The notes beneath the pieces were generated by a model, which saw nothing but the letters and a program-made list of their open reading frames with translations, did not search any database and was not told the origin of the DNA. From positions 32,001-96,000 of the forward strand of contig JAUSFL010000023.1 of NCBI GenBank assembly GCA_030649735.1: a DNA stretch of 64,000 nt. Reading direction: 5' to 3'. Numbering within the stretch: the first letter of the stretch is position 1; every line of letters starts with the position of its first letter. Both the position numbers and the translations under genes were made by a program. Source of the DNA: Candidatus Iainarchaeum sp. Its GTDB lineage: Archaea; Iainarchaeota; Iainarchaeia; Iainarchaeales; UBA10191. Positions 1-64,000 of this stretch are shown here, one piece after another.

Positions 1-2
1 AT

Positions 3-1292
3 TTCAAGGAAGTAGAGCTTGGATTCTCTAAAGAGCAGGCATTAAAGGAAGCCTCGCGCTGCCTGCAATGCGCAGAGCCTTCCTGCATTCAAGGCTGTCC
101 TGCAAAAATCCAAATCAGGGACTTCATCAAGGCATTGCTTGAAGGCAGCAATGGCGAAGCAATTGAAATCATTGAGCAATCCAATTATTTTCCTAAAATC
201 TGCGGCAGAATTTGCCAGCAAGAATTCCAATGCGAAGGAAATTGCATTCTTGCAAAATCAGGCAAGGCAATAAACATTGGCGGCCTGGAAAGATTTGTCG
301 GAGACACTCATTCAACAAGCCTGAAGCCAATCAAGGCCAATGGCCAAAAAGTCGCGGTTGTCGGAAGCGGGCCTTCAGGCCTTACAGTCGCAATCCAATT
401 GAGCCAGCTCGGCTATGACACCACAGTTTTTGACTCAAGCAAGACAATTGGCGGAGTGATAAAGTATGGAGTGCCCGAATTCAGGCTTCCGAAAAAAATC
501 GTTGAAAGCGAATTGCGCAAAATAAAAAAGCTTGGAGTGAAATTTTCAAGAAAGCAGTTCATTGGCTCAGAACAGTCAGTCATTGACTTACTGCACGATG
601 GGTTTGACGCTGTCTTTGTCGGAACTGGAGTCGGAGAGGCAAAAATGCTTGAAATGCCAGGCAAGCAATTGACTGGAATAATTCCCGCAGTCAATTTTTT
701 GATTGCAAAAAACTTGCATGAAAAAAACATGATTGAAAAAGGCGACAAGGTATTGGTAATTGGAGCAGGCTTTGTTGGAATGGACGCGGCAAGGACTGCA
801 ATGCGCTTAGGCGCAAAAGAAGTCACTGTTGCCGCGTTTGAAAGCCCGAAAAAAATGACTTTAGGAATCAAGGAAATCAAGGAAGCGCAGGATGAAGGAA
901 TTTCATTCAAGTACTTGCTTCGCGCTGAAGAATTCTTGGGCGAAGGAATCATTGAGGCAGTAAAGCTAAGAAAGCTCCGCGAGCTTGAAGACGGAACAGT
1001 GATTGACACTGACGATTTCGAAACAATTAAATCAAGCAAAGTGCTCATAGCAATTGGCTTAAGGCCAAGCATTGACGACAAGGTAAAGCAGCCTTTAAGG
1101 ACTGAAGGCGGTAAAATCAATGTTGACGAAAACAACATGACCTCAATTGAAGGGATTTTTGCGGCAGGCGACGCAGTCACTGGCCCAAAAACAGTAATTG
1201 CCGCAATTGCAGCAGCAAAAAAAGCCGCTCTTTCAATGCACACTTTTTTGCAAAAGAAAGATTTGGAAAAAAAAGGTGGAAAAAATGCCTAA
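3..1292 (+). CDS. NAD(P)H-dependent Fe-S flavoprotein (NfnB/SudA/GltD-like), 5' truncated by window
   Basis: Frame open from nt 3 (EASRCLQCAEPSCIQGCP); CGRIC Fe-S motif; GSGPSG and GAGFVG Rossmann motifs; FAAGDAVTGP; stop overlaps HMGR start. Confidence 0.85.
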   Translation, partial: FKEVELGFSKEQALKEASRCLQCAEPSCIQGCPAKIQIRDFIKALLEGSNGEAIEIIEQSNYFPKICGRICQQEFQCEGNCILAKSGKAINIGGLERFVGDTHSTSLKPIKANGQKVAVVGSGPSGLTVAIQLSQLGYDTTVFDSSKTIGGVIKYGVPEFRLPKKIVESELRKIKKLGVKFSRKQFIGSEQSVIDLLHDGFDAVFVGTGVGEAKMLEMPGKQLTGIIPAVNFLIAKNLHEKNMIEKGDKVLVIGAGFVGMDAARTAMRLGAKEVTVAAFESPKKMTLGIKEIKEAQDEGISFKYLLRAEEFLGEGIIEAVKLRKLRELEDGTVIDTDDFETIKSSKVLIAIGLRPSIDDKVKQPLRTEGGKINVDENNMTSIEGIFAAGDAVTGPKTVIAAIAAAKKAALSMHTFLQKKDLEKKGGKNA

Positions 1293-2568
1293 GACTTCCG
1301 CACTTCAAGAATTTTACAAGAAAACATTGGATGAGCGTTTGCAAATCCTCAAGGAAACAACTGGGCTTTCAGACGAAGACCTTGCACAGCTCAAAAAGTA
1401 TTCTGCGCTTGATTTCGAAACAGCAAATCGCATGATAGAAAATGTAATTGGAACTTTCGCGCTTCCTTTTGGCATTGCAACAAACTTCATAATCAATGGC
1501 CGCGAGCTTTTGATTCCAATGGCAATTGAAGAGCCAAGCGTTATTGCCGCAGCCTCCAATGCCGCAAAGCTCTCGCGCTCTACCGGCGGCTTCAAAGCAA
1601 AAGCTTCAGATCCAATAATGATTGGTCAAATTCTCTTGGTCAATGCAAAAAACCCTGAAAAGGCAATCAAGGAATTAATGATCAACAAGCAAAAGCTCAT
1701 TGAGTTTGCAAACTCTAAAGACCCAGTGCTTTGCAAAATCACTGGCGGAGCAAAAGACTTACAAGTCCGCAAACTGCACAAAATGCTAGTGGTTCACTTG
1801 CTTGTGAATTGCGGCGACGCAATGGGAGCAAACGCAGTCAACACAATGCTTGAAGGAATTGCGCCAAAAATTGAGGAATTGACTGGCGCAATAGCGCGCG
1901 CTAAAATACTCTCCAACCTTGCAGTCCACAGGACAGTGCATGCAGAATGCATTTGGAGCAAAAAAGAGCTTGAAGAAAGCACCAAAGGGCAAGTGAAAGG
2001 AGAAGACGTTGTTGAAGCAATCCTTCAAATGTTTGACTTTGCAGAGCAAGACCCTTTCCGCGCAACAACTCACAATAAGGGAATAATGAACGGCATTGAC
2101 GCAGTAGTCCTTGCAACTGGAAATGACTGGCGCGCAATAGAAGCCGGAGCGCATTCTTTCGCTTCTTTCGGAAAGCACCAATATTCTTCCCTTACAAAAT
2201 ACTCCAAAACAAAAGAAGGAGACTTGCAGGGAGAAATAAACATTCCAATGGCAGTAGGCCTTGTCGGCGGCGCAACAAAAACCCACCCGATCGCAAAAAT
2301 TTCTTTGAAAATCCTTGACGTGCAAACAGCAAGCGAGCTTGCAGAAATCATTGCCTCTGTTGGCCTGGCGCAAAACTTTGCAGCAATCCGCGCCCTGGCA
2401 ACCGAAGGAATACAGGCAGGCCACATGAAACTTCATGCAAAAAACGTTGCAGTAAACGCCGGGGCTTCCAAGGAAATGGTTGACAAGATTGCAGAGCAAA
2501 TGATTGCTGAAAAAAGCGTTAACGCGCAGCGCGCGCAAGAATTGCTGAAACAATACCAAAACAAATAA
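1285..2568 (+). CDS. mvaA: HMG-CoA reductase, class II (bacterial type)
   Basis: ENVIG, EEPSVIAA, DAMGAN, HNKGIMNG, GIQAGHM motifs; ATG 1285 preceded by GGTGG. Confidence 0.93.
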   Translation: MPKTSALQEFYKKTLDERLQILKETTGLSDEDLAQLKKYSALDFETANRMIENVIGTFALPFGIATNFIINGRELLIPMAIEEPSVIAAASNAAKLSRSTGGFKAKASDPIMIGQILLVNAKNPEKAIKELMINKQKLIEFANSKDPVLCKITGGAKDLQVRKLHKMLVVHLLVNCGDAMGANAVNTMLEGIAPKIEELTGAIARAKILSNLAVHRTVHAECIWSKKELEESTKGQVKGEDVVEAILQMFDFAEQDPFRATTHNKGIMNGIDAVVLATGNDWRAIEAGAHSFASFGKHQYSSLTKYSKTKEGDLQGEINIPMAVGLVGGATKTHPIAKISLKILDVQTASELAEIIASVGLAQNFAAIRALATEGIQAGHMKLHAKNVAVNAGASKEMVDKIAEQMIAEKSVNAQRAQELLKQYQNK

Positions 2569-2609
2569 TAAGAATCTTTGAGTAAGTTTTAGGAAAATTG
2601 GTGAAATAA

Positions 2610-3656
2610 TTGGAAAAAATAGGAATTGTCGGTTACGGAGCATACATTCCAAAATTCAGGATCAAGGCAGAAGCCATTGCTGAAGTTTGGGGCGAAAACG
2701 CCGATAAAATCAAGGCAGGCCTTGGGCTTACGGAAAAGTCATTGCCTGCAAAAGACGAAGACACTACAACAATCAGCGTTCAAGCAGCACGCAATGCGCT
2801 GCTCCGTGCTGGAATTGTTGGAAAAAAAATTGGCGCATTATACATTGGCTCTGAATCACACCCTTACGCTGTAAAGCCGACTGCTGCAACAGTCGCTGAC
2901 GCAATTCAGGCCGGCTTTGACACAATGGCTGCAGACACTGAATTTGCCTGCAAGGCTGGAAGCGCCGCAATTCAAATGGTTGCTGGCTTAGTAAAGAGTG
3001 AAATGATAGAGTATGGAATGGCAATTGGCTCTGACACTTCACAATCATCCCAAGGAAATGCATTGGAATATTCAGCAGCTTCTGGTGGCGCAGCATTTAT
3101 TTTAGGCCGCGAAAAAAAAGAGATTATTGCAGAATTGGAAAAAACTCTTTCTTTCACTAGTGACACTCCGGACTTTTGGCGCAGAGGTTTGCAGGAAACT
3201 CCAGAGCATGCTGGAAGATTTACTGGAGAACCTGCTTACATGAAGCATGTTTTGGGGGCAACTCAAATGATTCTTTCAGAAACAAACTCAAAGCCGTCAG
3301 ACTTTGACTATGCAGTATTCCACATGCCTAATGGAAAGTTTCCATTACAGGCTGCAAAAAAGCTTGGATTTTCAACAGAGCAAGTAAAGCCTGGATTGGT
3401 TGTTTCAAAAATTGGCAATACTTATTCTGGCTCTTCGCTTTTAGGACTCTCTAGTGTTTTGGACATTGCAAAAGCAGGCCAGAAAATTCTTGTTACAAGT
3501 TATGGTTCTGGCTCTGGAAGCGATTCTTTCATTTTCAAGACAACAAAGCGTTTGGAAGAAGTGCAAGACAAGGCAAAAAAAACAGAAGATTACGTTGCCC
3601 GAAAAGAATATGTTGGATATTCAAAATACAGGCAGCACATGGCAATGGTAGTGTGA
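2610..3656 (+). CDS. HMG-CoA synthase (archaeal type)
   Basis: GSESHPYAVKP, EFACKAG catalytic Cys, HMPNGKFP, GNTYSGS; TTG start after GGTGA. Confidence 0.93.
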   Translation: MEKIGIVGYGAYIPKFRIKAEAIAEVWGENADKIKAGLGLTEKSLPAKDEDTTTISVQAARNALLRAGIVGKKIGALYIGSESHPYAVKPTAATVADAIQAGFDTMAADTEFACKAGSAAIQMVAGLVKSEMIEYGMAIGSDTSQSSQGNALEYSAASGGAAFILGREKKEIIAELEKTLSFTSDTPDFWRRGLQETPEHAGRFTGEPAYMKHVLGATQMILSETNSKPSDFDYAVFHMPNGKFPLQAAKKLGFSTEQVKPGLVVSKIGNTYSGSSLLGLSSVLDIAKAGQKILVTSYGSGSGSDSFIFKTTKRLEEVQDKAKKTEDYVARKEYVGYSKYRQHMAMVV

Positions 3657-3661
3657 AATTT

Positions 3662-3931
3662 ATGGATAAGAAGAAAATTATTGTTTTTTTGGCTTTGACA
3701 ATTTTGATTCTTATACTCTTTGAAATTATATTTTCGGTTTCAAATTATAGCTTAGTTTCAGGATTTAGTTCACAAAGGGGTTTTCCATTTCCTTACTACG
3801 CAGAATTACCTTGCTCTTCGAGGGAAGATTCCTTAATGTGCAGAGAATATGCATTTCTAGTTGTGGATATTGCAATTGCCGCGATTATTTCTGCTGGCGT
3901 GACTTTTTTAATTATGAGGCATTCTAAATGA
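3662..3931 (+). CDS. Small two-TM membrane protein (GFPF motif, Cys pair)
   Basis: Two hydrophobic segments; fills gap between HMGS and thiolase, stop overlaps thiolase start. Confidence 0.65.
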   Translation: MDKKKIIVFLALTILILILFEIIFSVSNYSLVSGFSSQRGFPFPYYAELPCSSREDSLMCREYAFLVVDIAIAAIISAGVTFLIMRHSK

Positions 3932-5079
3932 AAATTGGAGTCATTGGAACTGGTTTGACAAAGTTTGGCGAAATTTGGGACAAGTCGCTCCGTGACCTTT
4001 TGGCAGAAGCGCAGCTAAAGTCTTTGGAAGAGGCAGGAATTTCTCCAAAAGACATTGAAATGATTTTTACAGGCAACATGTGCGCTGGCGCTTTAAGCGG
4101 TCAATTGCACATTGGCGCAATGGCTGCAGAAAACCTGCGATTAAATGTTCCGTCAACTCGAGTTGAAGGCGCTTGCGCTTCTGGAGCATTGGCAATAAGG
4201 GCAGGAATTGCTGCAATCGAATCTGGAGCCGCAAAAATAGTTCAAGTGAATGGCGTTGAAAAAATGACTGATGTTTCAACAGAGCAAGTGACCACTGCCT
4301 TGATGGGCGCTGGAGACGAGGAAGTTGAAGGATTTCAAGGAGCGACTTTTCCTGCACTTTACGCTTTAATGGCGCGCGCTTACATGCAAGAGTTTGGCTT
4401 GACTCGCGAAGAGCTTGCTGCAGTTCCTGTGAAAAGCCACAAGCACGGTTCAATGAATCCAATAGCCCAGTACCAGAAAGAGCTTTCAATTGATGACGTG
4501 ATTAATGCCTCAATGGTTTCAGACCCGCTCACGCTAATGGATTGCTCCCCAATAACTGACGGTGCTTCTTCAATAATCCTTGCCACTGAAAGCATTGCAA
4601 AAAAATTGAACAATGATGCTGTCTGGGTTGTGGGAAGCGGACAGGCTTCTGACACTCTTGCTCTTTCAAACCGCGACTCGCTCAGCGAGATTAAGGCAAC
4701 GCGTTTTGCTGCAGAGCATGCTTTCAAGCAGGCTGGAATTACTGCAAGGGATGTTCACTTGGCTGAAGTGCATGATTGCTTTTCAATTGCAGAGCTTTTG
4801 GCAATTGAAGGATTGGGATTGGCAAAGAAGGGAGAGGCTGGAAAGCACGCTGCAGCAGGCCATCATTACTTTGATTCTAAAATGCCAATCAACACTTGCG
4901 GCGGCTTAAAGTCTTGCGGCCATCCAATTGGAGCGACTGGAGTAAAGCAGGCTGTTGAAATAGTGCATCAATTGCAGAATCGCGCTGGAAAACGCCAAGT
5001 GAAAAAGGCAGAAGTTGGAGTTGCACAAAACGTTGGAGGCACAGGCGCTACTGTAGTAGTGAATGTGTTCAAAAGGTGA
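3928..5079 (+). CDS. Acetyl-CoA acetyltransferase (archaeal thiolase)
   Basis: EGACASG, EVHDCF, GHPIGATG motifs. Confidence 0.93.
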   Translation: MKIGVIGTGLTKFGEIWDKSLRDLLAEAQLKSLEEAGISPKDIEMIFTGNMCAGALSGQLHIGAMAAENLRLNVPSTRVEGACASGALAIRAGIAAIESGAAKIVQVNGVEKMTDVSTEQVTTALMGAGDEEVEGFQGATFPALYALMARAYMQEFGLTREELAAVPVKSHKHGSMNPIAQYQKELSIDDVINASMVSDPLTLMDCSPITDGASSIILATESIAKKLNNDAVWVVGSGQASDTLALSNRDSLSEIKATRFAAEHAFKQAGITARDVHLAEVHDCFSIAELLAIEGLGLAKKGEAGKHAAAGHHYFDSKMPINTCGGLKSCGHPIGATGVKQAVEIVHQLQNRAGKRQVKKAEVGVAQNVGGTGATVVVNVFKR

Positions 5080-5084
5080 AATTA

Positions 5085-5465
5085 ATGCCATTATTCAAGA
5101 AAGCAAGATTGACAAGAGGCCGGCTCTTTGAAAAAGTTGGCGCTTTTTCACAGGCTGGGTCAAGGAATTTTGCAAAAGTTTACACTAAGCAATTGTCTGT
5201 AGCCACTGGCAGGCCTGCAATCGCAAAGTCTTTGGCAAATGAACAAGATAGGTTTTCTCCAGATTATGCCCAAATTTTAAGAAATTTGGGAAAAACTAGG
5301 ATTCGTGGGACTAAAAGAGAAAAAGTTGTCCAAAGAAAAAAGATCGTGAGAGCAATTAGTAAAAAGACTGGTTCTCCTCCAAGGCATTTTGGCCTGGCGT
5401 TAAGGGAATCGAGAATAATTGCCGAAGTCCCGCATCCTACATCAGTCAAAAGGAGGGCTAAATAA
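5085..5465 (+). CDS. Highly basic orphan protein (MPLFKKAR...KRRAK)
   Basis: ATG 5085 with AGGTGA SD; stop overlaps DUF35 start; K/R-rich. Confidence 0.65.
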   Translation: MPLFKKARLTRGRLFEKVGAFSQAGSRNFAKVYTKQLSVATGRPAIAKSLANEQDRFSPDYAQILRNLGKTRIRGTKREKVVQRKKIVRAISKKTGSPPRHFGLALRESRIIAEVPHPTSVKRRAK

Positions 5466-5863
5466 TGTTTCGAAGCACGCCAATAATTCGCTGGAGAAAA
5501 TACCAAGAGCGCTATAATTTGATGGGCGCAAAGTGCGAGAAGTGCGGCAAACTACATTACCCGCAGCCTGCATTATGCACTTGCGGTTCTTCAAAATTCA
5601 TTGCGCACAAGTTCAAGGGAGAAGGCACTTTGCTTTCTTTCACTGACATTGGCTCTGGCCCAGAGGCCTATGCAGAGCATGCGCCTTACTGCCTTGGAAT
5701 AATCCAATTGTCTGAAGGCCCTAAGATTACAAGCCAGCTTTCAGACTGCAAGTTGGAAGACTTGAAGATTGGAATGCAAATGATTGCGACTTTCAGGAAG
5801 TTTTACTCTTCCGGAGAAAAAGGCGCAATTTATTACGGAACAAAATTCACGCCGAAATGGTGA
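5465..5863 (+). CDS. DUF35 Zn-ribbon/OB-fold scaffold of the thiolase-HMGS complex
   Basis: CEKC...CTC Zn ribbon, OB-fold, YGTKF C-terminus; context. Confidence 0.9.
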   Translation: MFRSTPIIRWRKYQERYNLMGAKCEKCGKLHYPQPALCTCGSSKFIAHKFKGEGTLLSFTDIGSGPEAYAEHAPYCLGIIQLSEGPKITSQLSDCKLEDLKIGMQMIATFRKFYSSGEKGAIYYGTKFTPKW

Positions 5864-5924
5864 TTTTTCGTTCATTGTCTTTCAAAAAATAGTTTTTAAT
5901 CATTCATTGCAGTAATTGATTATT

Positions 5925-6923
5925 ATGAAACAAGTCAAGGCTTCAGCTCCGGGAAATCTGTTCTTTGCAGGAGAGCACGCAGTGGTTTACAATTATCCAG
6001 CAATTGTCACTTCCATTGGAAAGCGGACTTTTGTCACAGCTTCTTCAAGAGAAGATATTATAGTTGAAATTGAGAGTAGTGCTTTTGGAATTGCGACAGC
6101 AAAAAACCGCAATGGCCAGTTGATTGAGCGCTCCATGGAAAAGAAAGAATTGAATTCTGTAATGGATTTGTGCGAGAAAGTAATTCAAGACTTCAAGATT
6201 TCTGACGGCTTTTCCTTAAAGATTGAGTCCGAAATTCCAGTAGAGTCTGGAATGTCTTCAAGCACTGCTGTTTTGTGCGCTAGTTTTTGCGCAATCACTG
6301 AATTGTTCGGTCAGCACGTAAAGCCTGAAAAGTATTTTGATTCTTTGTATCCTTTGCAGGTGAAAATTCACGGTGGAAAGGCTTCAGGCGCGGAAATTTA
6401 CTCTTCTTCAGTTGGTGGATTCAACAGGATTCAAAAAGTTGAAGAGAACGGAAAAGTCGTGCAGAAAGTAAAGTCTTTGGGAAAGCAAGAGTTTTCAGTG
6501 GTTATTGGGAACACTAAAGTGCGCGGCCCAACAGCACTTGTTGTTGGAGTTCATCACCCAAGTATAATTAAGAGATTTCCAGAATTAGTTCGGGATTCTT
6601 GGAAAAAAATTGAAAAAATCGTGAAGTCAATGCAGTCAGCAATAAAAAAAGGGGATGTGGTAAAAGTTGGAAAGTTAATGACTGCAAACCAGAAAGTTCT
6701 TTCCAAAATTATGCTTTCTCACCCAAAATTGGACGATTGCATTACTGAAGCCTTGAAGGCCGGTGCTTTAGGAGCAAAGCTTTCTGGCGGAGGCTGGGGC
6801 GGAGTAATGTTTGCCTTAGTGCGCAAGGAAGACGAGGATAAAGTTGCAAAGGCAATTGAAAGCACTGGAAGCGAGGCAATAATTACCGAAATTGGCGGAG
6901 AAGGAGTCAGAGTTGAGGAATAA
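5925..6923 (+). CDS. mvk: Mevalonate kinase (GHMP)
   Basis: APG..GEHAVVY, PVESGMSSS, KLSGGGWGG. Confidence 0.88.
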   Translation: MKQVKASAPGNLFFAGEHAVVYNYPAIVTSIGKRTFVTASSREDIIVEIESSAFGIATAKNRNGQLIERSMEKKELNSVMDLCEKVIQDFKISDGFSLKIESEIPVESGMSSSTAVLCASFCAITELFGQHVKPEKYFDSLYPLQVKIHGGKASGAEIYSSSVGGFNRIQKVEENGKVVQKVKSLGKQEFSVVIGNTKVRGPTALVVGVHHPSIIKRFPELVRDSWKKIEKIVKSMQSAIKKGDVVKVGKLMTANQKVLSKIMLSHPKLDDCITEALKAGALGAKLSGGGWGGVMFALVRKEDEDKVAKAIESTGSEAIITEIGGEGVRVEE

Positions 6924-6932
6924 TTTGATATT

Positions 6933-7490
6933 ATGAAAAAGAAAATTATCGTTGGAATTACTGGCGCTTCTGGAATAGAATACGCTATCGAGTTCTTGAA
7001 GGGACTGAAAGAGCGCAAGGAAATAGAGACTCACTTGATAATTAGCGAGGCCGCAAAGAAAGTTCTCGAAATAGAGACCGAATTCAAAAGCAAGGATCTG
7101 GAAAAGCTTGTTGACTTTGTTTACGACAACAAAAACATGGCTGCTTCAGTAAGTTCTTCGAGCTTTAAGATTGATTCAATGATTGTAATTCCAGCTTCTG
7201 TGAAAACCTGCTCTGCAATAGCGAATGCTTACACTGACGAATTGATTGTGCGCTGCGCTGATAACATGTTAAAGTTTAAGAAAAAATTAGTTGTTTGTAT
7301 TAGAGAAACGCCATTAAGTTCCGCTTGCCTGAAAAATTTGCACGAGCTTTCACTGATGGGTGCAGTTGTGATGCCTTTAAGTCCTGGCTTTTATTTGAAT
7401 CCAAAGTCTAAAAAAGACTTAATCTTTTTTATGATTGGTAAGTGCCTTGATTCTTTGGAAATTGACAATGACTTCAAAAGGTGGAAATAA
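6933..7490 (+). CDS. ubiX: Flavin prenyltransferase
   Basis: GITGASG, IRETPL, PGFY. Confidence 0.92.
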   Translation: MKKKIIVGITGASGIEYAIEFLKGLKERKEIETHLIISEAAKKVLEIETEFKSKDLEKLVDFVYDNKNMAASVSSSSFKIDSMIVIPASVKTCSAIANAYTDELIVRCADNMLKFKKKLVVCIRETPLSSACLKNLHELSLMGAVVMPLSPGFYLNPKSKKDLIFFMIGKCLDSLEIDNDFKRWK

Positions 7491-8794
7491 TGGGTTTTAG
7501 GGATTATTTGCAAAAGCTTGAAAAGTCTCACAAGTTGCAAAAAATTAGCGCGTCTGTTTCAAAGCATTTGGAAGCTTCAGGGATTCTAAAAGCCATTGAG
7601 CCTAAGGCAGTTCTTTTTGAAAAAATCAAAGAAAGCAATTTTAAAGTGGCTGGAAATGTTTTTCCGACAAAAGATTCAATAGCCGATTATGTGGGTTGCG
7701 AGACAAGTGAATTGATTTCAACAATCAATAAAGCAATCTCTAACATGAAAGCCCCTGAGGAAACAAAGAATGCAAAATGCCAGGAAGTCGTTGAAGAAAT
7801 CGTTGACCTTGATAAATTGCCTATTTTATTCCATTGTGCGCATGATGGTGGAAATTACATAAGCTCTGGGATTGTTGTTTCAAAAGACAAAGAATTCGGG
7901 CAAAACCTTGACTTTCACAGGATGATGCAGATTGGAAAGAATAAGTTTTCAGTAAGGATTGTTAAAGAGCGAAATTTTGACACTTTCTTGAAGAAAAACG
8001 GCGAAATGGACATTGCTGTTTGCATAGGAAACGGAGCAAATGTTCTGGTTGCTGCTGCAACTTCAATAGAAATTGGAAAAAACGAGCTTGGAATTGCAAA
8101 TGCGCTAGAGCCTTTGACAGTCACTCGCGCTAAAACTTCGGACTTGCTTATCCCTTCAGACTGCGAGTTTGTGATTGAAGGAAGGATTGTGCTTGAAGAA
8201 AAGGCAAATGAAGGTCCGTTTGTTGACTTGACTGAAACTCTTGATGTTGTAAGGCAAGAGCCAGTTCTTACAGTAAAAAAAATAACCCACAGGAAAGACG
8301 CAATCTGGCAGGCACTGCTTCCAGGTGCATTAGAGCACAAGGTTTTGATGGGAATGCCGCGCGAACCCACAATTTTCAAGAAAGTCAACGAGGCAGGAGT
8401 GAAATGCATTGATGTTAATGTAAATCCTGGAGGCTGCAGCTGGTTGCATGCTATTGTGAAGATCGACAAGCAAAATGAAGACGATGGAAAAAAGGCAATT
8501 GACGCTGCATTTGAAGGCCATAAGAGCTGCAAGCATATTTTTATTGTCGACAAGGACATTGACATTTACAATCCATTGGATGTGGAGTGGGCAATGGCAA
8601 CGCGCTTTCAGGCAGATGTGGACTTTAAAATGAAAGCCAGGGAAAAAGGCTCAAGCCTTGATCCAAGCGCTGATCCTGAAACCCACTTTACCACAAAATG
8701 TGGTTTGGACTGCACTGCATCCTTGCAGGTCAAAGGAAAGAATTTTTCCAAAGAGCCTTTCCCGCAGGTTGACTTGAAAAAGTATTTGAAGTGA
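7490..8794 (+). CDS. UbiD-family prFMN decarboxylase, likely anhydromevalonate phosphate decarboxylase
   Basis: FHRM, EGPFVD, VEWAMATRFQAD, SSLDPS; MVA context. Confidence 0.88.
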   Translation: MGFRDYLQKLEKSHKLQKISASVSKHLEASGILKAIEPKAVLFEKIKESNFKVAGNVFPTKDSIADYVGCETSELISTINKAISNMKAPEETKNAKCQEVVEEIVDLDKLPILFHCAHDGGNYISSGIVVSKDKEFGQNLDFHRMMQIGKNKFSVRIVKERNFDTFLKKNGEMDIAVCIGNGANVLVAAATSIEIGKNELGIANALEPLTVTRAKTSDLLIPSDCEFVIEGRIVLEEKANEGPFVDLTETLDVVRQEPVLTVKKITHRKDAIWQALLPGALEHKVLMGMPREPTIFKKVNEAGVKCIDVNVNPGGCSWLHAIVKIDKQNEDDGKKAIDAAFEGHKSCKHIFIVDKDIDIYNPLDVEWAMATRFQADVDFKMKAREKGSSLDPSADPETHFTTKCGLDCTASLQVKGKNFSKEPFPQVDLKKYLK

Positions 8795-8800
8795 TTTGAA

Positions 8801-9979
8801 ATGAAACTGACTGCTGACGAAAAGAAAATGCTTGCAGGCAAGCACGGGAATGCAGTAAAGAAGTCAATGGAAATTCTAGTGGCGCTTGGAGAGATTTTTG
8901 GAGCTAAAAGGCTGATTGATGTTGCAAGCGTTCAGGTTGCTGGAGTAAGCTATCATAATTTGGGCGATGCTGGATTGGAATTCTTGGAAGAGCTTGCAAA
9001 GGATGGCAAAGTCAAAGTATTGACTACTTTGAATCCTGCAGGAATGGACTTGGAAAACTGGAAGAACTTGGGAATTTCCCCAGAGTTTGCCGAAAAGCAA
9101 AAGAAAGTTATTGATGCCTTTGAAAAATTAGGCGTTGTAACAACTTGCACTTGCACTCCTTATTTTGTGGGAAACTTGCCGCGATTTGGAGAGCACATTG
9201 CATGGAGCGAAAGCAGTGCTGTCGCATTTTCAAATTCTATTATTGGGGCGTTCACAAACAAGGAGGGTGGACCAAGTGCTTTGGCTGCTGCATTGACTGG
9301 AAAAACTCCTGAATATGGTCTGCATTTGAAAGAAAACAGACAAGCTCAAGTCTTAGTAAATGTAAAAGCAAGGCTTGAAGGAACGCGGGATTTTGGGGCA
9401 TTAGGTTATGCGATTGGAAAAAAGATTGGCACAAAAATTCCATTGATTAAAGGAATTAAGAAAGCAAGCATTGAAGAACTGAAAAATTTCAGCGCGAGCA
9501 TTGCAACTTACGGCGGAACCGGGCTTTATCATATTGCGGGCATTACTCCTGCAAAAACACAAGCCCCTAAGGAAATAGTTTCAATAGGCGAATCAGACAT
9601 TGAAGCCGCAAAAACAGCATTAAATGACGCGGTTGAAGGTGAAATTGACCTTGTTGCAATAGGCTGCCCGCATTGCTCAATTAAAGAATTGCAAAATATT
9701 GCAAAGCTTTTGAAAGGGAAGAAAGTTAAAAAGGAAATTTGGATTTGCGTTGCAAGACCAGTGAAAAGCATTGCTGACAAAATGGGATATTCAAAAACAA
9801 TTGAAGAGTCAGGGGCAAAATTTGCATGCGACACTTGCATGGCAGTCGCTCCGTTGAAAGGCAGGTTTAAGGGGCTGGCTACAGACTCTGCCAAGGGCTG
9901 TTTTTATGGCAGGGGCAGCAATTCTTTCAAGACAAAATTTTGCACAATGGAAGAATGCATTCAAGAGGCGATTGAATGA
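8801..9979 (+). CDS. Aconitase X large subunit (phosphomevalonate dehydratase)
   Basis: TTLNP, TCTPY, AWSESSA, GCPH, DTC Fe-S ligands. Confidence 0.9.
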   Translation: MKLTADEKKMLAGKHGNAVKKSMEILVALGEIFGAKRLIDVASVQVAGVSYHNLGDAGLEFLEELAKDGKVKVLTTLNPAGMDLENWKNLGISPEFAEKQKKVIDAFEKLGVVTTCTCTPYFVGNLPRFGEHIAWSESSAVAFSNSIIGAFTNKEGGPSALAAALTGKTPEYGLHLKENRQAQVLVNVKARLEGTRDFGALGYAIGKKIGTKIPLIKGIKKASIEELKNFSASIATYGGTGLYHIAGITPAKTQAPKEIVSIGESDIEAAKTALNDAVEGEIDLVAIGCPHCSIKELQNIAKLLKGKKVKKEIWICVARPVKSIADKMGYSKTIEESGAKFACDTCMAVAPLKGRFKGLATDSAKGCFYGRGSNSFKTKFCTMEECIQEAIE

Positions 9980-10365
9980 ATCTTAAAGGAAGGAAAATCT
10001 GCGCTGGAAAAGCCAAAGGCGAGGCAATTGTTTCAAATCAAGGAATTTCATTTTATGGCGGCGTAGACCCTAACACTGGAATTGTTGTTGAAAAAGGCCA
10101 CGAGCTTGAAGGCAAAAGCATTGCAGGAAAAATTCTTGTTTTTCCGCAAGGAAAAGGCAGCACTGTAGGGAGCTACACAATGTACCGCCTGAAAAAGAAT
10201 GGAAAAGCGCCTTTAGCAATTATAAACAAGGAATGCGAAACAATAGTTGCTGTTGGGGCAATAATTTCAGAAATTCCCTGCATTGACAAGATTGACATTT
10301 CCCAAATAAAAACCGGCCAAAATTTAGCGGTTGATGCAGAGAACGGAATTGTGGAAGTGCAATAA
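9976..10365 (+). CDS. Aconitase X small (swivel) subunit, DUF126
   Basis: SFYGGVDP, GKGSTVGSY. Confidence 0.9.
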   Translation: MNLKGRKICAGKAKGEAIVSNQGISFYGGVDPNTGIVVEKGHELEGKSIAGKILVFPQGKGSTVGSYTMYRLKKNGKAPLAIINKECETIVAVGAIISEIPCIDKIDISQIKTGQNLAVDAENGIVEVQ

Positions 10366-11171
10366 TGCCTGTTCCATTGTATATTATGAAGGTTGGCGGT
10401 TCTGTTTGCACTAAAAAGGCAGAGAACAAATTTGAGGCAAATCGCGAATTAATAGCAAAAGTCGCTTCTGAAATAAAGCGCGCGCAAGCAAATAAAGAAT
10501 TCCAATTAATTTTAGTCCATGGCGCAGGGCCCTTTGGGCACACTAATGTGAAAAATTACGGCATTAATGATGGAATAAAGACAGAACAGCATGTTGAAGG
10601 ATTTATCAAAACTCACTTGGCAATGCAGGAATTAAATTCTGTGTTTTTGCAAGAGTTTGAAAACGCAGGCTTGAAGGCGATTGCAATTGACCCGACAGCT
10701 TGCATTGTTCAAAACAACAAGAAAATCTCAAAGTTTGAAACTTTACCTCTAGAACTTCTTTTGAAAATGAACTCTAAAATAATTTCCATAATGTACGGCG
10801 ACATGGTTGTTGACTTGAAAATTGGCGGCAGTGTAGTGAGCGGCGATGCGATAATTTCTTACCTTGCACACCGATTGAAGGCAAGCAAGATTCTGCTTGG
10901 GACTGATGTTGCCGGAGTTTTTGAGGCAGACCCTAAAAAATTTCCCAACGCCAAACGAATTGAAATAATTGACAAGAAAAATTTCAATCAAATAATAAAA
11001 AACGTGACTGGATCTAATGCAATTGACGTTACGGGGGGAATGAAAGAGAAACTCTTGAAATTACGGCAGCAGCTTTCTGGCTGCAATGCACTGATTTTTG
11101 ACATGCGCATTGCCGAAAACACTATCAAAGCGCTTGTCGGAAGCGTTGAAGGAACTAAAATTCTACTTTGA
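10365..11171 (+). CDS. ipk: Isopentenyl phosphate kinase
   Basis: KVGGSVCT, VHGAGPFGH, SGD, DVTGGM. Confidence 0.9.
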   Translation: MPVPLYIMKVGGSVCTKKAENKFEANRELIAKVASEIKRAQANKEFQLILVHGAGPFGHTNVKNYGINDGIKTEQHVEGFIKTHLAMQELNSVFLQEFENAGLKAIAIDPTACIVQNNKKISKFETLPLELLLKMNSKIISIMYGDMVVDLKIGGSVVSGDAIISYLAHRLKASKILLGTDVAGVFEADPKKFPNAKRIEIIDKKNFNQIIKNVTGSNAIDVTGGMKEKLLKLRQQLSGCNALIFDMRIAENTIKALVGSVEGTKILL

Positions 11172-11975
11172 TTTCTTGAATGCTTTTTCAATTTCGGCAA
11201 TTAACTTAGTTATTGGCTGGGAATTCTCGAATATTTGGTCATAAATTTCTGAAAAATCCTTTAATCCTTTAATGCAAATCCAACAGCTTGAATGCATATT
11301 GGATGGAAGAGTAAATCCAAGCATTAATTCTTTTTCTGTTATTGCCATTGAATTAATGCTTCTTAAGGGGGCATATCTCAATTCCATGTTTTCTAATTTG
11401 GAGAGTTTTTTCAGGTTTTCAAATGCTTGCTTGTCCTTTTTTTCTATTATTGTGGATTTTGTCAAATCCCCAGCAATCAAGTATTTGACAAAAATTTCGT
11501 TTTTTTCTATTTTAGCTATCAAAGCATCCAAATATTTGCCCATATCCGGTTCAAAATAACGTTCACTCTCAAAAATAAGCCCCGGAGTTTTCGAGCTAAG
11601 CTTTATGTTTTTTGCTTTGCTTATAATTTTACAAAGATGATTCCAACTTTCCTTTCGATTAAAGAATATTTTTGCATTGACCCAGTCTTTGCATTCTTTT
11701 CCTGACTCGTAATTTTCTAAAACTCTTCTAGTAAAGGCATTTATTTCTTTGAGCCAAATTGGGTTTAAACTATATTCTCTTTCCTTTTTTGTGATTATGC
11801 CGTCATCCAAAAGCACAGTTAAACACTTGTGAATGGCTTGATATGACAGATTTCTTCCAAGATTCCTTTGAACTTTATGGTAAACTTCTTTTGCATTCAA
11901 AGGCCATTCTTCAGAAAGAACCGCAATTATGTTTTTACTAACTGATTCTTTTTGCATCAAGAAACTTAAAACCAT
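11163..11975 (-). CDS. Winged-helix regulator with TrmB/PLD-like C-terminal domain
   Basis: N-terminal wHTH (LNAKEVYHKV...LSYQAIHKCL..L...GII); C-terminal alpha/beta domain; AT-rich. Confidence 0.65.
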   Translation of the reverse strand: MVLSFLMQKESVSKNIIAVLSEEWPLNAKEVYHKVQRNLGRNLSYQAIHKCLTVLLDDGIITKKEREYSLNPIWLKEINAFTRRVLENYESGKECKDWVNAKIFFNRKESWNHLCKIISKAKNIKLSSKTPGLIFESERYFEPDMGKYLDALIAKIEKNEIFVKYLIAGDLTKSTIIEKKDKQAFENLKKLSKLENMELRYAPLRSINSMAITEKELMLGFTLPSNMHSSCWICIKGLKDFSEIYDQIFENSQPITKLIAEIEKAFKKSK

Positions 11976-12078
11976 AAAATACTCAAGGGTAATAAGCTTA
12001 AAATTAGAGAACTCTGATTTAAATACTATAAATTTAGTGGAATATTCAAATTAGGGTTAAAATGCCTTTAAACTAATT

Positions 12079-12154
12079 AACCTTTAAAACCTCTAAAAAG
12101 GTTTTAAAGTTTCAAAAACAAGCCAAATTTTTGAAACCTTTAAAAACTCCTTTT
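12079..12154. promoter_or_regulatory. Direct and inverted AACCTTTAAAAC repeats in a divergent promoter region
   Basis: AACCTTTAAAAC at 12079 and 12135; CTTTAAAACCT/AGGTTTTAAAG inverted pair 12082-12109. Confidence 0.45.
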
Positions 12155-12168
12155 TGGATAGTTTTATC

Positions 12169-13224
12169 ATGGCTTTAAAAAAGAAGGAAATCCAGACTGT
12201 TTCTCGAAAGAGAGAGCACATTGACATTTCGTTAAAGCATGACGTGCAGTTCAAGAAAAAGACCACTGGCTTTGAGGATGTAGAGCTGGAGTACTTGGCT
12301 TTGCCTGAATTGGATTTTAAGGAAATTGACACTTCAACAAAGTTTTTGGGCTTTAATTTTTCATTCCCACTGTTTGCCAGTTCTATCACTGGCGGCCATG
12401 CTGATGTTAAGAAAATCAACGAGGAAATAGCAAAGGCCTGCAGCAATGCAGGAATTGGAATGGCTTTGGGAAGCATTCGAGCAATGCTAGAGGACAAGAA
12501 AGTTGCAGATTCTTACAAAGTCCGAAAGTTTTTGCCTAAAGGATTCTTGGCGGGAAATTTAGGAGTTTCCCAATTGAAGGATTATTCTGCACAGCAGATT
12601 GGAAAAGCGCTTGATGAATTGCAGGCTGACGCGTTGTTCATTCATTTGAACGCTGCCCAAGAGGCATTGCAAAAGGATGGAACTCCAAACTTCAAGAACT
12701 GCATCAAGCAATTATATGATTTTTGCGAGGCTTTTGAAAAGCCGGTTATTTTGAAGGAAGTGGGTAATGGAATTTCCGGAACCACTGCCGAAATGCTAAA
12801 GGACGTTGAGTTTGAGGCTTTGGATGTTGCGGGCGCTGGCGGGACTTCCTGGACTGCAATTGATTCTTTAAGGGGCAATAAGGAAATTGCGGAAACTTTT
12901 TGGGATTTTGGAACCCCGACTGCAGTGAGCTTGATTCAGGCAAGAATGGTTTTTGATTCCACTCCAATAATCGCTTCTGGAGGAATCCGCTCCGGGCTTG
13001 ACGTTGCAAAAGCAATCACTTTAGGCGCTGACTTGGCTGGAACTGCAATGCCTGTACTGCATGCGCAGCACAAGGGTGGAGTGAAGGGAATTGAAGAATT
13101 GTTCTCAAAAATGCAGAAAGAATTCAGGATTGGAATGTTTTTGACTGGCGCAAAAAAGCCCGAGGAATTAAAGGGCAGAAAGTATTACTTGTTTGGAAAA
13201 ACCGCGGAATGGGTCGAGCAATAA
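12169..13224 (+). CDS. fni: Type 2 isopentenyl-diphosphate isomerase
   Basis: RKREH, ITGG, HLNAAQE, KEVGNG, GAGGTSW, ASGGIR. Confidence 0.93.
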   Translation: MALKKKEIQTVSRKREHIDISLKHDVQFKKKTTGFEDVELEYLALPELDFKEIDTSTKFLGFNFSFPLFASSITGGHADVKKINEEIAKACSNAGIGMALGSIRAMLEDKKVADSYKVRKFLPKGFLAGNLGVSQLKDYSAQQIGKALDELQADALFIHLNAAQEALQKDGTPNFKNCIKQLYDFCEAFEKPVILKEVGNGISGTTAEMLKDVEFEALDVAGAGGTSWTAIDSLRGNKEIAETFWDFGTPTAVSLIQARMVFDSTPIIASGGIRSGLDVAKAITLGADLAGTAMPVLHAQHKGGVKGIEELFSKMQKEFRIGMFLTGAKKPEELKGRKYYLFGKTAEWVEQ

Positions 13225-13689
13225 ATGCCTGCCAGAAAGCCGGCAAAGCCTGGAAGAAAAGAATTGATAAAGCAGATTAGAATGTTTGGCAGCGACGGCT
13301 ACACTCCTGCTGGTTTAAGGGCTGAAAGCGCAAGTTTTAGGCAATCTGAGAGTCTTTTCAAGAGAACAGATTATCGCCCAGAGTATGCGGAGAATTCCAG
13401 AAGAGCTGCGATTGCCTCAAGGTTTGCTGCAATGCAAAAGTCAGGGGCTTTGGAACGAATTAAATTAAGGGCTGCTGCCGGAAGAAAAAGCAAGGCTTCA
13501 AGAAAAATGGTAGTTGCAAATATTAAAAGTTTGAGGAAGAAAAGTTATTCTCCGGAAGAATTAAGGGCTGCAAGCAGGCAGCTTAGCGCAAGAGGCCATA
13601 AGGAACTGGCTTTGGCCACTCGTTTTTCAGCAATGGAAAAGTCCGGCTCTTTGAAGAGATTGAAAAAAAACTCTAAAGCAAGGCGCTAA
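13225..13689 (+). CDS. Basic orphan protein with internal duplication (MPARKP...KARR)
   Basis: Abuts fni stop; two copies of Y-x-P-x-x-LRA and A-x-RF-x-AM-x-KSG-x-L-x-R. Confidence 0.7.
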   Translation: MPARKPAKPGRKELIKQIRMFGSDGYTPAGLRAESASFRQSESLFKRTDYRPEYAENSRRAAIASRFAAMQKSGALERIKLRAAAGRKSKASRKMVVANIKSLRKKSYSPEELRAASRQLSARGHKELALATRFSAMEKSGSLKRLKKNSKARR

Positions 13690-13742
13690 TTTCTTCATTT
13701 TTCGCTTTTTTCCAAGGGCTTAAATACCAAAAGGCTTTTATT

Positions 13743-13768
13743 AACTGTAATCAGTAAATAATACAGTT
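13743..13768. promoter_or_regulatory. Inverted repeat AACTGTA-N12-TACAGTT, candidate TrmB operator
   Basis: Directly downstream of TTTTATTAA and upstream of the TrmB gene. Confidence 0.35.
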
Positions 13769-13795
13769 TTGCGTGTTTTTCTAGAGTGATTTTTA

Positions 13796-14557
13796 ATGGC
13801 TGCTGAATCGATTGAATTGCTGGAGCAATTAGGGCTTACAGAATACGAGGCCAAGACTCTTTCCACATTGTTCAGGCTTAAGGAAACAGAGGCTCCGGAA
13901 ATCAGCCGCTTGGCCCAGGTTCCAAAAACAAGGGTTTATGATGTATTGGAGCGCTTGACAAAGCGCGGCCTGGTGATTGAAATTTACGGCAGGCCGAAAA
14001 AATACCGCGTTATGGAGCCGGAAACTGTCTTTGAAGAATTGATTAATGGAAAAAAGGCGGAGATTAAAGGCCTTGAGGAAAAGGCAAGGATTGTCAAAAA
14101 CTTGTTTGGCAATGTGAAGCTTTCTGAAGAAGAGTCCGGGGAAAAAGTCATGAAAGTCAAGGACAAGAATGACTTTTTGCGGATTCTCGCGCAAGAAATT
14201 GATTCCGCAAAAAGCGAGGTTGTGGCTTTCTCAAAGCTTGACGAAAACCAGGCAATCTTGAAGGAAGCATTGCATAATGCCTTGGAAAGGAATGTTAACG
14301 TGAAAATGCTTTCAAAAGTCCCAAAGTCTTTAAGCGCTGAGGCAAAGCTTTTTTCAAAGAATGGAATGTCCTTGAGAGACCATGATCATGGAATGAACGC
14401 TTACATCATTGATGGAAAAAAAGTCATTTTGGCATTGAGCGATTTTTCAAAGGAAAAGCCAGAATACCATTTTACTATCTGGAACAACCACAAGCCAATG
14501 GTCAACACAATCCAGAAATACTTTGACCACTGCTGGGCCCAAGGCAAAGATGTTTGA
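13796..14557 (+). CDS. TrmB-family transcriptional regulator
   Basis: LGLTEYEAK, VPKTRVYDVL, GRPKKY; PLD-like effector domain IIDGKKV. Confidence 0.9.
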   Translation: MAAESIELLEQLGLTEYEAKTLSTLFRLKETEAPEISRLAQVPKTRVYDVLERLTKRGLVIEIYGRPKKYRVMEPETVFEELINGKKAEIKGLEEKARIVKNLFGNVKLSEEESGEKVMKVKDKNDFLRILAQEIDSAKSEVVAFSKLDENQAILKEALHNALERNVNVKMLSKVPKSLSAEAKLFSKNGMSLRDHDHGMNAYIIDGKKVILALSDFSKEKPEYHFTIWNNHKPMVNTIQKYFDHCWAQGKDV

Positions 14558-14559
14558 AA

Positions 14560-14781
14560 ATGCCCGCCAGAAAAACTCCTTTTTTGAAAAGAAAGAACAA
14601 CAAGCGCGTTGTTCTAAGGCATGCTGAATTCTTCCAAACAAGGCTGCGCGAGGACAACTTGTTTTTTGGAAAAATGGTTCTGGACGCGTCAAAGGCTGCA
14701 ACGGGTAAAAAAAAGTCTTCTTTGCGCAGGATTGCGATTGCAAGGCGTTATGCCTCAATGCTGCAAGGGAAAAAGCAGTGA
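14560..14781 (+). CDS. Small basic orphan protein (MPARKTP...)
   Basis: Shares MPARK start and AIAxR[FY]AxM motif with 13225. Confidence 0.55.
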   Translation: MPARKTPFLKRKNNKRVVLRHAEFFQTRLREDNLFFGKMVLDASKAATGKKKSSLRRIAIARRYASMLQGKKQ

Positions 14782-14837
14782 TTAAGTCCGGCAAAGCCGC
14801 AATCTAATTTATTAATTCTCAAGCGCTATTTTTTTGC

Positions 14838-15539
14838 ATGCCTGCAAAAAAGCCAAGGCTTTCCAATACTAGGAATTTTTTGAAGAAAATGCCGCAGCTT
14901 GCATTTCGCGGAACAACGCTAGACCATATTCCTCAAGAAATACATTATGGAAAAAAGCGCGTTGAGGGAATTCCTCACTTTTTCATTACTACTGAAGACT
15001 TGTTTCATGGAAAGACAAGAAACATTGTGCACAGGCTTTACTCCACTGTTGCAGAGTCAATGAACAGCGCGTTCCATTATTCTGGAGCGAAAATTGGGTT
15101 TGAAAACCATTCTTTGACTGTTTCAAAGCCGTCAAAAACTCCAGTCGTTCTTTTGGTAGTCAATCCAAGGAAAGGCAAGGGAGCTCATGTTGAAAGCTGG
15201 AATTTTCCTGAAGAAAGAAGGGCTTTTTCCACAACTAATATTGCCACTGTGAAAAAAGCTAAAGACAACAGAATCCTTAATGTTACTGAAATTCCGCAGT
15301 TTGGAAAGAACGCGAAAGTCTTGCCCATTGAAATTTCAGAAAAAGACTTTGCCGACGCGAATAAAGCTTGGGAAGCTTACAGGCAGAAAAACATTGAATT
15401 GTTCAGCAAAGGCTATGCTGAAGGCCACAGTGCCATCAATTTTGCCTACAATTTTTTGATAAGGCGTGTGACGCAAAAGGCATTGCCTTTAATCAGGCAG
15501 AATGCAATGTTTGGGCGGGCAGTTAGGAAAAAGCCTTAA
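14838..15539 (+). CDS. Orphan protein with basic termini (MPAKKPR...RAVRKKP)
   Basis: 233 aa ORF; TTTATTAA about 25-30 nt upstream of ATG. Confidence 0.7.
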   Translation: MPAKKPRLSNTRNFLKKMPQLAFRGTTLDHIPQEIHYGKKRVEGIPHFFITTEDLFHGKTRNIVHRLYSTVAESMNSAFHYSGAKIGFENHSLTVSKPSKTPVVLLVVNPRKGKGAHVESWNFPEERRAFSTTNIATVKKAKDNRILNVTEIPQFGKNAKVLPIEISEKDFADANKAWEAYRQKNIELFSKGYAEGHSAINFAYNFLIRRVTQKALPLIRQNAMFGRAVRKKP

Positions 15540-15584
15540 ATGCCTTTCACCTTTAATTTAATTGATTGAGTTTTAGTGGTAATT

Positions 15585-17294
15585 ATGGGATTTGAGGATG
15601 TTGCTTACAGGTATGCCATAAAGAATGCCTTTTTGCATGCTGGAAAGGCAGACCTTGCGGCAGTTGTTGGAAAAGTCATTGCGTTAAAAAAAGACCTGGA
15701 TTTTGTCTCTGCAATGCCGCGAATTAAGGAAATTGTCGCGCAAGTGAATGCAATGTCTTTTGAGCAAATCAAGGAAGAGTATGAAAAGTTTTCTGAAACA
15801 GGCTACGAGCTAAAGCCAAAAGACAAGGAAGAAGGCCTTCCACCTTTAGACTGGGCAGAGAAAGGCGAGGAATTGGTTGCAAGAATTGCGCCAAACCCTT
15901 CAAGTGTAATGCACTTGGGGCATGCGAGGCAAGTTATTCCAAACTATTACTATGTTGAAAAATATGGCGGAAAATTCATTTTGCGTTTTGACGACACTGA
16001 CCCTAAAGTGAAAAGGCCAATGCCAATGCAAGAGGCAAAAAAATGCTATCTTGAAGATTTGGAATGGCTTGGAGTGAAGAAAATTTCAACAATATTCTTT
16101 GCATCAGATAGGATTGAAAGATATCACGAGATTATTGGAAAGCTTTTTGAAATGGGAAAAGCATATGTTTGTGACTGCGAGCCTGAAAAATGGCGTGAAC
16201 TAACTAAAAACTCCAAGGCTTGTCCTTGCCGCGAGCTTTCAGTGGAAGACCAGATTGCAAAATGGAAGAAAATGCTTTCCCACGAGTTTAAGGAAGGCCA
16301 AGTTGTTGCAAGAGTTAAGACTGACTTGAATGACAAGGACCCGAGCATTAGGGACTGGTGGCTTGCAAAAATTGTTGACAATCCAGACCACCCAAATCCC
16401 GTAACCAAGGGAGTTCATGTTTGGCCGTCTTATAATTTAGCTTCAGTGGTTGATGACCATGATTTTGGAGTCACTTTAATCATTCGCGGACAAGAGCACG
16501 CGCAAAACGCAACAAAGCAAAAATGGGTTGCTGATTATTTTGGCTGGGTTTACCCGCACACTATCACGACTGGTAGAATAAGGCTTGAAGGCTCTTTAAT
16601 GAGCAAGAGCAAAATCAAGGCGGCAATTGAAGCCGGAGAGCTTTCCGGAGTTGATGATCCAAGGGTTGGAACAATCCAGACTTTGCGCAGGCGTGGGATT
16701 ACTCCAGAGTCTTTGCAGAAAGTAATTTTGAATTTGGGAATTAATCCTAATGATTCAGTAATTAGTGTTGACGCTTTGTATGACGCGAATCGCAAAATCA
16801 TTGATCCAATTTCTGACAGAGTAAGCTTTGTTGAAGATCCAATTCAATTGGACGTGCAGTTTTCTCCAAGGTTTGAGGTTAAAGTTCCAATCCATCCTGA
16901 CTTTCCAGAACGCGGGGAAAAAGTTTTTGCGCTTTCTGAAGGCAGCCAAATTTTCACTGTCTCTAAAAAAGAGCTTGAAAAGCTCAAGGTTGGAGAGACT
17001 TTCCGCTTGAGGAATGCGTACAATGCAAAGCTTGTTGACTTGAAAGACAAGGTGGCTTTTGCGCATTTCACTGGCTTTGAAAAGATCAACAAGATAGTTC
17101 TTGTCTGGCTTTTGCCTGAAGAATTGGTTGATGCTGAAGTGACAATGGATGATGCTGAAAAAGTTGAAGGCGTTGCTGAATCTTTCATTCTGGAAAAGAA
17201 AGCCGGCGACCGCGTGCTTTTGGAAAAGTTTGGCTATTGCATTGTTGACGAATGCTCGAAAAAGCTTGTGAAGCTTTGGTATTCGCACAAATAG
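15585..17294 (+). CDS. gltX: Glutamyl-tRNA synthetase (archaeal)
   Basis: RIAPNPS, HLGH, LRFDDTDP, RGQEH, MSKS. Confidence 0.93.
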   Translation: MGFEDVAYRYAIKNAFLHAGKADLAAVVGKVIALKKDLDFVSAMPRIKEIVAQVNAMSFEQIKEEYEKFSETGYELKPKDKEEGLPPLDWAEKGEELVARIAPNPSSVMHLGHARQVIPNYYYVEKYGGKFILRFDDTDPKVKRPMPMQEAKKCYLEDLEWLGVKKISTIFFASDRIERYHEIIGKLFEMGKAYVCDCEPEKWRELTKNSKACPCRELSVEDQIAKWKKMLSHEFKEGQVVARVKTDLNDKDPSIRDWWLAKIVDNPDHPNPVTKGVHVWPSYNLASVVDDHDFGVTLIIRGQEHAQNATKQKWVADYFGWVYPHTITTGRIRLEGSLMSKSKIKAAIEAGELSGVDDPRVGTIQTLRRRGITPESLQKVILNLGINPNDSVISVDALYDANRKIIDPISDRVSFVEDPIQLDVQFSPRFEVKVPIHPDFPERGEKVFALSEGSQIFTVSKKELEKLKVGETFRLRNAYNAKLVDLKDKVAFAHFTGFEKINKIVLVWLLPEELVDAEVTMDDAEKVEGVAESFILEKKAGDRVLLEKFGYCIVDECSKKLVKLWYSHK

Positions 17295-17340
17295 AGTTAG
17301 GCACTACATGTTTTGAACTCTTGAAAGGAAAACGCTTTCT

Positions 17341-17377
17341 TTTTTAAAGATTCCCTCGCAAGAGTATTGTATTAATT
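17341..17377 (+). promoter_or_regulatory. TATA-box promoter of the L7Ae operon
   Basis: TTTTTAAAGATT-N15-TGTATTAATT, identical layout at 29143-29179. Confidence 0.6.
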
Positions 17378-17386
17378 TAGTTTTAA

Positions 17387-17425
17387 GCCAATGAAAAAAG
17401 CCCTATTTGCGGCTTTAAGAGGTGA
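17387..17425 (+). promoter_or_regulatory. Kink-turn in the L7Ae 5' UTR overlapping the SD
   Basis: GCC-AAU-GA (17387-94) opposite GA-GGU (17419-23); AAAGCC/GGCUUU stem. Confidence 0.6.
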
Positions 17426-17431
17426 TTTAAA

Positions 17432-17794
17432 ATGGCTAATTTTGGTTTTGAAGTCCCGAAAGAATTGCAGGAAAAGCAACTGCAGTTTTTGGAAAAAATC
17501 CACAAGGGCGGGAAAATAAAAGTCGGAGTCAATGAAACAACCAAAATGGTTGAGCGCGGAACAGCAAAATTAGTCATTGTCGCAAAAGACGTTTCGCCTG
17601 CAGAATTGGTAATGCACTTGCCTTTAATCTGCAAGGAAAAGAACATTCCGTGCACTTTTGTCGACACTAAGAAAGAGCTTGGCGAAAGAGCAGGCATTGG
17701 AGTGGGCACTTCAGCAATTGCTGTTGTTGACGAAGGCGAAGCAAAAAAAGACCTTGAAGACATTGTCAAGAAAGTCAAGGAATTGGCAAAGTAG
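17432..17794 (+). CDS. rpl7ae: Ribosomal protein L7Ae
   Basis: GVNETTK, AKDVSP, KELG. Confidence 0.95.
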   Translation: MANFGFEVPKELQEKQLQFLEKIHKGGKIKVGVNETTKMVERGTAKLVIVAKDVSPAELVMHLPLICKEKNIPCTFVDTKKELGERAGIGVGTSAIAVVDEGEAKKDLEDIVKKVKELAK

Positions 17795-17804
17795 GTGAAT
17801 GTTT

Positions 17805-18014
17805 ATGGCAGAGCAGGGAACTCCGGCAGAAATTGTTGAAATTGTAAAAAGAACTGGCGCTAATGGAGAAATCATCCAAGTCCTTTGCAGGATTCTTGAA
17901 GGCGAGGAAAAAGGCCGAATCAAAAGGCGAAACGTTAAGGGAAACTGCAAGGTCGGCGACGTTCTTATTTTGCTAAGCGCTGAAAGAGAAGCCAAGGAAA
18001 TCAGGGCAAGGTAA
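17805..18014 (+). CDS. rps28e: Ribosomal protein S28e
   Basis: RTG..GE, RNVKG, EREA. Confidence 0.93.
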   Translation: MAEQGTPAEIVEIVKRTGANGEIIQVLCRILEGEEKGRIKRRNVKGNCKVGDVLILLSAEREAKEIRAR

Positions 18015-18028
18015 AAGGGTGTGCTTTA

Positions 18029-18238
18029 ATGAACTGTACTTTTTGCGGTAAAGAAATCCTTAAAGGGACTGGAAAAATTTTCGTGACCAAAGAAGGCAAT
18101 GTCAGCTATTTTTGCGCCCAAAAGTGCGAAAAGAATTCCTTAAAGCTGGGAAGGAAAAAGGAAAAAGTCAAGTGGACTGCGGCCTACCAGAAGGAAAAGA
18201 AAGTAAGGCTTATTGCACTGCACAAGAAAGAAAAGTGA
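18029..18238 (+). CDS. rpl24e: Ribosomal protein L24e
   Basis: CTFCG...FCAQKC, KWT. Confidence 0.93.
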   Translation: MNCTFCGKEILKGTGKIFVTKEGNVSYFCAQKCEKNSLKLGRKKEKVKWTAAYQKEKKVRLIALHKKEK

Positions 18239-18246
18239 AATTCTGA

Positions 18247-18738
18247 ATGATTGAAAAAACTCTCGTGCTTTTGAAGCCTGATGCTGTCCAAAGAAGCCTT
18301 GCTGGGGAAATCATTTCACGGTTTGAGAGAGCCGGCTTGAAAATCATTGGAATGAAGCTGGTTCACATTGACAAGGAATTTGCAAGAAAGCATTACACTG
18401 AAGATGTTGCGAAAAGGCGCGGCGAGCAAGTGAGGAACTGGCTTATAGAATATATTACTGAAGGCCCTGTTGTTGCATTGGTTTTGGAAGGCGTTGACGC
18501 AATAGACCATGTGAGGAAATTGACTGGGGTTACAGAGCCTAAAAGCGCTGCTCCTGGAACAATCCGCGGAGATTACGCGCACATGAGCTATGGGCATGCT
18601 GACGAAAAGAAAATTCCCATAAAAAATCTCGTTCATGCCTCGGGAAACAAGGAAGACGCTGAATTTGAAGTTCCATTATGGTTTTCTGAAAGCGAATTGT
18701 TTGATTACAAGACAGTGCATCAGCACTTGACGCAATAA
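18247..18738 (+). CDS. ndk: Nucleoside diphosphate kinase
   Basis: KPDAVQR, PGTIRGD, NLVHAS. Confidence 0.95.
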   Translation: MIEKTLVLLKPDAVQRSLAGEIISRFERAGLKIIGMKLVHIDKEFARKHYTEDVAKRRGEQVRNWLIEYITEGPVVALVLEGVDAIDHVRKLTGVTEPKSAAPGTIRGDYAHMSYGHADEKKIPIKNLVHASGNKEDAEFEVPLWFSESELFDYKTVHQHLTQ

Positions 18739-18759
18739 TTTTTCCCGCGTTTTCTAATT

Positions 18760-19212
18760 TTACTGTTTTTCCCAAGGGTAAACTATCCAAGCGCTGGTTT
18801 CTTCCATGAAGTAGTCTGGCTTGTGCATTGAGCCTGGCTTTTTGTGCAGTACTGCGGTCTTGATTGATTTTGGCTTTTGCCTTTTGAGGATTTTTTTTAT
18901 CAATTCCAGGCTTTCTCCGGAGTCTGCGACTTCATCAATGACTAAAACCCTTTTTCCCGTGCAGAGTTTTTTTGGAATGTCCTGCTGGAAAACAAGTTCT
19001 GCCTTTTGGTGCTTTAAGTCCTTGTAGTGGATGCATTTTACAGCGTACAATTCCTTGTTGTCGAGCTCGTGGGAAATTATCAATGCGGGAAAAAGCCCTC
19101 CGCGAATCACTGCAACCAAAATTTGAGGCCTGAATTTTGAATTAATCACTTTCCAGGCCAATTGCCTTGAGAGCGAGTCAGTCGCTTTCCAGTTGTAAAA
19201 TTGCTTTTCCAT
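18760..19212 (-). CDS. Purine (hypoxanthine/xanthine/guanine) phosphoribosyltransferase
   Basis: IRGGLFPA, VLVIDEVADSGES, WIVYPWE. Confidence 0.85.
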   Translation of the reverse strand: MEKQFYNWKATDSLSRQLAWKVINSKFRPQILVAVIRGGLFPALIISHELDNKELYAVKCIHYKDLKHQKAELVFQQDIPKKLCTGKRVLVIDEVADSGESLELIKKILKRQKPKSIKTAVLHKKPGSMHKPDYFMEETSAWIVYPWEKQ

Positions 19213-19309
19213 AATTACTTAACTTTTCAGGCTTTTTAAATGATTTCCTTTAAGGCGCCTGGAAAAGGCATTGTTTTATTATGGGTTTTTCCCAAATTCA
19301 ATTTAACTT

Positions 19310-19831
19310 ATGACTATTGAAGAAAAACCAAGGCCCGCGGTTCCTGACTGCAAGAGAATTTCCTGGGATGAATACTTTATGGAAATTGCCCGTGCTTCTG
19401 CAAAGCGCGCTTCCTGCTTCAAAAAGCAGGCCGGCGCAGTGATTGTGAAAAACAAGCAGATTCTTTCAACTGGATTTAATGGCGCTCCGCGCGGAGTCAA
19501 GGACTGCTTTGAAAAAGGCGAGTGCATGCGCCAGAAGGACAATGTTCCTTCAGGAACCCGCTTGGAGTATTGCATGGCAACCCATGCAGAGCAGAATGCA
19601 ATTGTTCAGGCAGCGCGTTCTGGAGTTTCAATAGATAATTCAGCGCTTTACACTACTGTCCAGCCTTGCGTTTTGTGCGCAAAGGTAATCATTAATGCTG
19701 GAATTAAGGAAGTTGTTTTTGAAATTCCCCAAAAAGACTTCAACAAAAAGCAGCCATTGCCTGAGTCAGACTTGCTTGCCGCTTCTCTTTTGGAAGAGGC
19801 CGGCGTCAAGGTAAGGCAGTGGAAAAAGTAA
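19310..19831 (+). CDS. dCMP deaminase
   Basis: SWDEYFM, GFNGAP, HAEQNA, PCVLC. Confidence 0.9.
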   Translation: MTIEEKPRPAVPDCKRISWDEYFMEIARASAKRASCFKKQAGAVIVKNKQILSTGFNGAPRGVKDCFEKGECMRQKDNVPSGTRLEYCMATHAEQNAIVQAARSGVSIDNSALYTTVQPCVLCAKVIINAGIKEVVFEIPQKDFNKKQPLPESDLLAASLLEEAGVKVRQWKK

Positions 19832-19845
19832 TCCTGGTTTTTTTT

Positions 19846-20370
19846 ATGCGTGAGCTAGAGCTTGAACGGACTTTTCTCGCAAAATTCCTGCCTGAAGGCC
19901 TTAAGGAATGCAAGCGCAAGGAAATAATTGACGTTTACATTCCAAGATCAAGGGAGCATCCTACTTTGAGGATTCGCAAGAATGGCGAAAGCTTTGAAAT
20001 CACAAAGAAAGAGCCAGTGCAAGGCGATGATGCTTCAAAGCAATTGGAGCAGACAATTCATCTTTCCAAGGAAGAATTCGAGTCTCTTGCAAGGCTTGAT
20101 GGAAAAAAAGTCGCAAAACTCAGGCATTATTACAAGTTTGGCGGAAAAACTTTTGAAATTGACGTTTTTTGCGGCGCGCTTGAAGGACTGGTTTTGGTTG
20201 ACATTGAATTTGATGACGAGAATGAAAAAGACTCTTTTGAAATGCCTGAATTCTGCCTTGCTGACGTGACTTTGGAAAAGTTTGCCGCGGGCGGAATGCT
20301 TTGCGGAAAATCATACAAGGACATAGAGCCAGCATTGAAAAAATACGATTATAAAAAATTGTTTTTGTGA
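19846..20370 (+). CDS. CYTH (triphosphate tunnel metalloenzyme) protein
   Basis: ELERTFL, LRIRK, EIDVF, LVDIEF. Confidence 0.8.
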   Translation: MRELELERTFLAKFLPEGLKECKRKEIIDVYIPRSREHPTLRIRKNGESFEITKKEPVQGDDASKQLEQTIHLSKEEFESLARLDGKKVAKLRHYYKFGGKTFEIDVFCGALEGLVLVDIEFDDENEKDSFEMPEFCLADVTLEKFAAGGMLCGKSYKDIEPALKKYDYKKLFL

Positions 20371-20375
20371 TTTCG

Positions 20376-20849
20376 ATGTATGAGCCGAAAAAAGAATTCA
20401 TGCTTGCTGCAATCGAGGCTGCTTTGGGGGCAAAAAATATTGGCGATTATGCGATTGGCGCAGCGGTTGTGAAAGATGGAACGATTATTGCAAAGGCGGG
20501 CACAAGCGTCAAGACTGACCAAAACCCTGTAAACCATGGAGAAATGGTCGCCATTCAAAAGGCGGCGAAATTTTTGGGAAACAGGGTTTTGGAAGGTTGC
20601 GTTCTGTACACTACTCACGAGCCTTGCCCAATGTGTGCTTCAGCCGCTGTTTGGGCCAGAATGGATGGGATTGTTTTTGGGGCAACAATGCAGGACATGT
20701 TTGAGTTTGCTTCAAAAAACAGGGGCAAGGAATTCTCTTGGAGGACTATTTCAATTTCTGCAGGAAAAGTTTTGGAAAAAGGAAACCCAAAGCTTTTTTT
20801 AGTCAAGGAATTCATGCGCAAGGAATGTGTTGAATTGTTCCATTGCTAG
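20376..20849 (+). CDS. Zn-dependent nucleoside/nucleobase deaminase (GuaD/TadA-like)
   Basis: HGEMVAI, EPCPMC. Confidence 0.85.
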   Translation: MYEPKKEFMLAAIEAALGAKNIGDYAIGAAVVKDGTIIAKAGTSVKTDQNPVNHGEMVAIQKAAKFLGNRVLEGCVLYTTHEPCPMCASAAVWARMDGIVFGATMQDMFEFASKNRGKEFSWRTISISAGKVLEKGNPKLFLVKEFMRKECVELFHC

Positions 20850-20893
20850 ATTTTCCCGAGGTTTTATTAACAAAAAAAGCATGATTGTTCCTT

Positions 20894-21709
20894 ATGGGCC
20901 AGAAAGTTGTTGCAGTTATTGCAGCGCATAATGAGGAAGTTTCAATTCAGGACACTTTGGAAATCCTTAATTCTTTCAGGCAAAAAAGGCTGCTTGATGA
21001 AATTGTGGTTGTGAATGACGGCAGCACTGATAGGACTGCTGAGATTGCAAGGCGTTTTGGCGCTGTTGTTGCAAGCCATTCAAGAAACCAGGGAAAGCGG
21101 GCTTGCTTTATTACTGGCGCTTTCAAAGCAAGGGAGCTTGGCGCTTCCACAATGTTTATGCTTGATGCGGACATCATGGAATTCCCGGAACAAACTTTCA
21201 GGAAAATGGTTTCTTCAGTGACTAGTGAGGGAAAGCTGATGGCAATTGCGCAGCAGTTTGAGGAATCGCCCAGCCCTAAGGAAGTCCTTGACGGCGTTTC
21301 GCATTACAAAGTCAATAACTATCATTCTAATGCCCAAAGGGCTTTTAGCATTAGTGCATTGGAGCCATTGTTTAGGAACAACAAGAAGTGGGTTTCTTTG
21401 CTCACTTCAAAGGCTCATAAGTTCTTGACTCGTACTGAAAAGGCTGCTGGCAGCAAGTGGGGCCTTGAGTTTGCGTTGGACTATTTGATTCCCGCAGGAA
21501 AAGCTGTCTTTCTTCAGGAATTTCCTGTTTGCACTAGGCCTGCTTTCAGGAAGAATTCCAACCATGGAATGGTGCAAGAGCAGGGCAGGGGAATTGTGAA
21601 AATGAAAATGGCTGAAAGGAAGAATGCCGCGAAAAAGCTTTGGAGATTAAGGGCGAGAAAAAAATTTGCCAAAAGCCCAAGGCATGTTGTTTTGAAAAGG
21701 CCGCTTTAG
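20894..21709 (+). CDS. GT2 glycosyltransferase with basic C-terminal tail
   Basis: AAHNEE, VNDGSTD, DAD motif. Confidence 0.8.
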   Translation: MGQKVVAVIAAHNEEVSIQDTLEILNSFRQKRLLDEIVVVNDGSTDRTAEIARRFGAVVASHSRNQGKRACFITGAFKARELGASTMFMLDADIMEFPEQTFRKMVSSVTSEGKLMAIAQQFEESPSPKEVLDGVSHYKVNNYHSNAQRAFSISALEPLFRNNKKWVSLLTSKAHKFLTRTEKAAGSKWGLEFALDYLIPAGKAVFLQEFPVCTRPAFRKNSNHGMVQEQGRGIVKMKMAERKNAAKKLWRLRARKKFAKSPRHVVLKRPL

Positions 21710-23373
21710 ATTTTCAATTCCTTGTCTTGCTCGAAAGAAATGCCTTTCTTTAACGCGATTTCTGCCTTTTGCAGTTCTGTTCCAAGGTACATTGCGTGGC
21801 TTCCTTGCATGCTGATGTCGTTTGAGATTCTGGAGTACAGTTCTTTTGCAGTCTTTCCGCCCCACATTCTTAATGCCTGCGAGCTTTCAGGATGCATTAA
21901 AGTGCATGAAATTTCTTCGCCTTTTAATTCCACGAGAAAGTTTCCTTTCGCATCTCTAAAGTCCTTGCGTGGTTTTCTGTAAAGCTTTAGGGCTGTTTCA
22001 ACCTGCTGGTAGTAGTTGTTGTAGATTTGCGCGCTGCTTGAAATTATTATCAATAATCCGCAAGGCACTTTGATTGCTTCCGCAATTTCTTTCTGGATTG
22101 CGGCCATTCCGTAGGCGTTTTCAGGCCAGCCTTGAACCATGTCATGGCTTCTGAAATAAACTGTTAAATTCAATTTTTCGTCCTGGACCATTGCCTGAAT
22201 CATCACTAAGCAAGGAGAGCTCTTGTGCTTTCTTAAAAGCTCGTCTGCGGGATGCCATGTCACTGCAACAATCGCTTTTGAGTAAGGGTCGCGCTTTAAG
22301 GTTTCAATCATGTCTTTCACTTGATTTATTTCCGCTTTTTCCCCGTTGAATTTCACGTTTTCGAGAATGAATTCTCCCTTTCCGAACTCGAAGTTTTGGA
22401 TTGCGTCATTTTCCAAAAGTTCTTTCAGTTCCTTGCTTGAAGGGCTGTAGTAAGCGCGGAGCTTGTTTCCGTAAGTGTATGCCTTTCCTGCTGGCAGTTC
22501 TGGCGAAAGAATTTCTGACTGGTATGCGCGGATTTTTTCAACAGTCAATGGAATCAGGAATGGATTCAATGACAAGTCCATGTTTTGCGCGTCTTCAATA
22601 ACGCACGCCATGTTGTTTATTTCCTTCACCCAGCGGTCAGTATTCGCGTTCATCAGGTTTTTTCTTCCGTAAGTGTAAATTGCGTGAATCATTTCCAGCC
22701 AGGTTTCAGGAATTGTTTTCCCCTGAACCAGTAAAGGCCCGCCTTCGAAAGGCAGGCTTTCACCCATTTCTTCAAACGCAAAAACCACTGGATTTTCCAA
22801 GAATACCTTTTTCTTTTCCAATGTTTTCAAAAGCTCATTTGCTCTTTCAATTTTTTCATCCAATGATGCATTGGGCATTTCAGAGTTCAAATCTATCAAT
22901 TGCACGTTTTCCGAGACTTTTTGAATCATTCCTGTGGGGATGTTCTTGTCAAAGTAAACCGCGCTTTCAAATCCTGGAATTTTTCTTTCGCCAGTAATTC
23001 CTTGCTTGAAAAACGCGCGGATTGCGTTAGCGCTTGTCACTTGCTGCAGGCCTTGGTTGTTTGGGGAAGCGCAGGCATACTCGTTGCCGAGCATTATCAT
23101 ATAGCGTATTTGCGGGTTTGCAAGTAAATTCCTGACCATTCCCGCAAGCCCTGCTGGAGTGTAAAAGTTTGTCGCGATTGCAAGGTTTTCTTTGGAAAGC
23201 TTTGGCATTATTACATCACGCATTGTCCAGAGGAAAGTGACTGAGACTTGCGCGTCATTAAGTTCTGCGTCTTTTCCGACAGCGAACGAGACCCTGTCTT
23301 TCACAACCACTGGCCAGCCTTTGCCTCCAGTGCTGTCTTTCTGGTTTTTTATTTCATCAATCAATCCAGCCAT
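21706..23373 (-). CDS. Thymidylate synthase fused to MtrA-like N-domain and DUF4346-like C-domain
   Basis: YTYG, SPCL, FRSHD...PEN; N-terminal RNLLANPQIRY; C-terminal HAMYLGTELQKA...FEQD. Confidence 0.8.
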   Translation of the reverse strand: MAGLIDEIKNQKDSTGGKGWPVVVKDRVSFAVGKDAELNDAQVSVTFLWTMRDVIMPKLSKENLAIATNFYTPAGLAGMVRNLLANPQIRYMIMLGNEYACASPNNQGLQQVTSANAIRAFFKQGITGERKIPGFESAVYFDKNIPTGMIQKVSENVQLIDLNSEMPNASLDEKIERANELLKTLEKKKVFLENPVVFAFEEMGESLPFEGGPLLVQGKTIPETWLEMIHAIYTYGRKNLMNANTDRWVKEINNMACVIEDAQNMDLSLNPFLIPLTVEKIRAYQSEILSPELPAGKAYTYGNKLRAYYSPSSKELKELLENDAIQNFEFGKGEFILENVKFNGEKAEINQVKDMIETLKRDPYSKAIVAVTWHPADELLRKHKSSPCLVMIQAMVQDEKLNLTVYFRSHDMVQGWPENAYGMAAIQKEIAEAIKVPCGLLIIISSSAQIYNNYYQQVETALKLYRKPRKDFRDAKGNFLVELKGEEISCTLMHPESSQALRMWGGKTAKELYSRISNDISMQGSHAMYLGTELQKAEIALKKGISFEQDKELKI

Positions 23374-23433
23374 TGCTATTCCCTTTTTTTTAAATAGTCT
23401 GCAAAATGATTAAAACCAGAACGTTGGTTTTGT

Positions 23434-24075
23434 TCAGTTTTTAAAAAGCAAGTCCAGCTCTTTTTGCACTTGAATCCAGACTTCTTCAATGCTTTTGCTT
23501 CCGTCAATGACTTTGATATTGTGGTCTGGAAGCAGTTTTGGAAGTTCCAAGTAATTCTGCCTTGCCTTTTCCAAAAAGCCTGTTTTTTCAAACTTTTCAT
23601 TCTTGAAATTTCCCGTAATTTTTTTCCTTTCATTGTCTATTGCAGAGCGCTGCATTGCAAGTTCTGCAGGGCAGTCAATTAACAGCACTAAATCCGGCTT
23701 TTGCACTTTTGCATGAAGCTTGATGATTTTTTGCAAGTCATTGCCTTGGGCTTTTTGGTAAGCGAAAGTAGAGTACATGAACCTGTCGCAAAGCACTATT
23801 GTTCCCTGCTTCAAGTTTGGCAAAATCAGATTCTGCAAGTGGTCTTGCCTGTCCTTTAAATAAAGCTCGAGGTATTTTTCTGCATTGGCTTCTGGCTCTG
23901 TGTCTTTGGATAGCAATTCTCTAATCATTGTCCCATATTTCCTGTATGTAGGCTCGCGCGTCAAGAGAATGTAATTCTTTTTTGATTTTTTGAAAATGTA
24001 ATTTGCTGCCTTCAAGAACTGCGTGCTTTTTCCGCACCCGTCAATGCCTTCCCAAATTATGAATTTTCCTTGCAT
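23434..24075 (-). CDS. tmk: Thymidylate kinase
   Basis: EGIDGCGKST, TREP, CDRF. Confidence 0.93.
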   Translation of the reverse strand: MQGKFIIWEGIDGCGKSTQFLKAANYIFKKSKKNYILLTREPTYRKYGTMIRELLSKDTEPEANAEKYLELYLKDRQDHLQNLILPNLKQGTIVLCDRFMYSTFAYQKAQGNDLQKIIKLHAKVQKPDLVLLIDCPAELAMQRSAIDNERKKITGNFKNEKFEKTGFLEKARQNYLELPKLLPDHNIKVIDGSKSIEEVWIQVQKELDLLFKN

Positions 24076-24170
24076 TTCAGATTGAATGAATTTACTGTTT
24101 TAAAAGCCTTTAGTGACATTACTTGTTTTACAAAGATGAATTCAAGCAAAATTTCAGAAAGTGTTTTTTT

Positions 24171-25925
24171 ATGCCTACCATCAGGAAGCCAATCATCACA
24201 GTCCTTGGGCATGTTGACCATGGAAAGACCTCTTTTTTGGACGCCATTCGCGGAACCACTGTTGTTGAGAAGGAAGCCGGCAGGATTACGCAGCACATTG
24301 GCGCTACTGAAGTCCCAATAGAAGCAGTTACAAAGATTGCCGGCCCGCTTCTTGAAAAATACAAGTTTAATTTGACAATTCCCGGGCTTTTGTTCATTGA
24401 CACTCCGGGCCATGAGGCTTTTTCAAACTTGCGCAGGAGAGGCGGAAGCATTGCGGACTTGGCTGTTTTGGTCATTGACATAATGCAGGCCTGCCAGCCC
24501 CAGACTTCTGAAAGCATTGAAATCTTGAAGGCTTTCAAGGTTCCTTTTGTGATTGTTGCAAACAAGGTTGACTTGATTCAAGGCTGGGAAAAGCATCCTG
24601 GAATGAGCTTTACTGAAAGCATCAAGCTTCAGGAAGACTATGTTCAAACTGATTTGGATGAGAAAATTTACTGTCTGGTTGGGGAAATGTTCCACAAGGG
24701 CTTTGTGTGCGAGCGCTTTGACAGGATTTCTGATTTTACAAAGCAGGTTGCGATAATTCCTTTAAGCGCGAAAGACGCTGAAGGATTGCCTGAAGTTTTG
24801 CTTTTTCTTGCTGGCTTGAGCCAAAAGTTTTTGGAAAGCCAGTTGAGGATTGAAGTTTCAGGCCAGGGAAAGGGAACAGTGCTTGAAGTGAAGGAAGAGA
24901 AAGGGTTGGGAAAAACAATTGATGTCATTTTGTATGATGGCTCTTTGAAAGTCGGCGATGAGATTATTGTCGGCGCAGTTAATGGGTTTGTGAAAACCAA
25001 GATTCGCGCCTTGCTCCAGCCAAAGCCCTTGGATGAAATTCGCTCTCCAGAGCAAAAGTTTGATTCAGTCAGGGAAGTAAGCGCTGCAGTTGGAATAAAG
25101 ATTGCAGCCCCGAATTTGGAAGGCGTTCTTGCAGGCAGTCCTTTGATTGTTTACCAAAAGCCAGAGGATGAAGAGGAAGTGCTCAAGGAAGTTGTTGGAT
25201 TGAACATTGAGTCAGAGGCTTTGGGGCCTGTTGTGAGGACTGATGCATTGGGCAGTTTGGAGGCCTTGACAATGCTTTTGGACAAGGCCGGAATCAAGCC
25301 GCGCTTTGCGTCAGTTGGCGAGGTTTCAAGAAGGGACATTATTGAGGCTGTCGGCGTTGCCAAAGAAGACAAGTTCAAGGGAGTTGTTTTTGCATTCAAC
25401 ACAAAATTGAATGACGGCGCTGTTGAAGAATTGAAAAAAAATCCAGTGAAAGTTTTTTCAGCAAATGTCATTTACAGGCTCATTGAAGATTATGAAAAGT
25501 GGGTTAGTGATGAAAACGCGGCAGAGAAAAAGTCTGTTTTGGAAAAAATCGTGTTTCCTGCAAGAATCATTGTGGTCCGAAATTGCATTTTTCGCAACGC
25601 AAATCCCGCGATTGTTGGAGTGAAGGTTTTGGGCGGCAAATTAAGGCCTGGCGCCAAATTGTTCAATGGCGAGAAATTGCTTGGCGAAGTCATTGCAATA
25701 CAGGACAAGGGAAGCAATTTGCAGGAATTAAAGCAAGGCCAAGAGGCCGCGATTTCCATAACTGACGCGGTTTGCGGCCGCAATCTTTTCGAAGAGGACG
25801 AGCTTTTGACAGTGCTTTCAGTCAATGATTATGCGGAAATTTTGAAAATAAAGGACGCCTTTACGCAGGCTGAATTGGACTTGGCTGAAGAAATCAGGAA
25901 CAAGTTAAGGAAGCAAAGCAAGTAG
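24171..25925 (+). CDS. infB: Translation initiation factor aIF5B
   Basis: GHVDHGKT, ITQHIGA, DTPGHE, NKVD. Confidence 0.95.
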   Translation: MPTIRKPIITVLGHVDHGKTSFLDAIRGTTVVEKEAGRITQHIGATEVPIEAVTKIAGPLLEKYKFNLTIPGLLFIDTPGHEAFSNLRRRGGSIADLAVLVIDIMQACQPQTSESIEILKAFKVPFVIVANKVDLIQGWEKHPGMSFTESIKLQEDYVQTDLDEKIYCLVGEMFHKGFVCERFDRISDFTKQVAIIPLSAKDAEGLPEVLLFLAGLSQKFLESQLRIEVSGQGKGTVLEVKEEKGLGKTIDVILYDGSLKVGDEIIVGAVNGFVKTKIRALLQPKPLDEIRSPEQKFDSVREVSAAVGIKIAAPNLEGVLAGSPLIVYQKPEDEEEVLKEVVGLNIESEALGPVVRTDALGSLEALTMLLDKAGIKPRFASVGEVSRRDIIEAVGVAKEDKFKGVVFAFNTKLNDGAVEELKKNPVKVFSANVIYRLIEDYEKWVSDENAAEKKSVLEKIVFPARIIVVRNCIFRNANPAIVGVKVLGGKLRPGAKLFNGEKLLGEVIAIQDKGSNLQELKQGQEAAISITDAVCGRNLFEEDELLTVLSVNDYAEILKIKDAFTQAELDLAEEIRNKLRKQSK

Positions 25926-25937
25926 TTTTTCCGCACA

Positions 25938-25968
25938 TTTTTTAAATTCCTCGCAAGTTATTTATTGT
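25938..25968 (+). promoter_or_regulatory. Promoter of the ilv leader, likely leaderless transcript
   Basis: TTTTTAAA..CCTCGCAAG..TATTGT with the same TATA-to-TATTGT spacing as the L7Ae promoter; ATG follows at 25970. Confidence 0.6.
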
Positions 25969-25969
25969 C

Positions 25970-26047
25970 ATGTTTAGTGCAATGCCATCAAAAGTTCTGC
26001 TGCCAGTCGCTGTTTTGGTAGTCTTGGTTGTTGCACTGGTTGCTTAA
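25970..26047 (+). CDS. Putative ilvB leader peptide MFSAMPSKVLLPVAVLVVLVVALVA
   Basis: 25 codons with 8 Val and 5 Leu within codons 9-24; ends 86 nt upstream of ilvB; not in the ORF track. Confidence 0.7.
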   Translation: MFSAMPSKVLLPVAVLVVLVVALVA

Positions 26048-26080
26048 GCATTCCTGAAAAAAATCGAATTCTGGGAGTGC
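26048..26080 (+). promoter_or_regulatory. RNA hairpin immediately after the leader stop
   Basis: GCAUUCCU-GAA / UUC-U-GGGAGUGC. Confidence 0.55.
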
Positions 26081-26133
26081 GGGATTAAAAAGTTCAGAAG
26101 TCTTTAGAAAAAAAGGAAAGAAAGTGGAAAAAA

Positions 26134-27837
26134 ATGAATGGTGCTGAGGCAGTGTTGAAGGCATTGCAGGAAGAGAAAGTCAGGCATTCTTTCGGGGTTA
26201 CTGGCGGTTCTGTAATTCCATTGTTTGACGAGTACTTCAAGGACAATCATGAAATCAGGCACATTCCAGTAAGGCATGAGCAGGGCGCTGCGCACGCGGC
26301 TGACGGCTATGCAAGGGCTTCTGGAAAGCCAGGAGTTTGCATTGCGACTTCAGGCCCTGGAGCAACTAATTTGGTCACTGGAATAATGACTGCTTTCATG
26401 GATTCTAGTCCAATGGTTGCTTTGGGCGGGCAGGTTGCTACTTCGCTGATTGGGAATGACGCCTTTCAAGAGTCTGACATGATGGGAATAACTCTTCCAA
26501 TAACAAAGCATAATTTTCAAATCCGCTCTCCGGAAAAAATCAATTCCACAATAAAGAACGCGTTCAAGATTGCGACCACTGGAAGGCCCGGGCCTGTTTA
26601 CATTGACTTGCCTAAAGACACTTTAATGAAGGAAGTTTCTGCTGTGGAGAAAGTTCCATTGCATGGCTATAAGCCGAACTTGAAAGGCCATCCATTGCAG
26701 GTGAAAAAGGCTGCAGAGCTTTTGCTGAATGCCGAAAGGCCTGTCTTGCTTTTGGGCGGCGGAGTCATTCTTGCAAACGCCGCAAAGGAAGCTGCAGAAT
26801 TGGCTTTGGAATTCAACATTCCAGTAATAACCACTTTAATGGGAAAGTCGGCATTTCCTGAAACAAATGCTCTCTCGCTTGGAATGCTTGGCATGCATGG
26901 GAGAAAATGCGCGAATTACGCTATTTCCAATGCTGATGTGGTTTTGGCTGTCGGCTGCAGGTTTAATGACAGGATTACTGGAAAGCTTTCAACATTCTTG
27001 AAGGACGCAAAATTAATCCACATTGACGTTGATAATTCAGAGATTGGAAAAATCGTTCCTTCAGCAATTCCGATTGTTGGGGACGCAAAGCTTGTTTTGC
27101 AAGACTTGCTTTTGGCCGCAAAAAAGTTTTCTTTAGCGAAGAAAACAACTTGGTCTGAAAAATTAAAGGTTTTGGCGAAAGAATGCGACTGTGACTTGAA
27201 TATTTCTTCAAATCCGGCAGACCCTAAAAGAGTGATTTTTGAAATTTCCAAAGTCCTCAAGGAAAATGACATTGTAACCACTGGGGTAGGCCAGCATCAA
27301 ATGTTTGCAGCGCACTTCCTAAAGCGCGATAGGCCAAGGACTTTCATTTCCAGCGGCGGCGCCGGAACAATGGGATTTGGATTTCCTGCCGCGATTGGCG
27401 CAAGGCTTGCAAGGCCGGATTCTGAAGTTTTCAACATTGATGGCGATGGAAGCTTTGGAATGAATGTCCAGGAGCTTGCAACCTGCAGGTTTGAAAACAT
27501 TAAGGTCATTCCGGTAATTTTCAATAATTCTTACTTAGGAATGGTCAGGCAGTGGCTTGAACTGTTTTATGAAAAGCGGTATTCCACTGTTGACTTGGGG
27601 CAAAGCACTGACTTTTCTAAAATTTCTGAAGGCTTTGGAGTGAAGGGATTGAGGGTTGAAAGGCCTTCAGAGCTTGCTGAAGCGTTCCAGGCCGCGTTGA
27701 AGAATGATGAAACAACTGTAATTGATGTTGCAATCGCGCCAGAAGCAAACATCACTCCAATGTTTTCTGCGGGCTCTTCAGTCTTTGAAATGTTCGGACC
27801 TTGCATTACTGAAAATTATTTTAAGAGGGCATTGTAA
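26134..27837 (+). CDS. ilvB: Acetolactate synthase large subunit
   Basis: RHEQGAAHAADGYAR, TSGPGATN, GMHG, GDGSF, GMVRQW. Confidence 0.95.
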   Translation: MNGAEAVLKALQEEKVRHSFGVTGGSVIPLFDEYFKDNHEIRHIPVRHEQGAAHAADGYARASGKPGVCIATSGPGATNLVTGIMTAFMDSSPMVALGGQVATSLIGNDAFQESDMMGITLPITKHNFQIRSPEKINSTIKNAFKIATTGRPGPVYIDLPKDTLMKEVSAVEKVPLHGYKPNLKGHPLQVKKAAELLLNAERPVLLLGGGVILANAAKEAAELALEFNIPVITTLMGKSAFPETNALSLGMLGMHGRKCANYAISNADVVLAVGCRFNDRITGKLSTFLKDAKLIHIDVDNSEIGKIVPSAIPIVGDAKLVLQDLLLAAKKFSLAKKTTWSEKLKVLAKECDCDLNISSNPADPKRVIFEISKVLKENDIVTTGVGQHQMFAAHFLKRDRPRTFISSGGAGTMGFGFPAAIGARLARPDSEVFNIDGDGSFGMNVQELATCRFENIKVIPVIFNNSYLGMVRQWLELFYEKRYSTVDLGQSTDFSKISEGFGVKGLRVERPSELAEAFQAALKNDETTVIDVAIAPEANITPMFSAGSSVFEMFGPCITENYFKRAL

Positions 27838-28340
27838 TGAGTTTTGAGAAAAAATCCAATGGGTTGAGAAAGCACATTGTTGGAATGCTTGTGAATGACG
27901 AGCCCGGGGTTTTGGCAAAGATTTCCGGAATGTTCACTCGCCGCGGCTTTAACATTGACACTATCATTGTCGGAAAGACAAACATTCCTGATGTTTCCCA
28001 CATTGTAATAAGCCTTTTGGGGAATGACAGGACTATAGAGCAGTTGGACAAGCAATTGTACAAAATGATTGACATTGTAAAGCTTGCTGACTTTAGCGAG
28101 TCAAATGCAGTGGTTCGAGAGCATTGCCTCTTGAAGGTTTCTTCCACTGAAAAAAGCGTTGAGCACTTGAATAATGTATGCAAACTTTTCGAGGCCCGCG
28201 TGCTTCACGTGAACACTGAAAGCGTCATTGTGGAACTCGCAAGCTCTCCTTCAAAAATTGATTCATTGATTGAAACCCTTGCCCCTTTTGGAATCAAGGA
28301 ATTAAGCAGGACCGGAGTCAACGCGCTGCAGAAAGACTGA
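27837..28340 (+). CDS. ilvN: Acetolactate synthase regulatory (ACT) subunit
   Basis: NDEPGVLAKISGMFTRRGFNID, ELSRTG. Confidence 0.92.
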   Translation: MSFEKKSNGLRKHIVGMLVNDEPGVLAKISGMFTRRGFNIDTIIVGKTNIPDVSHIVISLLGNDRTIEQLDKQLYKMIDIVKLADFSESNAVVREHCLLKVSSTEKSVEHLNNVCKLFEARVLHVNTESVIVELASSPSKIDSLIETLAPFGIKELSRTGVNALQKD

Positions 28341-28405
28341 CTTTTTTTTGGTTTTTGGTTTTAAAAACTGGCATATTTTAAATTCTTGGAATTCTTTATT
28401 GTTTA

Positions 28406-29125
28406 ATGCCTCAAATCATCCGTCAAGGCGTTGCTGCCAAGTGGCGTTCTGAAAGACTGCAGCAAGCGCGGAAAAGCCTTCATGACAAATTAAGGGTTTT
28501 CAAAGGGGCCAGCGCGCATCAGAGGAGAATGTACGCTGACTTGAGGAAAACAATTGTTTTTGGAAAGAAATTCCTTTCAACTTTTCCTGAAATTGAAGTG
28601 CGCGGGAAGAAAAGGAAAAAATTTGCATTATTTCTTTCTAGGACTGATTGGGAGTCTCCGGTTTCAATTGCATTGAATGTCCAGGACGTGCCAAAGGGAA
28701 GCAACTTGCCTGGCGCTTGGCATCCCAGGCTAATGCAAAGCAAGCTTGCTGAAGCCGGCTTGGAATTTGACAAAAATAGTGTAATAATGACTCTTCAAGG
28801 AAGGCAATTAACTGAAAGAGAGCAGAAAGCCAAGCCATTGCTTGACTTGTTCAAAAACTGTTCTGGAAAATCTTGGGCTGACTTTCTTGTTGAAAGAGTT
28901 GAAGAGCACGCAAGGCAATTGGGCTTTAAGCAATGCAAAATCAGGGAGCCAAGCACGCTCGTATTTTACCAAACTCCAGTGGTTTCAAAGCCTGGCAGTT
29001 CCAGAAGGCCTGCAACTGATGGGGAAAAATTGAAAATCAGGCAGCAAATGCACAAGCTGTATGACGGCACTGCATTAAGCCACCATTACAGGAAAGAAGG
29101 AGAATTTTGGGTCAAGGATTTGTAA
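28406..29125 (+). CDS. Basic orphan protein, C-half resembling VirK/YbjX (DUF535)/GNAT fold
   Basis: IMTLQG...FLVERVEEHARQLGF...LYD...GEFWVKDL; TATA about 25 nt upstream. Confidence 0.6.
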   Translation: MPQIIRQGVAAKWRSERLQQARKSLHDKLRVFKGASAHQRRMYADLRKTIVFGKKFLSTFPEIEVRGKKRKKFALFLSRTDWESPVSIALNVQDVPKGSNLPGAWHPRLMQSKLAEAGLEFDKNSVIMTLQGRQLTEREQKAKPLLDLFKNCSGKSWADFLVERVEEHARQLGFKQCKIREPSTLVFYQTPVVSKPGSSRRPATDGEKLKIRQQMHKLYDGTALSHHYRKEGEFWVKDL

Positions 29126-29238
29126 GTTTAAAAAGCAGGGGCTTTTTAAAGATTTTCCACCAATTTTACTGTATTAATTCCTAATTTTTTGGAATTTCTG
29201 CATTTTCGTCTGGGAAACTGGCGAGGGGGTTGTTTTCA

Positions 29239-29730
29239 ATGCAGTTAATAATCAGCGATCCTAAAAACGCAAAGGCTTTTGCAAAAAAAATCGAGGATTC
29301 AAAGCCTTTTATTGGAAAAAAAGTCGGTGACACTGTCCAGCTTTCAAGCGTTGGCTTGGAAGGCTATGAGGCAAAAATTACTGGCGGCAGTGACAAGACT
29401 GGCACTCCAATGCGCTTTGACATTCCAGGCATTGGCAGAAAGAAAGTTTACATTACAACAGGCCCTGGATTTGTTCCTTTAAGGAAAGGCCAGAGGAGAA
29501 GGGTTTTCGTGCGCGGAAACGCTGTTGCTGAAGACATTCATCAATTGAACCTGAAAGTCACAAAATTCGGCTCAAAATCTTTGGAAGAGTATTTCCCAAA
29601 GGCTGAAAAGAAGGAAGAAGAGCAAAAATTGAGCGTTAAGGAAGAAATGGTAAAGAAGTCCTTGGATTCAGTCGACAAAGTGACTGCTGAAGAAGCGGCT
29701 GCAATGGTCAAGGAAATCAAAAAGCATTAA
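29239..29730 (+). CDS. rps6e: Ribosomal protein S6e
   Basis: ITGGSDKTGTPM, GQRRRVFVRGN. Confidence 0.93.
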   Translation: MQLIISDPKNAKAFAKKIEDSKPFIGKKVGDTVQLSSVGLEGYEAKITGGSDKTGTPMRFDIPGIGRKKVYITTGPGFVPLRKGQRRRVFVRGNAVAEDIHQLNLKVTKFGSKSLEEYFPKAEKKEEEQKLSVKEEMVKKSLDSVDKVTAEEAAAMVKEIKKH

Positions 29731-29746
29731 AGAGTGGTTTTGAATA

Positions 29747-31141
29747 GTGGCTGAAAAAAAAACTAAAGTTCCAAAAAAAGCAAAAGTTCCGGAAACTCCA
29801 ATCGCGGAGATTTCTGAAGCTTCGGCTTTGGCTGAAAAGCCAGTCAAAACAAAATCTTCTGCAAAAAAAGCGAGGGAAAAAGAAATTCCCGCAATTGCTG
29901 AAGCAAAAAAACCTGAAAAAAAGCAGGAGAAAATTTTTGCAGGCGAGCCAGAGCCTTTGCAGGCGGCCTTGAACATTGGAATGGTAGGCCATGTAGATCA
30001 TGGAAAAACTTCTTTGACAAAAGCGTTGACTGGCCGCTGGACTGACACGCACAGTGAAGAGCTCAAGAGGGGAATTTCAATTCGCCTAGGCTATGCTGAC
30101 GCGACTTTCAGGAAATGCCCGAACTGTAAGGGAAGCGAGGCATTCACTTCGCAAAAAACCTGCCCTTCCTGCGGCACAGCAGCAAAAGTCTTGCGGAAAA
30201 TCAGCATTGTTGACGCTCCAGGCCATGAGACTTTAATGGCAACAATGCTTTCAGGCGCGGCTTTAATGCATGGCGCGATTTTGGTCATTGCTGCAAACGA
30301 GCCTTGCCCTCAGCCTCGCACTGCAGAGCATTTGATGGCCTTGATGCTTTCAGGGATCGAGCACATTGTCGTTGCCCAAAACAAGGTTGACCTAGTGCCT
30401 AGGGAGCAGGCAATGCAAAATTATCAGGCAATAAAGAAATTCCTGCAAGAGAACGGATTTGAAAAAGCGCCGATAATCCCGACTGCAGCAAATATTGGGG
30501 CAAACATTGACTTGCTTATTGAGGCAATCCAGGAAGCAATTCCGACTCCAGAGTTTGACACTTCAAAGCCTGCAAAAATGTATGTTGCAAGGAGCTTTGA
30601 CATCAACAAGCCTGGAATTATTCCAGAACAGCTTGTTGGCGGAGTTGTTGGGGGAAGCATTATTGAAGGCAAAATTAAAGTCGGTGATGAAATTGAAATT
30701 TCTCCAGGCATTGAGGGAAAAAAAGTGCTGACCAAGGTTTCAAGCCTTAGCACTTCAAACAACAAGCTTCAAGAGGCAATGCCTGGCGGATTGATTGCAA
30801 TCGGAACTTTGATTGATCCTTCAATTACTCGCAATGACCAATTGCGCGGCCAAGTTGTCGGAATGCCTGGAAAGCTTCCAGAGCCTGTTTCCCGCCTTAA
30901 GCTGGAATTGCATTTAATCAAAAGGCTGATAACGCAGGAATTGCAGGAAATTAAAATGAACGAGCCTGTTGTCTTGACTGTAGGCACAATGACCACTGTC
31001 GGAACAGTTGTTTCAAGCACTAAAGAGAGAATTGATGTTTTATTGAAAGCGAAAGTGATTGCGGAAAAAGGCCAAAAAATCGCAATCAGCAAGAAAGATG
31101 CCGGAAGATGGAGGTTGGCTGCTTTTGGAATCTGCAATTAA
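29747..31141 (+). CDS. eif2g: Translation initiation factor aIF2 gamma with K/E/A/P-rich N-extension
   Basis: GHVDHGKT, HSEELKRGISIRLGY, DAPGHE, PQPRTAEH. Confidence 0.95.
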   Translation: MAEKKTKVPKKAKVPETPIAEISEASALAEKPVKTKSSAKKAREKEIPAIAEAKKPEKKQEKIFAGEPEPLQAALNIGMVGHVDHGKTSLTKALTGRWTDTHSEELKRGISIRLGYADATFRKCPNCKGSEAFTSQKTCPSCGTAAKVLRKISIVDAPGHETLMATMLSGAALMHGAILVIAANEPCPQPRTAEHLMALMLSGIEHIVVAQNKVDLVPREQAMQNYQAIKKFLQENGFEKAPIIPTAANIGANIDLLIEAIQEAIPTPEFDTSKPAKMYVARSFDINKPGIIPEQLVGGVVGGSIIEGKIKVGDEIEISPGIEGKKVLTKVSSLSTSNNKLQEAMPGGLIAIGTLIDPSITRNDQLRGQVVGMPGKLPEPVSRLKLELHLIKRLITQELQEIKMNEPVVLTVGTMTTVGTVVSSTKERIDVLLKAKVIAEKGQKIAISKKDAGRWRLAAFGICN

Positions 31142-31508
31142 AATCGCGTTTGACACCAACATGCTTTTGGGCATTGAGCAATTCAAGCTTCACTTGAAGG
31201 AAGAAATCGACAGGGTTTTGCCCAAGGCAGAATTGGCTGTCCCGGACCAGGTTATTGAAGAATTGGGAAAGCTCGCTTTCAAAAGCAAGGCATTGGAAAA
31301 GCAGGTTAAAATCGCGCTTGCGTTTTTGAAGGCTGAGAAAGTCAAAACATTGAAATGGCGTGAAATTAACGCCGACAAAGCCCTTTTAGGGCTTTCGAAG
31401 AATGGTTTTATAATAGCGACTAACGACAAGGAACTGAGGAAAAGCATAAAAAAGAATTCTGGCAAATGCTTAATACTCAGGAAAAAAAAGTACTTAATTT
31501 TGGAATAA
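31125..31508 (+). CDS. PIN-domain protein (Utp24/Fcf1-like)
   Basis: FDTNML, ATNDKELR; TTG start after GGAGGT. Confidence 0.85.
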   Translation: MESAIKIAFDTNMLLGIEQFKLHLKEEIDRVLPKAELAVPDQVIEELGKLAFKSKALEKQVKIALAFLKAEKVKTLKWREINADKALLGLSKNGFIIATNDKELRKSIKKNSGKCLILRKKKYLILE

Positions 31509-31545
31509 TGGTTTTGAAAAATTTTGAAAAAAAGAGGTTGAAAGA

Positions 31546-32178
31546 ATGTATCAAGTATGCACTGTTCACGACACTGTCAGGGTTCCGCCAAACAAGTTTG
31601 CGGGAGAAATCAACAAGTCAATCTTAAAGATTGTTCAAGAGCAGTATGAAGGGCTCGTGGACGAGGATTTGGGCGTTGTTGTTTCAGTAGTTAGCGCTTC
31701 AAAAACCAGCGAGGGAAAAGTCGTTCCAGGGGACGGCGCGGCATATTATGATGCAGACCTCGAGCTTTTGATGTACAAGCCAATAGTGCAGGAAGTAGTT
31801 GAAGGAAGCATTTCTGAAGTGACTGAATTTGGGGCTTTCATAAAAACAGGGCCTTTGGAAGGCTTGATTCACGTTTCGCAAATAATGGATGATTACATAA
31901 ATCATGACGCAAAGCTTCCTGGCTTTGTCGGAAAAGAGTCCGGGAAAAAATTAACAAAGAACGAGAATGTGCTTGCAAGGATTGTGACTGTTTCATTGAG
32001 GGGAACTATTCCGGAATCAAAAATCGGCCTGACAATGAGGCAATTCGGGCTTGGAAAGGAAGACTGGCTTAAGGTTGACGAGAAAAAGAAGGAAAAGAAA
32101 GAGACAGACAAGGTAAAAAAGGAAGACAAGTTTGCCAAGTCAAAAGGCGGAGACCGCGAGCAAAGGCCCAAAAAATAA
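31546..32178 (+). CDS. rpoE1: RNA polymerase subunit E' (Rpo7)
   Basis: VRVPP, PGDGAA, EFGAF, GLIHVSQIMDD. Confidence 0.93.
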   Translation: MYQVCTVHDTVRVPPNKFAGEINKSILKIVQEQYEGLVDEDLGVVVSVVSASKTSEGKVVPGDGAAYYDADLELLMYKPIVQEVVEGSISEVTEFGAFIKTGPLEGLIHVSQIMDDYINHDAKLPGFVGKESGKKLTKNENVLARIVTVSLRGTIPESKIGLTMRQFGLGKEDWLKVDEKKKEKKETDKVKKEDKFAKSKGGDREQRPKK

Positions 32179-32200
32179 TTTTTTAAGGAAGTGAAAGCAG

Positions 32201-32398
32201 ATGGTAATGCAGGGAAAGGCTTGCAGGAATTGCAGGAAAGTCATTGAGGAAGGCAGCAAGTGCCCCAATTGCAAGGGCGAAAGCTTCACCACTTTCTGGC
32301 GCGGCTTTGTCGTATTGCTAAAGCCAGAGCACAGTGAAATCGCAAAGAAAATGGCAATTGAACTGCCTGGAAAGTACGCTTTAAGGTTAAGCAGGTGA
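32201..32398 (+). CDS. spt4: Transcription elongation factor Spt4 (RpoE'')
   Basis: ACRNC..CPNC, SEIAK, PGKYAL. Confidence 0.93.
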   Translation: MVMQGKACRNCRKVIEEGSKCPNCKGESFTTFWRGFVVLLKPEHSEIAKKMAIELPGKYALRLSR

Positions 32399-32402
32399 TT
32401 TA

Positions 32403-32711
32403 GTGAAGGTAGAAATTGAAAAAAAAGTCAAGAATCCATTGTTGCACAGGACTGACATTAGCTTCAAGGTCGAGAATGCGGAAAAAACCCCGAACAGGAA
32501 AGACCTGCGTGAAAAGCTTGCCGCGCTTACGGCAGCAAAGCCAGAGCTTTTGATTCTGGGAAAAATCTCGCAAGATTACGGCTCAATGCAAATTTCAGGA
32601 AACGCAATGCTTTACGACAATGAGGAAAGCCTTGAAAAGATAGAGCTTTTGAAGTTCAAGAGGAAAAACTTTCCTGAAAAGTACGCTAAAAAAGAAGAGG
32701 AAAAAAAGTAA
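32403..32711 (+). CDS. rps24e: Ribosomal protein S24e
   Basis: NPLLHR, TPNR; context. Confidence 0.9.
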   Translation: MKVEIEKKVKNPLLHRTDISFKVENAEKTPNRKDLREKLAALTAAKPELLILGKISQDYGSMQISGNAMLYDNEESLEKIELLKFKRKNFPEKYAKKEEEKK

Positions 32712-32724
32712 TTTGGTGAATTGA

Positions 32725-33042
32725 ATGATTGAAACCACGACAGATTTTGTTCCAGGAATGAAGATTGCAAGAATTCTTGGAGTAGTCCGCGGGAACACGA
32801 TAAGGTCAAGGGGTGTTGGCGGCCACTTTATTGCAGGCCTTCAAGGGGCTTTCGGCGGCGAAATAACGGCTTATGTTGTTGCCTTGAATGAGGCAAGGAC
32901 TGAAGCATACAATAGAATGCTTGAAGATGCAGGCAAGCTTGGCGCCGATGCAGTAATTAACATTCGTTTTGTAACCAGTGAAGTAATGCCCGGGGCAGCG
33001 GAGCTTTTGGCTTATGGAACTGCGGTAAAACTAAGCAAGTAA
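32725..33042 (+). CDS. YbjQ/UPF0145 family protein
   Basis: GGEITAY, LGADAVINIRF, AYGTAV. Confidence 0.9.
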   Translation: MIETTTDFVPGMKIARILGVVRGNTIRSRGVGGHFIAGLQGAFGGEITAYVVALNEARTEAYNRMLEDAGKLGADAVINIRFVTSEVMPGAAELLAYGTAVKLSK

Positions 33043-33059
33043 AAAGGTGAAAATGAATT

Positions 33060-33275
33060 ATGGTTGAAAAAAAGACTGACGCAAAGGCCGCGGCCAAAGG
33101 CCCTGTGAAAGGCAAGAAAAAAAAGCTCAAGAATGCATTGTACGAGATTAAGGGCGACAGTGTTTCGCGAAAAAACAAGTTCTGCCCGAAATGCGGCGCC
33201 GGAGTTTTCTTGGCAAACCACAAGGACAGGGTTTCTTGCGGAAAATGCGGCTATGCTGAATGGAAGCAAAAGTAA
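33060..33275 (+). CDS. rps27ae: Ribosomal protein S27ae
   Basis: CPKCGAGVFLANH...CGKCGY. Confidence 0.93.
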   Translation: MVEKKTDAKAAAKGPVKGKKKKLKNALYEIKGDSVSRKNKFCPKCGAGVFLANHKDRVSCGKCGYAEWKQK

Positions 33276-33353
33276 AAAGCCCGCGCTAGCAAAAGCCGTG
33301 CTTTCGCTTTTTTGCACAATGAGATTTTAAACATTTCAAGACCAAAAATCATT

Positions 33354-33950
33354 ATGATATTCAATTTTTTGCTTGAGGCAGTCCTGCTTTTGGTTCCTTT
33401 GGTTTACTTCAAAAGGAATGGATTGAATGCTGTCAAAGAGCTTGGGTTGGAGGGAAAGAAAGCCTCAAGCGCTTGGAAATACTCTTTGATAATCCTTGGC
33501 GCAATGGCTTTGGTTTCTTTTGCGCTTGCGCTGGTTTTCAATTTTTTTGGCGCGAACGACATTTCCAAAGTCGCTGATGTTTTGCAGGCCGCAAAATCAG
33601 CATCGCTGTTTTTCGTTTTCACAATCACCGTGGGCGTTGTTTTGGAGGAGTTTTTCTTCCGCGGCTTTTTGATAAAATTCATTGACAGGCAATTGTGGGG
33701 CGAAAAAAAATCGCAAAGCAGGCGCGCAAAAGCCAGGGGATTTTTGCAGGAGTATTCTGGAGTGATTCTTTCTTCGCTGTTTTTTGGAGTTTTGCATTTT
33801 GGCTATGGGAGCGTTTCAGAAATAATTGGGGCAGTGAGCTTGGGGCTTGTTTTGGCCTTGTTTTTCAAGAAATACCAGAACCTTTACGCAAACACTTACG
33901 CCCACTTGCTGTGGAATGCAATAGTCATTTTTGGGGCCGGAATCGCGTGA
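33354..33950 (+). CDS. CPBP (CAAX/Abi) intramembrane protease
   Basis: EEFFFRG, FGVLH, HLLWN. Confidence 0.88.
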   Translation: MIFNFLLEAVLLLVPLVYFKRNGLNAVKELGLEGKKASSAWKYSLIILGAMALVSFALALVFNFFGANDISKVADVLQAAKSASLFFVFTITVGVVLEEFFFRGFLIKFIDRQLWGEKKSQSRRAKARGFLQEYSGVILSSLFFGVLHFGYGSVSEIIGAVSLGLVLALFFKKYQNLYANTYAHLLWNAIVIFGAGIA

Positions 33951-33954
33951 TTTT

Positions 33955-34983
33955 ATGATTTGTTTGGCTTTGGAATGCACAGCGCACACTTTAGGGTTTG
34001 CAGTTGTTGAAAGAACTGCTGCCGGAGAGTGCAAGATTCTTTCCAATGAAAAAGACACTTTCAAGACTGAAAGCGGCGGAATGGTTCCGTTAGAGCTTCG
34101 CGCTCATCACGAGCGAGTTTGGGAAAGCGTTTTACAAAAGGCGCTTGAAAATTCAGGCAAAGCATGGGATGGCATTGACTTGATTGCGTTTTCTTCAGGG
34201 CCTGGCATGGCGCCCGCGTTGATTGCCGGCATGCAGGTTGCAAAAAAGCTTGCGTTGGAAAACAAGAAGCCATTGTTAGGAGTCAATCATTGCGTCGCGC
34301 ACATTGAGATTGGAAAGGCATTGGCTGGAAGCAAAGACCCTGTTGTAGTTTACGCTTCCGGGGCCAACACTCAAATCATTGGCTTTGAAACAGGATATTA
34401 CAGGGTTTTTGGCGAAACTTTGGACATTGGAATCGGGAATCTTTTGGACTCTTTCGGGCGCTCTTTAGGATTGGGATTTCCGGCAGGCCCGGCGTTAGAC
34501 AAGTGGTATTTTGAAGGCAGGCAATTCATTGAATTGCCTTACACTGTGAAGGGAATGGACTTGGTTTTTTCCGGCCTTGAAACTTTTGCCGAAAAATACT
34601 GGGAAAAGAATTCTTTCGGGAAGACTTTGGAAGAGCAAGGGCAGTTGAAAAAAGACCTTGCTTTTTCCTTGCTGCATAACGCGTTTGCTGAATTGACTGA
34701 GGTTACAGAACGAGCTTTGGCGCATACTGAAAAAAGCGAGGTTTTGGTTGTTGGGGGAGTTGGGGCTTCGCGCGCTTTAAAGGAAATGCTTGAGAAAATG
34801 TGCAAGGCGCGCGGCGCGCAATTGTTCATCACTCCGCTTTCAGTTGTCGTGGACAATGCCGCAATGATTGCGTGGCTTGCTCTTTTGGAGCAGAATGCCG
34901 GAAGAGCGCAAAAGCTTTCAGAAATTGACATTAACCCAAAATGGCGGACAGACCAGGCAGAGGCAATCTGGATTAAAAACTAA
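33955..34983 (+). CDS. kae1: KEOPS tRNA t6A synthase Kae1
   Basis: ECTAHT, NHCVAHIE, SGANTQ, GETLDI, DNAAMIA. Confidence 0.95.
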   Translation: MICLALECTAHTLGFAVVERTAAGECKILSNEKDTFKTESGGMVPLELRAHHERVWESVLQKALENSGKAWDGIDLIAFSSGPGMAPALIAGMQVAKKLALENKKPLLGVNHCVAHIEIGKALAGSKDPVVVYASGANTQIIGFETGYYRVFGETLDIGIGNLLDSFGRSLGLGFPAGPALDKWYFEGRQFIELPYTVKGMDLVFSGLETFAEKYWEKNSFGKTLEEQGQLKKDLAFSLLHNAFAELTEVTERALAHTEKSEVLVVGGVGASRALKEMLEKMCKARGAQLFITPLSVVVDNAAMIAWLALLEQNAGRAQKLSEIDINPKWRTDQAEAIWIKN

Positions 34984-35000
34984 AAGCCCATTAATAAAAT

Positions 35001-35648
35001 ATGCAAGAACGCTTTTTTGATTTTTTGTTCTATTCAACAACGGTAATTTTTCTTGTAATCGCTTATCTTACGGGAAATTTTGCAATAATGCGGGGAATTA
35101 TTGCTTTTGAATCCCTTGCCCTTCTAATAAATATAGTGCTTTTCTATGCCGCTTCCCAACTCATTGTTTCAAAAAAGCATTCTGCAAAGCTAATACTTGC
35201 ATTGTATGTTGCTTTCGTGGCTTTTTTTCCATTCGCTATTGGAAAATTAAATTCAGGCATTCTGACAATTTACTCTCTTTCATATTTTTATATTTCAATA
35301 TTTTCGCGCTTTTTTCTATTCTTTCACTTTGCAAAAGAAAAAGCAAAAATGGATGGGATTTTAGAGAATGACCAAAAGCAAATTTCAGCGGAGTTTTCAG
35401 AAAATGTGGGACATACAATTCAAAAGTTCTGTCTTTTTTTTGCATCTGGAATGATTTCCGGGCTCGTCATACTACCATTAGGCTTTGGATTAACTGCTGG
35501 CGGTTTATACACCCAGCTGACTATTGCTTTTACTGCCTTGATTTATTTTATAATAATTGCATTATTTTCGCTTTATTCATCCCTAAACTTGAAAATGCAT
35601 CGAAATCTTTTAAGGCTTTTAACAAAACGCCACACAAAAAGAAAGTAA
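35001..35648 (+). CDS. Multi-pass membrane protein, unknown function
   Basis: About six hydrophobic segments; AT-rich. Confidence 0.6.
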   Translation: MQERFFDFLFYSTTVIFLVIAYLTGNFAIMRGIIAFESLALLINIVLFYAASQLIVSKKHSAKLILALYVAFVAFFPFAIGKLNSGILTIYSLSYFYISIFSRFFLFFHFAKEKAKMDGILENDQKQISAEFSENVGHTIQKFCLFFASGMISGLVILPLGFGLTAGGLYTQLTIAFTALIYFIIIALFSLYSSLNLKMHRNLLRLLTKRHTKRK

Positions 35649-35709
35649 ATAGATAAATGTCGCATGGTACTAATTCCAGAAAGGAAAAGAGACGGAGTTG
35701 GCCTAAAGT

Positions 35710-36429
35710 TTAGAATTTCAAAAGCATTGTTGCAATTGCAATTGCCACAAATCCCGCAAGGGTTGCCAAGAGTGCCGGAAAGTCCTTTTGCTGCTTGTGC
35801 GCTTCAGGCAATAGGTCGCTTGCGCCCAAGTAAAGGAACCATCCTGCAACGAATGCTATCAGGAAACCAAGCTGGCTTTCGTCAATTGGAAGCGCCAATG
35901 CGGTTCCAGCGCCTGCAAACACTGCAATCGCCAATGCAATGAACCATTTCCAAAACTGGTTTTTCTTTCTCAAAAGCATTACTGTAACTGAATTGACCCC
36001 GTCTGGAATGCTGTGCACTACGATTGCCAATGCAACGATTATTCCGACCTGGGGGCTTGTCTTGAATGAAAGAATTATGACTGCGCCATCCAAGAACCTG
36101 TGCAATACAAGCCCAAGAATTGCCGAAGCGCTTGAAGGCTTTGCGTGCCTTTCAGAATCGCAGTGCTTTTCAGTGCACGGGTGGACCAGAATGAATCGTT
36201 CAAGCAAAAAATAGAGCAAGAATCCGAACGCGAGAAAAAAGCTTGTCAGGCGCGCTTCTGAAAGGCCGAATGCTTCAGGCAGCAAGTCAAAGAATGCAAT
36301 TCCAATCAGCAGTCCAGAGCTTAATGCAACAAGCAATTTAAGGTTTTTCTCGAATTTTGTTGCAAGAAAGCCCCCGAAAAATGTTGCCGCGATTGCGGCA
36401 ATCAAGAATGCAATTGCCTGAATGTCCAA
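35710..36429 (-). CDS. ZIP-family metal transporter
   Basis: DLLPEA, HRFLDG, HSIPDG, SDLLPEAH. Confidence 0.88.
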   Translation of the reverse strand: MDIQAIAFLIAAIAATFFGGFLATKFEKNLKLLVALSSGLLIGIAFFDLLPEAFGLSEARLTSFFLAFGFLLYFLLERFILVHPCTEKHCDSERHAKPSSASAILGLVLHRFLDGAVIILSFKTSPQVGIIVALAIVVHSIPDGVNSVTVMLLRKKNQFWKWFIALAIAVFAGAGTALALPIDESQLGFLIAFVAGWFLYLGASDLLPEAHKQQKDFPALLATLAGFVAIAIATMLLKF

Positions 36430-36438
36430 AATACCACT

Positions 36439-36774
36439 TTATTTTTTTGCGACTGCTTTCAATACTTCTTGCTTCAGGCTTTTGCAGCTTTCCTGCAGTG
36501 CTGAAATGAAATTCCATTCAGTTGCTGTTGAGACAATTTTTTTCTTTGGCGCGATTATCCTGCAGTGGACTTCGTACTGCTTGCGCGCGCCTTTCTTGTT
36601 TTTTTGCCCGAATTCCTTGGCTTGAATTGTCATTTCGAATTCTGGAAGCACGTTGGAGATTTTTTCAAAATTTTCCTTTACCGTGCTTAATGCAGTCAGT
36701 TCGTCAATTTCATCCAATTCCGGAAAACCCAGCAGTTTTATGCCGTTTTCTTGAGAGAATTTTTTCAAAGCCAT
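36439..36774 (-). CDS. Stand-alone HPF/RaiA-like domain protein
   Basis: Beta-alpha-beta-beta-beta-alpha pattern; YEVHCRI...ATEWNFISALQE. Confidence 0.5.
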   Translation of the reverse strand: MALKKFSQENGIKLLGFPELDEIDELTALSTVKENFEKISNVLPEFEMTIQAKEFGQKNKKGARKQYEVHCRIIAPKKKIVSTATEWNFISALQESCKSLKQEVLKAVAKK

Positions 36775-36840
36775 CCTAAACCTACCTCTTGTTTCATTTT
36801 CATTATAGAGTCTTAACGCAGAGAATTATTATAAATTGTG

Positions 36841-37110
36841 TTATTTTGCCTTGAACGCAAAATGAATGTATGCAAAGAGCACAATCAGCACTGCCAGGAA
36901 GAAATAGCTTAATGGCGCCGGAATGAAGTTTATTGCAGGGTCCACCCAAACGTAAATTCCTGCTGCTATCAGGAACACTATCAATATTTGGCTAAAGTAC
37001 TTGAAGACCGCGCGCGGGTTTTTTATTTTCAGCGCTTTTTCAATTGCCTTGTTTCTTATGCGAAGGCCTATTTCCAGATTTTTTGCCCTGATTTTTTTCA
37101 TGGCGCCCAT
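36841..37110 (-). CDS. Small two-TM protein with basic N-terminus
   Basis: Two hydrophobic helices. Confidence 0.55.
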   Translation of the reverse strand: MGAMKKIRAKNLEIGLRIRNKAIEKALKIKNPRAVFKYFSQILIVFLIAAGIYVWVDPAINFIPAPLSYFFLAVLIVLFAYIHFAFKAK

Positions 37111-37114
37111 TAAT

Positions 37115-39280
37115 TCACCCGTTTAGCGTCCAGCCAGTGGCTGAATTGCAAGTGTAGCTTTCGACAATTTGCGCGTTTGCAGCAAGCACGCACGTTGGGG
37201 CAGTGCATGCGGTGCTTCCGCAGGAATAAATGCTTTTTGCAGAGCACAGTATTTTTGCCTTGTCCGGGCTGTTGTCTGCTGAAAGCGGATAATTGTTTGT
37301 GACCATGTTTCCCAAGTAGCAGCAGTCAGTGCCTTGGTAATTGTTTTTTATCTGGCTTGGATTGCATGCCTCGTTTAAAGTTATTTCCTGGCTGATTGGG
37401 ATGCCAAGCATTAGTTTTAGCTGCATTTCTTGAGGGGCAAATTGTCCTGAATTGTCTGAGATAAGCAAAGTGTAGTTTCCTTCAATTACTGGGTCAAATA
37501 CCGCGATTCCTGTTTCGCTAGTAAAGAATGAACTGTAATAATCCGCGGGGTTTTTGAAAAGCACTGCGCTGATGTTTGGCAGCAGGTTTCCGTCAAATGA
37601 TTTTATGGTGATTGTTACTGTCGAGTTTCCAGTGGCCGAGCAGCTTGCGCTGTTGAAAAGGCAGTCGCATTTGTTTTTGAAGCTGCTGCCGTTGATTTTG
37701 GAGCAGGCCTCTTGCTTGCTTGTTTTTTTTGCGAAAGTGTAATAGCAGTCGTCAGGCTTGTCGAATGCACCAAGCTGGTAGACTGCGCCCACTGGAAGAG
37801 TTGCGCAGAGTGAATCGTTTGACCTTGCAGCCGCGACATTTCCAAAGCATTTTGGCTTGTTTGACGCAAAATAAAGGATGTCGCAGATTTTTTCGTCAGT
37901 TTTCAGGCCCGCAATTTCTGAAACGCAGCTGTCGTTTCCCGGACCGTATGTTTCAAGCTTTTCAGTGCTGTTTTTTGCCTCGAGCAGGATTTCACTGCAG
38001 TATTTTTCGTCAATTTGGGCTATTGCTGTTTGCGAATGGCAGTTTATTTTCTTTATCTTGTCATTAATGAACTTGCAGTAATCCGTGGTTTTTGTGTTTT
38101 TTGAAGCGTTCAGGATGCAGTCGTCCTTCAATTCTTGCGTGATTATTTTCGTGCACGTGTTTGCGTCATTGATGGCAGTGTCATTGTAGCACTTGTCTGA
38201 AAGGTTTTGGTCGCTTGAAATGCTGTCGCAGATTGAAGCCGTGGTTTTTATCACTGCAAGGTTGTAATAGCAGTTGTTTTTTTCAGCGGGCTGGCTTATT
38301 TTTGGGCATTCGCTTTCATTTTCAAGCAAGTTTGCAATTTGGTTGATGCATGCGTCCCTTGGCTGCTGGCTTGAGATTGAATAGCAAAGGTCGGTGTTTT
38401 TTTCTTTCACCGCGAAAGAATTGAAGCATTCGTCTCTTTTCACGCTGCTGGCTATTTTGCCGCAGTTTTCGGAAGTTTCCTGCGCTAATGCGATTTCATT
38501 GATGCAGTCGTTCTTTGACTGCGCGTTTTCTATCTGCTGGCAGCTGTCAATTTTTTTCAATGCCCTTGCGATTTGGTAGTGGCAGGAGTCTTTTTTTTCG
38601 CTGTTTGTTATTGAACGGCAGTATTCTTCGTTTTGGCTGCTTGATGCCGCGTTCAATATGCAGTCGTCTTTTTCTGCAGTGCCTTTCAGCACATTGCAGG
38701 TTTCGGGGCTTTTTGCCTGCTTGGTTGTTTCTGCAATGCAGCTTTGCCTTGCTGTTTCATTGGTTATTTCTTCGCAGGCCTGCAAATTTCCTGTCTGTTG
38801 CGCTACTATTGAAATGCAGTTTTCTTTAATGTCAATGCTTGAAACAAGCTTGCATGTTTCAATGTCTTTTGCCGCTGTTGCCGCCTGGTTTAGGCAATTG
38901 TCCCTGTTTTCGGCATTTTCCATTTTCAGGCAGGCTTCCTTGCTTTGCGGGTTTGCAGTGAAAATGATGTTGCAGCTGTCTTTCACTGTTTGGGAGCTTA
39001 TTTTGCCGCAATAGTTTTGGTCATTTTTTGCAGTTGCCAGTGCTTGAAAGCATGAGTCTTTTTTGCCTGCTGTTGCTATTTCACTGCAGCTTTCAATTCC
39101 AGTGCTTGCAAGGCTTAAAAGGCAATTTTCCTTGGTTAGCTGTGCTGGGAGGGATTTGCATTCTAAAATCAGTTCTGCAGGCGTTTTTACGGGCGGTTTT
39201 TTCTTGGTGCATCCTGAAATCGCTATTCCGACAATTAGCAAGGCAAAAATTGCCAGCGTCAGCTTTTTGTTCAACTGCAT
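37115..39280 (-). CDS. Cys-repeat surface lipoprotein (about 19 C-x11-C repeats plus a beta-sandwich)
   Basis: Lipobox IAISGC; repeats C-xx-I-x5-[KR]-[DE]-x-C-x3-[ILV]A. Confidence 0.85.
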   Translation of the reverse strand: MQLNKKLTLAIFALLIVGIAISGCTKKKPPVKTPAELILECKSLPAQLTKENCLLSLASTGIESCSEIATAGKKDSCFQALATAKNDQNYCGKISSQTVKDSCNIIFTANPQSKEACLKMENAENRDNCLNQAATAAKDIETCKLVSSIDIKENCISIVAQQTGNLQACEEITNETARQSCIAETTKQAKSPETCNVLKGTAEKDDCILNAASSSQNEEYCRSITNSEKKDSCHYQIARALKKIDSCQQIENAQSKNDCINEIALAQETSENCGKIASSVKRDECFNSFAVKEKNTDLCYSISSQQPRDACINQIANLLENESECPKISQPAEKNNCYYNLAVIKTTASICDSISSDQNLSDKCYNDTAINDANTCTKIITQELKDDCILNASKNTKTTDYCKFINDKIKKINCHSQTAIAQIDEKYCSEILLEAKNSTEKLETYGPGNDSCVSEIAGLKTDEKICDILYFASNKPKCFGNVAAARSNDSLCATLPVGAVYQLGAFDKPDDCYYTFAKKTSKQEACSKINGSSFKNKCDCLFNSASCSATGNSTVTITIKSFDGNLLPNISAVLFKNPADYYSSFFTSETGIAVFDPVIEGNYTLLISDNSGQFAPQEMQLKLMLGIPISQEITLNEACNPSQIKNNYQGTDCCYLGNMVTNNYPLSADNSPDKAKILCSAKSIYSCGSTACTAPTCVLAANAQIVESYTCNSATGWTLNG

Positions 39281-39414
39281 TAGTTTATTACATTCCATGC
39301 CTTTAAAAAATTTGCCTCAAAAAGCCGGCTTTGGTTAGGTTTTTACCTTACCAAAAAGAAAACAATATTTAAATAGCAAGAGAATATTGTTAGTTGTGTG
39401 GGGGTTTTTCTAAA

Positions 39415-42276
39415 ATGGACAGTAAAAAATTTATCATATTATTCGCTGCCTTGATTTTTTCAGCGGGCTTTGCCTTGGCTGTTGATTCAAACGGTTCCGA
39501 TTCAAACTCAGACAAGCCTGTTGCTTGCATTTGCACAATGGAGTACGCGCCAGTGTGCGGTTCTGATGGGAAAACCTATTCTAACGGTTGTGTTGCAAAA
39601 TGCGCCGGAATAATTGATTTTAAGCCAGGCGCCTGCAATGACTCAATTCCTGAAGTGATTTATCCTTCATTTGGGGTTGACTTCAAGCTTTTCCAAACCC
39701 AAACTGCTGTTTTGGAGAATTATAAGATTGCCCTCGCAAAAATTCTTGTTCCTATAGAAGTGCAATGCGTTGATGGCGTTTGCCCAGAAATAGCTTCACA
39801 AGTCCAAATTATTTTGGAAGTCAGCAAAAAGTCTGACAATGGCTATGTTTCTGAAAAGGCTTACTTGGGAGAATATTCAGAGGCCGGCCTTTTAGGAATC
39901 AAAATCCAGTCACGCGGTATAAATTCAGTTTCGGGATATGCTGTCTTGACTGTTTTCAAGGAAAACATCATGCCAGAGCCAATCAAAGCAGCTCTTGGCG
40001 AAGAATTCAAGCTTTTGCAATTGCAGCAAGCCAACATCCAGGATAACGGAAGCACTGCGATGAAGCTTGTTCTGGAAAGAATTGACAACTTGCACATTGT
40101 GTGCATTAAGGCGCCTTGCCCGAATTATTCTGCAGTAATGACTGCAAGCATTGCAAATGACGGAATGTATTCTTTCAAAGTCCTTAATGGCTCCAGCTAT
40201 TTCCTTGGAAATTACGTTGTTAACTTTACTTCCACTGACGGGACTTCAGGAAAGTTTGTTGTAAAGAAAATTTCAGACACTAACACAACTCCAGCAGACA
40301 TTTATGTCAATGTTGATGAATACTTCAAGCTTGTCGAAAGCCAGACAGCAATCTTTAAGACTGGGGAATTTTCAGTGACTCTTGCAGGCGTTGAAAATAC
40401 TGCAACATGCAGTGCAATAGGCTGTCCGCCTTCACAGTCAGTAGTAAAGATAGGCATAAATTCACTTAATGGGCTGCTTGGAAGCTCTTTAGTTACTTTA
40501 AAACAAGGCGAGAGCGCTGAAAGAAATGGCTTTTCAATAACTGTCGTGGGAATTGATTTTTCGGGAAAGACCGCAAAGTTTGTGATTTCAAAAATCCAGG
40601 AAAACCCTGTAGAAAAGACAGTTTATTTGAATGAAAAATTCAAGCTTGCTGAGAAGGAAAGCGCCCGCGTGTTAAGCGGTAATCAAAGATGCCCTCAAGG
40701 CGCAACCTGCATTGCGAGCGCAATGCCGGCGCGCGAAATAATGAAAATTAAGCTCTTGTCAATTAGCCAGTACAAATGCGCTGAAACCAGCACTAGCGGA
40801 GTTTCAGTGAAATGCATTGGAAGCAAGCCTTTTGCAAGAGTTGTGCTAGGCTATGAAGATGGCAATATTGGAACGGCAACTGAAACAACAATTAGTGAAG
40901 GCGGAAGCATCTGGTTCAATGGATTTGAAGTGAACTTGCTTGATGTTTCATTGCAAGCCCCAAATTCTGGAGTTTTCATTGTAAGGCAGCCGAGCATTCC
41001 TGAATACATTAAAGCAAGCTTGGATGAAAAGTTTGAATTGAATCTATTAAGTTCTGGAGCAAATACTGCATTGATTGCTGGAGAGGGAATTTTTGTAAAG
41101 CTTGAAGGCCTTTCAAACGAATGCGTTCAGGCGCGTGCTGATGCCGGCAACCCACGTTATGCAAAAGTTTCAGTGTGGAAAGAATCTGACAATGCATCGC
41201 AAGGATTTGGAATCAATGTTGGCGAGTCATTGAGCATTTACGGCCTGAAATTAAGCCTTTTGGGGACTACTTGCGGAAGCGCAATTTTCATTGCGGCCAA
41301 GGATTCAAACCCTGAAGTCATTAACGTGCATGTCGGAGAGCCTTTCAAATTGCAGAAAGACAAGGCTGCAAGGGTTTTAGAGGCAAACTTGAGGATTGAT
41401 GTATTGAATTTGATTAATGTCTGCGCAAGCTGCGCTTCAACTTCTGACTCAAATGCGGTTGCATCTTGCGTTGGCGGGCTTTGCTATTCAAGCGTGCAAT
41501 TCAGCGTGAGCAATTATGCATTCGAGCAGTCAAAGATTGGAACTACAGTCAGCACTACAGTAATAAACAGCACTACGGTTTCAACAACCGAGTCAAACAG
41601 CACTTCAAGTGCTAGTAGTAGTGGCGGCGGTTCAGGAAGCGCTTTTATTGAAATTCCTCCAATGCCTTGGAAGACTTTCACTCTTTCAGCCGGAGAAAGC
41701 ACTGAAGTTGGAGACTTTGAAATCAGGGTTTTGAATGTTAGTTCTGAAAGCGCTGAGTTTGAAGTCTTGAAAAAATCCACCGGGCAGTCCTTCAATTATG
41801 TAATTAAGGCTGGCTGGAACTTGTTTTCAGTCCCTGGGAAGATTGATTCCGGAAGCAATAATTGCGAGAGCGGCAATTTCAAGCTTTTCGAGTATGATTC
41901 AGCAGCAAAGAAATTCAATAGTGTTTCAGAGCCTTCTCCAGGAAAGGCATACTGGCTTTTTAATTCTGGAAAGTCTTGCGAAGCAAAGGCGACAATCAGG
42001 GATGCCGTTGCATTAAGCGGCCTGCCTTCCTTGAATGCCGGCTGGAATTTTGTCGCAATAGTTCCTGAAATGCTCGGAAGCAAAATCAGCGGGCTTGGGA
42101 ACTGCAAGTTCAAGAGTGCTTTCTCTTGGAATGCTTCTTCAAAAATCTGGCAGAATGCATTGAACAAGAAGTTGGCAAGTGAAGACTTAGGGAGCGCAAT
42201 TGTTGTATTCTCTGAAGGCGCTTGCTCTTTGGCGGGCGCTGTGGAGACTCAGCCCCCAATGCCTCCGAGCCCTTGA
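39415..42276 (+). CDS. Large secreted protein: Kazal domain plus repeated beta domains
   Basis: Signal peptide; CICTMEYAPVCGSDGKTYSNGC Kazal; repeated [GDN]-E-x-F-x-L modules; two GWN repeats. Confidence 0.8.
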   Translation: MDSKKFIILFAALIFSAGFALAVDSNGSDSNSDKPVACICTMEYAPVCGSDGKTYSNGCVAKCAGIIDFKPGACNDSIPEVIYPSFGVDFKLFQTQTAVLENYKIALAKILVPIEVQCVDGVCPEIASQVQIILEVSKKSDNGYVSEKAYLGEYSEAGLLGIKIQSRGINSVSGYAVLTVFKENIMPEPIKAALGEEFKLLQLQQANIQDNGSTAMKLVLERIDNLHIVCIKAPCPNYSAVMTASIANDGMYSFKVLNGSSYFLGNYVVNFTSTDGTSGKFVVKKISDTNTTPADIYVNVDEYFKLVESQTAIFKTGEFSVTLAGVENTATCSAIGCPPSQSVVKIGINSLNGLLGSSLVTLKQGESAERNGFSITVVGIDFSGKTAKFVISKIQENPVEKTVYLNEKFKLAEKESARVLSGNQRCPQGATCIASAMPAREIMKIKLLSISQYKCAETSTSGVSVKCIGSKPFARVVLGYEDGNIGTATETTISEGGSIWFNGFEVNLLDVSLQAPNSGVFIVRQPSIPEYIKASLDEKFELNLLSSGANTALIAGEGIFVKLEGLSNECVQARADAGNPRYAKVSVWKESDNASQGFGINVGESLSIYGLKLSLLGTTCGSAIFIAAKDSNPEVINVHVGEPFKLQKDKAARVLEANLRIDVLNLINVCASCASTSDSNAVASCVGGLCYSSVQFSVSNYAFEQSKIGTTVSTTVINSTTVSTTESNSTSSASSSGGGSGSAFIEIPPMPWKTFTLSAGESTEVGDFEIRVLNVSSESAEFEVLKKSTGQSFNYVIKAGWNLFSVPGKIDSGSNNCESGNFKLFEYDSAAKKFNSVSEPSPGKAYWLFNSGKSCEAKATIRDAVALSGLPSLNAGWNFVAIVPEMLGSKISGLGNCKFKSAFSWNASSKIWQNALNKKLASEDLGSAIVVFSEGACSLAGAVETQPPMPPSP

Positions 42277-42350
42277 GTTTTGGGAAAAAAACCAGTAAAA
42301 CAGCAACTATTAAAAATTTGGAGACTGTAATTATGCAAGGAAGTCGTGAA

Positions 42351-42557
42351 ATGAGAAAGTTTTTTGTTTTAGGAATTGTTTTGCTAGTGTTTTCTTTGCT
42401 GTTTTTGAGCGGCTGCGCTGAGCAAAAAATAGGGCCTGGCGTTGACAATAATTCAGCGAGCAATCCAGGCAATGCGACCGGCGCTGCTTCAAGCATTCCA
42501 ATGCCTCCGGCAAACCCTGAAGAAGGCAATGCTGAAGTTCCAATACTGCCGATTTGA
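42351..42557 (+). CDS. Small lipoprotein
   Basis: MRKFF...LFLSGC lipobox; Pro-rich C-terminus. Confidence 0.65.
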   Translation: MRKFFVLGIVLLVFSLLFLSGCAEQKIGPGVDNNSASNPGNATGAASSIPMPPANPEEGNAEVPILPI

Positions 42558-42571
42558 AAGCTGATTGAAAA

Positions 42572-42877
42572 ATGGGAATTGATTTTTTAAAGCCAAATTT
42601 TGGGAAAAAAATTCTTTTTGTAATTTTTGCAGTTATTTCTTTTTTTATTTTAAGTGCGGCTAATCCAATAATTTTTCCTTGCCTTGCACGGCCGGTCATT
42701 CCCAATCCACCGGCATTTTCTGAAAGCATTTGCGGGTTTCCTTTTAACATTGTTTTTGGAGCAAGCATTCAGTACACTCCAGTTTCAATGCTTTTGCTTG
42801 CAGTCTTTCTTTTGGTGATTCCTTACTTGCTTTCTTGCGGAGTTGTGGAGTTTTTTAGAAAAAGTTCAAAGAATTAG
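42572..42877 (+). CDS. Small two-TM membrane protein (GFPF motif, Cys pair)
   Basis: Same architecture as 3662-3931. Confidence 0.6.
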   Translation: MGIDFLKPNFGKKILFVIFAVISFFILSAANPIIFPCLARPVIPNPPAFSESICGFPFNIVFGASIQYTPVSMLLLAVFLLVIPYLLSCGVVEFFRKSSKN

Positions 42878-42901
42878 TTTTTTTTTTGAAGCTGTGAAGT
42901 T

Positions 42902-43417
42902 TTATTGCATTATTCCGCTTTCGTCGTCTATTTGCTTTGCGATTTTTTTCGTTTTTTCGAAGACTTTGTTCACATCGGCTTCTAGCTCTTCGATTGTTCG
43001 GAGTATTGAGTTGCTTCTTACTCCGTAAAGCCTTCCGCGCTTTACTACAAGGCCGCTTCTTTGGAGGTTGTTCAATTGGTTTATTACTGCTCCGCGGGAA
43101 ATCCCCATTTTTTTGGCCAGTTCAGAGCTTGAGAGCATTCCATGCTGTCCTGGCTCTTTGATTGAATTGTGGGAAGTGTTGAATAATTCCTTGAACACTT
43201 GGCTTGTTGTTTTTTCCTTTCCTAAAGGCTCTAAAAGCCCAAAGCTTTTGCACAAGTAGTCTAATTCTTCCTCTACTTTGTTTGAGAATGGCGGTTCAAT
43301 GCTTTTCACTGACAGTTCGAAAGAATGGACCCTTCTTGTTGGCTTTGGGAATGGCTTTGTTGTTATAAGGAAAGAGTTTTCAGGGGCATTCAATAGCCGT
43401 CTGTTTGTCGGATGCAT
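42902..43417 (-). CDS. wHTH transcriptional regulator divergent from grpE-dnaK
   Basis: LSSSELAKKMGISRGAVINQLNNLQRSGLV. Confidence 0.8.
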   Translation of the reverse strand: MHPTNRRLLNAPENSFLITTKPFPKPTRRVHSFELSVKSIEPPFSNKVEEELDYLCKSFGLLEPLGKEKTTSQVFKELFNTSHNSIKEPGQHGMLSSSELAKKMGISRGAVINQLNNLQRSGLVVKRGRLYGVRSNSILRTIEELEADVNKVFEKTKKIAKQIDDESGIMQ

Positions 43418-43508
43418 GCAAATTAGGGGTTCAGAAAGCCTTAAAAAGTTAATTGTTTAAATTAAAGTAGTATAGTCTGTAAAATCTAGACACTTTGGAG
43501 TTTTTTTT

Positions 43509-44282
43509 GTGTTTGAGAAAAAAAAAGAGCAAGCAAAGAAAGAAGATCCTAAAGAAAGCCCAGAGCCTAAAAGAATAACAATTGAAGAAGCTGTTGAAGA
43601 CAACAAGGCCTTAATTGAGACTTTGCAAAGGCTTCAGGCAGACTTTGAAAACTTCAAGAAACGCGAGGAAAAAAACCGCGAAGAGTTCTCAAAATTCTGC
43701 ACTGCAAGCATTTTCTTTGACCTGCTGGAAATAATGGATTCTTTTGAAAGCGCAATGCAAAAATGCACTCCAGACCAAAACGAGGCGTTAGAGCCGTTGT
43801 ATTACCACTTGAAAAAATTCCTTGAAAAAAACAACGTAACCCAGTTTTCGGCATTGAATGAAATGTTCAATCCAGAACTGCATGAAGTGCTGCTTACAGG
43901 ATACAATTCCTACAAGGACGAAAACATTGTCCTGGAGGAAATAAAGAAAGGGTATTTTGTTTTTGACAAGGTCTTAAGGCACGCGCAAGTGAAAATAAAC
44001 CAAAGGCCAGTGAAAAAAATCGAGGAAATAAAAAAAGAGCTAAAGGACCAATTGAACAAGCTTTCAGGGACTGAAGCAAGCGCGAAAAAAGAAAGGGAAG
44101 AGCAAAAAGGCAAGGACGCTGTTGCAGACAAGCTGTTCTCCAAAGAAAGCGCTTCTCCGCAAAATGAAGCAAAAGAAAACCAGCAAGCCAAAGAAAGCAA
44201 TTCTCAAAATTCAGGCAATAATACTTCTCAAAAGGAAAGCAATTTGAATCCAGAAAACGGGGGTTCTCAAAATGCAAAATAA
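43509..44282 (+). CDS. grpE: Nucleotide exchange factor GrpE with low-complexity C-tail
   Basis: RLQADFENFKKR, FNPELHE, KGY...VLRHAQV. Confidence 0.92.
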   Translation: MFEKKKEQAKKEDPKESPEPKRITIEEAVEDNKALIETLQRLQADFENFKKREEKNREEFSKFCTASIFFDLLEIMDSFESAMQKCTPDQNEALEPLYYHLKKFLEKNNVTQFSALNEMFNPELHEVLLTGYNSYKDENIVLEEIKKGYFVFDKVLRHAQVKINQRPVKKIEEIKKELKDQLNKLSGTEASAKKEREEQKGKDAVADKLFSKESASPQNEAKENQQAKESNSQNSGNNTSQKESNLNPENGGSQNAK

Positions 44283-45207
44283 TTTTAATACTCTGCACGA
44301 TGCTAATTTTGATTTAATCAATCAAATACAAAAAATCAGGGTGAATGGGAATTTGCAGACAATGCGAAAGCAAATAGGCTCTGAAAACTTAAAATCTCTA
44401 TTAATTGCTTTCTACCCCAAATATAATATTACTGAGATTCAGGAAATTATTGGAGTTCCTGACTCTACTGTTGAAAGATGGCTCAAACAATTAGGGGTTG
44501 AATTAACGCGAAATCATATAACTAACTTAGTAGTTCCAGCAAATTTTGAAAGTTCTGTAGTTTTAACTGAAAGAAGCAAATCAACAAAAATTTCTGCAAT
44601 AACTATTGATGAAGGTTTGTCTTATTTAGTTGGATTCTGCATTGGGGATGGTTCTGTGCAAAAATTCTGTATCGAAGTGTTCAATAAGGACTCTGGGATG
44701 AAAGAGCATCTGGCTCAAGTAATGAAAAGGTACGGAAAAGTAGGCGAAAGCATAAGGCAAAATGGTTTGTGGAAGTTGAGATTATCAAGTGTGAAAATAG
44801 CTGATTTGATAAAAAGAAATAAATCTATCAGACAAGATACTATTGATTATATTCTAACAAATGACAAATTAGCACGCCAGTTCTTGGCTGGGCTTTGGGA
44901 TGCTGAAGGGAGTGTTCTCAAGCAGGGAAAATATTTCCACATTTACTTATATAATTCGGATAAAAACCTAATAGACAATATTTCAGAGTTTTTGAATTCG
45001 GTCGGAATTGAAAATTCAATTATTCCCATGAAAAAAAGAAATAAAGAATATAATCTAAACGGAAGAATAATTGTGCCAAGAAAAACAGTTTATCGTCTTG
45101 GAATCCCTAAAAAGCATTTTAAACAATGGGGTGAACTGATTGGCTTGCACTTAAAACACAGTAAAAAAGCAATTATGGTTAAAGAAATTTTGAAGGGGGA
45201 TTGTTAA
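44272..45207 (+). mobile_element. Free-standing two-motif LAGLIDADG homing endonuclease with N-terminal HTH
   Basis: YLVGFCIGDGS and FLAGLWDAEGS; AT-rich codons; no intein splice motifs. Confidence 0.85.
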
Positions 45208-47100
45208 ATGAGTAAGATCATCGGCATCGACCTCGGGACTTCCAATTCTGCTGCTTCAGTTCTTGAAGCCGGAAAGCCGCGAATCATTCCCTCAGCCGAA
45301 GGAATGAGCCTTTATGGCAAGGCATTTCCAAGCGTTGTCGCTTTCACTAAAGACGGGCAAATGCTTGTCGGAGAGCCTGCAAAAAGGCAGGCAGTGTCAA
45401 ACCCTTCAGGAACCTTCACTGCTTTCAAGAGAAAAATGGGAACTGACTTCAAATATTCCGTGAATGGAAAAGAATACAATCCCCAGCAATTAAGCGCTTT
45501 CCTTCTGCAAAAAATCAAGAAAGACGCCGAGGCTTTTTTTGGGGAAAAAGTGGAAAAGGCAGTAATCACTGTTCCCGCATACTTTGACGACAACCAACGG
45601 CAGGCCACTAAAGACGCCGGCTTGATTGCCGGGCTTGAAGTCATTAGGATAATCAACGAGCCAACGGCAGCGGCCTTGGCTTATGGCCTTGACAAGCAGT
45701 CCAAAGAGCAAAAAATCATAGTGTTTGACCTTGGCGGTGGAACTTTAGACGTTACTGTAATGGAATTTGGCGGCGGAGTCTTTGAAGTGAAATCGACTTC
45801 TGGAGACACTCAGTTGGGCGGAACAGACATGGATGCTTCGCTGACTGACTTTTTGGTTGCAGAATTCAAGAAAATCGAAGGCATTGACTTGAAGAATGAC
45901 AATGTTGCAATGCAGCGATTGAAGGAAGCCGCAGAGCGGGCAAAAATTGAATTGTCAACAACAGTCACCACAGAAATCAACTTGCCTTACTTGACTGCGA
46001 ACGCTAGTGGCCCAAAGCATTTCACCCTATCATTGAACCGCGCAAAACTGGAAGAGATTGTAATGCCGTTGATCAAGCGCTGTGAAAAGCCTTTAAGGCA
46101 GGCATTGGCTGACGCAAAGCTTGAAGCCTCTGAAGTGGACCGCATTGTGCTTGTAGGAGGCCCTACAAGAATGCCTTCAGTGCAAAAATTCATTGAAACC
46201 CAATTGGGAAAAATTCCTGAGCGCGGCGTAGATCCAATGGAAGCAGTCGCAATTGGAGCTGCAATTCAGGCTGGAGTTTTGGCCGGGGAAGTAAAGGACA
46301 TTTTGCTTTTGGACGTGACTCCATTAAGCCTTGGAGTTGAAACAATGGGCAGTGTTTTGACAAAGCTCATTGAAAGAAACACGACAATTCCAACGCGCAA
46401 GAGCCAGATTTTTTCAACTGCAGCCGATAACCAAACCGCGGTTGACATTCACGTTCTGCAGGGAGAAAGGCCAATGGCGCAGGACAATAAAACTCTCGGG
46501 CGGTTCCAGCTTGTCGGGCTGCCGCCAGCGCCAAGGGGCATTCCGCAAATTGAAGTCTCTTTCGACATTGACGCCAATGGAATAGTGCATGTTGCAGCAA
46601 AAGACCTTGGCACTGGAAAGACCCAAAGCATTAAAATCGTGGCTTCGCAAAAGCTTTCTGAAGATGAAATAAAAAGAATGCAAAAAGAGGCCGAAGAGCA
46701 CGCCTCAGAAGACGAGAAAAGAAAGCAGGGCGCTGAAATAATAAATTCTGCAGACTCAATGGTTTACAGCACTGAAAGATTATTGAAAGACTTTGAGGGA
46801 AAAGTCTCGGCAGAAGAAATTGACGCCATTAAAAAGAAAATCGAGGAATTGAAGTTTTTGCTAAAGCCTGAAAAGAAAGATTCTGCAATAATCAAGTCAA
46901 AGTTTGAAGAGCTTCAGTCCTTGGTCCAGCAGGCCTCGACAGAGCTTTACCAAAAGGCCTCGCAAAATTCGCAGGATGCCGAGCAGCCCCAAGATTCTCA
47001 AGGCCAAGGCCAAGCGCAAGATTCTGGAAAAGGCTCAAGCTCCAGCCACGACAATGCAGTTGACGCAGACTTCAAGGTAGAAGACGACAAGAAAAAGTGA
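45208..47100 (+). CDS. dnaK: Chaperone DnaK
   Basis: [26 protein letters not shown]. Confidence 0.97.
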
Positions 47101-47150
47101 TTAGCTAGAATATAATTGAGAGTTCAATCAAAATGGAGGGGTGATTTTGA

Positions 47151-47579
47151 ATGGCTAAAGATTTTTATGAATTGCTTGGAGTTCCAAAAAATGCAACAAT
47201 AGGGCAAATTAAGCAAGTATACAGAAGGCTTGCGAAAAGATATCACCCCGACACTAGTAGAACCAGTGAAACTGCAGCAATTTTTAGAGAAATAAACACA
47301 GCGTATTCGGTACTTTTAGATCCTCAAAAACGTGCTGTCTACGACCGAAATTTGAATTTTTCGCAGGAACCGCCTCATAGGGCTAAAGAAAAGCCGAGAG
47401 ATGTGGACGCAGTTGTTAGAGAAGGACTTAAAGTTGCTAGAGAAGTTTTGGAAAGAAAGAGGAGAGAGAAAGAAGCTACTAGCGCGCGCGATGAAGCACT
47501 TATTAAAGAAGCGCTTAGGCTCGCGAAGGAACATTCAAGAAAAAAAAATTTAGGTGCTTATAAATTTAGGCCCAAATGA
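47151..47579 (+). CDS. Small J-domain protein with basic tail
   Basis: DFYELLGV...YHPD...INTAYSVL. Confidence 0.85.
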   Translation: MAKDFYELLGVPKNATIGQIKQVYRRLAKRYHPDTSRTSETAAIFREINTAYSVLLDPQKRAVYDRNLNFSQEPPHRAKEKPRDVDAVVREGLKVAREVLERKRREKEATSARDEALIKEALRLAKEHSRKKNLGAYKFRPK

Positions 47580-47620
47580 AATATTGCAGATTAAAATAGG
47601 CAAAACTTGGAGATTGAAAA

Positions 47621-48751
47621 ATGCCAGCGCAAAAGAGAGACTATTATGAAATATTGGGGCTTCCAAAAAACTCTACTCCAGAGCAGATAAAGCAGGCATA
47701 CAAGGAATTGGCGAAAAAATTCCATCCTGACATCAATAAGGAAGCCGGTGCAGAGGAAAAATTCAAGGAAGTTTTGGAAGCATACTCTGTGCTTTCAGAC
47801 CCTAAAAAGCGCGCGGACTTTGACAATCACGGATTCAATTCTCCAGAATTCTCAAACTTTGATGTCGAAGAGTTCATGAAGCGCGGGGGAATGCACTTTG
47901 ACTTTTCAGACTTGTTCGGAGACGCCGGATTTGACCCTTTCGAGCAATTCTTCCGCGTTGAAAAAAAGCAGTCTGCCCAAAGGGGATTTGACTTGCGGTT
48001 TGATTTGGAGCTGGAATTGGAAGACGCTGTTTTAGGGACTGAAAAAACAATAGAGTTTGTGAAGACTGACACTTGCGACGAATGCAATGGAACAGGCAGC
48101 AAGGACAAGGAAGTCCTGAAATGCCCGCAATGCAATGGGAAAGGGATTGTTGAACGCACTCAAAAAACGCCTTTCGGAGTTTTTGCAACAAGAATGACTT
48201 GCAATAAATGCACTGGGGCCGGAGGCGTTGTGAAAAATCCCTGCAAAAAATGCAATGGGTCTGGGCAAATTCGCGTGAGGAAAAAAATTAGCGTGAAAAT
48301 CCCGATGGGGATAGAGAATCAAAGCCATTTGCGTTTAAAGGGAGAGGGAAATGCAGGCAGCCGCGGCGGCCAAAAAGGAGACTTGTATGTGGTGGTTTTG
48401 ATAAAGCCGCACAAGATTTTCAAAAGGGACGGGGCTGACTTGTTTGTTGAAGTGCCAATCAGCTTTGCTGAAGCAGCATTGGGTGGGGAGGTTGAAGTGC
48501 CGACAATCAATGCAGGCACTGCAAAATTGAAAGTTCCTGCAGGCACGCAAAGCGGCACTTTGTTCAAGCTGCGCGGCTTGGGAGTCAAAGAATCAAGCGG
48601 AACAGGAGACTTGTTCGTGAAAGCAATTGTGAAAACTCCATCAATTCTCACTCCAACCCAGCGCGAGGCTTTTGAAAAGCTGAGTTCTCTGGATGGCTTT
48701 AAGGAAAGGCAAAGCTTTTTTGACTCCTTGAAGAAAAAATTCAAGAAATGA
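47621..48751 (+). CDS. dnaJ: Chaperone DnaJ
   Basis: HPD, G/F region, four CxxCxGxG. Confidence 0.96.
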   Translation: MPAQKRDYYEILGLPKNSTPEQIKQAYKELAKKFHPDINKEAGAEEKFKEVLEAYSVLSDPKKRADFDNHGFNSPEFSNFDVEEFMKRGGMHFDFSDLFGDAGFDPFEQFFRVEKKQSAQRGFDLRFDLELELEDAVLGTEKTIEFVKTDTCDECNGTGSKDKEVLKCPQCNGKGIVERTQKTPFGVFATRMTCNKCTGAGGVVKNPCKKCNGSGQIRVRKKISVKIPMGIENQSHLRLKGEGNAGSRGGQKGDLYVVVLIKPHKIFKRDGADLFVEVPISFAEAALGGEVEVPTINAGTAKLKVPAGTQSGTLFKLRGLGVKESSGTGDLFVKAIVKTPSILTPTQREAFEKLSSLDGFKERQSFFDSLKKKFKK

Positions 48752-48811
48752 GTTTTTTCTTTTTAAACCAAAACCAAACAAATAAAAGAACATCTACATA
48801 AGAGTTTTTTT

Positions 48812-49090
48812 ATGCGTTTAATTCCCTTGCTTTTTGCATTAATTGTTCTAATCGGGCTTTCTGGCTTTGCAAGCGCTAGCTGGCTTTCACAATTAGGCCA
48901 TAACATCAAGGATGAAGTCAGTTCCAAAAACCTAAAGACAGACTGGCATTTCACCTACAAGCACGTAAGCCAGCCAAAGCATCGGACTTTTGACTCTGCA
49001 AGGTGCGGAACCTACTACTGGAATGTCCAGGACAGGAAGTACTGCATGGGCGAATGGAAGGAAAAAGGAATAATAATCAAAGGCTGGTAA
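48812..49090 (+). CDS. Small secreted protein
   Basis: Signal peptide ending ASA; Cys pair. Confidence 0.6.
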   Translation: MRLIPLLFALIVLIGLSGFASASWLSQLGHNIKDEVSSKNLKTDWHFTYKHVSQPKHRTFDSARCGTYYWNVQDRKYCMGEWKEKGIIIKGW

Positions 49091-49135
49091 TCCAACCCTT
49101 TTCTATTTTTAACTTTTCCAAACAATCTTTTCATT

Positions 49136-49753
49136 ATGAATGAGACATTGCTCCGCAAGGGCGCTGAAGCAGAGCTTTACTCTGTTGAATACTTGGGCGA
49201 GAAGGCTTTGGTAAAGCGCAGGATTGCCAAAGATTATCGCATTCAGCAGTTGGATTTGAAAATCCGAAAGGAACGCACAAAGCTTGAGGCTGGCCTATTG
49301 AATTTTGCAAAACAGCAAGGAGTTAGGACTCCATTCATTCACAAGATTGACAGGAAAAATTTTGAAATAATAATGGAGTTTGTGGAAGGCAAGCGCTTGA
49401 AGGACGTTCTTTCAGCGAAAAACGCGCAAAAATACTGCGAAAAGCTCGCAGAGCAAATTGCCTTGTTGCACAATGCGGGAATAATCCACGGCGACTTGAC
49501 AACAAGCAATGTGATTGTGAACGAGCGCATTGGCGATTTTTGCCTGATTGATTTTGGATTGGGCTTTTACAGTTCCAAGCTTGAAGACCAGGCAGTCGAT
49601 CTTTTGAATTTGAAAAAAACCTTTCAAAGCACTCATTTTGCGCTCTTTAAGCACTGGAAAACGTTTGAAAAAGCCTATTCTGCAAAAGCAGTTTCAGGAA
49701 AGCAGGTTTTAAGGCAGGTTGAGAATGTTGAAAAGCGTGTTAGGTATTCTTGA
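49136..49753 (+). CDS. bud32: KEOPS kinase Bud32
   Basis: GAEA, HGDLTTSN, IDFGL, EDQAVDL. Confidence 0.93.
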   Translation: MNETLLRKGAEAELYSVEYLGEKALVKRRIAKDYRIQQLDLKIRKERTKLEAGLLNFAKQQGVRTPFIHKIDRKNFEIIMEFVEGKRLKDVLSAKNAQKYCEKLAEQIALLHNAGIIHGDLTTSNVIVNERIGDFCLIDFGLGFYSSKLEDQAVDLLNLKKTFQSTHFALFKHWKTFEKAYSAKAVSGKQVLRQVENVEKRVRYS

Positions 49754-49769
49754 ATTTTAGTGATGAAAA

Positions 49770-50426
49770 ATGCCTTTGAAAAGCTTGAAAAGAATTGGAA
49801 AAGGGCCTTTCAAAGGACAGACTCCAAAAAAAGTTTTTCAAACCGTTGATTTGGGATCTGGCAGAGAAGCAAGCTATCTTTACGGGCAAGCGAAGAAAAA
49901 CCCGAAAAGAGAATACTTGGCAATTGACACTGAAGGAATTATTCTTGGAGGCAGGCCTGCAGGCCATCCTAGATTCTTAAAGCCTTATCAGAGAATTCCA
50001 AAAAACCTCAAAGTTTCGATGAAGGGTTCTTTGCTCAAGCTTCAAGAACTGCATCGCTTGGGCGTTAGATCAAGGCATGTTCAGATTTCAATGCCGTCTG
50101 GAAGAATTTTTAGCAGAGAATATTTGCAGAATATTGCAAAATCTGCAGCAAAGGTTTTGCTTTCTAATGGAAAAGTGCATTTTTTGAGCCCTTTAGAGCC
50201 TGAACGTTTTGAAGGAATTGCTGAAGCATTCAAGTTGGAAGGATTCAGTTTTAGGGTAGCAAAAACTCCTGAAAATTCAACACAGCATTCTTTCGCAAAA
50301 TACAGTCCTAAAGCTGCGGCATGGTTTGAACAATACGGCTTTGTACCTTGGCAGTATGAATTTACATTGGGATTGAAGAAGGCAATTCCAGACAAGGCAA
50401 AAAGAAGGAATTGGCCGAGAAATTAG
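49770..50426 (+). CDS. SAM-methyltransferase-like protein with basic termini
   Basis: TVDLGSG motif I, YLAID; MPLKSLKR start, KRRNWPRN end. Confidence 0.65.
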   Translation: MPLKSLKRIGKGPFKGQTPKKVFQTVDLGSGREASYLYGQAKKNPKREYLAIDTEGIILGGRPAGHPRFLKPYQRIPKNLKVSMKGSLLKLQELHRLGVRSRHVQISMPSGRIFSREYLQNIAKSAAKVLLSNGKVHFLSPLEPERFEGIAEAFKLEGFSFRVAKTPENSTQHSFAKYSPKAAAWFEQYGFVPWQYEFTLGLKKAIPDKAKRRNWPRN

Positions 50427-50487
50427 AGTTTCGTCAAAGCACGAATCAAACAATATGTTTAAATATGTTTAACCTTACTTTTTGTTT

Positions 50488-50844
50488 ATGGCTTCTAAAA
50501 GTTCTTCAGTCACTGTCCAGGCTTCAAATCAAGTTGTCGGAACAAAGCTCACTCCAAAAGAGCTTTTGCAAATTCAAAGGCTTGTTGACTTAGGTGAGTT
50601 TTTGGGAGTTTCTGATTTTTTGCGAAGCGCTGTCAGGGAAAAGCTTGAAAGCATTGAAATAGTGCAAACAAGAAACATTTCCCTTAAGACTGCAAAGAAG
50701 GAAGTTTTGGGCTATTTTGAGAAATATTCTGAAGCCTTCCCTTCAGATGCCGCGAATGCCTTGAGTTTGGACTTGGAAACCGTGCATAAACTGACAAAAG
50801 AATTGATTGCTGAAAAAAGGCTTGAAGTGATTAATAATGACTGA
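50488..50844 (+). CDS. Ribbon-helix-helix plus HTH regulator/antitoxin-like protein
   Basis: VGTKL...VSDFLRSAVREKL; upstream AATATGTTTA tandem repeat 50452-50471. Confidence 0.7.
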   Translation: MASKSSSVTVQASNQVVGTKLTPKELLQIQRLVDLGEFLGVSDFLRSAVREKLESIEIVQTRNISLKTAKKEVLGYFEKYSEAFPSDAANALSLDLETVHKLTKELIAEKRLEVINND

Positions 50845-51019
50845 TTGCTTTGAGGTTGGAGACTGCCTTAAAGGCGACAGGATTGCAGCAGAGGCAAGAA
50901 AGCTAAGCAGGCCAAGGATTGTTGCAAAGACTGGACGGCATCAGGCACAGCAGATTGTGCTTTGGGAAAACGCATTTTGCGTGATTGAAAAAAAGCTTCG
51001 TTTTGTTCCCCAGCGTTAA
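50837..51019 (+). CDS. Short ORF overlapping the RHH gene, possibly a remnant
   Basis: Start overlaps the RHH stop; no recognisable motif. Confidence 0.3.
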   Translation: MTDCFEVGDCLKGDRIAAEARKLSRPRIVAKTGRHQAQQIVLWENAFCVIEKKLRFVPQR

Positions 51020-51139
51020 CCAGCCCCTTTTTTAAACCTTTTTTCCCAATTTCTAGTTATACTTTGTTTTTTATATCAGCTGTCTCAAGCCCTCTAAAGG
51101 TTGGGAAGGCAAAGTAATGTTTTTTACTTGGTGAATTTT

Positions 51140-51583
51140 TTGGCAGAAACCAAACAGCATGAAGCAACAGCCCATTCTGGCAATAAGGCAAAGCAGCAGT
51201 CTGCAGACTTGAGCAAGCAAGAGATTGCAGAATTGATCAGCTCGCTTTCAAACAAAGGCCATAATGCTTCAGAGATTGGGCTTATTTTAAGGGACCAGCA
51301 TAACATTCATTCAGTAAAGGCAATCACTGGAAAGAGAATAACGCAATTAATGCATGAGAAAGGCATTGTCCAAGACATTCCTGAAGACATGATGAATTTG
51401 ATAAAGACTTCAGTGAGGCTGCAAAAGCACATGGTAGAGCACAGGAAAGACACTTCTGCAAAGCGCGGCTACCAGCTTTCAGTAAGCAAAATCAGGCGCT
51501 TGGCAAAATATTACATTAAAGAGAGAAAACTCCCTTCAAACTGGAGATACACTGCGGAAACCGCGCAATTGTTGGTTAAGTGA
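51140..51583 (+). CDS. rps15: Ribosomal protein S15 (uS15/S13e)
   Basis: IGLILRDQH, IPED, SKIRRLAKYY, NWRY; TTG start after GGTGA. Confidence 0.93.
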   Translation: MAETKQHEATAHSGNKAKQQSADLSKQEIAELISSLSNKGHNASEIGLILRDQHNIHSVKAITGKRITQLMHEKGIVQDIPEDMMNLIKTSVRLQKHMVEHRKDTSAKRGYQLSVSKIRRLAKYYIKERKLPSNWRYTAETAQLLVK

Positions 51584-51588
51584 TTTTT

Positions 51589-52164
51589 ATGGCAACAACA
51601 GCAAAGACAGTTGACAAGTGGAAAAAGAAAAAATGGTTCAAAATTTTCGCTCCGCCTCTATTCGACAAGCGCGAGATTGGCGAGACTCCTGCGGAAAAGC
51701 CAGAGAATGTCATGGGCAGGACTGTAAAGGCGAACGTGCGCGCCTTGACCGGCCAGATAAAAAAGGCCCACGTTGACTTGATTTTCAAGATAATGGATGT
51801 TCAAGGCTTGAACGCGAGCACTGAAATTTCCGGAATGATTGTAAAGCCTGAAACTTTGAGAAGGGTTGTCAGGCGAAGGAATTCAAAAATTGACGTTGTC
51901 CTCGATTCAAGGACCAAAGATAATAAGAAAGCCCGCATTAAGGCGACTGTTGTCTGCCTGAAAAAAATCGAGCGAATCAAGGAAACGGCAATAAGGAAAA
52001 AGCTTTTGGAAGAGCTTTCTAAAATGGCTGTTTCAAAGAATTTTGAAGACTTGATCAGTGACGCGATTTTTGGAAATTCACTCAATTCCTTGTTTGCGTC
52101 TGTCAAAACAATTGCAGGCATTAAGAGAATTGAAATAATGGCAGTCAGGCAATTGAATGATTGA
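51589..52164 (+). CDS. rps3ae: Ribosomal protein S3ae (eS1)
   Basis: DKWKKKKWF, IGETPA, RRRNSKID. Confidence 0.93.
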   Translation: MATTAKTVDKWKKKKWFKIFAPPLFDKREIGETPAEKPENVMGRTVKANVRALTGQIKKAHVDLIFKIMDVQGLNASTEISGMIVKPETLRRVVRRRNSKIDVVLDSRTKDNKKARIKATVVCLKKIERIKETAIRKKLLEELSKMAVSKNFEDLISDAIFGNSLNSLFASVKTIAGIKRIEIMAVRQLND

Positions 52165-52843
52165 AATTGAAGTTTTTGTCTTATTTCTTTCATTAGTCGT
52201 TTTTTCGCTGATTTCCTACTGGAAAAAGGCTTTGGACAAGCGCGGAATCCTGGCAGCAAACATTGTCGGGCTTTTGATTTTTTGGTTTGGAAAAGACGCT
52301 TTTTCCACTGGCCTAGTTCCTTTCTTCTTGATTGTATTGTTTTTTGCCATTGCAGAATCATGCACTCGCTATGCCAGAATGCTCAAGAAAACCCATCATG
52401 AAATCAGGAGCGTTGGGAACATTTTAGGCAATTCTGGAGCAGCCTTGATTGCATTGGTGTTTGTTTCTCCAATCGGCTTTTTTGCGGCAATCGCGTGCGC
52501 TTTGGCTGACACTTTAAGCTCTGAAGTCGGCTTGCTTTCCAAAGTGAAGCCCCGCTTGATAACTACTTTCAGGCACGTGGCGCCAGGCACTGACGGCGCA
52601 ATCAGTTCTTTAGGAACCACGACTGCAGCTTTTGGAGCATTGCTGATTGGCGCGATTTATTTTTTGCTTTTCAATGACTTGAAGGCTTTTGCAATAATCT
52701 CTTTTGCGGGATTTTTTGGAATGCTTGCTGATTCAGTGTTTGGCGCGACTCTCCAAAAGATTGGAGTATTGAACAACAGCACAGTAAATTTTGTCGCTTG
52801 CGGCCTTGCGGCAATCGCGGCTGTTTTGCTTTTTGGGCTTTAA
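52157..52843 (+). CDS. DUF92/TMEM19 membrane protein
   Basis: ADTLSSEVG, PGTDGAIS, DSVFGATLQ, NSTVNF. Confidence 0.88.
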   Translation: MIEIEVFVLFLSLVVFSLISYWKKALDKRGILAANIVGLLIFWFGKDAFSTGLVPFFLIVLFFAIAESCTRYARMLKKTHHEIRSVGNILGNSGAALIALVFVSPIGFFAAIACALADTLSSEVGLLSKVKPRLITTFRHVAPGTDGAISSLGTTTAAFGALLIGAIYFLLFNDLKAFAIISFAGFFGMLADSVFGATLQKIGVLNNSTVNFVACGLAAIAAVLLFGL

Positions 52844-52879
52844 AGTTTTTTTGAACTTTTGTGCAAATAATTGTATTAG

Positions 52880-53551
52880 TTAACGATTGATTTCATTCGT
52901 GCACTTGGACTTCAAATAAATGTTTTCTTTTGGAGTGGTGGTAGACTCAGTTTCGTGATAGTCGTAATTTTCAATTCTATCACAAATTTTTTTGTCTTGC
53001 ATCCCTAAAGCCAATATATATGTGCACCAATTTCTTGAAGCATTAATGTTGCCGCCAGCACCACAGGCAATCAGTGGATGGCGAGTGTTAGAAAGGCTTT
53101 TCTGTAAATCAAAAGTTTCGCACTCTTGTTTCATAGTCATATTTGTTAAGCCAGTGTTGTATGCTGGATCTATTTTATTGCAGATGTTTTTATCTGATTT
53201 TATGACTGAAAAAAGAAGATAGCAGGTTTGTTCGGTGTATTTATTCACTGAGCCCAATTTTGGACAGTTGTCTGGATCGCCACTAATTATTACTGCCTGT
53301 AATTCTTCAAAATCTTCAATCTCTTCCTTTACTAAAATTACAAGGCCTATATGATCTCCTTTGGTATAATCTAATATAGATTTATCAAAACCAGCTTTTG
53401 CCAAGTCAATAATCTGGCTGTCAGTTAAGGAATTAAAATTGATATTTCGAAATTCTCCATTAACATCGTTGGTTTGATTGTTATTTGTATTTTGAGTGCA
53501 TCCTGCCAGTACTGCCAAACTTAAAAATATCAAAATCAGAAGTATTTTCAT
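52880..53551 (-). CDS. Cys-repeat lipoprotein
   Basis: Lipobox VLAGC; ICNKI/ICDRI repeats; AT-rich. Confidence 0.75.
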   Translation of the reverse strand: MKILLILIFLSLAVLAGCTQNTNNNQTNDVNGEFRNINFNSLTDSQIIDLAKAGFDKSILDYTKGDHIGLVILVKEEIEDFEELQAVIISGDPDNCPKLGSVNKYTEQTCYLLFSVIKSDKNICNKIDPAYNTGLTNMTMKQECETFDLQKSLSNTRHPLIACGAGGNINASRNWCTYILALGMQDKKICDRIENYDYHETESTTTPKENIYLKSKCTNEINR

Positions 53552-53730
53552 TGTAAAATTAACTATTTTTATTAATAAAAGCTTTTGCTTCGACTTGCCT
53601 AAATTATTTTCAACTTATTTGTTTGATTGTATTCAAGTTGTGTATTGCCCCTATTTTTTGGCAGTATTAAGCAAAACCTGGTTTTTGAAAACATTTTTAT
53701 TCCCTGCTTTCTTTATTATTTGGATTCTTG

Positions 53731-55224
53731 ATGGTTGAAGTCGCTTTGTTGCCTTTAGAGCTTATTGGAATCGTGATTTTGATCGCGATTTTCTTTTCTA
53801 TTATTGCAAAAAAGCTCGGGCAGAATGCCGCAATCGGCTTTATTCTCACTGGCTTTATTTTAGGGCCTTTTGTATTGAAGGTTTTGCATCCTTCAGACCC
53901 AGTGGTCATTGCTTTCAGCGAGCTTGGACTTTTCATTCTCTTGTTTTATTTGGGATTGGAGCTTTCTTGGCGAGAGTTTTTGGAGGCCGGAAGCTCTGGC
54001 TTTGGACTGGCAGTAATTGACATGCTTGCCTGCACTATTGCCGGTTTTTTGCTTTCATTGCTTTTCGGTTTTTCATTGATTTTTTCAGTCCTTGTTGGCT
54101 TCATGCTTTTTTCAACAAGCACTGCAATTATTGCAAAGTTTGCGATTGACAGGAAGCTCATGCAGACTCCGTCTGCAAAGTTTGTGCTTTCCATTGCAAT
54201 ACTGCAGGATTTTTTGGGAATTTTGCTTGTTGTCTTGGTGACTAGCAGCTCTAAAAACGGCTCTGCATTGGATGTCGCATTGACTTCGCTTGTTTTTGCA
54301 ATTTCTGTATTTGTTGCAGTGCACCAGCTTTCAAGGTTTGTTGAAGGCTGGATGATTTCAAACAAGCTTGGCCAGACTGAAATCACTCTTTATGCCTTGG
54401 GAGTTGGATTGATTGTTGCGACAATTGCAACCATGCTTGGGCTTTCCGCAGCGCTTGGGGCTTACTTTGCTGGCTTTGCATTGGCTGAAACCCAGGCTGG
54501 CAGGCGGATAAAGCATGACGTGAATTTCATGCGCGATTTTTTCCTGGTGTTTTTCTTTGTCGGCTTTGGAACAACAATTTTTTACAATTCTGGCGCAATT
54601 CTTCAAGCATTTCCTTCTGTTGAAACCTTGTTGAGCATTGGGTTAATGGCTTTGGTCTTAGCTTTGGTTGCGATTGCAGCTCATTTCATTGTGTTTTTGC
54701 TTTTTGGCTCGAGGTTTGGATTGAACAGGGAAGATTCAGTGAGCGCTTCAGCAATGCTTATTCCATTGGGAGAATTTGTAATAATCATAGCGACTGCGGC
54801 ATTGCTTGTTGTTCCTGCCTCTGAAAAGGCAATAGTGCCCGTGCTTGCTTTCATGCTGATTATTTTCACGGTTTTTGTTTTCGAGCCATTGTATAATGCA
54901 AGGCGGTTTGTTGAAAAAGTTCTTTCTTTCATTCCTTCACTTTTCAAGGAAGTTCATCACTCGCAAGTTGCAGGCCACACGTCTTACACTCAAAGGCAAT
55001 TGCGGTCTTTGATTTGGAACTTGTTCGTGATTTTGTGCCTTGCCTGGCTTTCAGTGATTTTGTACAGCAAGCTTCCTACTTTTGGAGTTCCAATTCCTTT
55101 TGTAAGGCAGGTTAATGCTTCATTGATTTTCCTGTTTTTTGCAATAGCGCCTTTCGTGCACGCGTTGATTGCTTTCAAGAATTTGCTTAAGGCAATGCAT
55201 TCAAGGAATCTTTCAACAGTTTAA
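53731..55224 (+). CDS. Cation:proton antiporter (CPA2/Kef-like)
   Basis: SELGLFILLFYLGLE, TSTAII, LQDF, RDFF, GEF. Confidence 0.88.
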   Translation: MVEVALLPLELIGIVILIAIFFSIIAKKLGQNAAIGFILTGFILGPFVLKVLHPSDPVVIAFSELGLFILLFYLGLELSWREFLEAGSSGFGLAVIDMLACTIAGFLLSLLFGFSLIFSVLVGFMLFSTSTAIIAKFAIDRKLMQTPSAKFVLSIAILQDFLGILLVVLVTSSSKNGSALDVALTSLVFAISVFVAVHQLSRFVEGWMISNKLGQTEITLYALGVGLIVATIATMLGLSAALGAYFAGFALAETQAGRRIKHDVNFMRDFFLVFFFVGFGTTIFYNSGAILQAFPSVETLLSIGLMALVLALVAIAAHFIVFLLFGSRFGLNREDSVSASAMLIPLGEFVIIIATAALLVVPASEKAIVPVLAFMLIIFTVFVFEPLYNARRFVEKVLSFIPSLFKEVHHSQVAGHTSYTQRQLRSLIWNLFVILCLAWLSVILYSKLPTFGVPIPFVRQVNASLIFLFFAIAPFVHALIAFKNLLKAMHSRNLSTV

Positions 55225-55235
55225 AAAAAAAGTTT

Positions 55236-55568
55236 TTAATGCTTTGGCCTTGTTCGAAGTGCTTGCCTGGTCCTTAATTCACCTGTTTTTGGGATTGTTT
55301 TAATTGGCCTTCTGGAATTATTTGCGGCTTTGGCATTAGGCCTTGCTGCTGTTCTTGCCTGCAATCCTCTCGTTGCTATTGTTGTTGGCCTTGGTCTTCT
55401 TAATGCGTTTTTCCAAGCGCCTGGCTGTATTTGCCTTAAGTGGTGCTTTCCAACGCCTGCTGCCGCAAAAATGCCTTCAAGGATTGTGGTCTGCCCTGGC
55501 GCTCTTTGAATTGTTTTTTTGGCTATTGGCTTTACTGGCCGTTTAACTTCAATTCTTGGCTTTATCAT
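55236..55568 (-). CDS. Highly basic orphan protein (MIKPR...RTRPKH)
   Basis: R/K/P/T-rich ORF filling an intergenic gap. Confidence 0.55.
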   Translation of the reverse strand: MIKPRIEVKRPVKPIAKKTIQRAPGQTTILEGIFAAAGVGKHHLRQIQPGAWKNALRRPRPTTIATRGLQARTAARPNAKAANNSRRPIKTIPKTGELRTRQALRTRPKH

Positions 55569-55639
55569 GACAAAATATACAGTTTAATGTATTTTATTCC
55601 TTTTGGTTTCTCAATTTCTTTTGAAAAGGCCTGTTTTTT

Positions 55640-56164
55640 ATGAATTGGTGGGACATTGCATTGTTTTTGGCTCCAGCTTACGTGGCTAATGCCGGCGCAA
55701 TGCTTTTTGGAATGGTTTTGAAAAGCAAGACTCCGCTTGATTTTGGGATTCAATTCATTGATAGGCAGCCATTGCTTGGCAAGGGAAAGACTTGGAAAGG
55801 CACTTTTTTTGGAATTTTTGCGGGAACAATTGTAGCTTTTGCATTGATGGTTTTGTTCCCAAAGCAGGCCTTTGACTTTTACCCTAATTACTTGCTTGCC
55901 GGGTTTTTGATTTCCGCGGGCGCAATTTTTGGAGACCTTGCGGGCAGTTTTGTAAAGAGAAGGCTTTTGATAAAGTCCGGCTCTCCAACTCCAATACTCG
56001 ATCAGTTGGACTTTATTGTCGGGGCTTACGTTCTTTTGGCAATTTTTTACTGGCCTTGGCCTAGCTATGATGATTTCTTTTTTGTCTGCATTTTTACAAT
56101 AATAACTCACATTTCTACAAATTACTTTGCTTTCAAGCTTGGCTTGAAGAAAGTGCCGTGGTGA
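55640..56164 (+). CDS. carS: CDP-archaeol synthase (DUF46)
   Basis: PAYVAN, PLDFG, GKGKTW, GDLAGSFVKRR, LDQLD, KKVPW. Confidence 0.92.
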   Translation: MNWWDIALFLAPAYVANAGAMLFGMVLKSKTPLDFGIQFIDRQPLLGKGKTWKGTFFGIFAGTIVAFALMVLFPKQAFDFYPNYLLAGFLISAGAIFGDLAGSFVKRRLLIKSGSPTPILDQLDFIVGAYVLLAIFYWPWPSYDDFFFVCIFTIITHISTNYFAFKLGLKKVPW

Positions 56165-56169
56165 ATTGA

Positions 56170-56685
56170 TTGGCGAAAAAACACAATGCACTGAATAAGA
56201 AAAGCGAGTTTTTCAGCAAGTCTTTCTGGTTTGCGTTAAAATTCTTCATTATTTTTTCAGTGCTTTACGCGTTGCTTTTCATATTGGATTTTTCCCCAAT
56301 TGAAAACTGGCTTGCTTCTTTGGAAGCCGGATTTTTGGGATTGAATGCTGTTGGGAATTCTGTAAGTATTAATGATTTTACATACGTTATTTCGCAGTCT
56401 TGCATTGGCTTGTTTTCCGGAATAGTGCTTTTTGCAATAATTTTTGCGTGCAAAAAGCCAGGCTTGAAGGCAAAGATTGCAATGGCAATTGCCGGGGCCG
56501 CAGCGCTTTTCCTCTTGAACATTCCCCGCGTGTATTTGGTGCTTTGGGCCGGCCAAAACTTTGGCCCAAGCGCGGCAGACTTGACGCATTTTGCAAGCTG
56601 GTTTGCAACAACATTCTTCATCATTGCAGTCTGGTACTTGCTTGCTGAAAAAATCGTCGGCAAAGAATTCAAGGAATTGATTTAG
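56170..56685 (+). CDS. Archaeosortase/exosortase-family protein
   Basis: Cys (SCIG), Arg (NIPR), His (THF) triad in a multi-TM protein. Confidence 0.78.
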   Translation: MAKKHNALNKKSEFFSKSFWFALKFFIIFSVLYALLFILDFSPIENWLASLEAGFLGLNAVGNSVSINDFTYVISQSCIGLFSGIVLFAIIFACKKPGLKAKIAMAIAGAAALFLLNIPRVYLVLWAGQNFGPSAADLTHFASWFATTFFIIAVWYLLAEKIVGKEFKELI

Positions 56686-56710
56686 AAAAAAACCCGAAAT
56701 TTGGGATTGC

Positions 56711-57396
56711 GGTAATAATTCTTCACGAAAATTATTACCATTGGTAATAAAAAAGTTAAAAGTTATATCAACAGAGTAATTCACAATAACTTGAATTTTC
56801 TCTTATTTTCCAATCCGTTTATTTAGCCGATCTAACTCATCAAGGCAAGTTTGCTTTGAATAATCATCCTTTAGTGAATTGCAAACTTCTAGGCTAATAT
56901 TTTGCAATCTAAGCTGCGAGTCATAAGTTCCAACACACGGCTGCTCAATCCAAAAGTGATTGTCAGTTCCTTGATTTTTGAGCATTGGTACTTGATAAGA
57001 TAAATCATAATAGCATTTGAAATTGGAAGCGCTTCCAATGCACCCGGTGGTTGGACGAGCACCCATACTTAACAGGCTTGAATTGCTCGTGTCAACAGTT
57101 ACTCCAGAACAGTCGCAAGTTTTCTTTGTTGGGGAAGGACCTAAATCAAGAAGCCCATAATTGTAGCCGCATGGAGTTGACGCTAACTTGTTAAGCCAAT
57201 TTCCTAAAATAAATTGGCTAAGAAAAATGAGCATGATTATTATGATTCCTGCAATTGCTATTTTAGCCAATTTCATAAGTTTACTATTGCTTTTACCTAT
57301 TTAATCATTTGCGCATCAAGAAAAGGCAAATTACACTGCTAATAAATTTTCTGAAGAAAACATCATCAATGATGCTATTATTTCACGAAAATTATT
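56711..57396. repeat. Three related TTCACGAAAATTATT elements and palindromes flanking one gene
   Basis: Exact 15-mer at 56722 and 57382; inverted 16/19 copy at 57340-57358. Confidence 0.6.
56803..57276 (-). CDS. Membrane-anchored Cys-rich surface protein
   Basis: N-terminal TM; CNSLKDDYSKQTC repeat unit. Confidence 0.7.
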   Translation of the reverse strand: MKLAKIAIAGIIIIMLIFLSQFILGNWLNKLASTPCGYNYGLLDLGPSPTKKTCDCSGVTVDTSNSSLLSMGARPTTGCIGSASNFKCYYDLSYQVPMLKNQGTDNHFWIEQPCVGTYDSQLRLQNISLEVCNSLKDDYSKQTCLDELDRLNKRIGK

Positions 57397-57424
57397 CCAA
57401 CAATTTGTGATTGTGTGGGGGCTT

Positions 57425-59065
57425 CTATTTTGCCTTGTGAATGACTGCTTTTGCGATTTCCTGGAATGCAGGCCTTGTTATTAGAACGCCCACTAGGACT
57501 CCAATGATTGTCGTGAATGCAAACCCGACCAGCCTTGCCATTCCAGAGCTTGGCCCTACAACGAGCAGTGGGAGCATTACTGCAATCAATGTTGCTGCAG
57601 AAGCGATTACAATGAAGAATGCCCTTTTTGCCCTGTTGACAAGTGACATTCCAATTACTTCTTCTTCGCCCTTGCTTTTCTTCAGTTCGTCAGTTATTAC
57701 TATTTGGTCGTCGACTCCATAACCGATTGCGGCAATTATTCCTGCAATTGCGGCCAAGTCTAAAGGCCAGCTGAAAAGCGCTGAAATTCCCAAAGTTAAG
57801 ATTGCTTCAGCAAACACTGTGAGCATCATTGGAATTACTAATGCAATTACCCTGTACCTGAAGAACAATACGCAGGCAACAGAGATTGCGGCAATGATTC
57901 CAATCAGTGCGACAGTCCAAAGGAAGCTTTTTCCCAATGCGGCAGTGACTGTCACTTTGCTTACATTGTCGACTGCGACTGGCAGGCTTCCAGACTCCAA
58001 AAGTATTGAAAGCGACTGCAATTCAGCCCTTGCGTCAGCATTTGTTCCAGAAGAGCCCCTGATGAGCAGTGAAGAGTAGACTTTCGCGTTAGGGTCGTTT
58101 AATGAACTGACATCCATGTTGGTTACGTCTTCAGAAAGCTTGATGACTTCCTTAAGCCCTGTCGCGAACCAAGTGAAAGGCAGGTCTGAAGGAGTGACTA
58201 CTTCATTGACTGTAAACCCAATCTCTTCAAGCTGTTTTTTTAGTGCGGCGTCATTTAATGAAGGAATGATAGCGAATTTTCTTTGCTGCACAAGCGACTG
58301 CAATTGCGCAATTTGCTCTTTGCTAAATCCATTTGAATCCAGTATAAAGTTTGGCATGTTTGCGTTAAGCAGGATTTCCTGGATTTTCAGTCCTGCAGGA
58401 ATGTTCCTTGACTGAATGCCTGCGGCAAGCTTGTCTGAGTCTTTGCTGTAAATGTCTTTTGGGATTATTAGCACTGAATCTGAAGGCCTGTCGAGGAAAA
58501 AGAATGTGTTGTCGCATTCGTAAGTGACTTTTCCAGTCGCTGAATCAAAGCCTGTCCTGGTGCAGCGGTGGAATGTCATTTGGCTGAATTTTTGCGACGC
58601 CTGTTCTGTCAGAGTGAAAGGCAATGTCCAAGTGGAGAATTTGCCTGAAGGAGTCACTCCATAGCCTTTTGCAGGGTCTTTTGAAATGTCAACAAAGTCG
58701 TTTCCGCTGAATATTGTGTTTCCGTCAAGGACTGCCTCAAACTTTCCCTGCTTTAGCAGCACTGACTCCAGTTTTTCAACCTGCAAGGGGTCTGTTTCTG
58801 CCAATTGCGCAAAAACGAATTCATTTCCCACAAATTGGACTGTGGAATCTTTTGTTCCTGAAAAATCCAGTCTTTGCTGGATGATGGAGCGGATTTGCTC
58901 TTTTTCCGCAGTGTCAGTGACTTTTTCAGCCAAGTGGATTTGGAAAAGCGTTCCGCCCCCAAAGTCAACTCCAAAAGTCGGGCCTTTTACAACTAAAATT
59001 CCAATGCACAATATTACTGCAATGATTGCAAACAATACCTTGTTGTTTTTTAATAATTGATTCAT
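57425..59065 (-). CDS. secD: Protein translocase subunit SecD
   Basis: GVDFGGG, LESGSLP, IGYGVDDQIVITDE. Confidence 0.9.
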   Translation of the reverse strand: MNQLLKNNKVLFAIIAVILCIGILVVKGPTFGVDFGGGTLFQIHLAEKVTDTAEKEQIRSIIQQRLDFSGTKDSTVQFVGNEFVFAQLAETDPLQVEKLESVLLKQGKFEAVLDGNTIFSGNDFVDISKDPAKGYGVTPSGKFSTWTLPFTLTEQASQKFSQMTFHRCTRTGFDSATGKVTYECDNTFFFLDRPSDSVLIIPKDIYSKDSDKLAAGIQSRNIPAGLKIQEILLNANMPNFILDSNGFSKEQIAQLQSLVQQRKFAIIPSLNDAALKKQLEEIGFTVNEVVTPSDLPFTWFATGLKEVIKLSEDVTNMDVSSLNDPNAKVYSSLLIRGSSGTNADARAELQSLSILLESGSLPVAVDNVSKVTVTAALGKSFLWTVALIGIIAAISVACVLFFRYRVIALVIPMMLTVFAEAILTLGISALFSWPLDLAAIAGIIAAIGYGVDDQIVITDELKKSKGEEEVIGMSLVNRAKRAFFIVIASAATLIAVMLPLLVVGPSSGMARLVGFAFTTIIGVLVGVLITRPAFQEIAKAVIHKAK

Positions 59066-60129
59066 TGCGCCGCACCCTTGTGCTTTTTTTCAACATACCA
59101 TAACAGCATCGGGGCATTCATCAGCCAGGTTCCAATCAAGTCCGCAAGTAGTCCAAACACCAGCAGGAATGCTATTGTAAACATCACTTCAATTTGCGCG
59201 AAGTAAGAAAGAACAGCCATTACAATGACTGAAACCAGCGCTGTTGAAGTCATTGTGACTCCAGTGATTAAGGAATCCCATGCTCTTTCTTGGGCTGTTC
59301 CGTCCTTTCTTTTCAAAACCCTTGTTGTCAATAAAATGTCAGTGTCAATGCTGTATCCAATAACCAGCAGAATTGTCGGGATTGTTGCAAGGCCTAATGG
59401 AATGTGGAAGAAGGCCATTGCCGCCAATGCGGCCAGCGCGTCAAACAATGCGGAGAAAACAATTGCCAATGTTGGAATGACTTCCCTGAAGAAAATGAAA
59501 ACAACTATTATAATGAATATTATTCCAAGCAATGCAACCCATAAGGCCCCTTGCCAGAACAATTGCCCTAAAATAGGGTTTATGTCTTCAGACTGCATTG
59601 CAACATTGCTTCCGAGATTGAAGTTTTGGATGATTTTTTGCTTGATTGTTTCATTGAATGACTGGTTTGCCTTCAAGTAAGCGTCAGATGCCATGCTGAA
59701 TAAAGCGTCTGCCTTGTCGCTTGGAGAGTAAGTTCCTGAAACAAAGGCCTTTGCGCTTTCCAAAACTTGCAGTGAGTATTGCTTTGACTCTTGCGGATTG
59801 TCCTTCAAAAGGCCTGCAGCCTTGTCCAAATTTGACTTTAATGCCGCAATGCTTTTGCTTTCAACAAACTGGATCCTAATCTTGTTCCCTAAAGGAGAGC
59901 TTACAGTGTTAACGCTCACATCAACCAAGTCGAATTCTTTGCTCAAAAAGTCAGTGACTTGCTCTTGGTCCACTGGCTTTGGCGCGTCAATTATCAAAAG
60001 GCTTCCGCCCTTCAAGTCAACGCCTTGGGTGACTCCAGGCCACACAAGGACAAATCCCAAAAACACAAACAATAGAACAAGAGGCACTGCCAAGTATAGC
60101 TTGTAGTTTTTCTCATAGAACCCTGTCAA
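59062..60129 (-). CDS. secF: Protein translocase subunit SecF
   Basis: GVDLKGG, IGYSIDTDILLTTR. Confidence 0.9.
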   Translation of the reverse strand: MTGFYEKNYKLYLAVPLVLLFVFLGFVLVWPGVTQGVDLKGGSLLIIDAPKPVDQEQVTDFLSKEFDLVDVSVNTVSSPLGNKIRIQFVESKSIAALKSNLDKAAGLLKDNPQESKQYSLQVLESAKAFVSGTYSPSDKADALFSMASDAYLKANQSFNETIKQKIIQNFNLGSNVAMQSEDINPILGQLFWQGALWVALLGIIFIIIVVFIFFREVIPTLAIVFSALFDALAALAAMAFFHIPLGLATIPTILLVIGYSIDTDILLTTRVLKRKDGTAQERAWDSLITGVTMTSTALVSVIVMAVLSYFAQIEVMFTIAFLLVFGLLADLIGTWLMNAPMLLWYVEKKHKGAAQ

Positions 60130-60272
60130 GAATAAAGCACCCCAAAGCGAACAATTACATTAATAAGCAAAGAAAAACATTAAAAACATATCAAATTCTG
60201 GAGATTTGGCAGAATTTGATAATTTTCAAAAGCCTGGCTTTTGAAAACATACGGGAAAGCGAAGGCGTTTGG

Positions 60273-60662
60273 ATGAAGGAAGAGATTTTTGCTTTAATTC
60301 ATGAAGGCTTGGACAGTAGGGATTTTGAAACAAGGCGCACTGCAAAAACTTTCGCCAATTCTCTTAAGAGAACAACCCGCATAATGCAGTTTGAGAAGCA
60401 AAAGCACGTCAGGGATGACGGAAAGCTTTACTTGCAGCAGTTGGTTTTCATGACAAAATACCTTTTGCAAAACCCTGGATTGCCAATTGAGGAAAAAATG
60501 AGGACAATCCAGCCAAAACTCAATGAGCTGGAACAGCATCAAATCCACCAGATTTTCCTGCTGCAGCACTTGAAGAAAGCCCGCAAGGCCGAGGCTTCAA
60601 GGAAAAGAAAATTAAAGCATGCGAAAAAGAAAAAAGGCAAAAAGAAAGCCGTAAAGCATTAA
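60273..60662 (+). CDS. Helical orphan protein with very basic C-tail
   Basis: Ends RKRKLKHAKKKKGKKKAVKH. Confidence 0.6.
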   Translation: MKEEIFALIHEGLDSRDFETRRTAKTFANSLKRTTRIMQFEKQKHVRDDGKLYLQQLVFMTKYLLQNPGLPIEEKMRTIQPKLNELEQHQIHQIFLLQHLKKARKAEASRKRKLKHAKKKKGKKKAVKH

Positions 60663-60687
60663 ATCAAGCTCTTTTCACTAATTTCTC

Positions 60688-61713
60688 ATGAAGCTTTATT
60701 TCATTGACTCTAAGCAATTGCTTGACTCTGCCTTTCGCGATGCAAGAAAAAAAGTCAAGTCAATGAGCACTAAGGGACTGGATGACAAGTTCAGGCAAAT
60801 CAGGACTGAAGAGTCAATGATGTTGACTGCAGTTGCTGATTACATTATTGAAAAGCTTTCAAGCACTGCGCAAAGCTTTCCTGACTTCAGCGAATCCAAT
60901 CCATTCTATCTGGAGCTTGTTGAATCAACAATTGACCTTACTGCATTAAAGAAAGCGATTTCTCACTTGACTGAGAGCTCTCGCATTGTGAAAAAGCTAA
61001 AGTTTGAGGCATTGAAAAAGCTTCACGGAGTCAAAAGAATCCAAAAGTGGGATTCAATGAGCCTGGAGCGGAAAAAATTTTACGGCAGGGCTGCTGGAGT
61101 TTTGCGCAAGGCAGACTCTTCAATCACTGTTTTGAAAAAGTCATTGAGCAAGCTTAGAGAACTGCCGCACATTGACGAGAACTCTTTCAACGTGGTTTTT
61201 GCCGGCTTTCCGAATTCAGGCAAAAGCACAATGCTTGAAAGAATGACTGGCTCAAAGCCTGAAATCGCGCATTATGCTTTCACTACCAAAAGCATTCAGC
61301 AAGGCTTTATTGTGGAAGATTTTGTTAAAGTCCAGGTTTTTGACACTCCGGGCCTTTTGGACAGGATGCCTTCTGAAAGAAACCCGATTGAAAGAAAAGC
61401 GGCTTCCGCCTTGAGGCATTTGGCAGAATTCATTGTTTTCATTGCTGATGTCTCGAAAAACTCCGGCTATTCTGCAAAAGAGCAATTCAGCCTTTTTGAA
61501 AAGCTCAAGGCAGAGTTTCCAAAAAACGAGTTTGTGGCTGTTTTGAACAAGTGCGATATTGCGAATGAAAGCTTAAGGCAGGAAATGCATGCCGGATTTG
61601 AAAAATCGGGAATTCCTGTCTTTGAAGAAGGCGAAGGCCTTGAAATTCTGGAATTAAGGAATGAAATAGTTAAAAAAGCGCGTGTTTTCTTCAAGAAAAA
61701 GTTCTCGGAGTGA
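60688..61713 (+). CDS. NOG1-family GTPase
   Basis: GFPNSGKS, YAFTT, DTPGLLDR, NKCD. Confidence 0.9.
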   Translation: MKLYFIDSKQLLDSAFRDARKKVKSMSTKGLDDKFRQIRTEESMMLTAVADYIIEKLSSTAQSFPDFSESNPFYLELVESTIDLTALKKAISHLTESSRIVKKLKFEALKKLHGVKRIQKWDSMSLERKKFYGRAAGVLRKADSSITVLKKSLSKLRELPHIDENSFNVVFAGFPNSGKSTMLERMTGSKPEIAHYAFTTKSIQQGFIVEDFVKVQVFDTPGLLDRMPSERNPIERKAASALRHLAEFIVFIADVSKNSGYSAKEQFSLFEKLKAEFPKNEFVAVLNKCDIANESLRQEMHAGFEKSGIPVFEEGEGLEILELRNEIVKKARVFFKKKFSE

Positions 61714-61798
61714 AAAAAATCTTTTTTTAAAGATTCCTTCACCAAAGTGCTTCCAGTAGGCAGGGTTTTCTAATTCTGAATGCAGGGGTGTTTGGCAA

Positions 61799-62092
61799 AT
61801 GATTGCAGACAGCAAAACTAAAGCAAAAGTCGATGTTTCCCAGGAATTGACGGCAGTTTCCGAGCTGATGGAAGCCGTGCTTTCAGACACTTCAGTGCCA
61901 AGGAACATTCGCGCAGTGGTTGACGAGGCCTTGAAGAAAATAAGCTCTTTAGAGGAAAAGGCAGTCGCGGTAAGCACTGCAATCTACCAGTTGGATGACA
62001 TCAGCAATGACATTAACATGCCTTCGCACACTCGCACTGAAATTTGGGGAATTATTTCAGAGCTGGAGTCAATTAAGGAAAAATTGAAGTGA
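61799..62092 (+). CDS. UPF0147 family protein
   Basis: DTSVPRNIR, DINMPSHTRTEIW. Confidence 0.9.
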   Translation: MIADSKTKAKVDVSQELTAVSELMEAVLSDTSVPRNIRAVVDEALKKISSLEEKAVAVSTAIYQLDDISNDINMPSHTRTEIWGIISELESIKEKLK

Positions 62093-62101
62093 TTGGTTTT
62101 A

Positions 62102-63622
62102 ATGATTGGCGAAAATCAAGTAAGCCCAAAGCAGGTTTTGGATTTTGCCACTTTAAAGAACGCGTTCATTGACTTGAAGGCAATAAACCTTCTAATTCAA
62201 AGGGACAATTTTGAAGAATTGATTGAAGAGTCCTTGAAGGAAAACCCTGAAGAATTCATTACTGAAGACCGCATTAAAGACTTGATAATCCGCAAGGAAA
62301 CAAAGCTTTCCGGAGTTTCTCAAGAAGTGATTGTTGAAAAGTCGGGCAAGAGGCTTTTTCGCGACGAGTATTCCTCAAAATTCAGGATTTTGGACGAATG
62401 CGACGTTACTGGAAAAAGCTATAGTGAAGGAAAAGTCGGGGACTTTCTTTCCTACTTTAGGGACAAATTCAATTTTTTAGAGCCTTTATTGCACAAGAGG
62501 CAGGGCTTTGAGCCAAAGCCTTTAAGCCGCTTGGACCGCACTGCAAAAAACAAGGAAGTTCACTTCATTGCAATGGTTAGAGAAAAGCAAAAGTCGCGTT
62601 CCGGCCATTTGATTTTCAAGCTGGAAGATTTGGAGGCAGAATGCACTGGCCTGGCATTAAAGGACGACAATAAAATAATGGACATTTGCAGAAACATAAT
62701 GCCTGACGAGGTTTTGGGATTTCGGGCAGTGAAAGGCAATGACGATTTGGTAATCATTAAGGATGTTTTATGGCCTGACATGCCTAACAGGAAGTTGAAG
62801 ACAATCAATGAGCAATTGAGCATTGCGTGCATTTCAGACATTCACATTGGCAGCAAAATGTTCTTGGAGAAAGAATTCTCGAAATTCATTTCCTGGATTG
62901 ACGGAGACTATGGCGACGAGAAAGAATTGGAGAAAGTCTCGCGCATTAAGTACTTGCTTATTGCAGGCGACTTATGCGATGGCATTGGAGTTTATCCTGA
63001 CCAAATCAATGAATTGAACATCAAGGACATTAATGAACAGTACGAGGTTTTCGCTTCCTTCATGAAGAGAATTCCTGAAAGCATTGAAGTTTTCATAATT
63101 CCAGGAAACCACGACTGCGTTGTTCGAAGGGCAGACCCGCAGCCTGCAATTCCAAAAGAATTCTGCAAGGAACTGCATGCATTGGGAAATTTTCATTTCA
63201 TGGGCAGCCCAAGCATGGCTGAAATTGAAGGCTTCAAAACCTTGCTTTACCATGGAAACTCAATGCATCAAGTCAACGCTAATGTTTCAGGAATGGACTT
63301 TAAAAGGCCTGAAAAAACAATGGAAGAGCTTTTGAAGCGCAGAACTTTGGTTCCGACTTACGGAATGCGCCACACTCTAGTCCCTGAAAGAAAAGACTAC
63401 TTGCTGATTCGTGAAGAGCCGGACATTTTCTTGACTGGAGACATGCACCACAAGGGCTACAGCAATTACAAGGGAGTTCTTTGCTTGAATGCAGGCACTT
63501 GGCAGACAGTCACGAAATTCCAGCAAGAATTAGGCCATGTTCCGACTCCGGGAATTTGCCCGACAATTGACTTGAGCAATGGCAAAATCACGGAAAACTG
63601 CTTTTACCAGCCAACTTGCTGA
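62102..63622 (+). CDS. polB: DNA polymerase D small subunit DP1
   Basis: OB-fold; ISDIHIGS, GDLCDG, PGNHD, YHG, GDMH phosphoesterase motifs. Confidence 0.92.
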   Translation: MIGENQVSPKQVLDFATLKNAFIDLKAINLLIQRDNFEELIEESLKENPEEFITEDRIKDLIIRKETKLSGVSQEVIVEKSGKRLFRDEYSSKFRILDECDVTGKSYSEGKVGDFLSYFRDKFNFLEPLLHKRQGFEPKPLSRLDRTAKNKEVHFIAMVREKQKSRSGHLIFKLEDLEAECTGLALKDDNKIMDICRNIMPDEVLGFRAVKGNDDLVIIKDVLWPDMPNRKLKTINEQLSIACISDIHIGSKMFLEKEFSKFISWIDGDYGDEKELEKVSRIKYLLIAGDLCDGIGVYPDQINELNIKDINEQYEVFASFMKRIPESIEVFIIPGNHDCVVRRADPQPAIPKEFCKELHALGNFHFMGSPSMAEIEGFKTLLYHGNSMHQVNANVSGMDFKRPEKTMEELLKRRTLVPTYGMRHTLVPERKDYLLIREEPDIFLTGDMHHKGYSNYKGVLCLNAGTWQTVTKFQQELGHVPTPGICPTIDLSNGKITENCFYQPTC

Positions 63623-63680
63623 AATTATTTACTTCCAGCAATGATTCTAGCCATTGATTAAAACCATGGCCTAATCTTTT

Positions 63681-63998
63681 TTAATGTTTTTTTCTTCTCG
63701 CCATTGCTCTTAGCATTTGAATCTCGGCTTTTCTTTCTTCAGAAAGCTGCCTTGAAATTCTCGCAGAATTTTTCAATGTTTTGGCTTGTTCCTTAATTCT
63801 TCTTGCCTTTTTTGGAAAATGCTCTGCAACAAAAGCCTTTCCAAAAGCGCTCAAATAATCGCCCTTTTCAACGAATTGCCCGATTTCTCCCTTGGCTTTT
63901 TTGGCTTCTGCCTTCAAAGCTTTTGCTTTTTCAAAGCCCAATTTTGCGTCTTGCAATTCCCTCTTGGAAGCCTTTGAAAGAAAGTCCTTTCTTTTGCG
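63681..63998 (-). CDS. Basic orphan protein, 5' truncated by window (...ARRKKH)
   Basis: Frame open to window end; K/R-rich. Confidence 0.55.
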   Translation of the reverse strand, partial: RKRKDFLSKASKRELQDAKLGFEKAKALKAEAKKAKGEIGQFVEKGDYLSAFGKAFVAEHFPKKARRIKEQAKTLKNSARISRQLSEERKAEIQMLRAMARRKKH

Positions 63999-64000
63999 TG

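Follow-up and report, generated by a model that had tools for sequence, protein, structure and literature searches.

Does a ribosome translating a short upstream reading frame control ilvBN in an archaeon? The question is raised by an open reading frame (ORF) at 25970-26047 of a 64,000-nt stretch of DNA, called the window throughout, in which most codons from the ninth onward specify valine or leucine and which ends shortly before the genes for acetolactate synthase. The host is a DPANN archaeon of the phylum Iainarchaeota; that it is an archaeon follows from the neighboring genes in the window, which by Pfam encode aIF5B, ribosomal protein S6e, aIF2-gamma and an RpoE'-like protein. Its genome comprises 1.28 Mb in 51 contigs and is 92.7% complete. 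From comparison of sequences, we consider that the ORF is probably a cis-acting leader peptide gene, a ribosome-mediated attenuator of ilvBN, and not the gene for a working protein. The features on which this reading is built are as follows.

25940..25947, + strand: TATA box TTTTAAAT of the leader promoter, from the sequence.
25970..26047, + strand: leader ORF, 25 codons plus TAA, from the sequence and its translation.
25994..26044, + strand: putative regulatory run, codons 9-25, with 8 Val, 5 Leu, 3 Ala and 1 Pro, and neither Ile nor Phe.
26048..26080, + strand: stop-adjacent hairpin a:a', arms 26048-26055 and 26073-26080, from covariation and folds.
26066..26102, + strand: candidate alternative helix b:b', 26066-26075 with 26093-26102 (TTCAGAAGTC), from conserved complementarity.
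26103..26107, + strand: NTTAG tail after b' (TTTAG in the window), conserved in alignments.
26134..27837, + strand: ilvB, acetolactate synthase large subunit (Pfam TPP_enzyme N/M/C; NCBIfam TIGR00118).
27837..28340, + strand: ilvN, acetolactate synthase small subunit (Pfam ALS_ss_C and ACT_AHAS_ss), its start overlapping the ilvB stop.

The elements from which the original prediction was assembled, namely the ORF with its Val/Leu count, the TATA box, the hairpin and the distance to ilvB, are all present in the sequence or its translation. The leader ORF, on the + strand, encodes the peptide MFSAMPSKVLLPVAVLVVLVVALVA, in which 13 of the 16 codons from 9 to 24 are Val (8) or Leu (5) and none is Ile. 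Its TAA stop occupies 26045-26047, and ilvB, which scores 765 bits against TIGR00118 (cut-off 538), starts 86 nt 3' of it at 26134. The TATA-like TTTTAAAT is separated from the leader ATG by a gap of 22 nt, with its first base 30 nt 5' of the ATG (28-30 nt for the TATA hexamer), and no Shine-Dalgarno (SD)-like word lies between the octamer and the ATG. Because this spacing would set the transcript start at or beside the ATG, we infer that the leader ORF is leaderless. The same arrangement is seen in a wider set of 40 leaders, where the first base of a TATA hexamer is 24-36 nt before the ATG in 24 (26-30 nt in 18 of those) and an SD-like 4-mer ahead of the ATG occurs in none. The single TATA box at the locus is the one upstream of the leader ORF, a hint in the sequence that the leader and ilvB share a transcript and are presumably transcribed together. 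In the sister species, ilvB has an SD (GGTGA) and a TTG start. A search of sequencing runs for the locus gave five DNA runs and no RNA run.

The pathway that such a sensor would serve looks incomplete in the window's genome, since neither ilvC (no match to KARI_C, and two weak matches to KARI_N of 27 and 19 bits) nor ilvD was found in this 92.7%-complete assembly. leuA, leuB, leuC and ilvE are present.

Comparison with related genomes, through a survey of Val/Leu upstream ORFs that the original prediction had proposed, strongly supports its core, a Val/Leu leader ORF as a putative ribosome-mediated attenuator of ilvBN. Within the order, 35 of 196 genomes contain an ilvB orthologue (E at or below 1e-150), and 34 of these loci could be evaluated (L038, cut at a contig end, was left out). 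In most of them ilvB is not the first gene; leuA lies ahead of it in most, and leuC-leuD in a few. To count as a leader ORF, an intergenic ATG-ORF had to be 12-45 codons long and to include 7 or more Leu/Val among its final 12 residues. An ORF of this kind lies within 400 nt upstream of the first gene at 26 of the 34 loci, and a scan of the entire loci raised the number by five (three ORFs between leuD and ilvB, two ahead of a leuA further upstream), so a Leu/Val leader ORF precedes a leuA- or ilvB-led operon at 31 of 34 loci, spread over seven families of the order. The whole-locus scan, which placed 40 such ORFs before leuA or ilvB and 5 elsewhere, missed L018 and L045 only through a spurious long frame covering them. 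At L033, L034 and L035 no ATG-ORF satisfying this rule was found; L034 and L035 have in common a second conserved 5' block and Leu-rich frames that lack an ATG. Metagenome contigs fetched with the ilvB protein gave a leader ORF at 19 of 30 loci (the 30 closest of 42), and among the 11 without one, three have no upstream DNA and four have just 630-1670 nt.

What follows the ORF is also conserved. RNAalifold, run on an alignment of 26 leaders, returned one helix, the stop-adjacent hairpin, with compensatory changes in all eight of its pairs and standard pairs making up 85% of the pair counts. It extends to as many as 11 pairs in the window (26048-26058 with 26070-26080), and nearly all leaders have its start within 0-2 nt of the stop. 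When the alignment was shuffled, 0 of 500 shuffles reached the two-helix structure on three covariation measures and on cells paired, and 6 of 500 reached it on further pair types. At the level of sequence, the stop-adjacent hairpin is proven by covariation.

The second helix is a candidate. Its 5' strand is made up of the hairpin loop and the first bases of a', so that b:b' shares 26073-26075 with a:a' in the window and 1-5 bases with it across leaders; because of these shared bases, the two helices would be mutually exclusive. In 16 of 26 leaders, a conserved block located 15-20 nt downstream can pair with the loop and the first bases of the 3' arm, and NTTAG always comes next after this block. 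Over 17 sequences, 77% of the cells of b:b' pair, against 33-54% for slid partners. Its covariation amounts to three pairs with double changes, which 162 of 500 shuffles equal, both strands varying too little, and b:b' may be conserved sequence rather than a helix. With arm a masked, b:b' forms at -10 to -21 kcal/mol in predicted folds of eight relatives. The window's copy contains one A-G mismatch, and its short masked fold favors another pairing; the copy of the sister species, L236, contains two mismatches, and about a third of leaders have no alternative helix. The NTTAG tail is retained even where b' has diverged, as in L236, and is possibly a weak U-rich release or pause site. We rejected b' as an internal promoter: the start codon follows it by only 20-24 nt in L022, L025, L036, L040 and L042, and an SD lies between the two. 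The competing pairings first proposed for this locus placed the alternative strands within the ORF. One of them, 25974-82 with 26031-40, does appear in the minimum-energy fold of the window's free RNA, but the conserved partner lies downstream instead, at 26093-26102.

The absence of a U-tract after the window's hairpin, already pointed out in the original prediction, holds for the whole spacer: the longest T run between the leader stop and ilvB is 3, and no terminator-like site was found downstream of the leader ORF in the window. This copy is thus not a canonical terminator-type attenuator, and is attenuator-like at most. Release of archaeal RNA polymerase is generally taken to require oligo-U. 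With no oligo-U in the window, the hairpin, factor-dependent release or a post-transcriptional step must act. Among 32 Iainarchaeota leaders, 18 have a T run of at least 5 in the stretch from stop to gene, and this run often falls within the loop, 10-25 nt past the stop; leaders without the second helix have T runs in the loop or 3' of the hairpin. Most leaders possess either an alternative partner strand or a U-tract. An oligo-T inside the hairpin loop of many leaders is unexplained by a simple attenuator model. U7 comes directly after the hairpin of L029 and L031. A ribosome 10-12 codons before the stop in these two would let the end of the ORF pair with the 5' arm of the terminator, and positions closer to the stop would leave the terminator intact, which is the geometry of a classical bacterial attenuator. 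In the short-spacer leaders L017, L043, L044 and L032, the hairpin adjoins the main start.

We propose the following sequence of events for the window. Transcription would start about 25 nt after the TATA box, giving an mRNA whose 5' end is at or beside the ATG, and a ribosome would load at this end while RNA polymerase is still in the leader. With charged Val- and Leu-tRNA in good supply, the ribosome would cross the 13 Val/Leu codons to the TAA, where its footprint would mask 26048-26055. When they are scarce, it would stall early in the run and leave that arm free, and the hairpin at 26048-26080 would form once its 3' arm has been made. Since the hairpin and the 26066-26075/26093-26102 helix share bases, the position of the ribosome would pick the fold. 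By analogy with bacterial attenuators, the fold associated with a stalled ribosome would allow polymerase to read into ilvBN, and the fold associated with a ribosome at the stop would impose a block just before ilvB, either premature termination at NTTAG, possibly factor-assisted, or a block of another kind. Stalling and the sign of the response are taken from that analogy. The off step, the nature of which is likewise presumed, might consist of release with the help of a factor, of a pause at the NTTAG tail or of a post-transcriptional block. The sign cannot be derived from the sequence, because a ribosome at the stop also masks the terminator-like hairpin in some lineages.

The best surviving alternative keeps a translated, cis-acting ORF but gives up an amino-acid sensor of the classical sign. 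Translation to the stop would then open the hairpin, or keep the ribosome behind polymerase at the oligo-T, and so prevent termination or polarity; the hydrophobic run would tune speed only, or couple expression positively to supply. We consider this unlikely, and it does draw on real features of the RNA. A terminating ribosome must melt a hairpin that, in nearly all leaders, begins so near the stop, T runs of at least 5 are common in the Iainarchaeota leaders and often sit inside the loop, and in the four short-spacer leaders the hairpin lies beside the main start. It leaves unexplained, however, why the run should be made of Leu and Val only, with Val alone at ilvB-only loci, Leu alone at leuA-leuS and Trp at trpE, and coupling a biosynthetic operon positively to its own product would seem physiologically senseless.

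The composition of the run bears directly on this choice. The share of Val among Leu and Val, V/(L+V), in tails before leuA-led operons is 0.18-0.44 (mean 0.31, n=30). Where ilvBN stands alone it is 0.67 (the window) and 0.57 (the sister species), and it reaches 1.0 in two ilvB-only loci with records labelled Woesearchaeota, whose tails consist of Val with a little Ala or Ser. A rank test on this shift gives p=0.001, a value to be read with the fact that kin are not independent and that the shift rests on about three lineages. The ilvB-first leaders of family f11, with leuCD just upstream, are still Leu-rich. The codon run appears to follow the product of the operon.

The original prediction had proposed to look for cognate upstream ORFs at other amino-acid operons. 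Such ORFs were found for leucine and tryptophan, but not for histidine. On contig C46 of the window's genome, leuA-leuS is preceded by a frame in which 12 codons include 9 for Leu and none for Val; a TATA box lies upstream of this frame, and its end falls inside an 11-bp hairpin. The leuA of C46 scores 631 bits on NF002086, its leuS is of bacterial type, and both genes score best on bacterial-type models. No orthologue of this short leuA was found in five near genomes. leuS is present in 109 of 196 genomes, and neither leuA nor a Leu-run ORF was found upstream of it at any of the 29 other loci examined, so the Leu leader of leuA-leuS is a single case. The tryptophan version was found at more loci. 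On contig C45 of the window's genome, a 10-codon ORF with one Trp and a TATA box upstream precedes trpE-trpG-trpD. Among 12 other trpE loci, chosen by eye from 30 for the same trpE type and enough upstream DNA, an ORF of 7-11 residues with one Trp in a D-[S/L]-L-W context occurs at 11, and the twelfth is truncated; with the window's genome, a Trp-codon leader is found at 12 of 13 trpE loci.

A His-run ORF was found before hisG at 0 of 24 loci, and the mechanism is therefore not general to all amino-acid operons. At L226 there is one unrelated His hit 350-480 nt upstream of hisG. Runs of 17 other amino acids were also sought in the short intergenic ORFs of the window's genome. Of the 118 candidates, none, judged by eye with the downstream genes unannotated, precedes a gene of its cognate pathway. 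No leader was found before leuB-leuC-leuD of the window's genome, or before a second HMGL-like gene on contig C44.

Could the frame instead encode a functional small hydrophobic peptide, membrane-bound or type-I-toxin-like, that travels with the operon? The window's peptide does end in 17 mostly hydrophobic residues, and the hairpin with oligo-U, or the possible second promoter, that follows some leaders would suit separate small genes. The leader peptides, however, range over 17-32 residues (plus two longer calls), and their N-terminal halves are unrelated and unconserved; what they have in common is that all terminate in the Leu/Val run. Tails before leuA contain 55% Leu, 24% Val, 3.6% Ile and 0.3% Phe, against 20% Leu, 10% Val, 16% Ile and 12% Phe in hydrophobic 12-mers of the window genome's long ORFs, a reference set in which some of the source ORFs may be spurious. 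Only 2 of 1062 such 12-mers contain at least 9 Leu plus Val. Being so poor in Ile and Phe, the run is not an ordinary membrane segment, and it is Leu and Val as such that are specified. In L115 and L134, moreover, the tails of 8-10 Val residues are too short for a membrane span. The original prediction had itself named a peptide conserved away from ilv genes as the case that would speak against it, and no such case was seen: the element is present in a single copy per genome and, wherever the downstream gene could be read, only before leuA or ilvB. In span length, composition and occurrence apart from the operon, the leader peptides do not resemble small membrane proteins, and the most conserved part of the element is the RNA after the stop. 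A working peptide is for these reasons quite improbable.

The pattern of conservation within the frame itself suggests that selection acts on codons and not on protein. In the alignment of 26 leaders, a T is nearly invariant at every third base of the ORF part, and this T is the second position of Leu and Val codons. All six Leu and all four Val codons are used in the runs. CTA is in mild excess (13%, against 6% in flanking genes), and the idea of one special rare codon was rejected, given that this excess is only mild and every Leu/Val codon occurs.

The same conservation bears on the possibility that a structured RNA, a protein- or ligand-binding leader, is what has been kept, with the open frame incidental to it. 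The hairpin and the TCAGAAGTCNTTAG block are indeed more conserved than the peptide, and the TCAGAAGTCNTTAG block is conserved also where the pairing is lost. Set against this, more than 40 diverged leaders keep an open frame and a constant spacing of its ATG from the TATA box, the ORF part is conserved with a period of three, and no Rfam family matches. A scan of 25800-26300 of the window at E up to 10 returned two unrelated families, far below their gathering scores. We rate an incidental frame as a shade less probable even than a working peptide.

A chance ORF in an AT-rich spacer can be dismissed, because, frequent as short ORFs are in this genome (1148 intergenic ATG-ORFs of 12-45 codons), just 3 of the 1148 reach the threshold of 7 Leu/Val among the final 12 residues and 1, the window's leader ORF, reaches 9, and because this ORF recurs in 31 of 34 related loci.

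The 26 aligned leaders also served to build a covariance model for searches. In the window's genome the model gave one strong match and nothing else below E=0.04, and in 151 genomes of the order it gave 21 strong matches, one per genome, a count that excludes 18 weak ones with E from 7e-4 to 0.01. Three matches outside the training set have a readable downstream gene (G123, G174 and G119), and all three lie before leuA; the G132 match lies on a contig too short for the downstream gene to be read. Since nearly all of the phylum belongs to this order, extending the search to the class and phylum brought in no further family. Beyond it, Leu- or Val-run leaders occur at eight loci of other DPANN archaea (records labelled Woesearchaeota, Nanoarchaeia or, as MAGs, Methanosarcinales), with a TATA box about 30 nt before the run ORF, an unrelated hairpin 2-3 nt after the stop and, in most, oligo-U tracts downstream. 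At four of the eight, a further TATA-like motif lies about 30 nt before leuA, which may therefore have its own promoter there, weakening the link in cis. Six Thermoplasmata MAG loci had no ORF by the rule. One cultured Thermoplasmatales genome contains a single suggestive leader.

Leader-peptide attenuation is the textbook form of coupled transcription-translation control, and has been regarded as a bacterial invention. A full-text search of the literature outside subscription journals returned no leader-peptide attenuator from an archaeon or a DPANN member. In the window's host, Leu/Val, Leu and Trp leaders occur together in one 1.3-Mb genome. It is quite possible, and we would stop short of calling it likely, that DPANN archaea regularly control the synthesis of amino acids by leader-peptide attenuation, acting through leaderless first cistrons and, in lineages like that of the window, without an oligo-U terminator. 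If this wider reading is correct, a fold set by the leading ribosome would have to be read by an archaeal RNA polymerase or by a factor such as FttA, and the leaders would offer direct functional evidence of regulatory transcription-translation coupling in Archaea. In the trp version, a tRNA-Trp gene within the leader, between the Trp-codon ORF and trpE, would come in addition. Genome-reduced DPANN archaea would then be regulating the few biosynthetic operons that they have retained. With more than 40 conserved archaeal leaders across the phylum, runs that match the product and one covariation-proven helix, the question of whether the ribosome is the sensor can be put to a small reporter.

How does this leader compare with known systems? 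The ilvBN, ilvGMEDA and leu leaders of enterobacteria and the ilvB upstream ORF of Corynebacterium are ribosome-mediated attenuators. The archaeal leader resembles the bacterial ilv and leu leaders in its run of end-product codons, a stop that abuts an RNA arm, candidate alternative helices that share bases and a composition that tracks the operon, and in one related lineage (L029/L031) it also has the hairpin and U7 terminator of bacterial attenuators. It differs from them in its archaeal host, its TATA-box promoter, its leaderless ORF and the lack of a U-tract in the window, and its run is far longer (9-13 codons) and extends to the last codon. In its presumed working it is also like the bacterial trp leaders. 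Rfam holds families for Leu, Thr, His and Trp leaders and for a leu/phe leader; the archaeal element would belong to the same functional class if our reading is right, and it matches none of these families and is hence not a member. FttA/aCPSF1-dependent termination and the coupling of transcription and translation both occur in archaea. FttA/aCPSF1 termination could supply the off step where oligo-U is absent, as the original prediction suggested; we know of no binding site for this factor. Ribosome-mediated attenuation of bacterial branched-chain operons is described in PMC10272879 and PMC11857589, and the general model of leader-peptide attenuation in PMC1183508. A further comparison is offered by mycobacteria, in which, according to bioRxiv 10.1101/834739, leaderless polycysteine short ORFs attenuate operonic genes. 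Those ORFs, as the preprint presents them, are bacterial and Cys-specific, unlike the archaeal leader, and common descent is without support. As described there (bioRxiv 10.1101/834739), the two systems nevertheless look alike in plan, with a leaderless first cistron, cognate codons and control of the downstream pathway genes.

The genome to which the window belongs (G000) carries a second leader candidate, placed before leuA and leuS:

L172:1021-1275, contig C46 of G000: candidate leader with a Leu run

A TATA box is followed here by a frame with nine Leu and no Val in 12 codons, starting either at a GTG (L172:1090) or at a non-canonical codon, and the last codons of this frame form the 5' arm of an 11 bp hairpin. 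Downstream lie leuA, short at 388 aa, and leuS of the bacterial type; the product of the latter, the leucine-tRNA ligase, matches TIGR00396 at 970 bits. A search across the archaeal order of G000 covered 196 genomes, 109 of which have the bacterial-type ligase. Among 29 other leuS loci and five near genomes, none showed a conserved counterpart of the leader.

Two ilvB loci, L034 and L035, have no ATG-initiated ORF in their leaders by our rule (12–45 codons, at least seven Leu/Val in the last 12 residues). Their leader region lies about 60–330 nt upstream of ilvB and contains Leu-rich frames without an ATG. Directly after the TATA box, both share a conserved block, GGTGTTTT and then ATCGTACA, and these leaders may be a leadered variant.

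Other DPANN lineages, as labelled in their records, have leader ORFs with a Leu run or with Val only, accompanied by a stop-adjacent hairpin of an unrelated kind and oligo-U tracts. The single candidate outside DPANN is an ORF of 45 codons, rich in Val and Ile at its end and followed by a short hairpin with TTT, a SD and then ilvB directly.

L104, L107, L109, L111, L113, L139: other-DPANN leaders before leuA
L115, L134: other-DPANN leaders before ilvB
L141:2433-2600: candidate leader in a Thermogymnomonas acidicola record

In four of the other-DPANN loci a TATA-like motif, GATTTATAAAAAAC, is conserved as well; it lies about 30 nt upstream of leuA and is possibly a second promoter.

At six hisG loci the hisG frame remains open upstream of the probable start, and the short stretch that it encodes there is similar from locus to locus:

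L212, L218, L219, L220, L222, L226: hisG loci with an upstream-open frame

Close to the beginning of this stretch is Pro-His/Tyr, and towards its end Leu-Leu-x-x-Gln; none of the six loci has a His run. The stretch may either extend the N-terminus of HisG or represent an upstream ORF that overlaps hisG.

As for the branched-chain pathway, G000 has ilvBN, leuA, leuB, leuC and ilvE. Neither ilvD (PF00920) nor the KARI C-domain (PF01450) was found in the whole genome; for KARI_N there were no more than two matches, both weak (27 and 19 bits). Either ilvD and KARI lie in the missing 7% of G000, or the acetolactate synthase serves an incomplete pathway. Two other coding regions in the window were recorded:

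28406-29125, + strand: 239-residue ORF, 65 nt after ilvN
21706-23373, - strand: 555-residue protein, adjoining thymidylate kinase

The former matches no Pfam or NCBIfam family and may be on the same transcript as ilvN. In the latter, MtrA-like, thymidylate-synthase and pterin-binding (DUF4346) domains occur together.

The trp operon of G000 has a leader of its own, with related loci in relatives:

L173, contig C45 of G000, about 13700-13900, minus strand: trp operon leader
L151-L154, L156, L157, L160, L163, L166, L168, L169: related trp leader loci

In these leaders a TATA box precedes an ORF of 7–11 residues and then T-rich sequence, and the only Trp of each ORF stands in a D-[S/L]-L-W context that is conserved. 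In relatives, a tRNA-Trp(CCA) gene, absent there in G000, lies between this ORF and trpE; ARAGORN detected it in 9 of 12 trp loci, and in the three further loci the gene appears to contain an intron. A tRNA-Trp gene within a trp leader is unusual.
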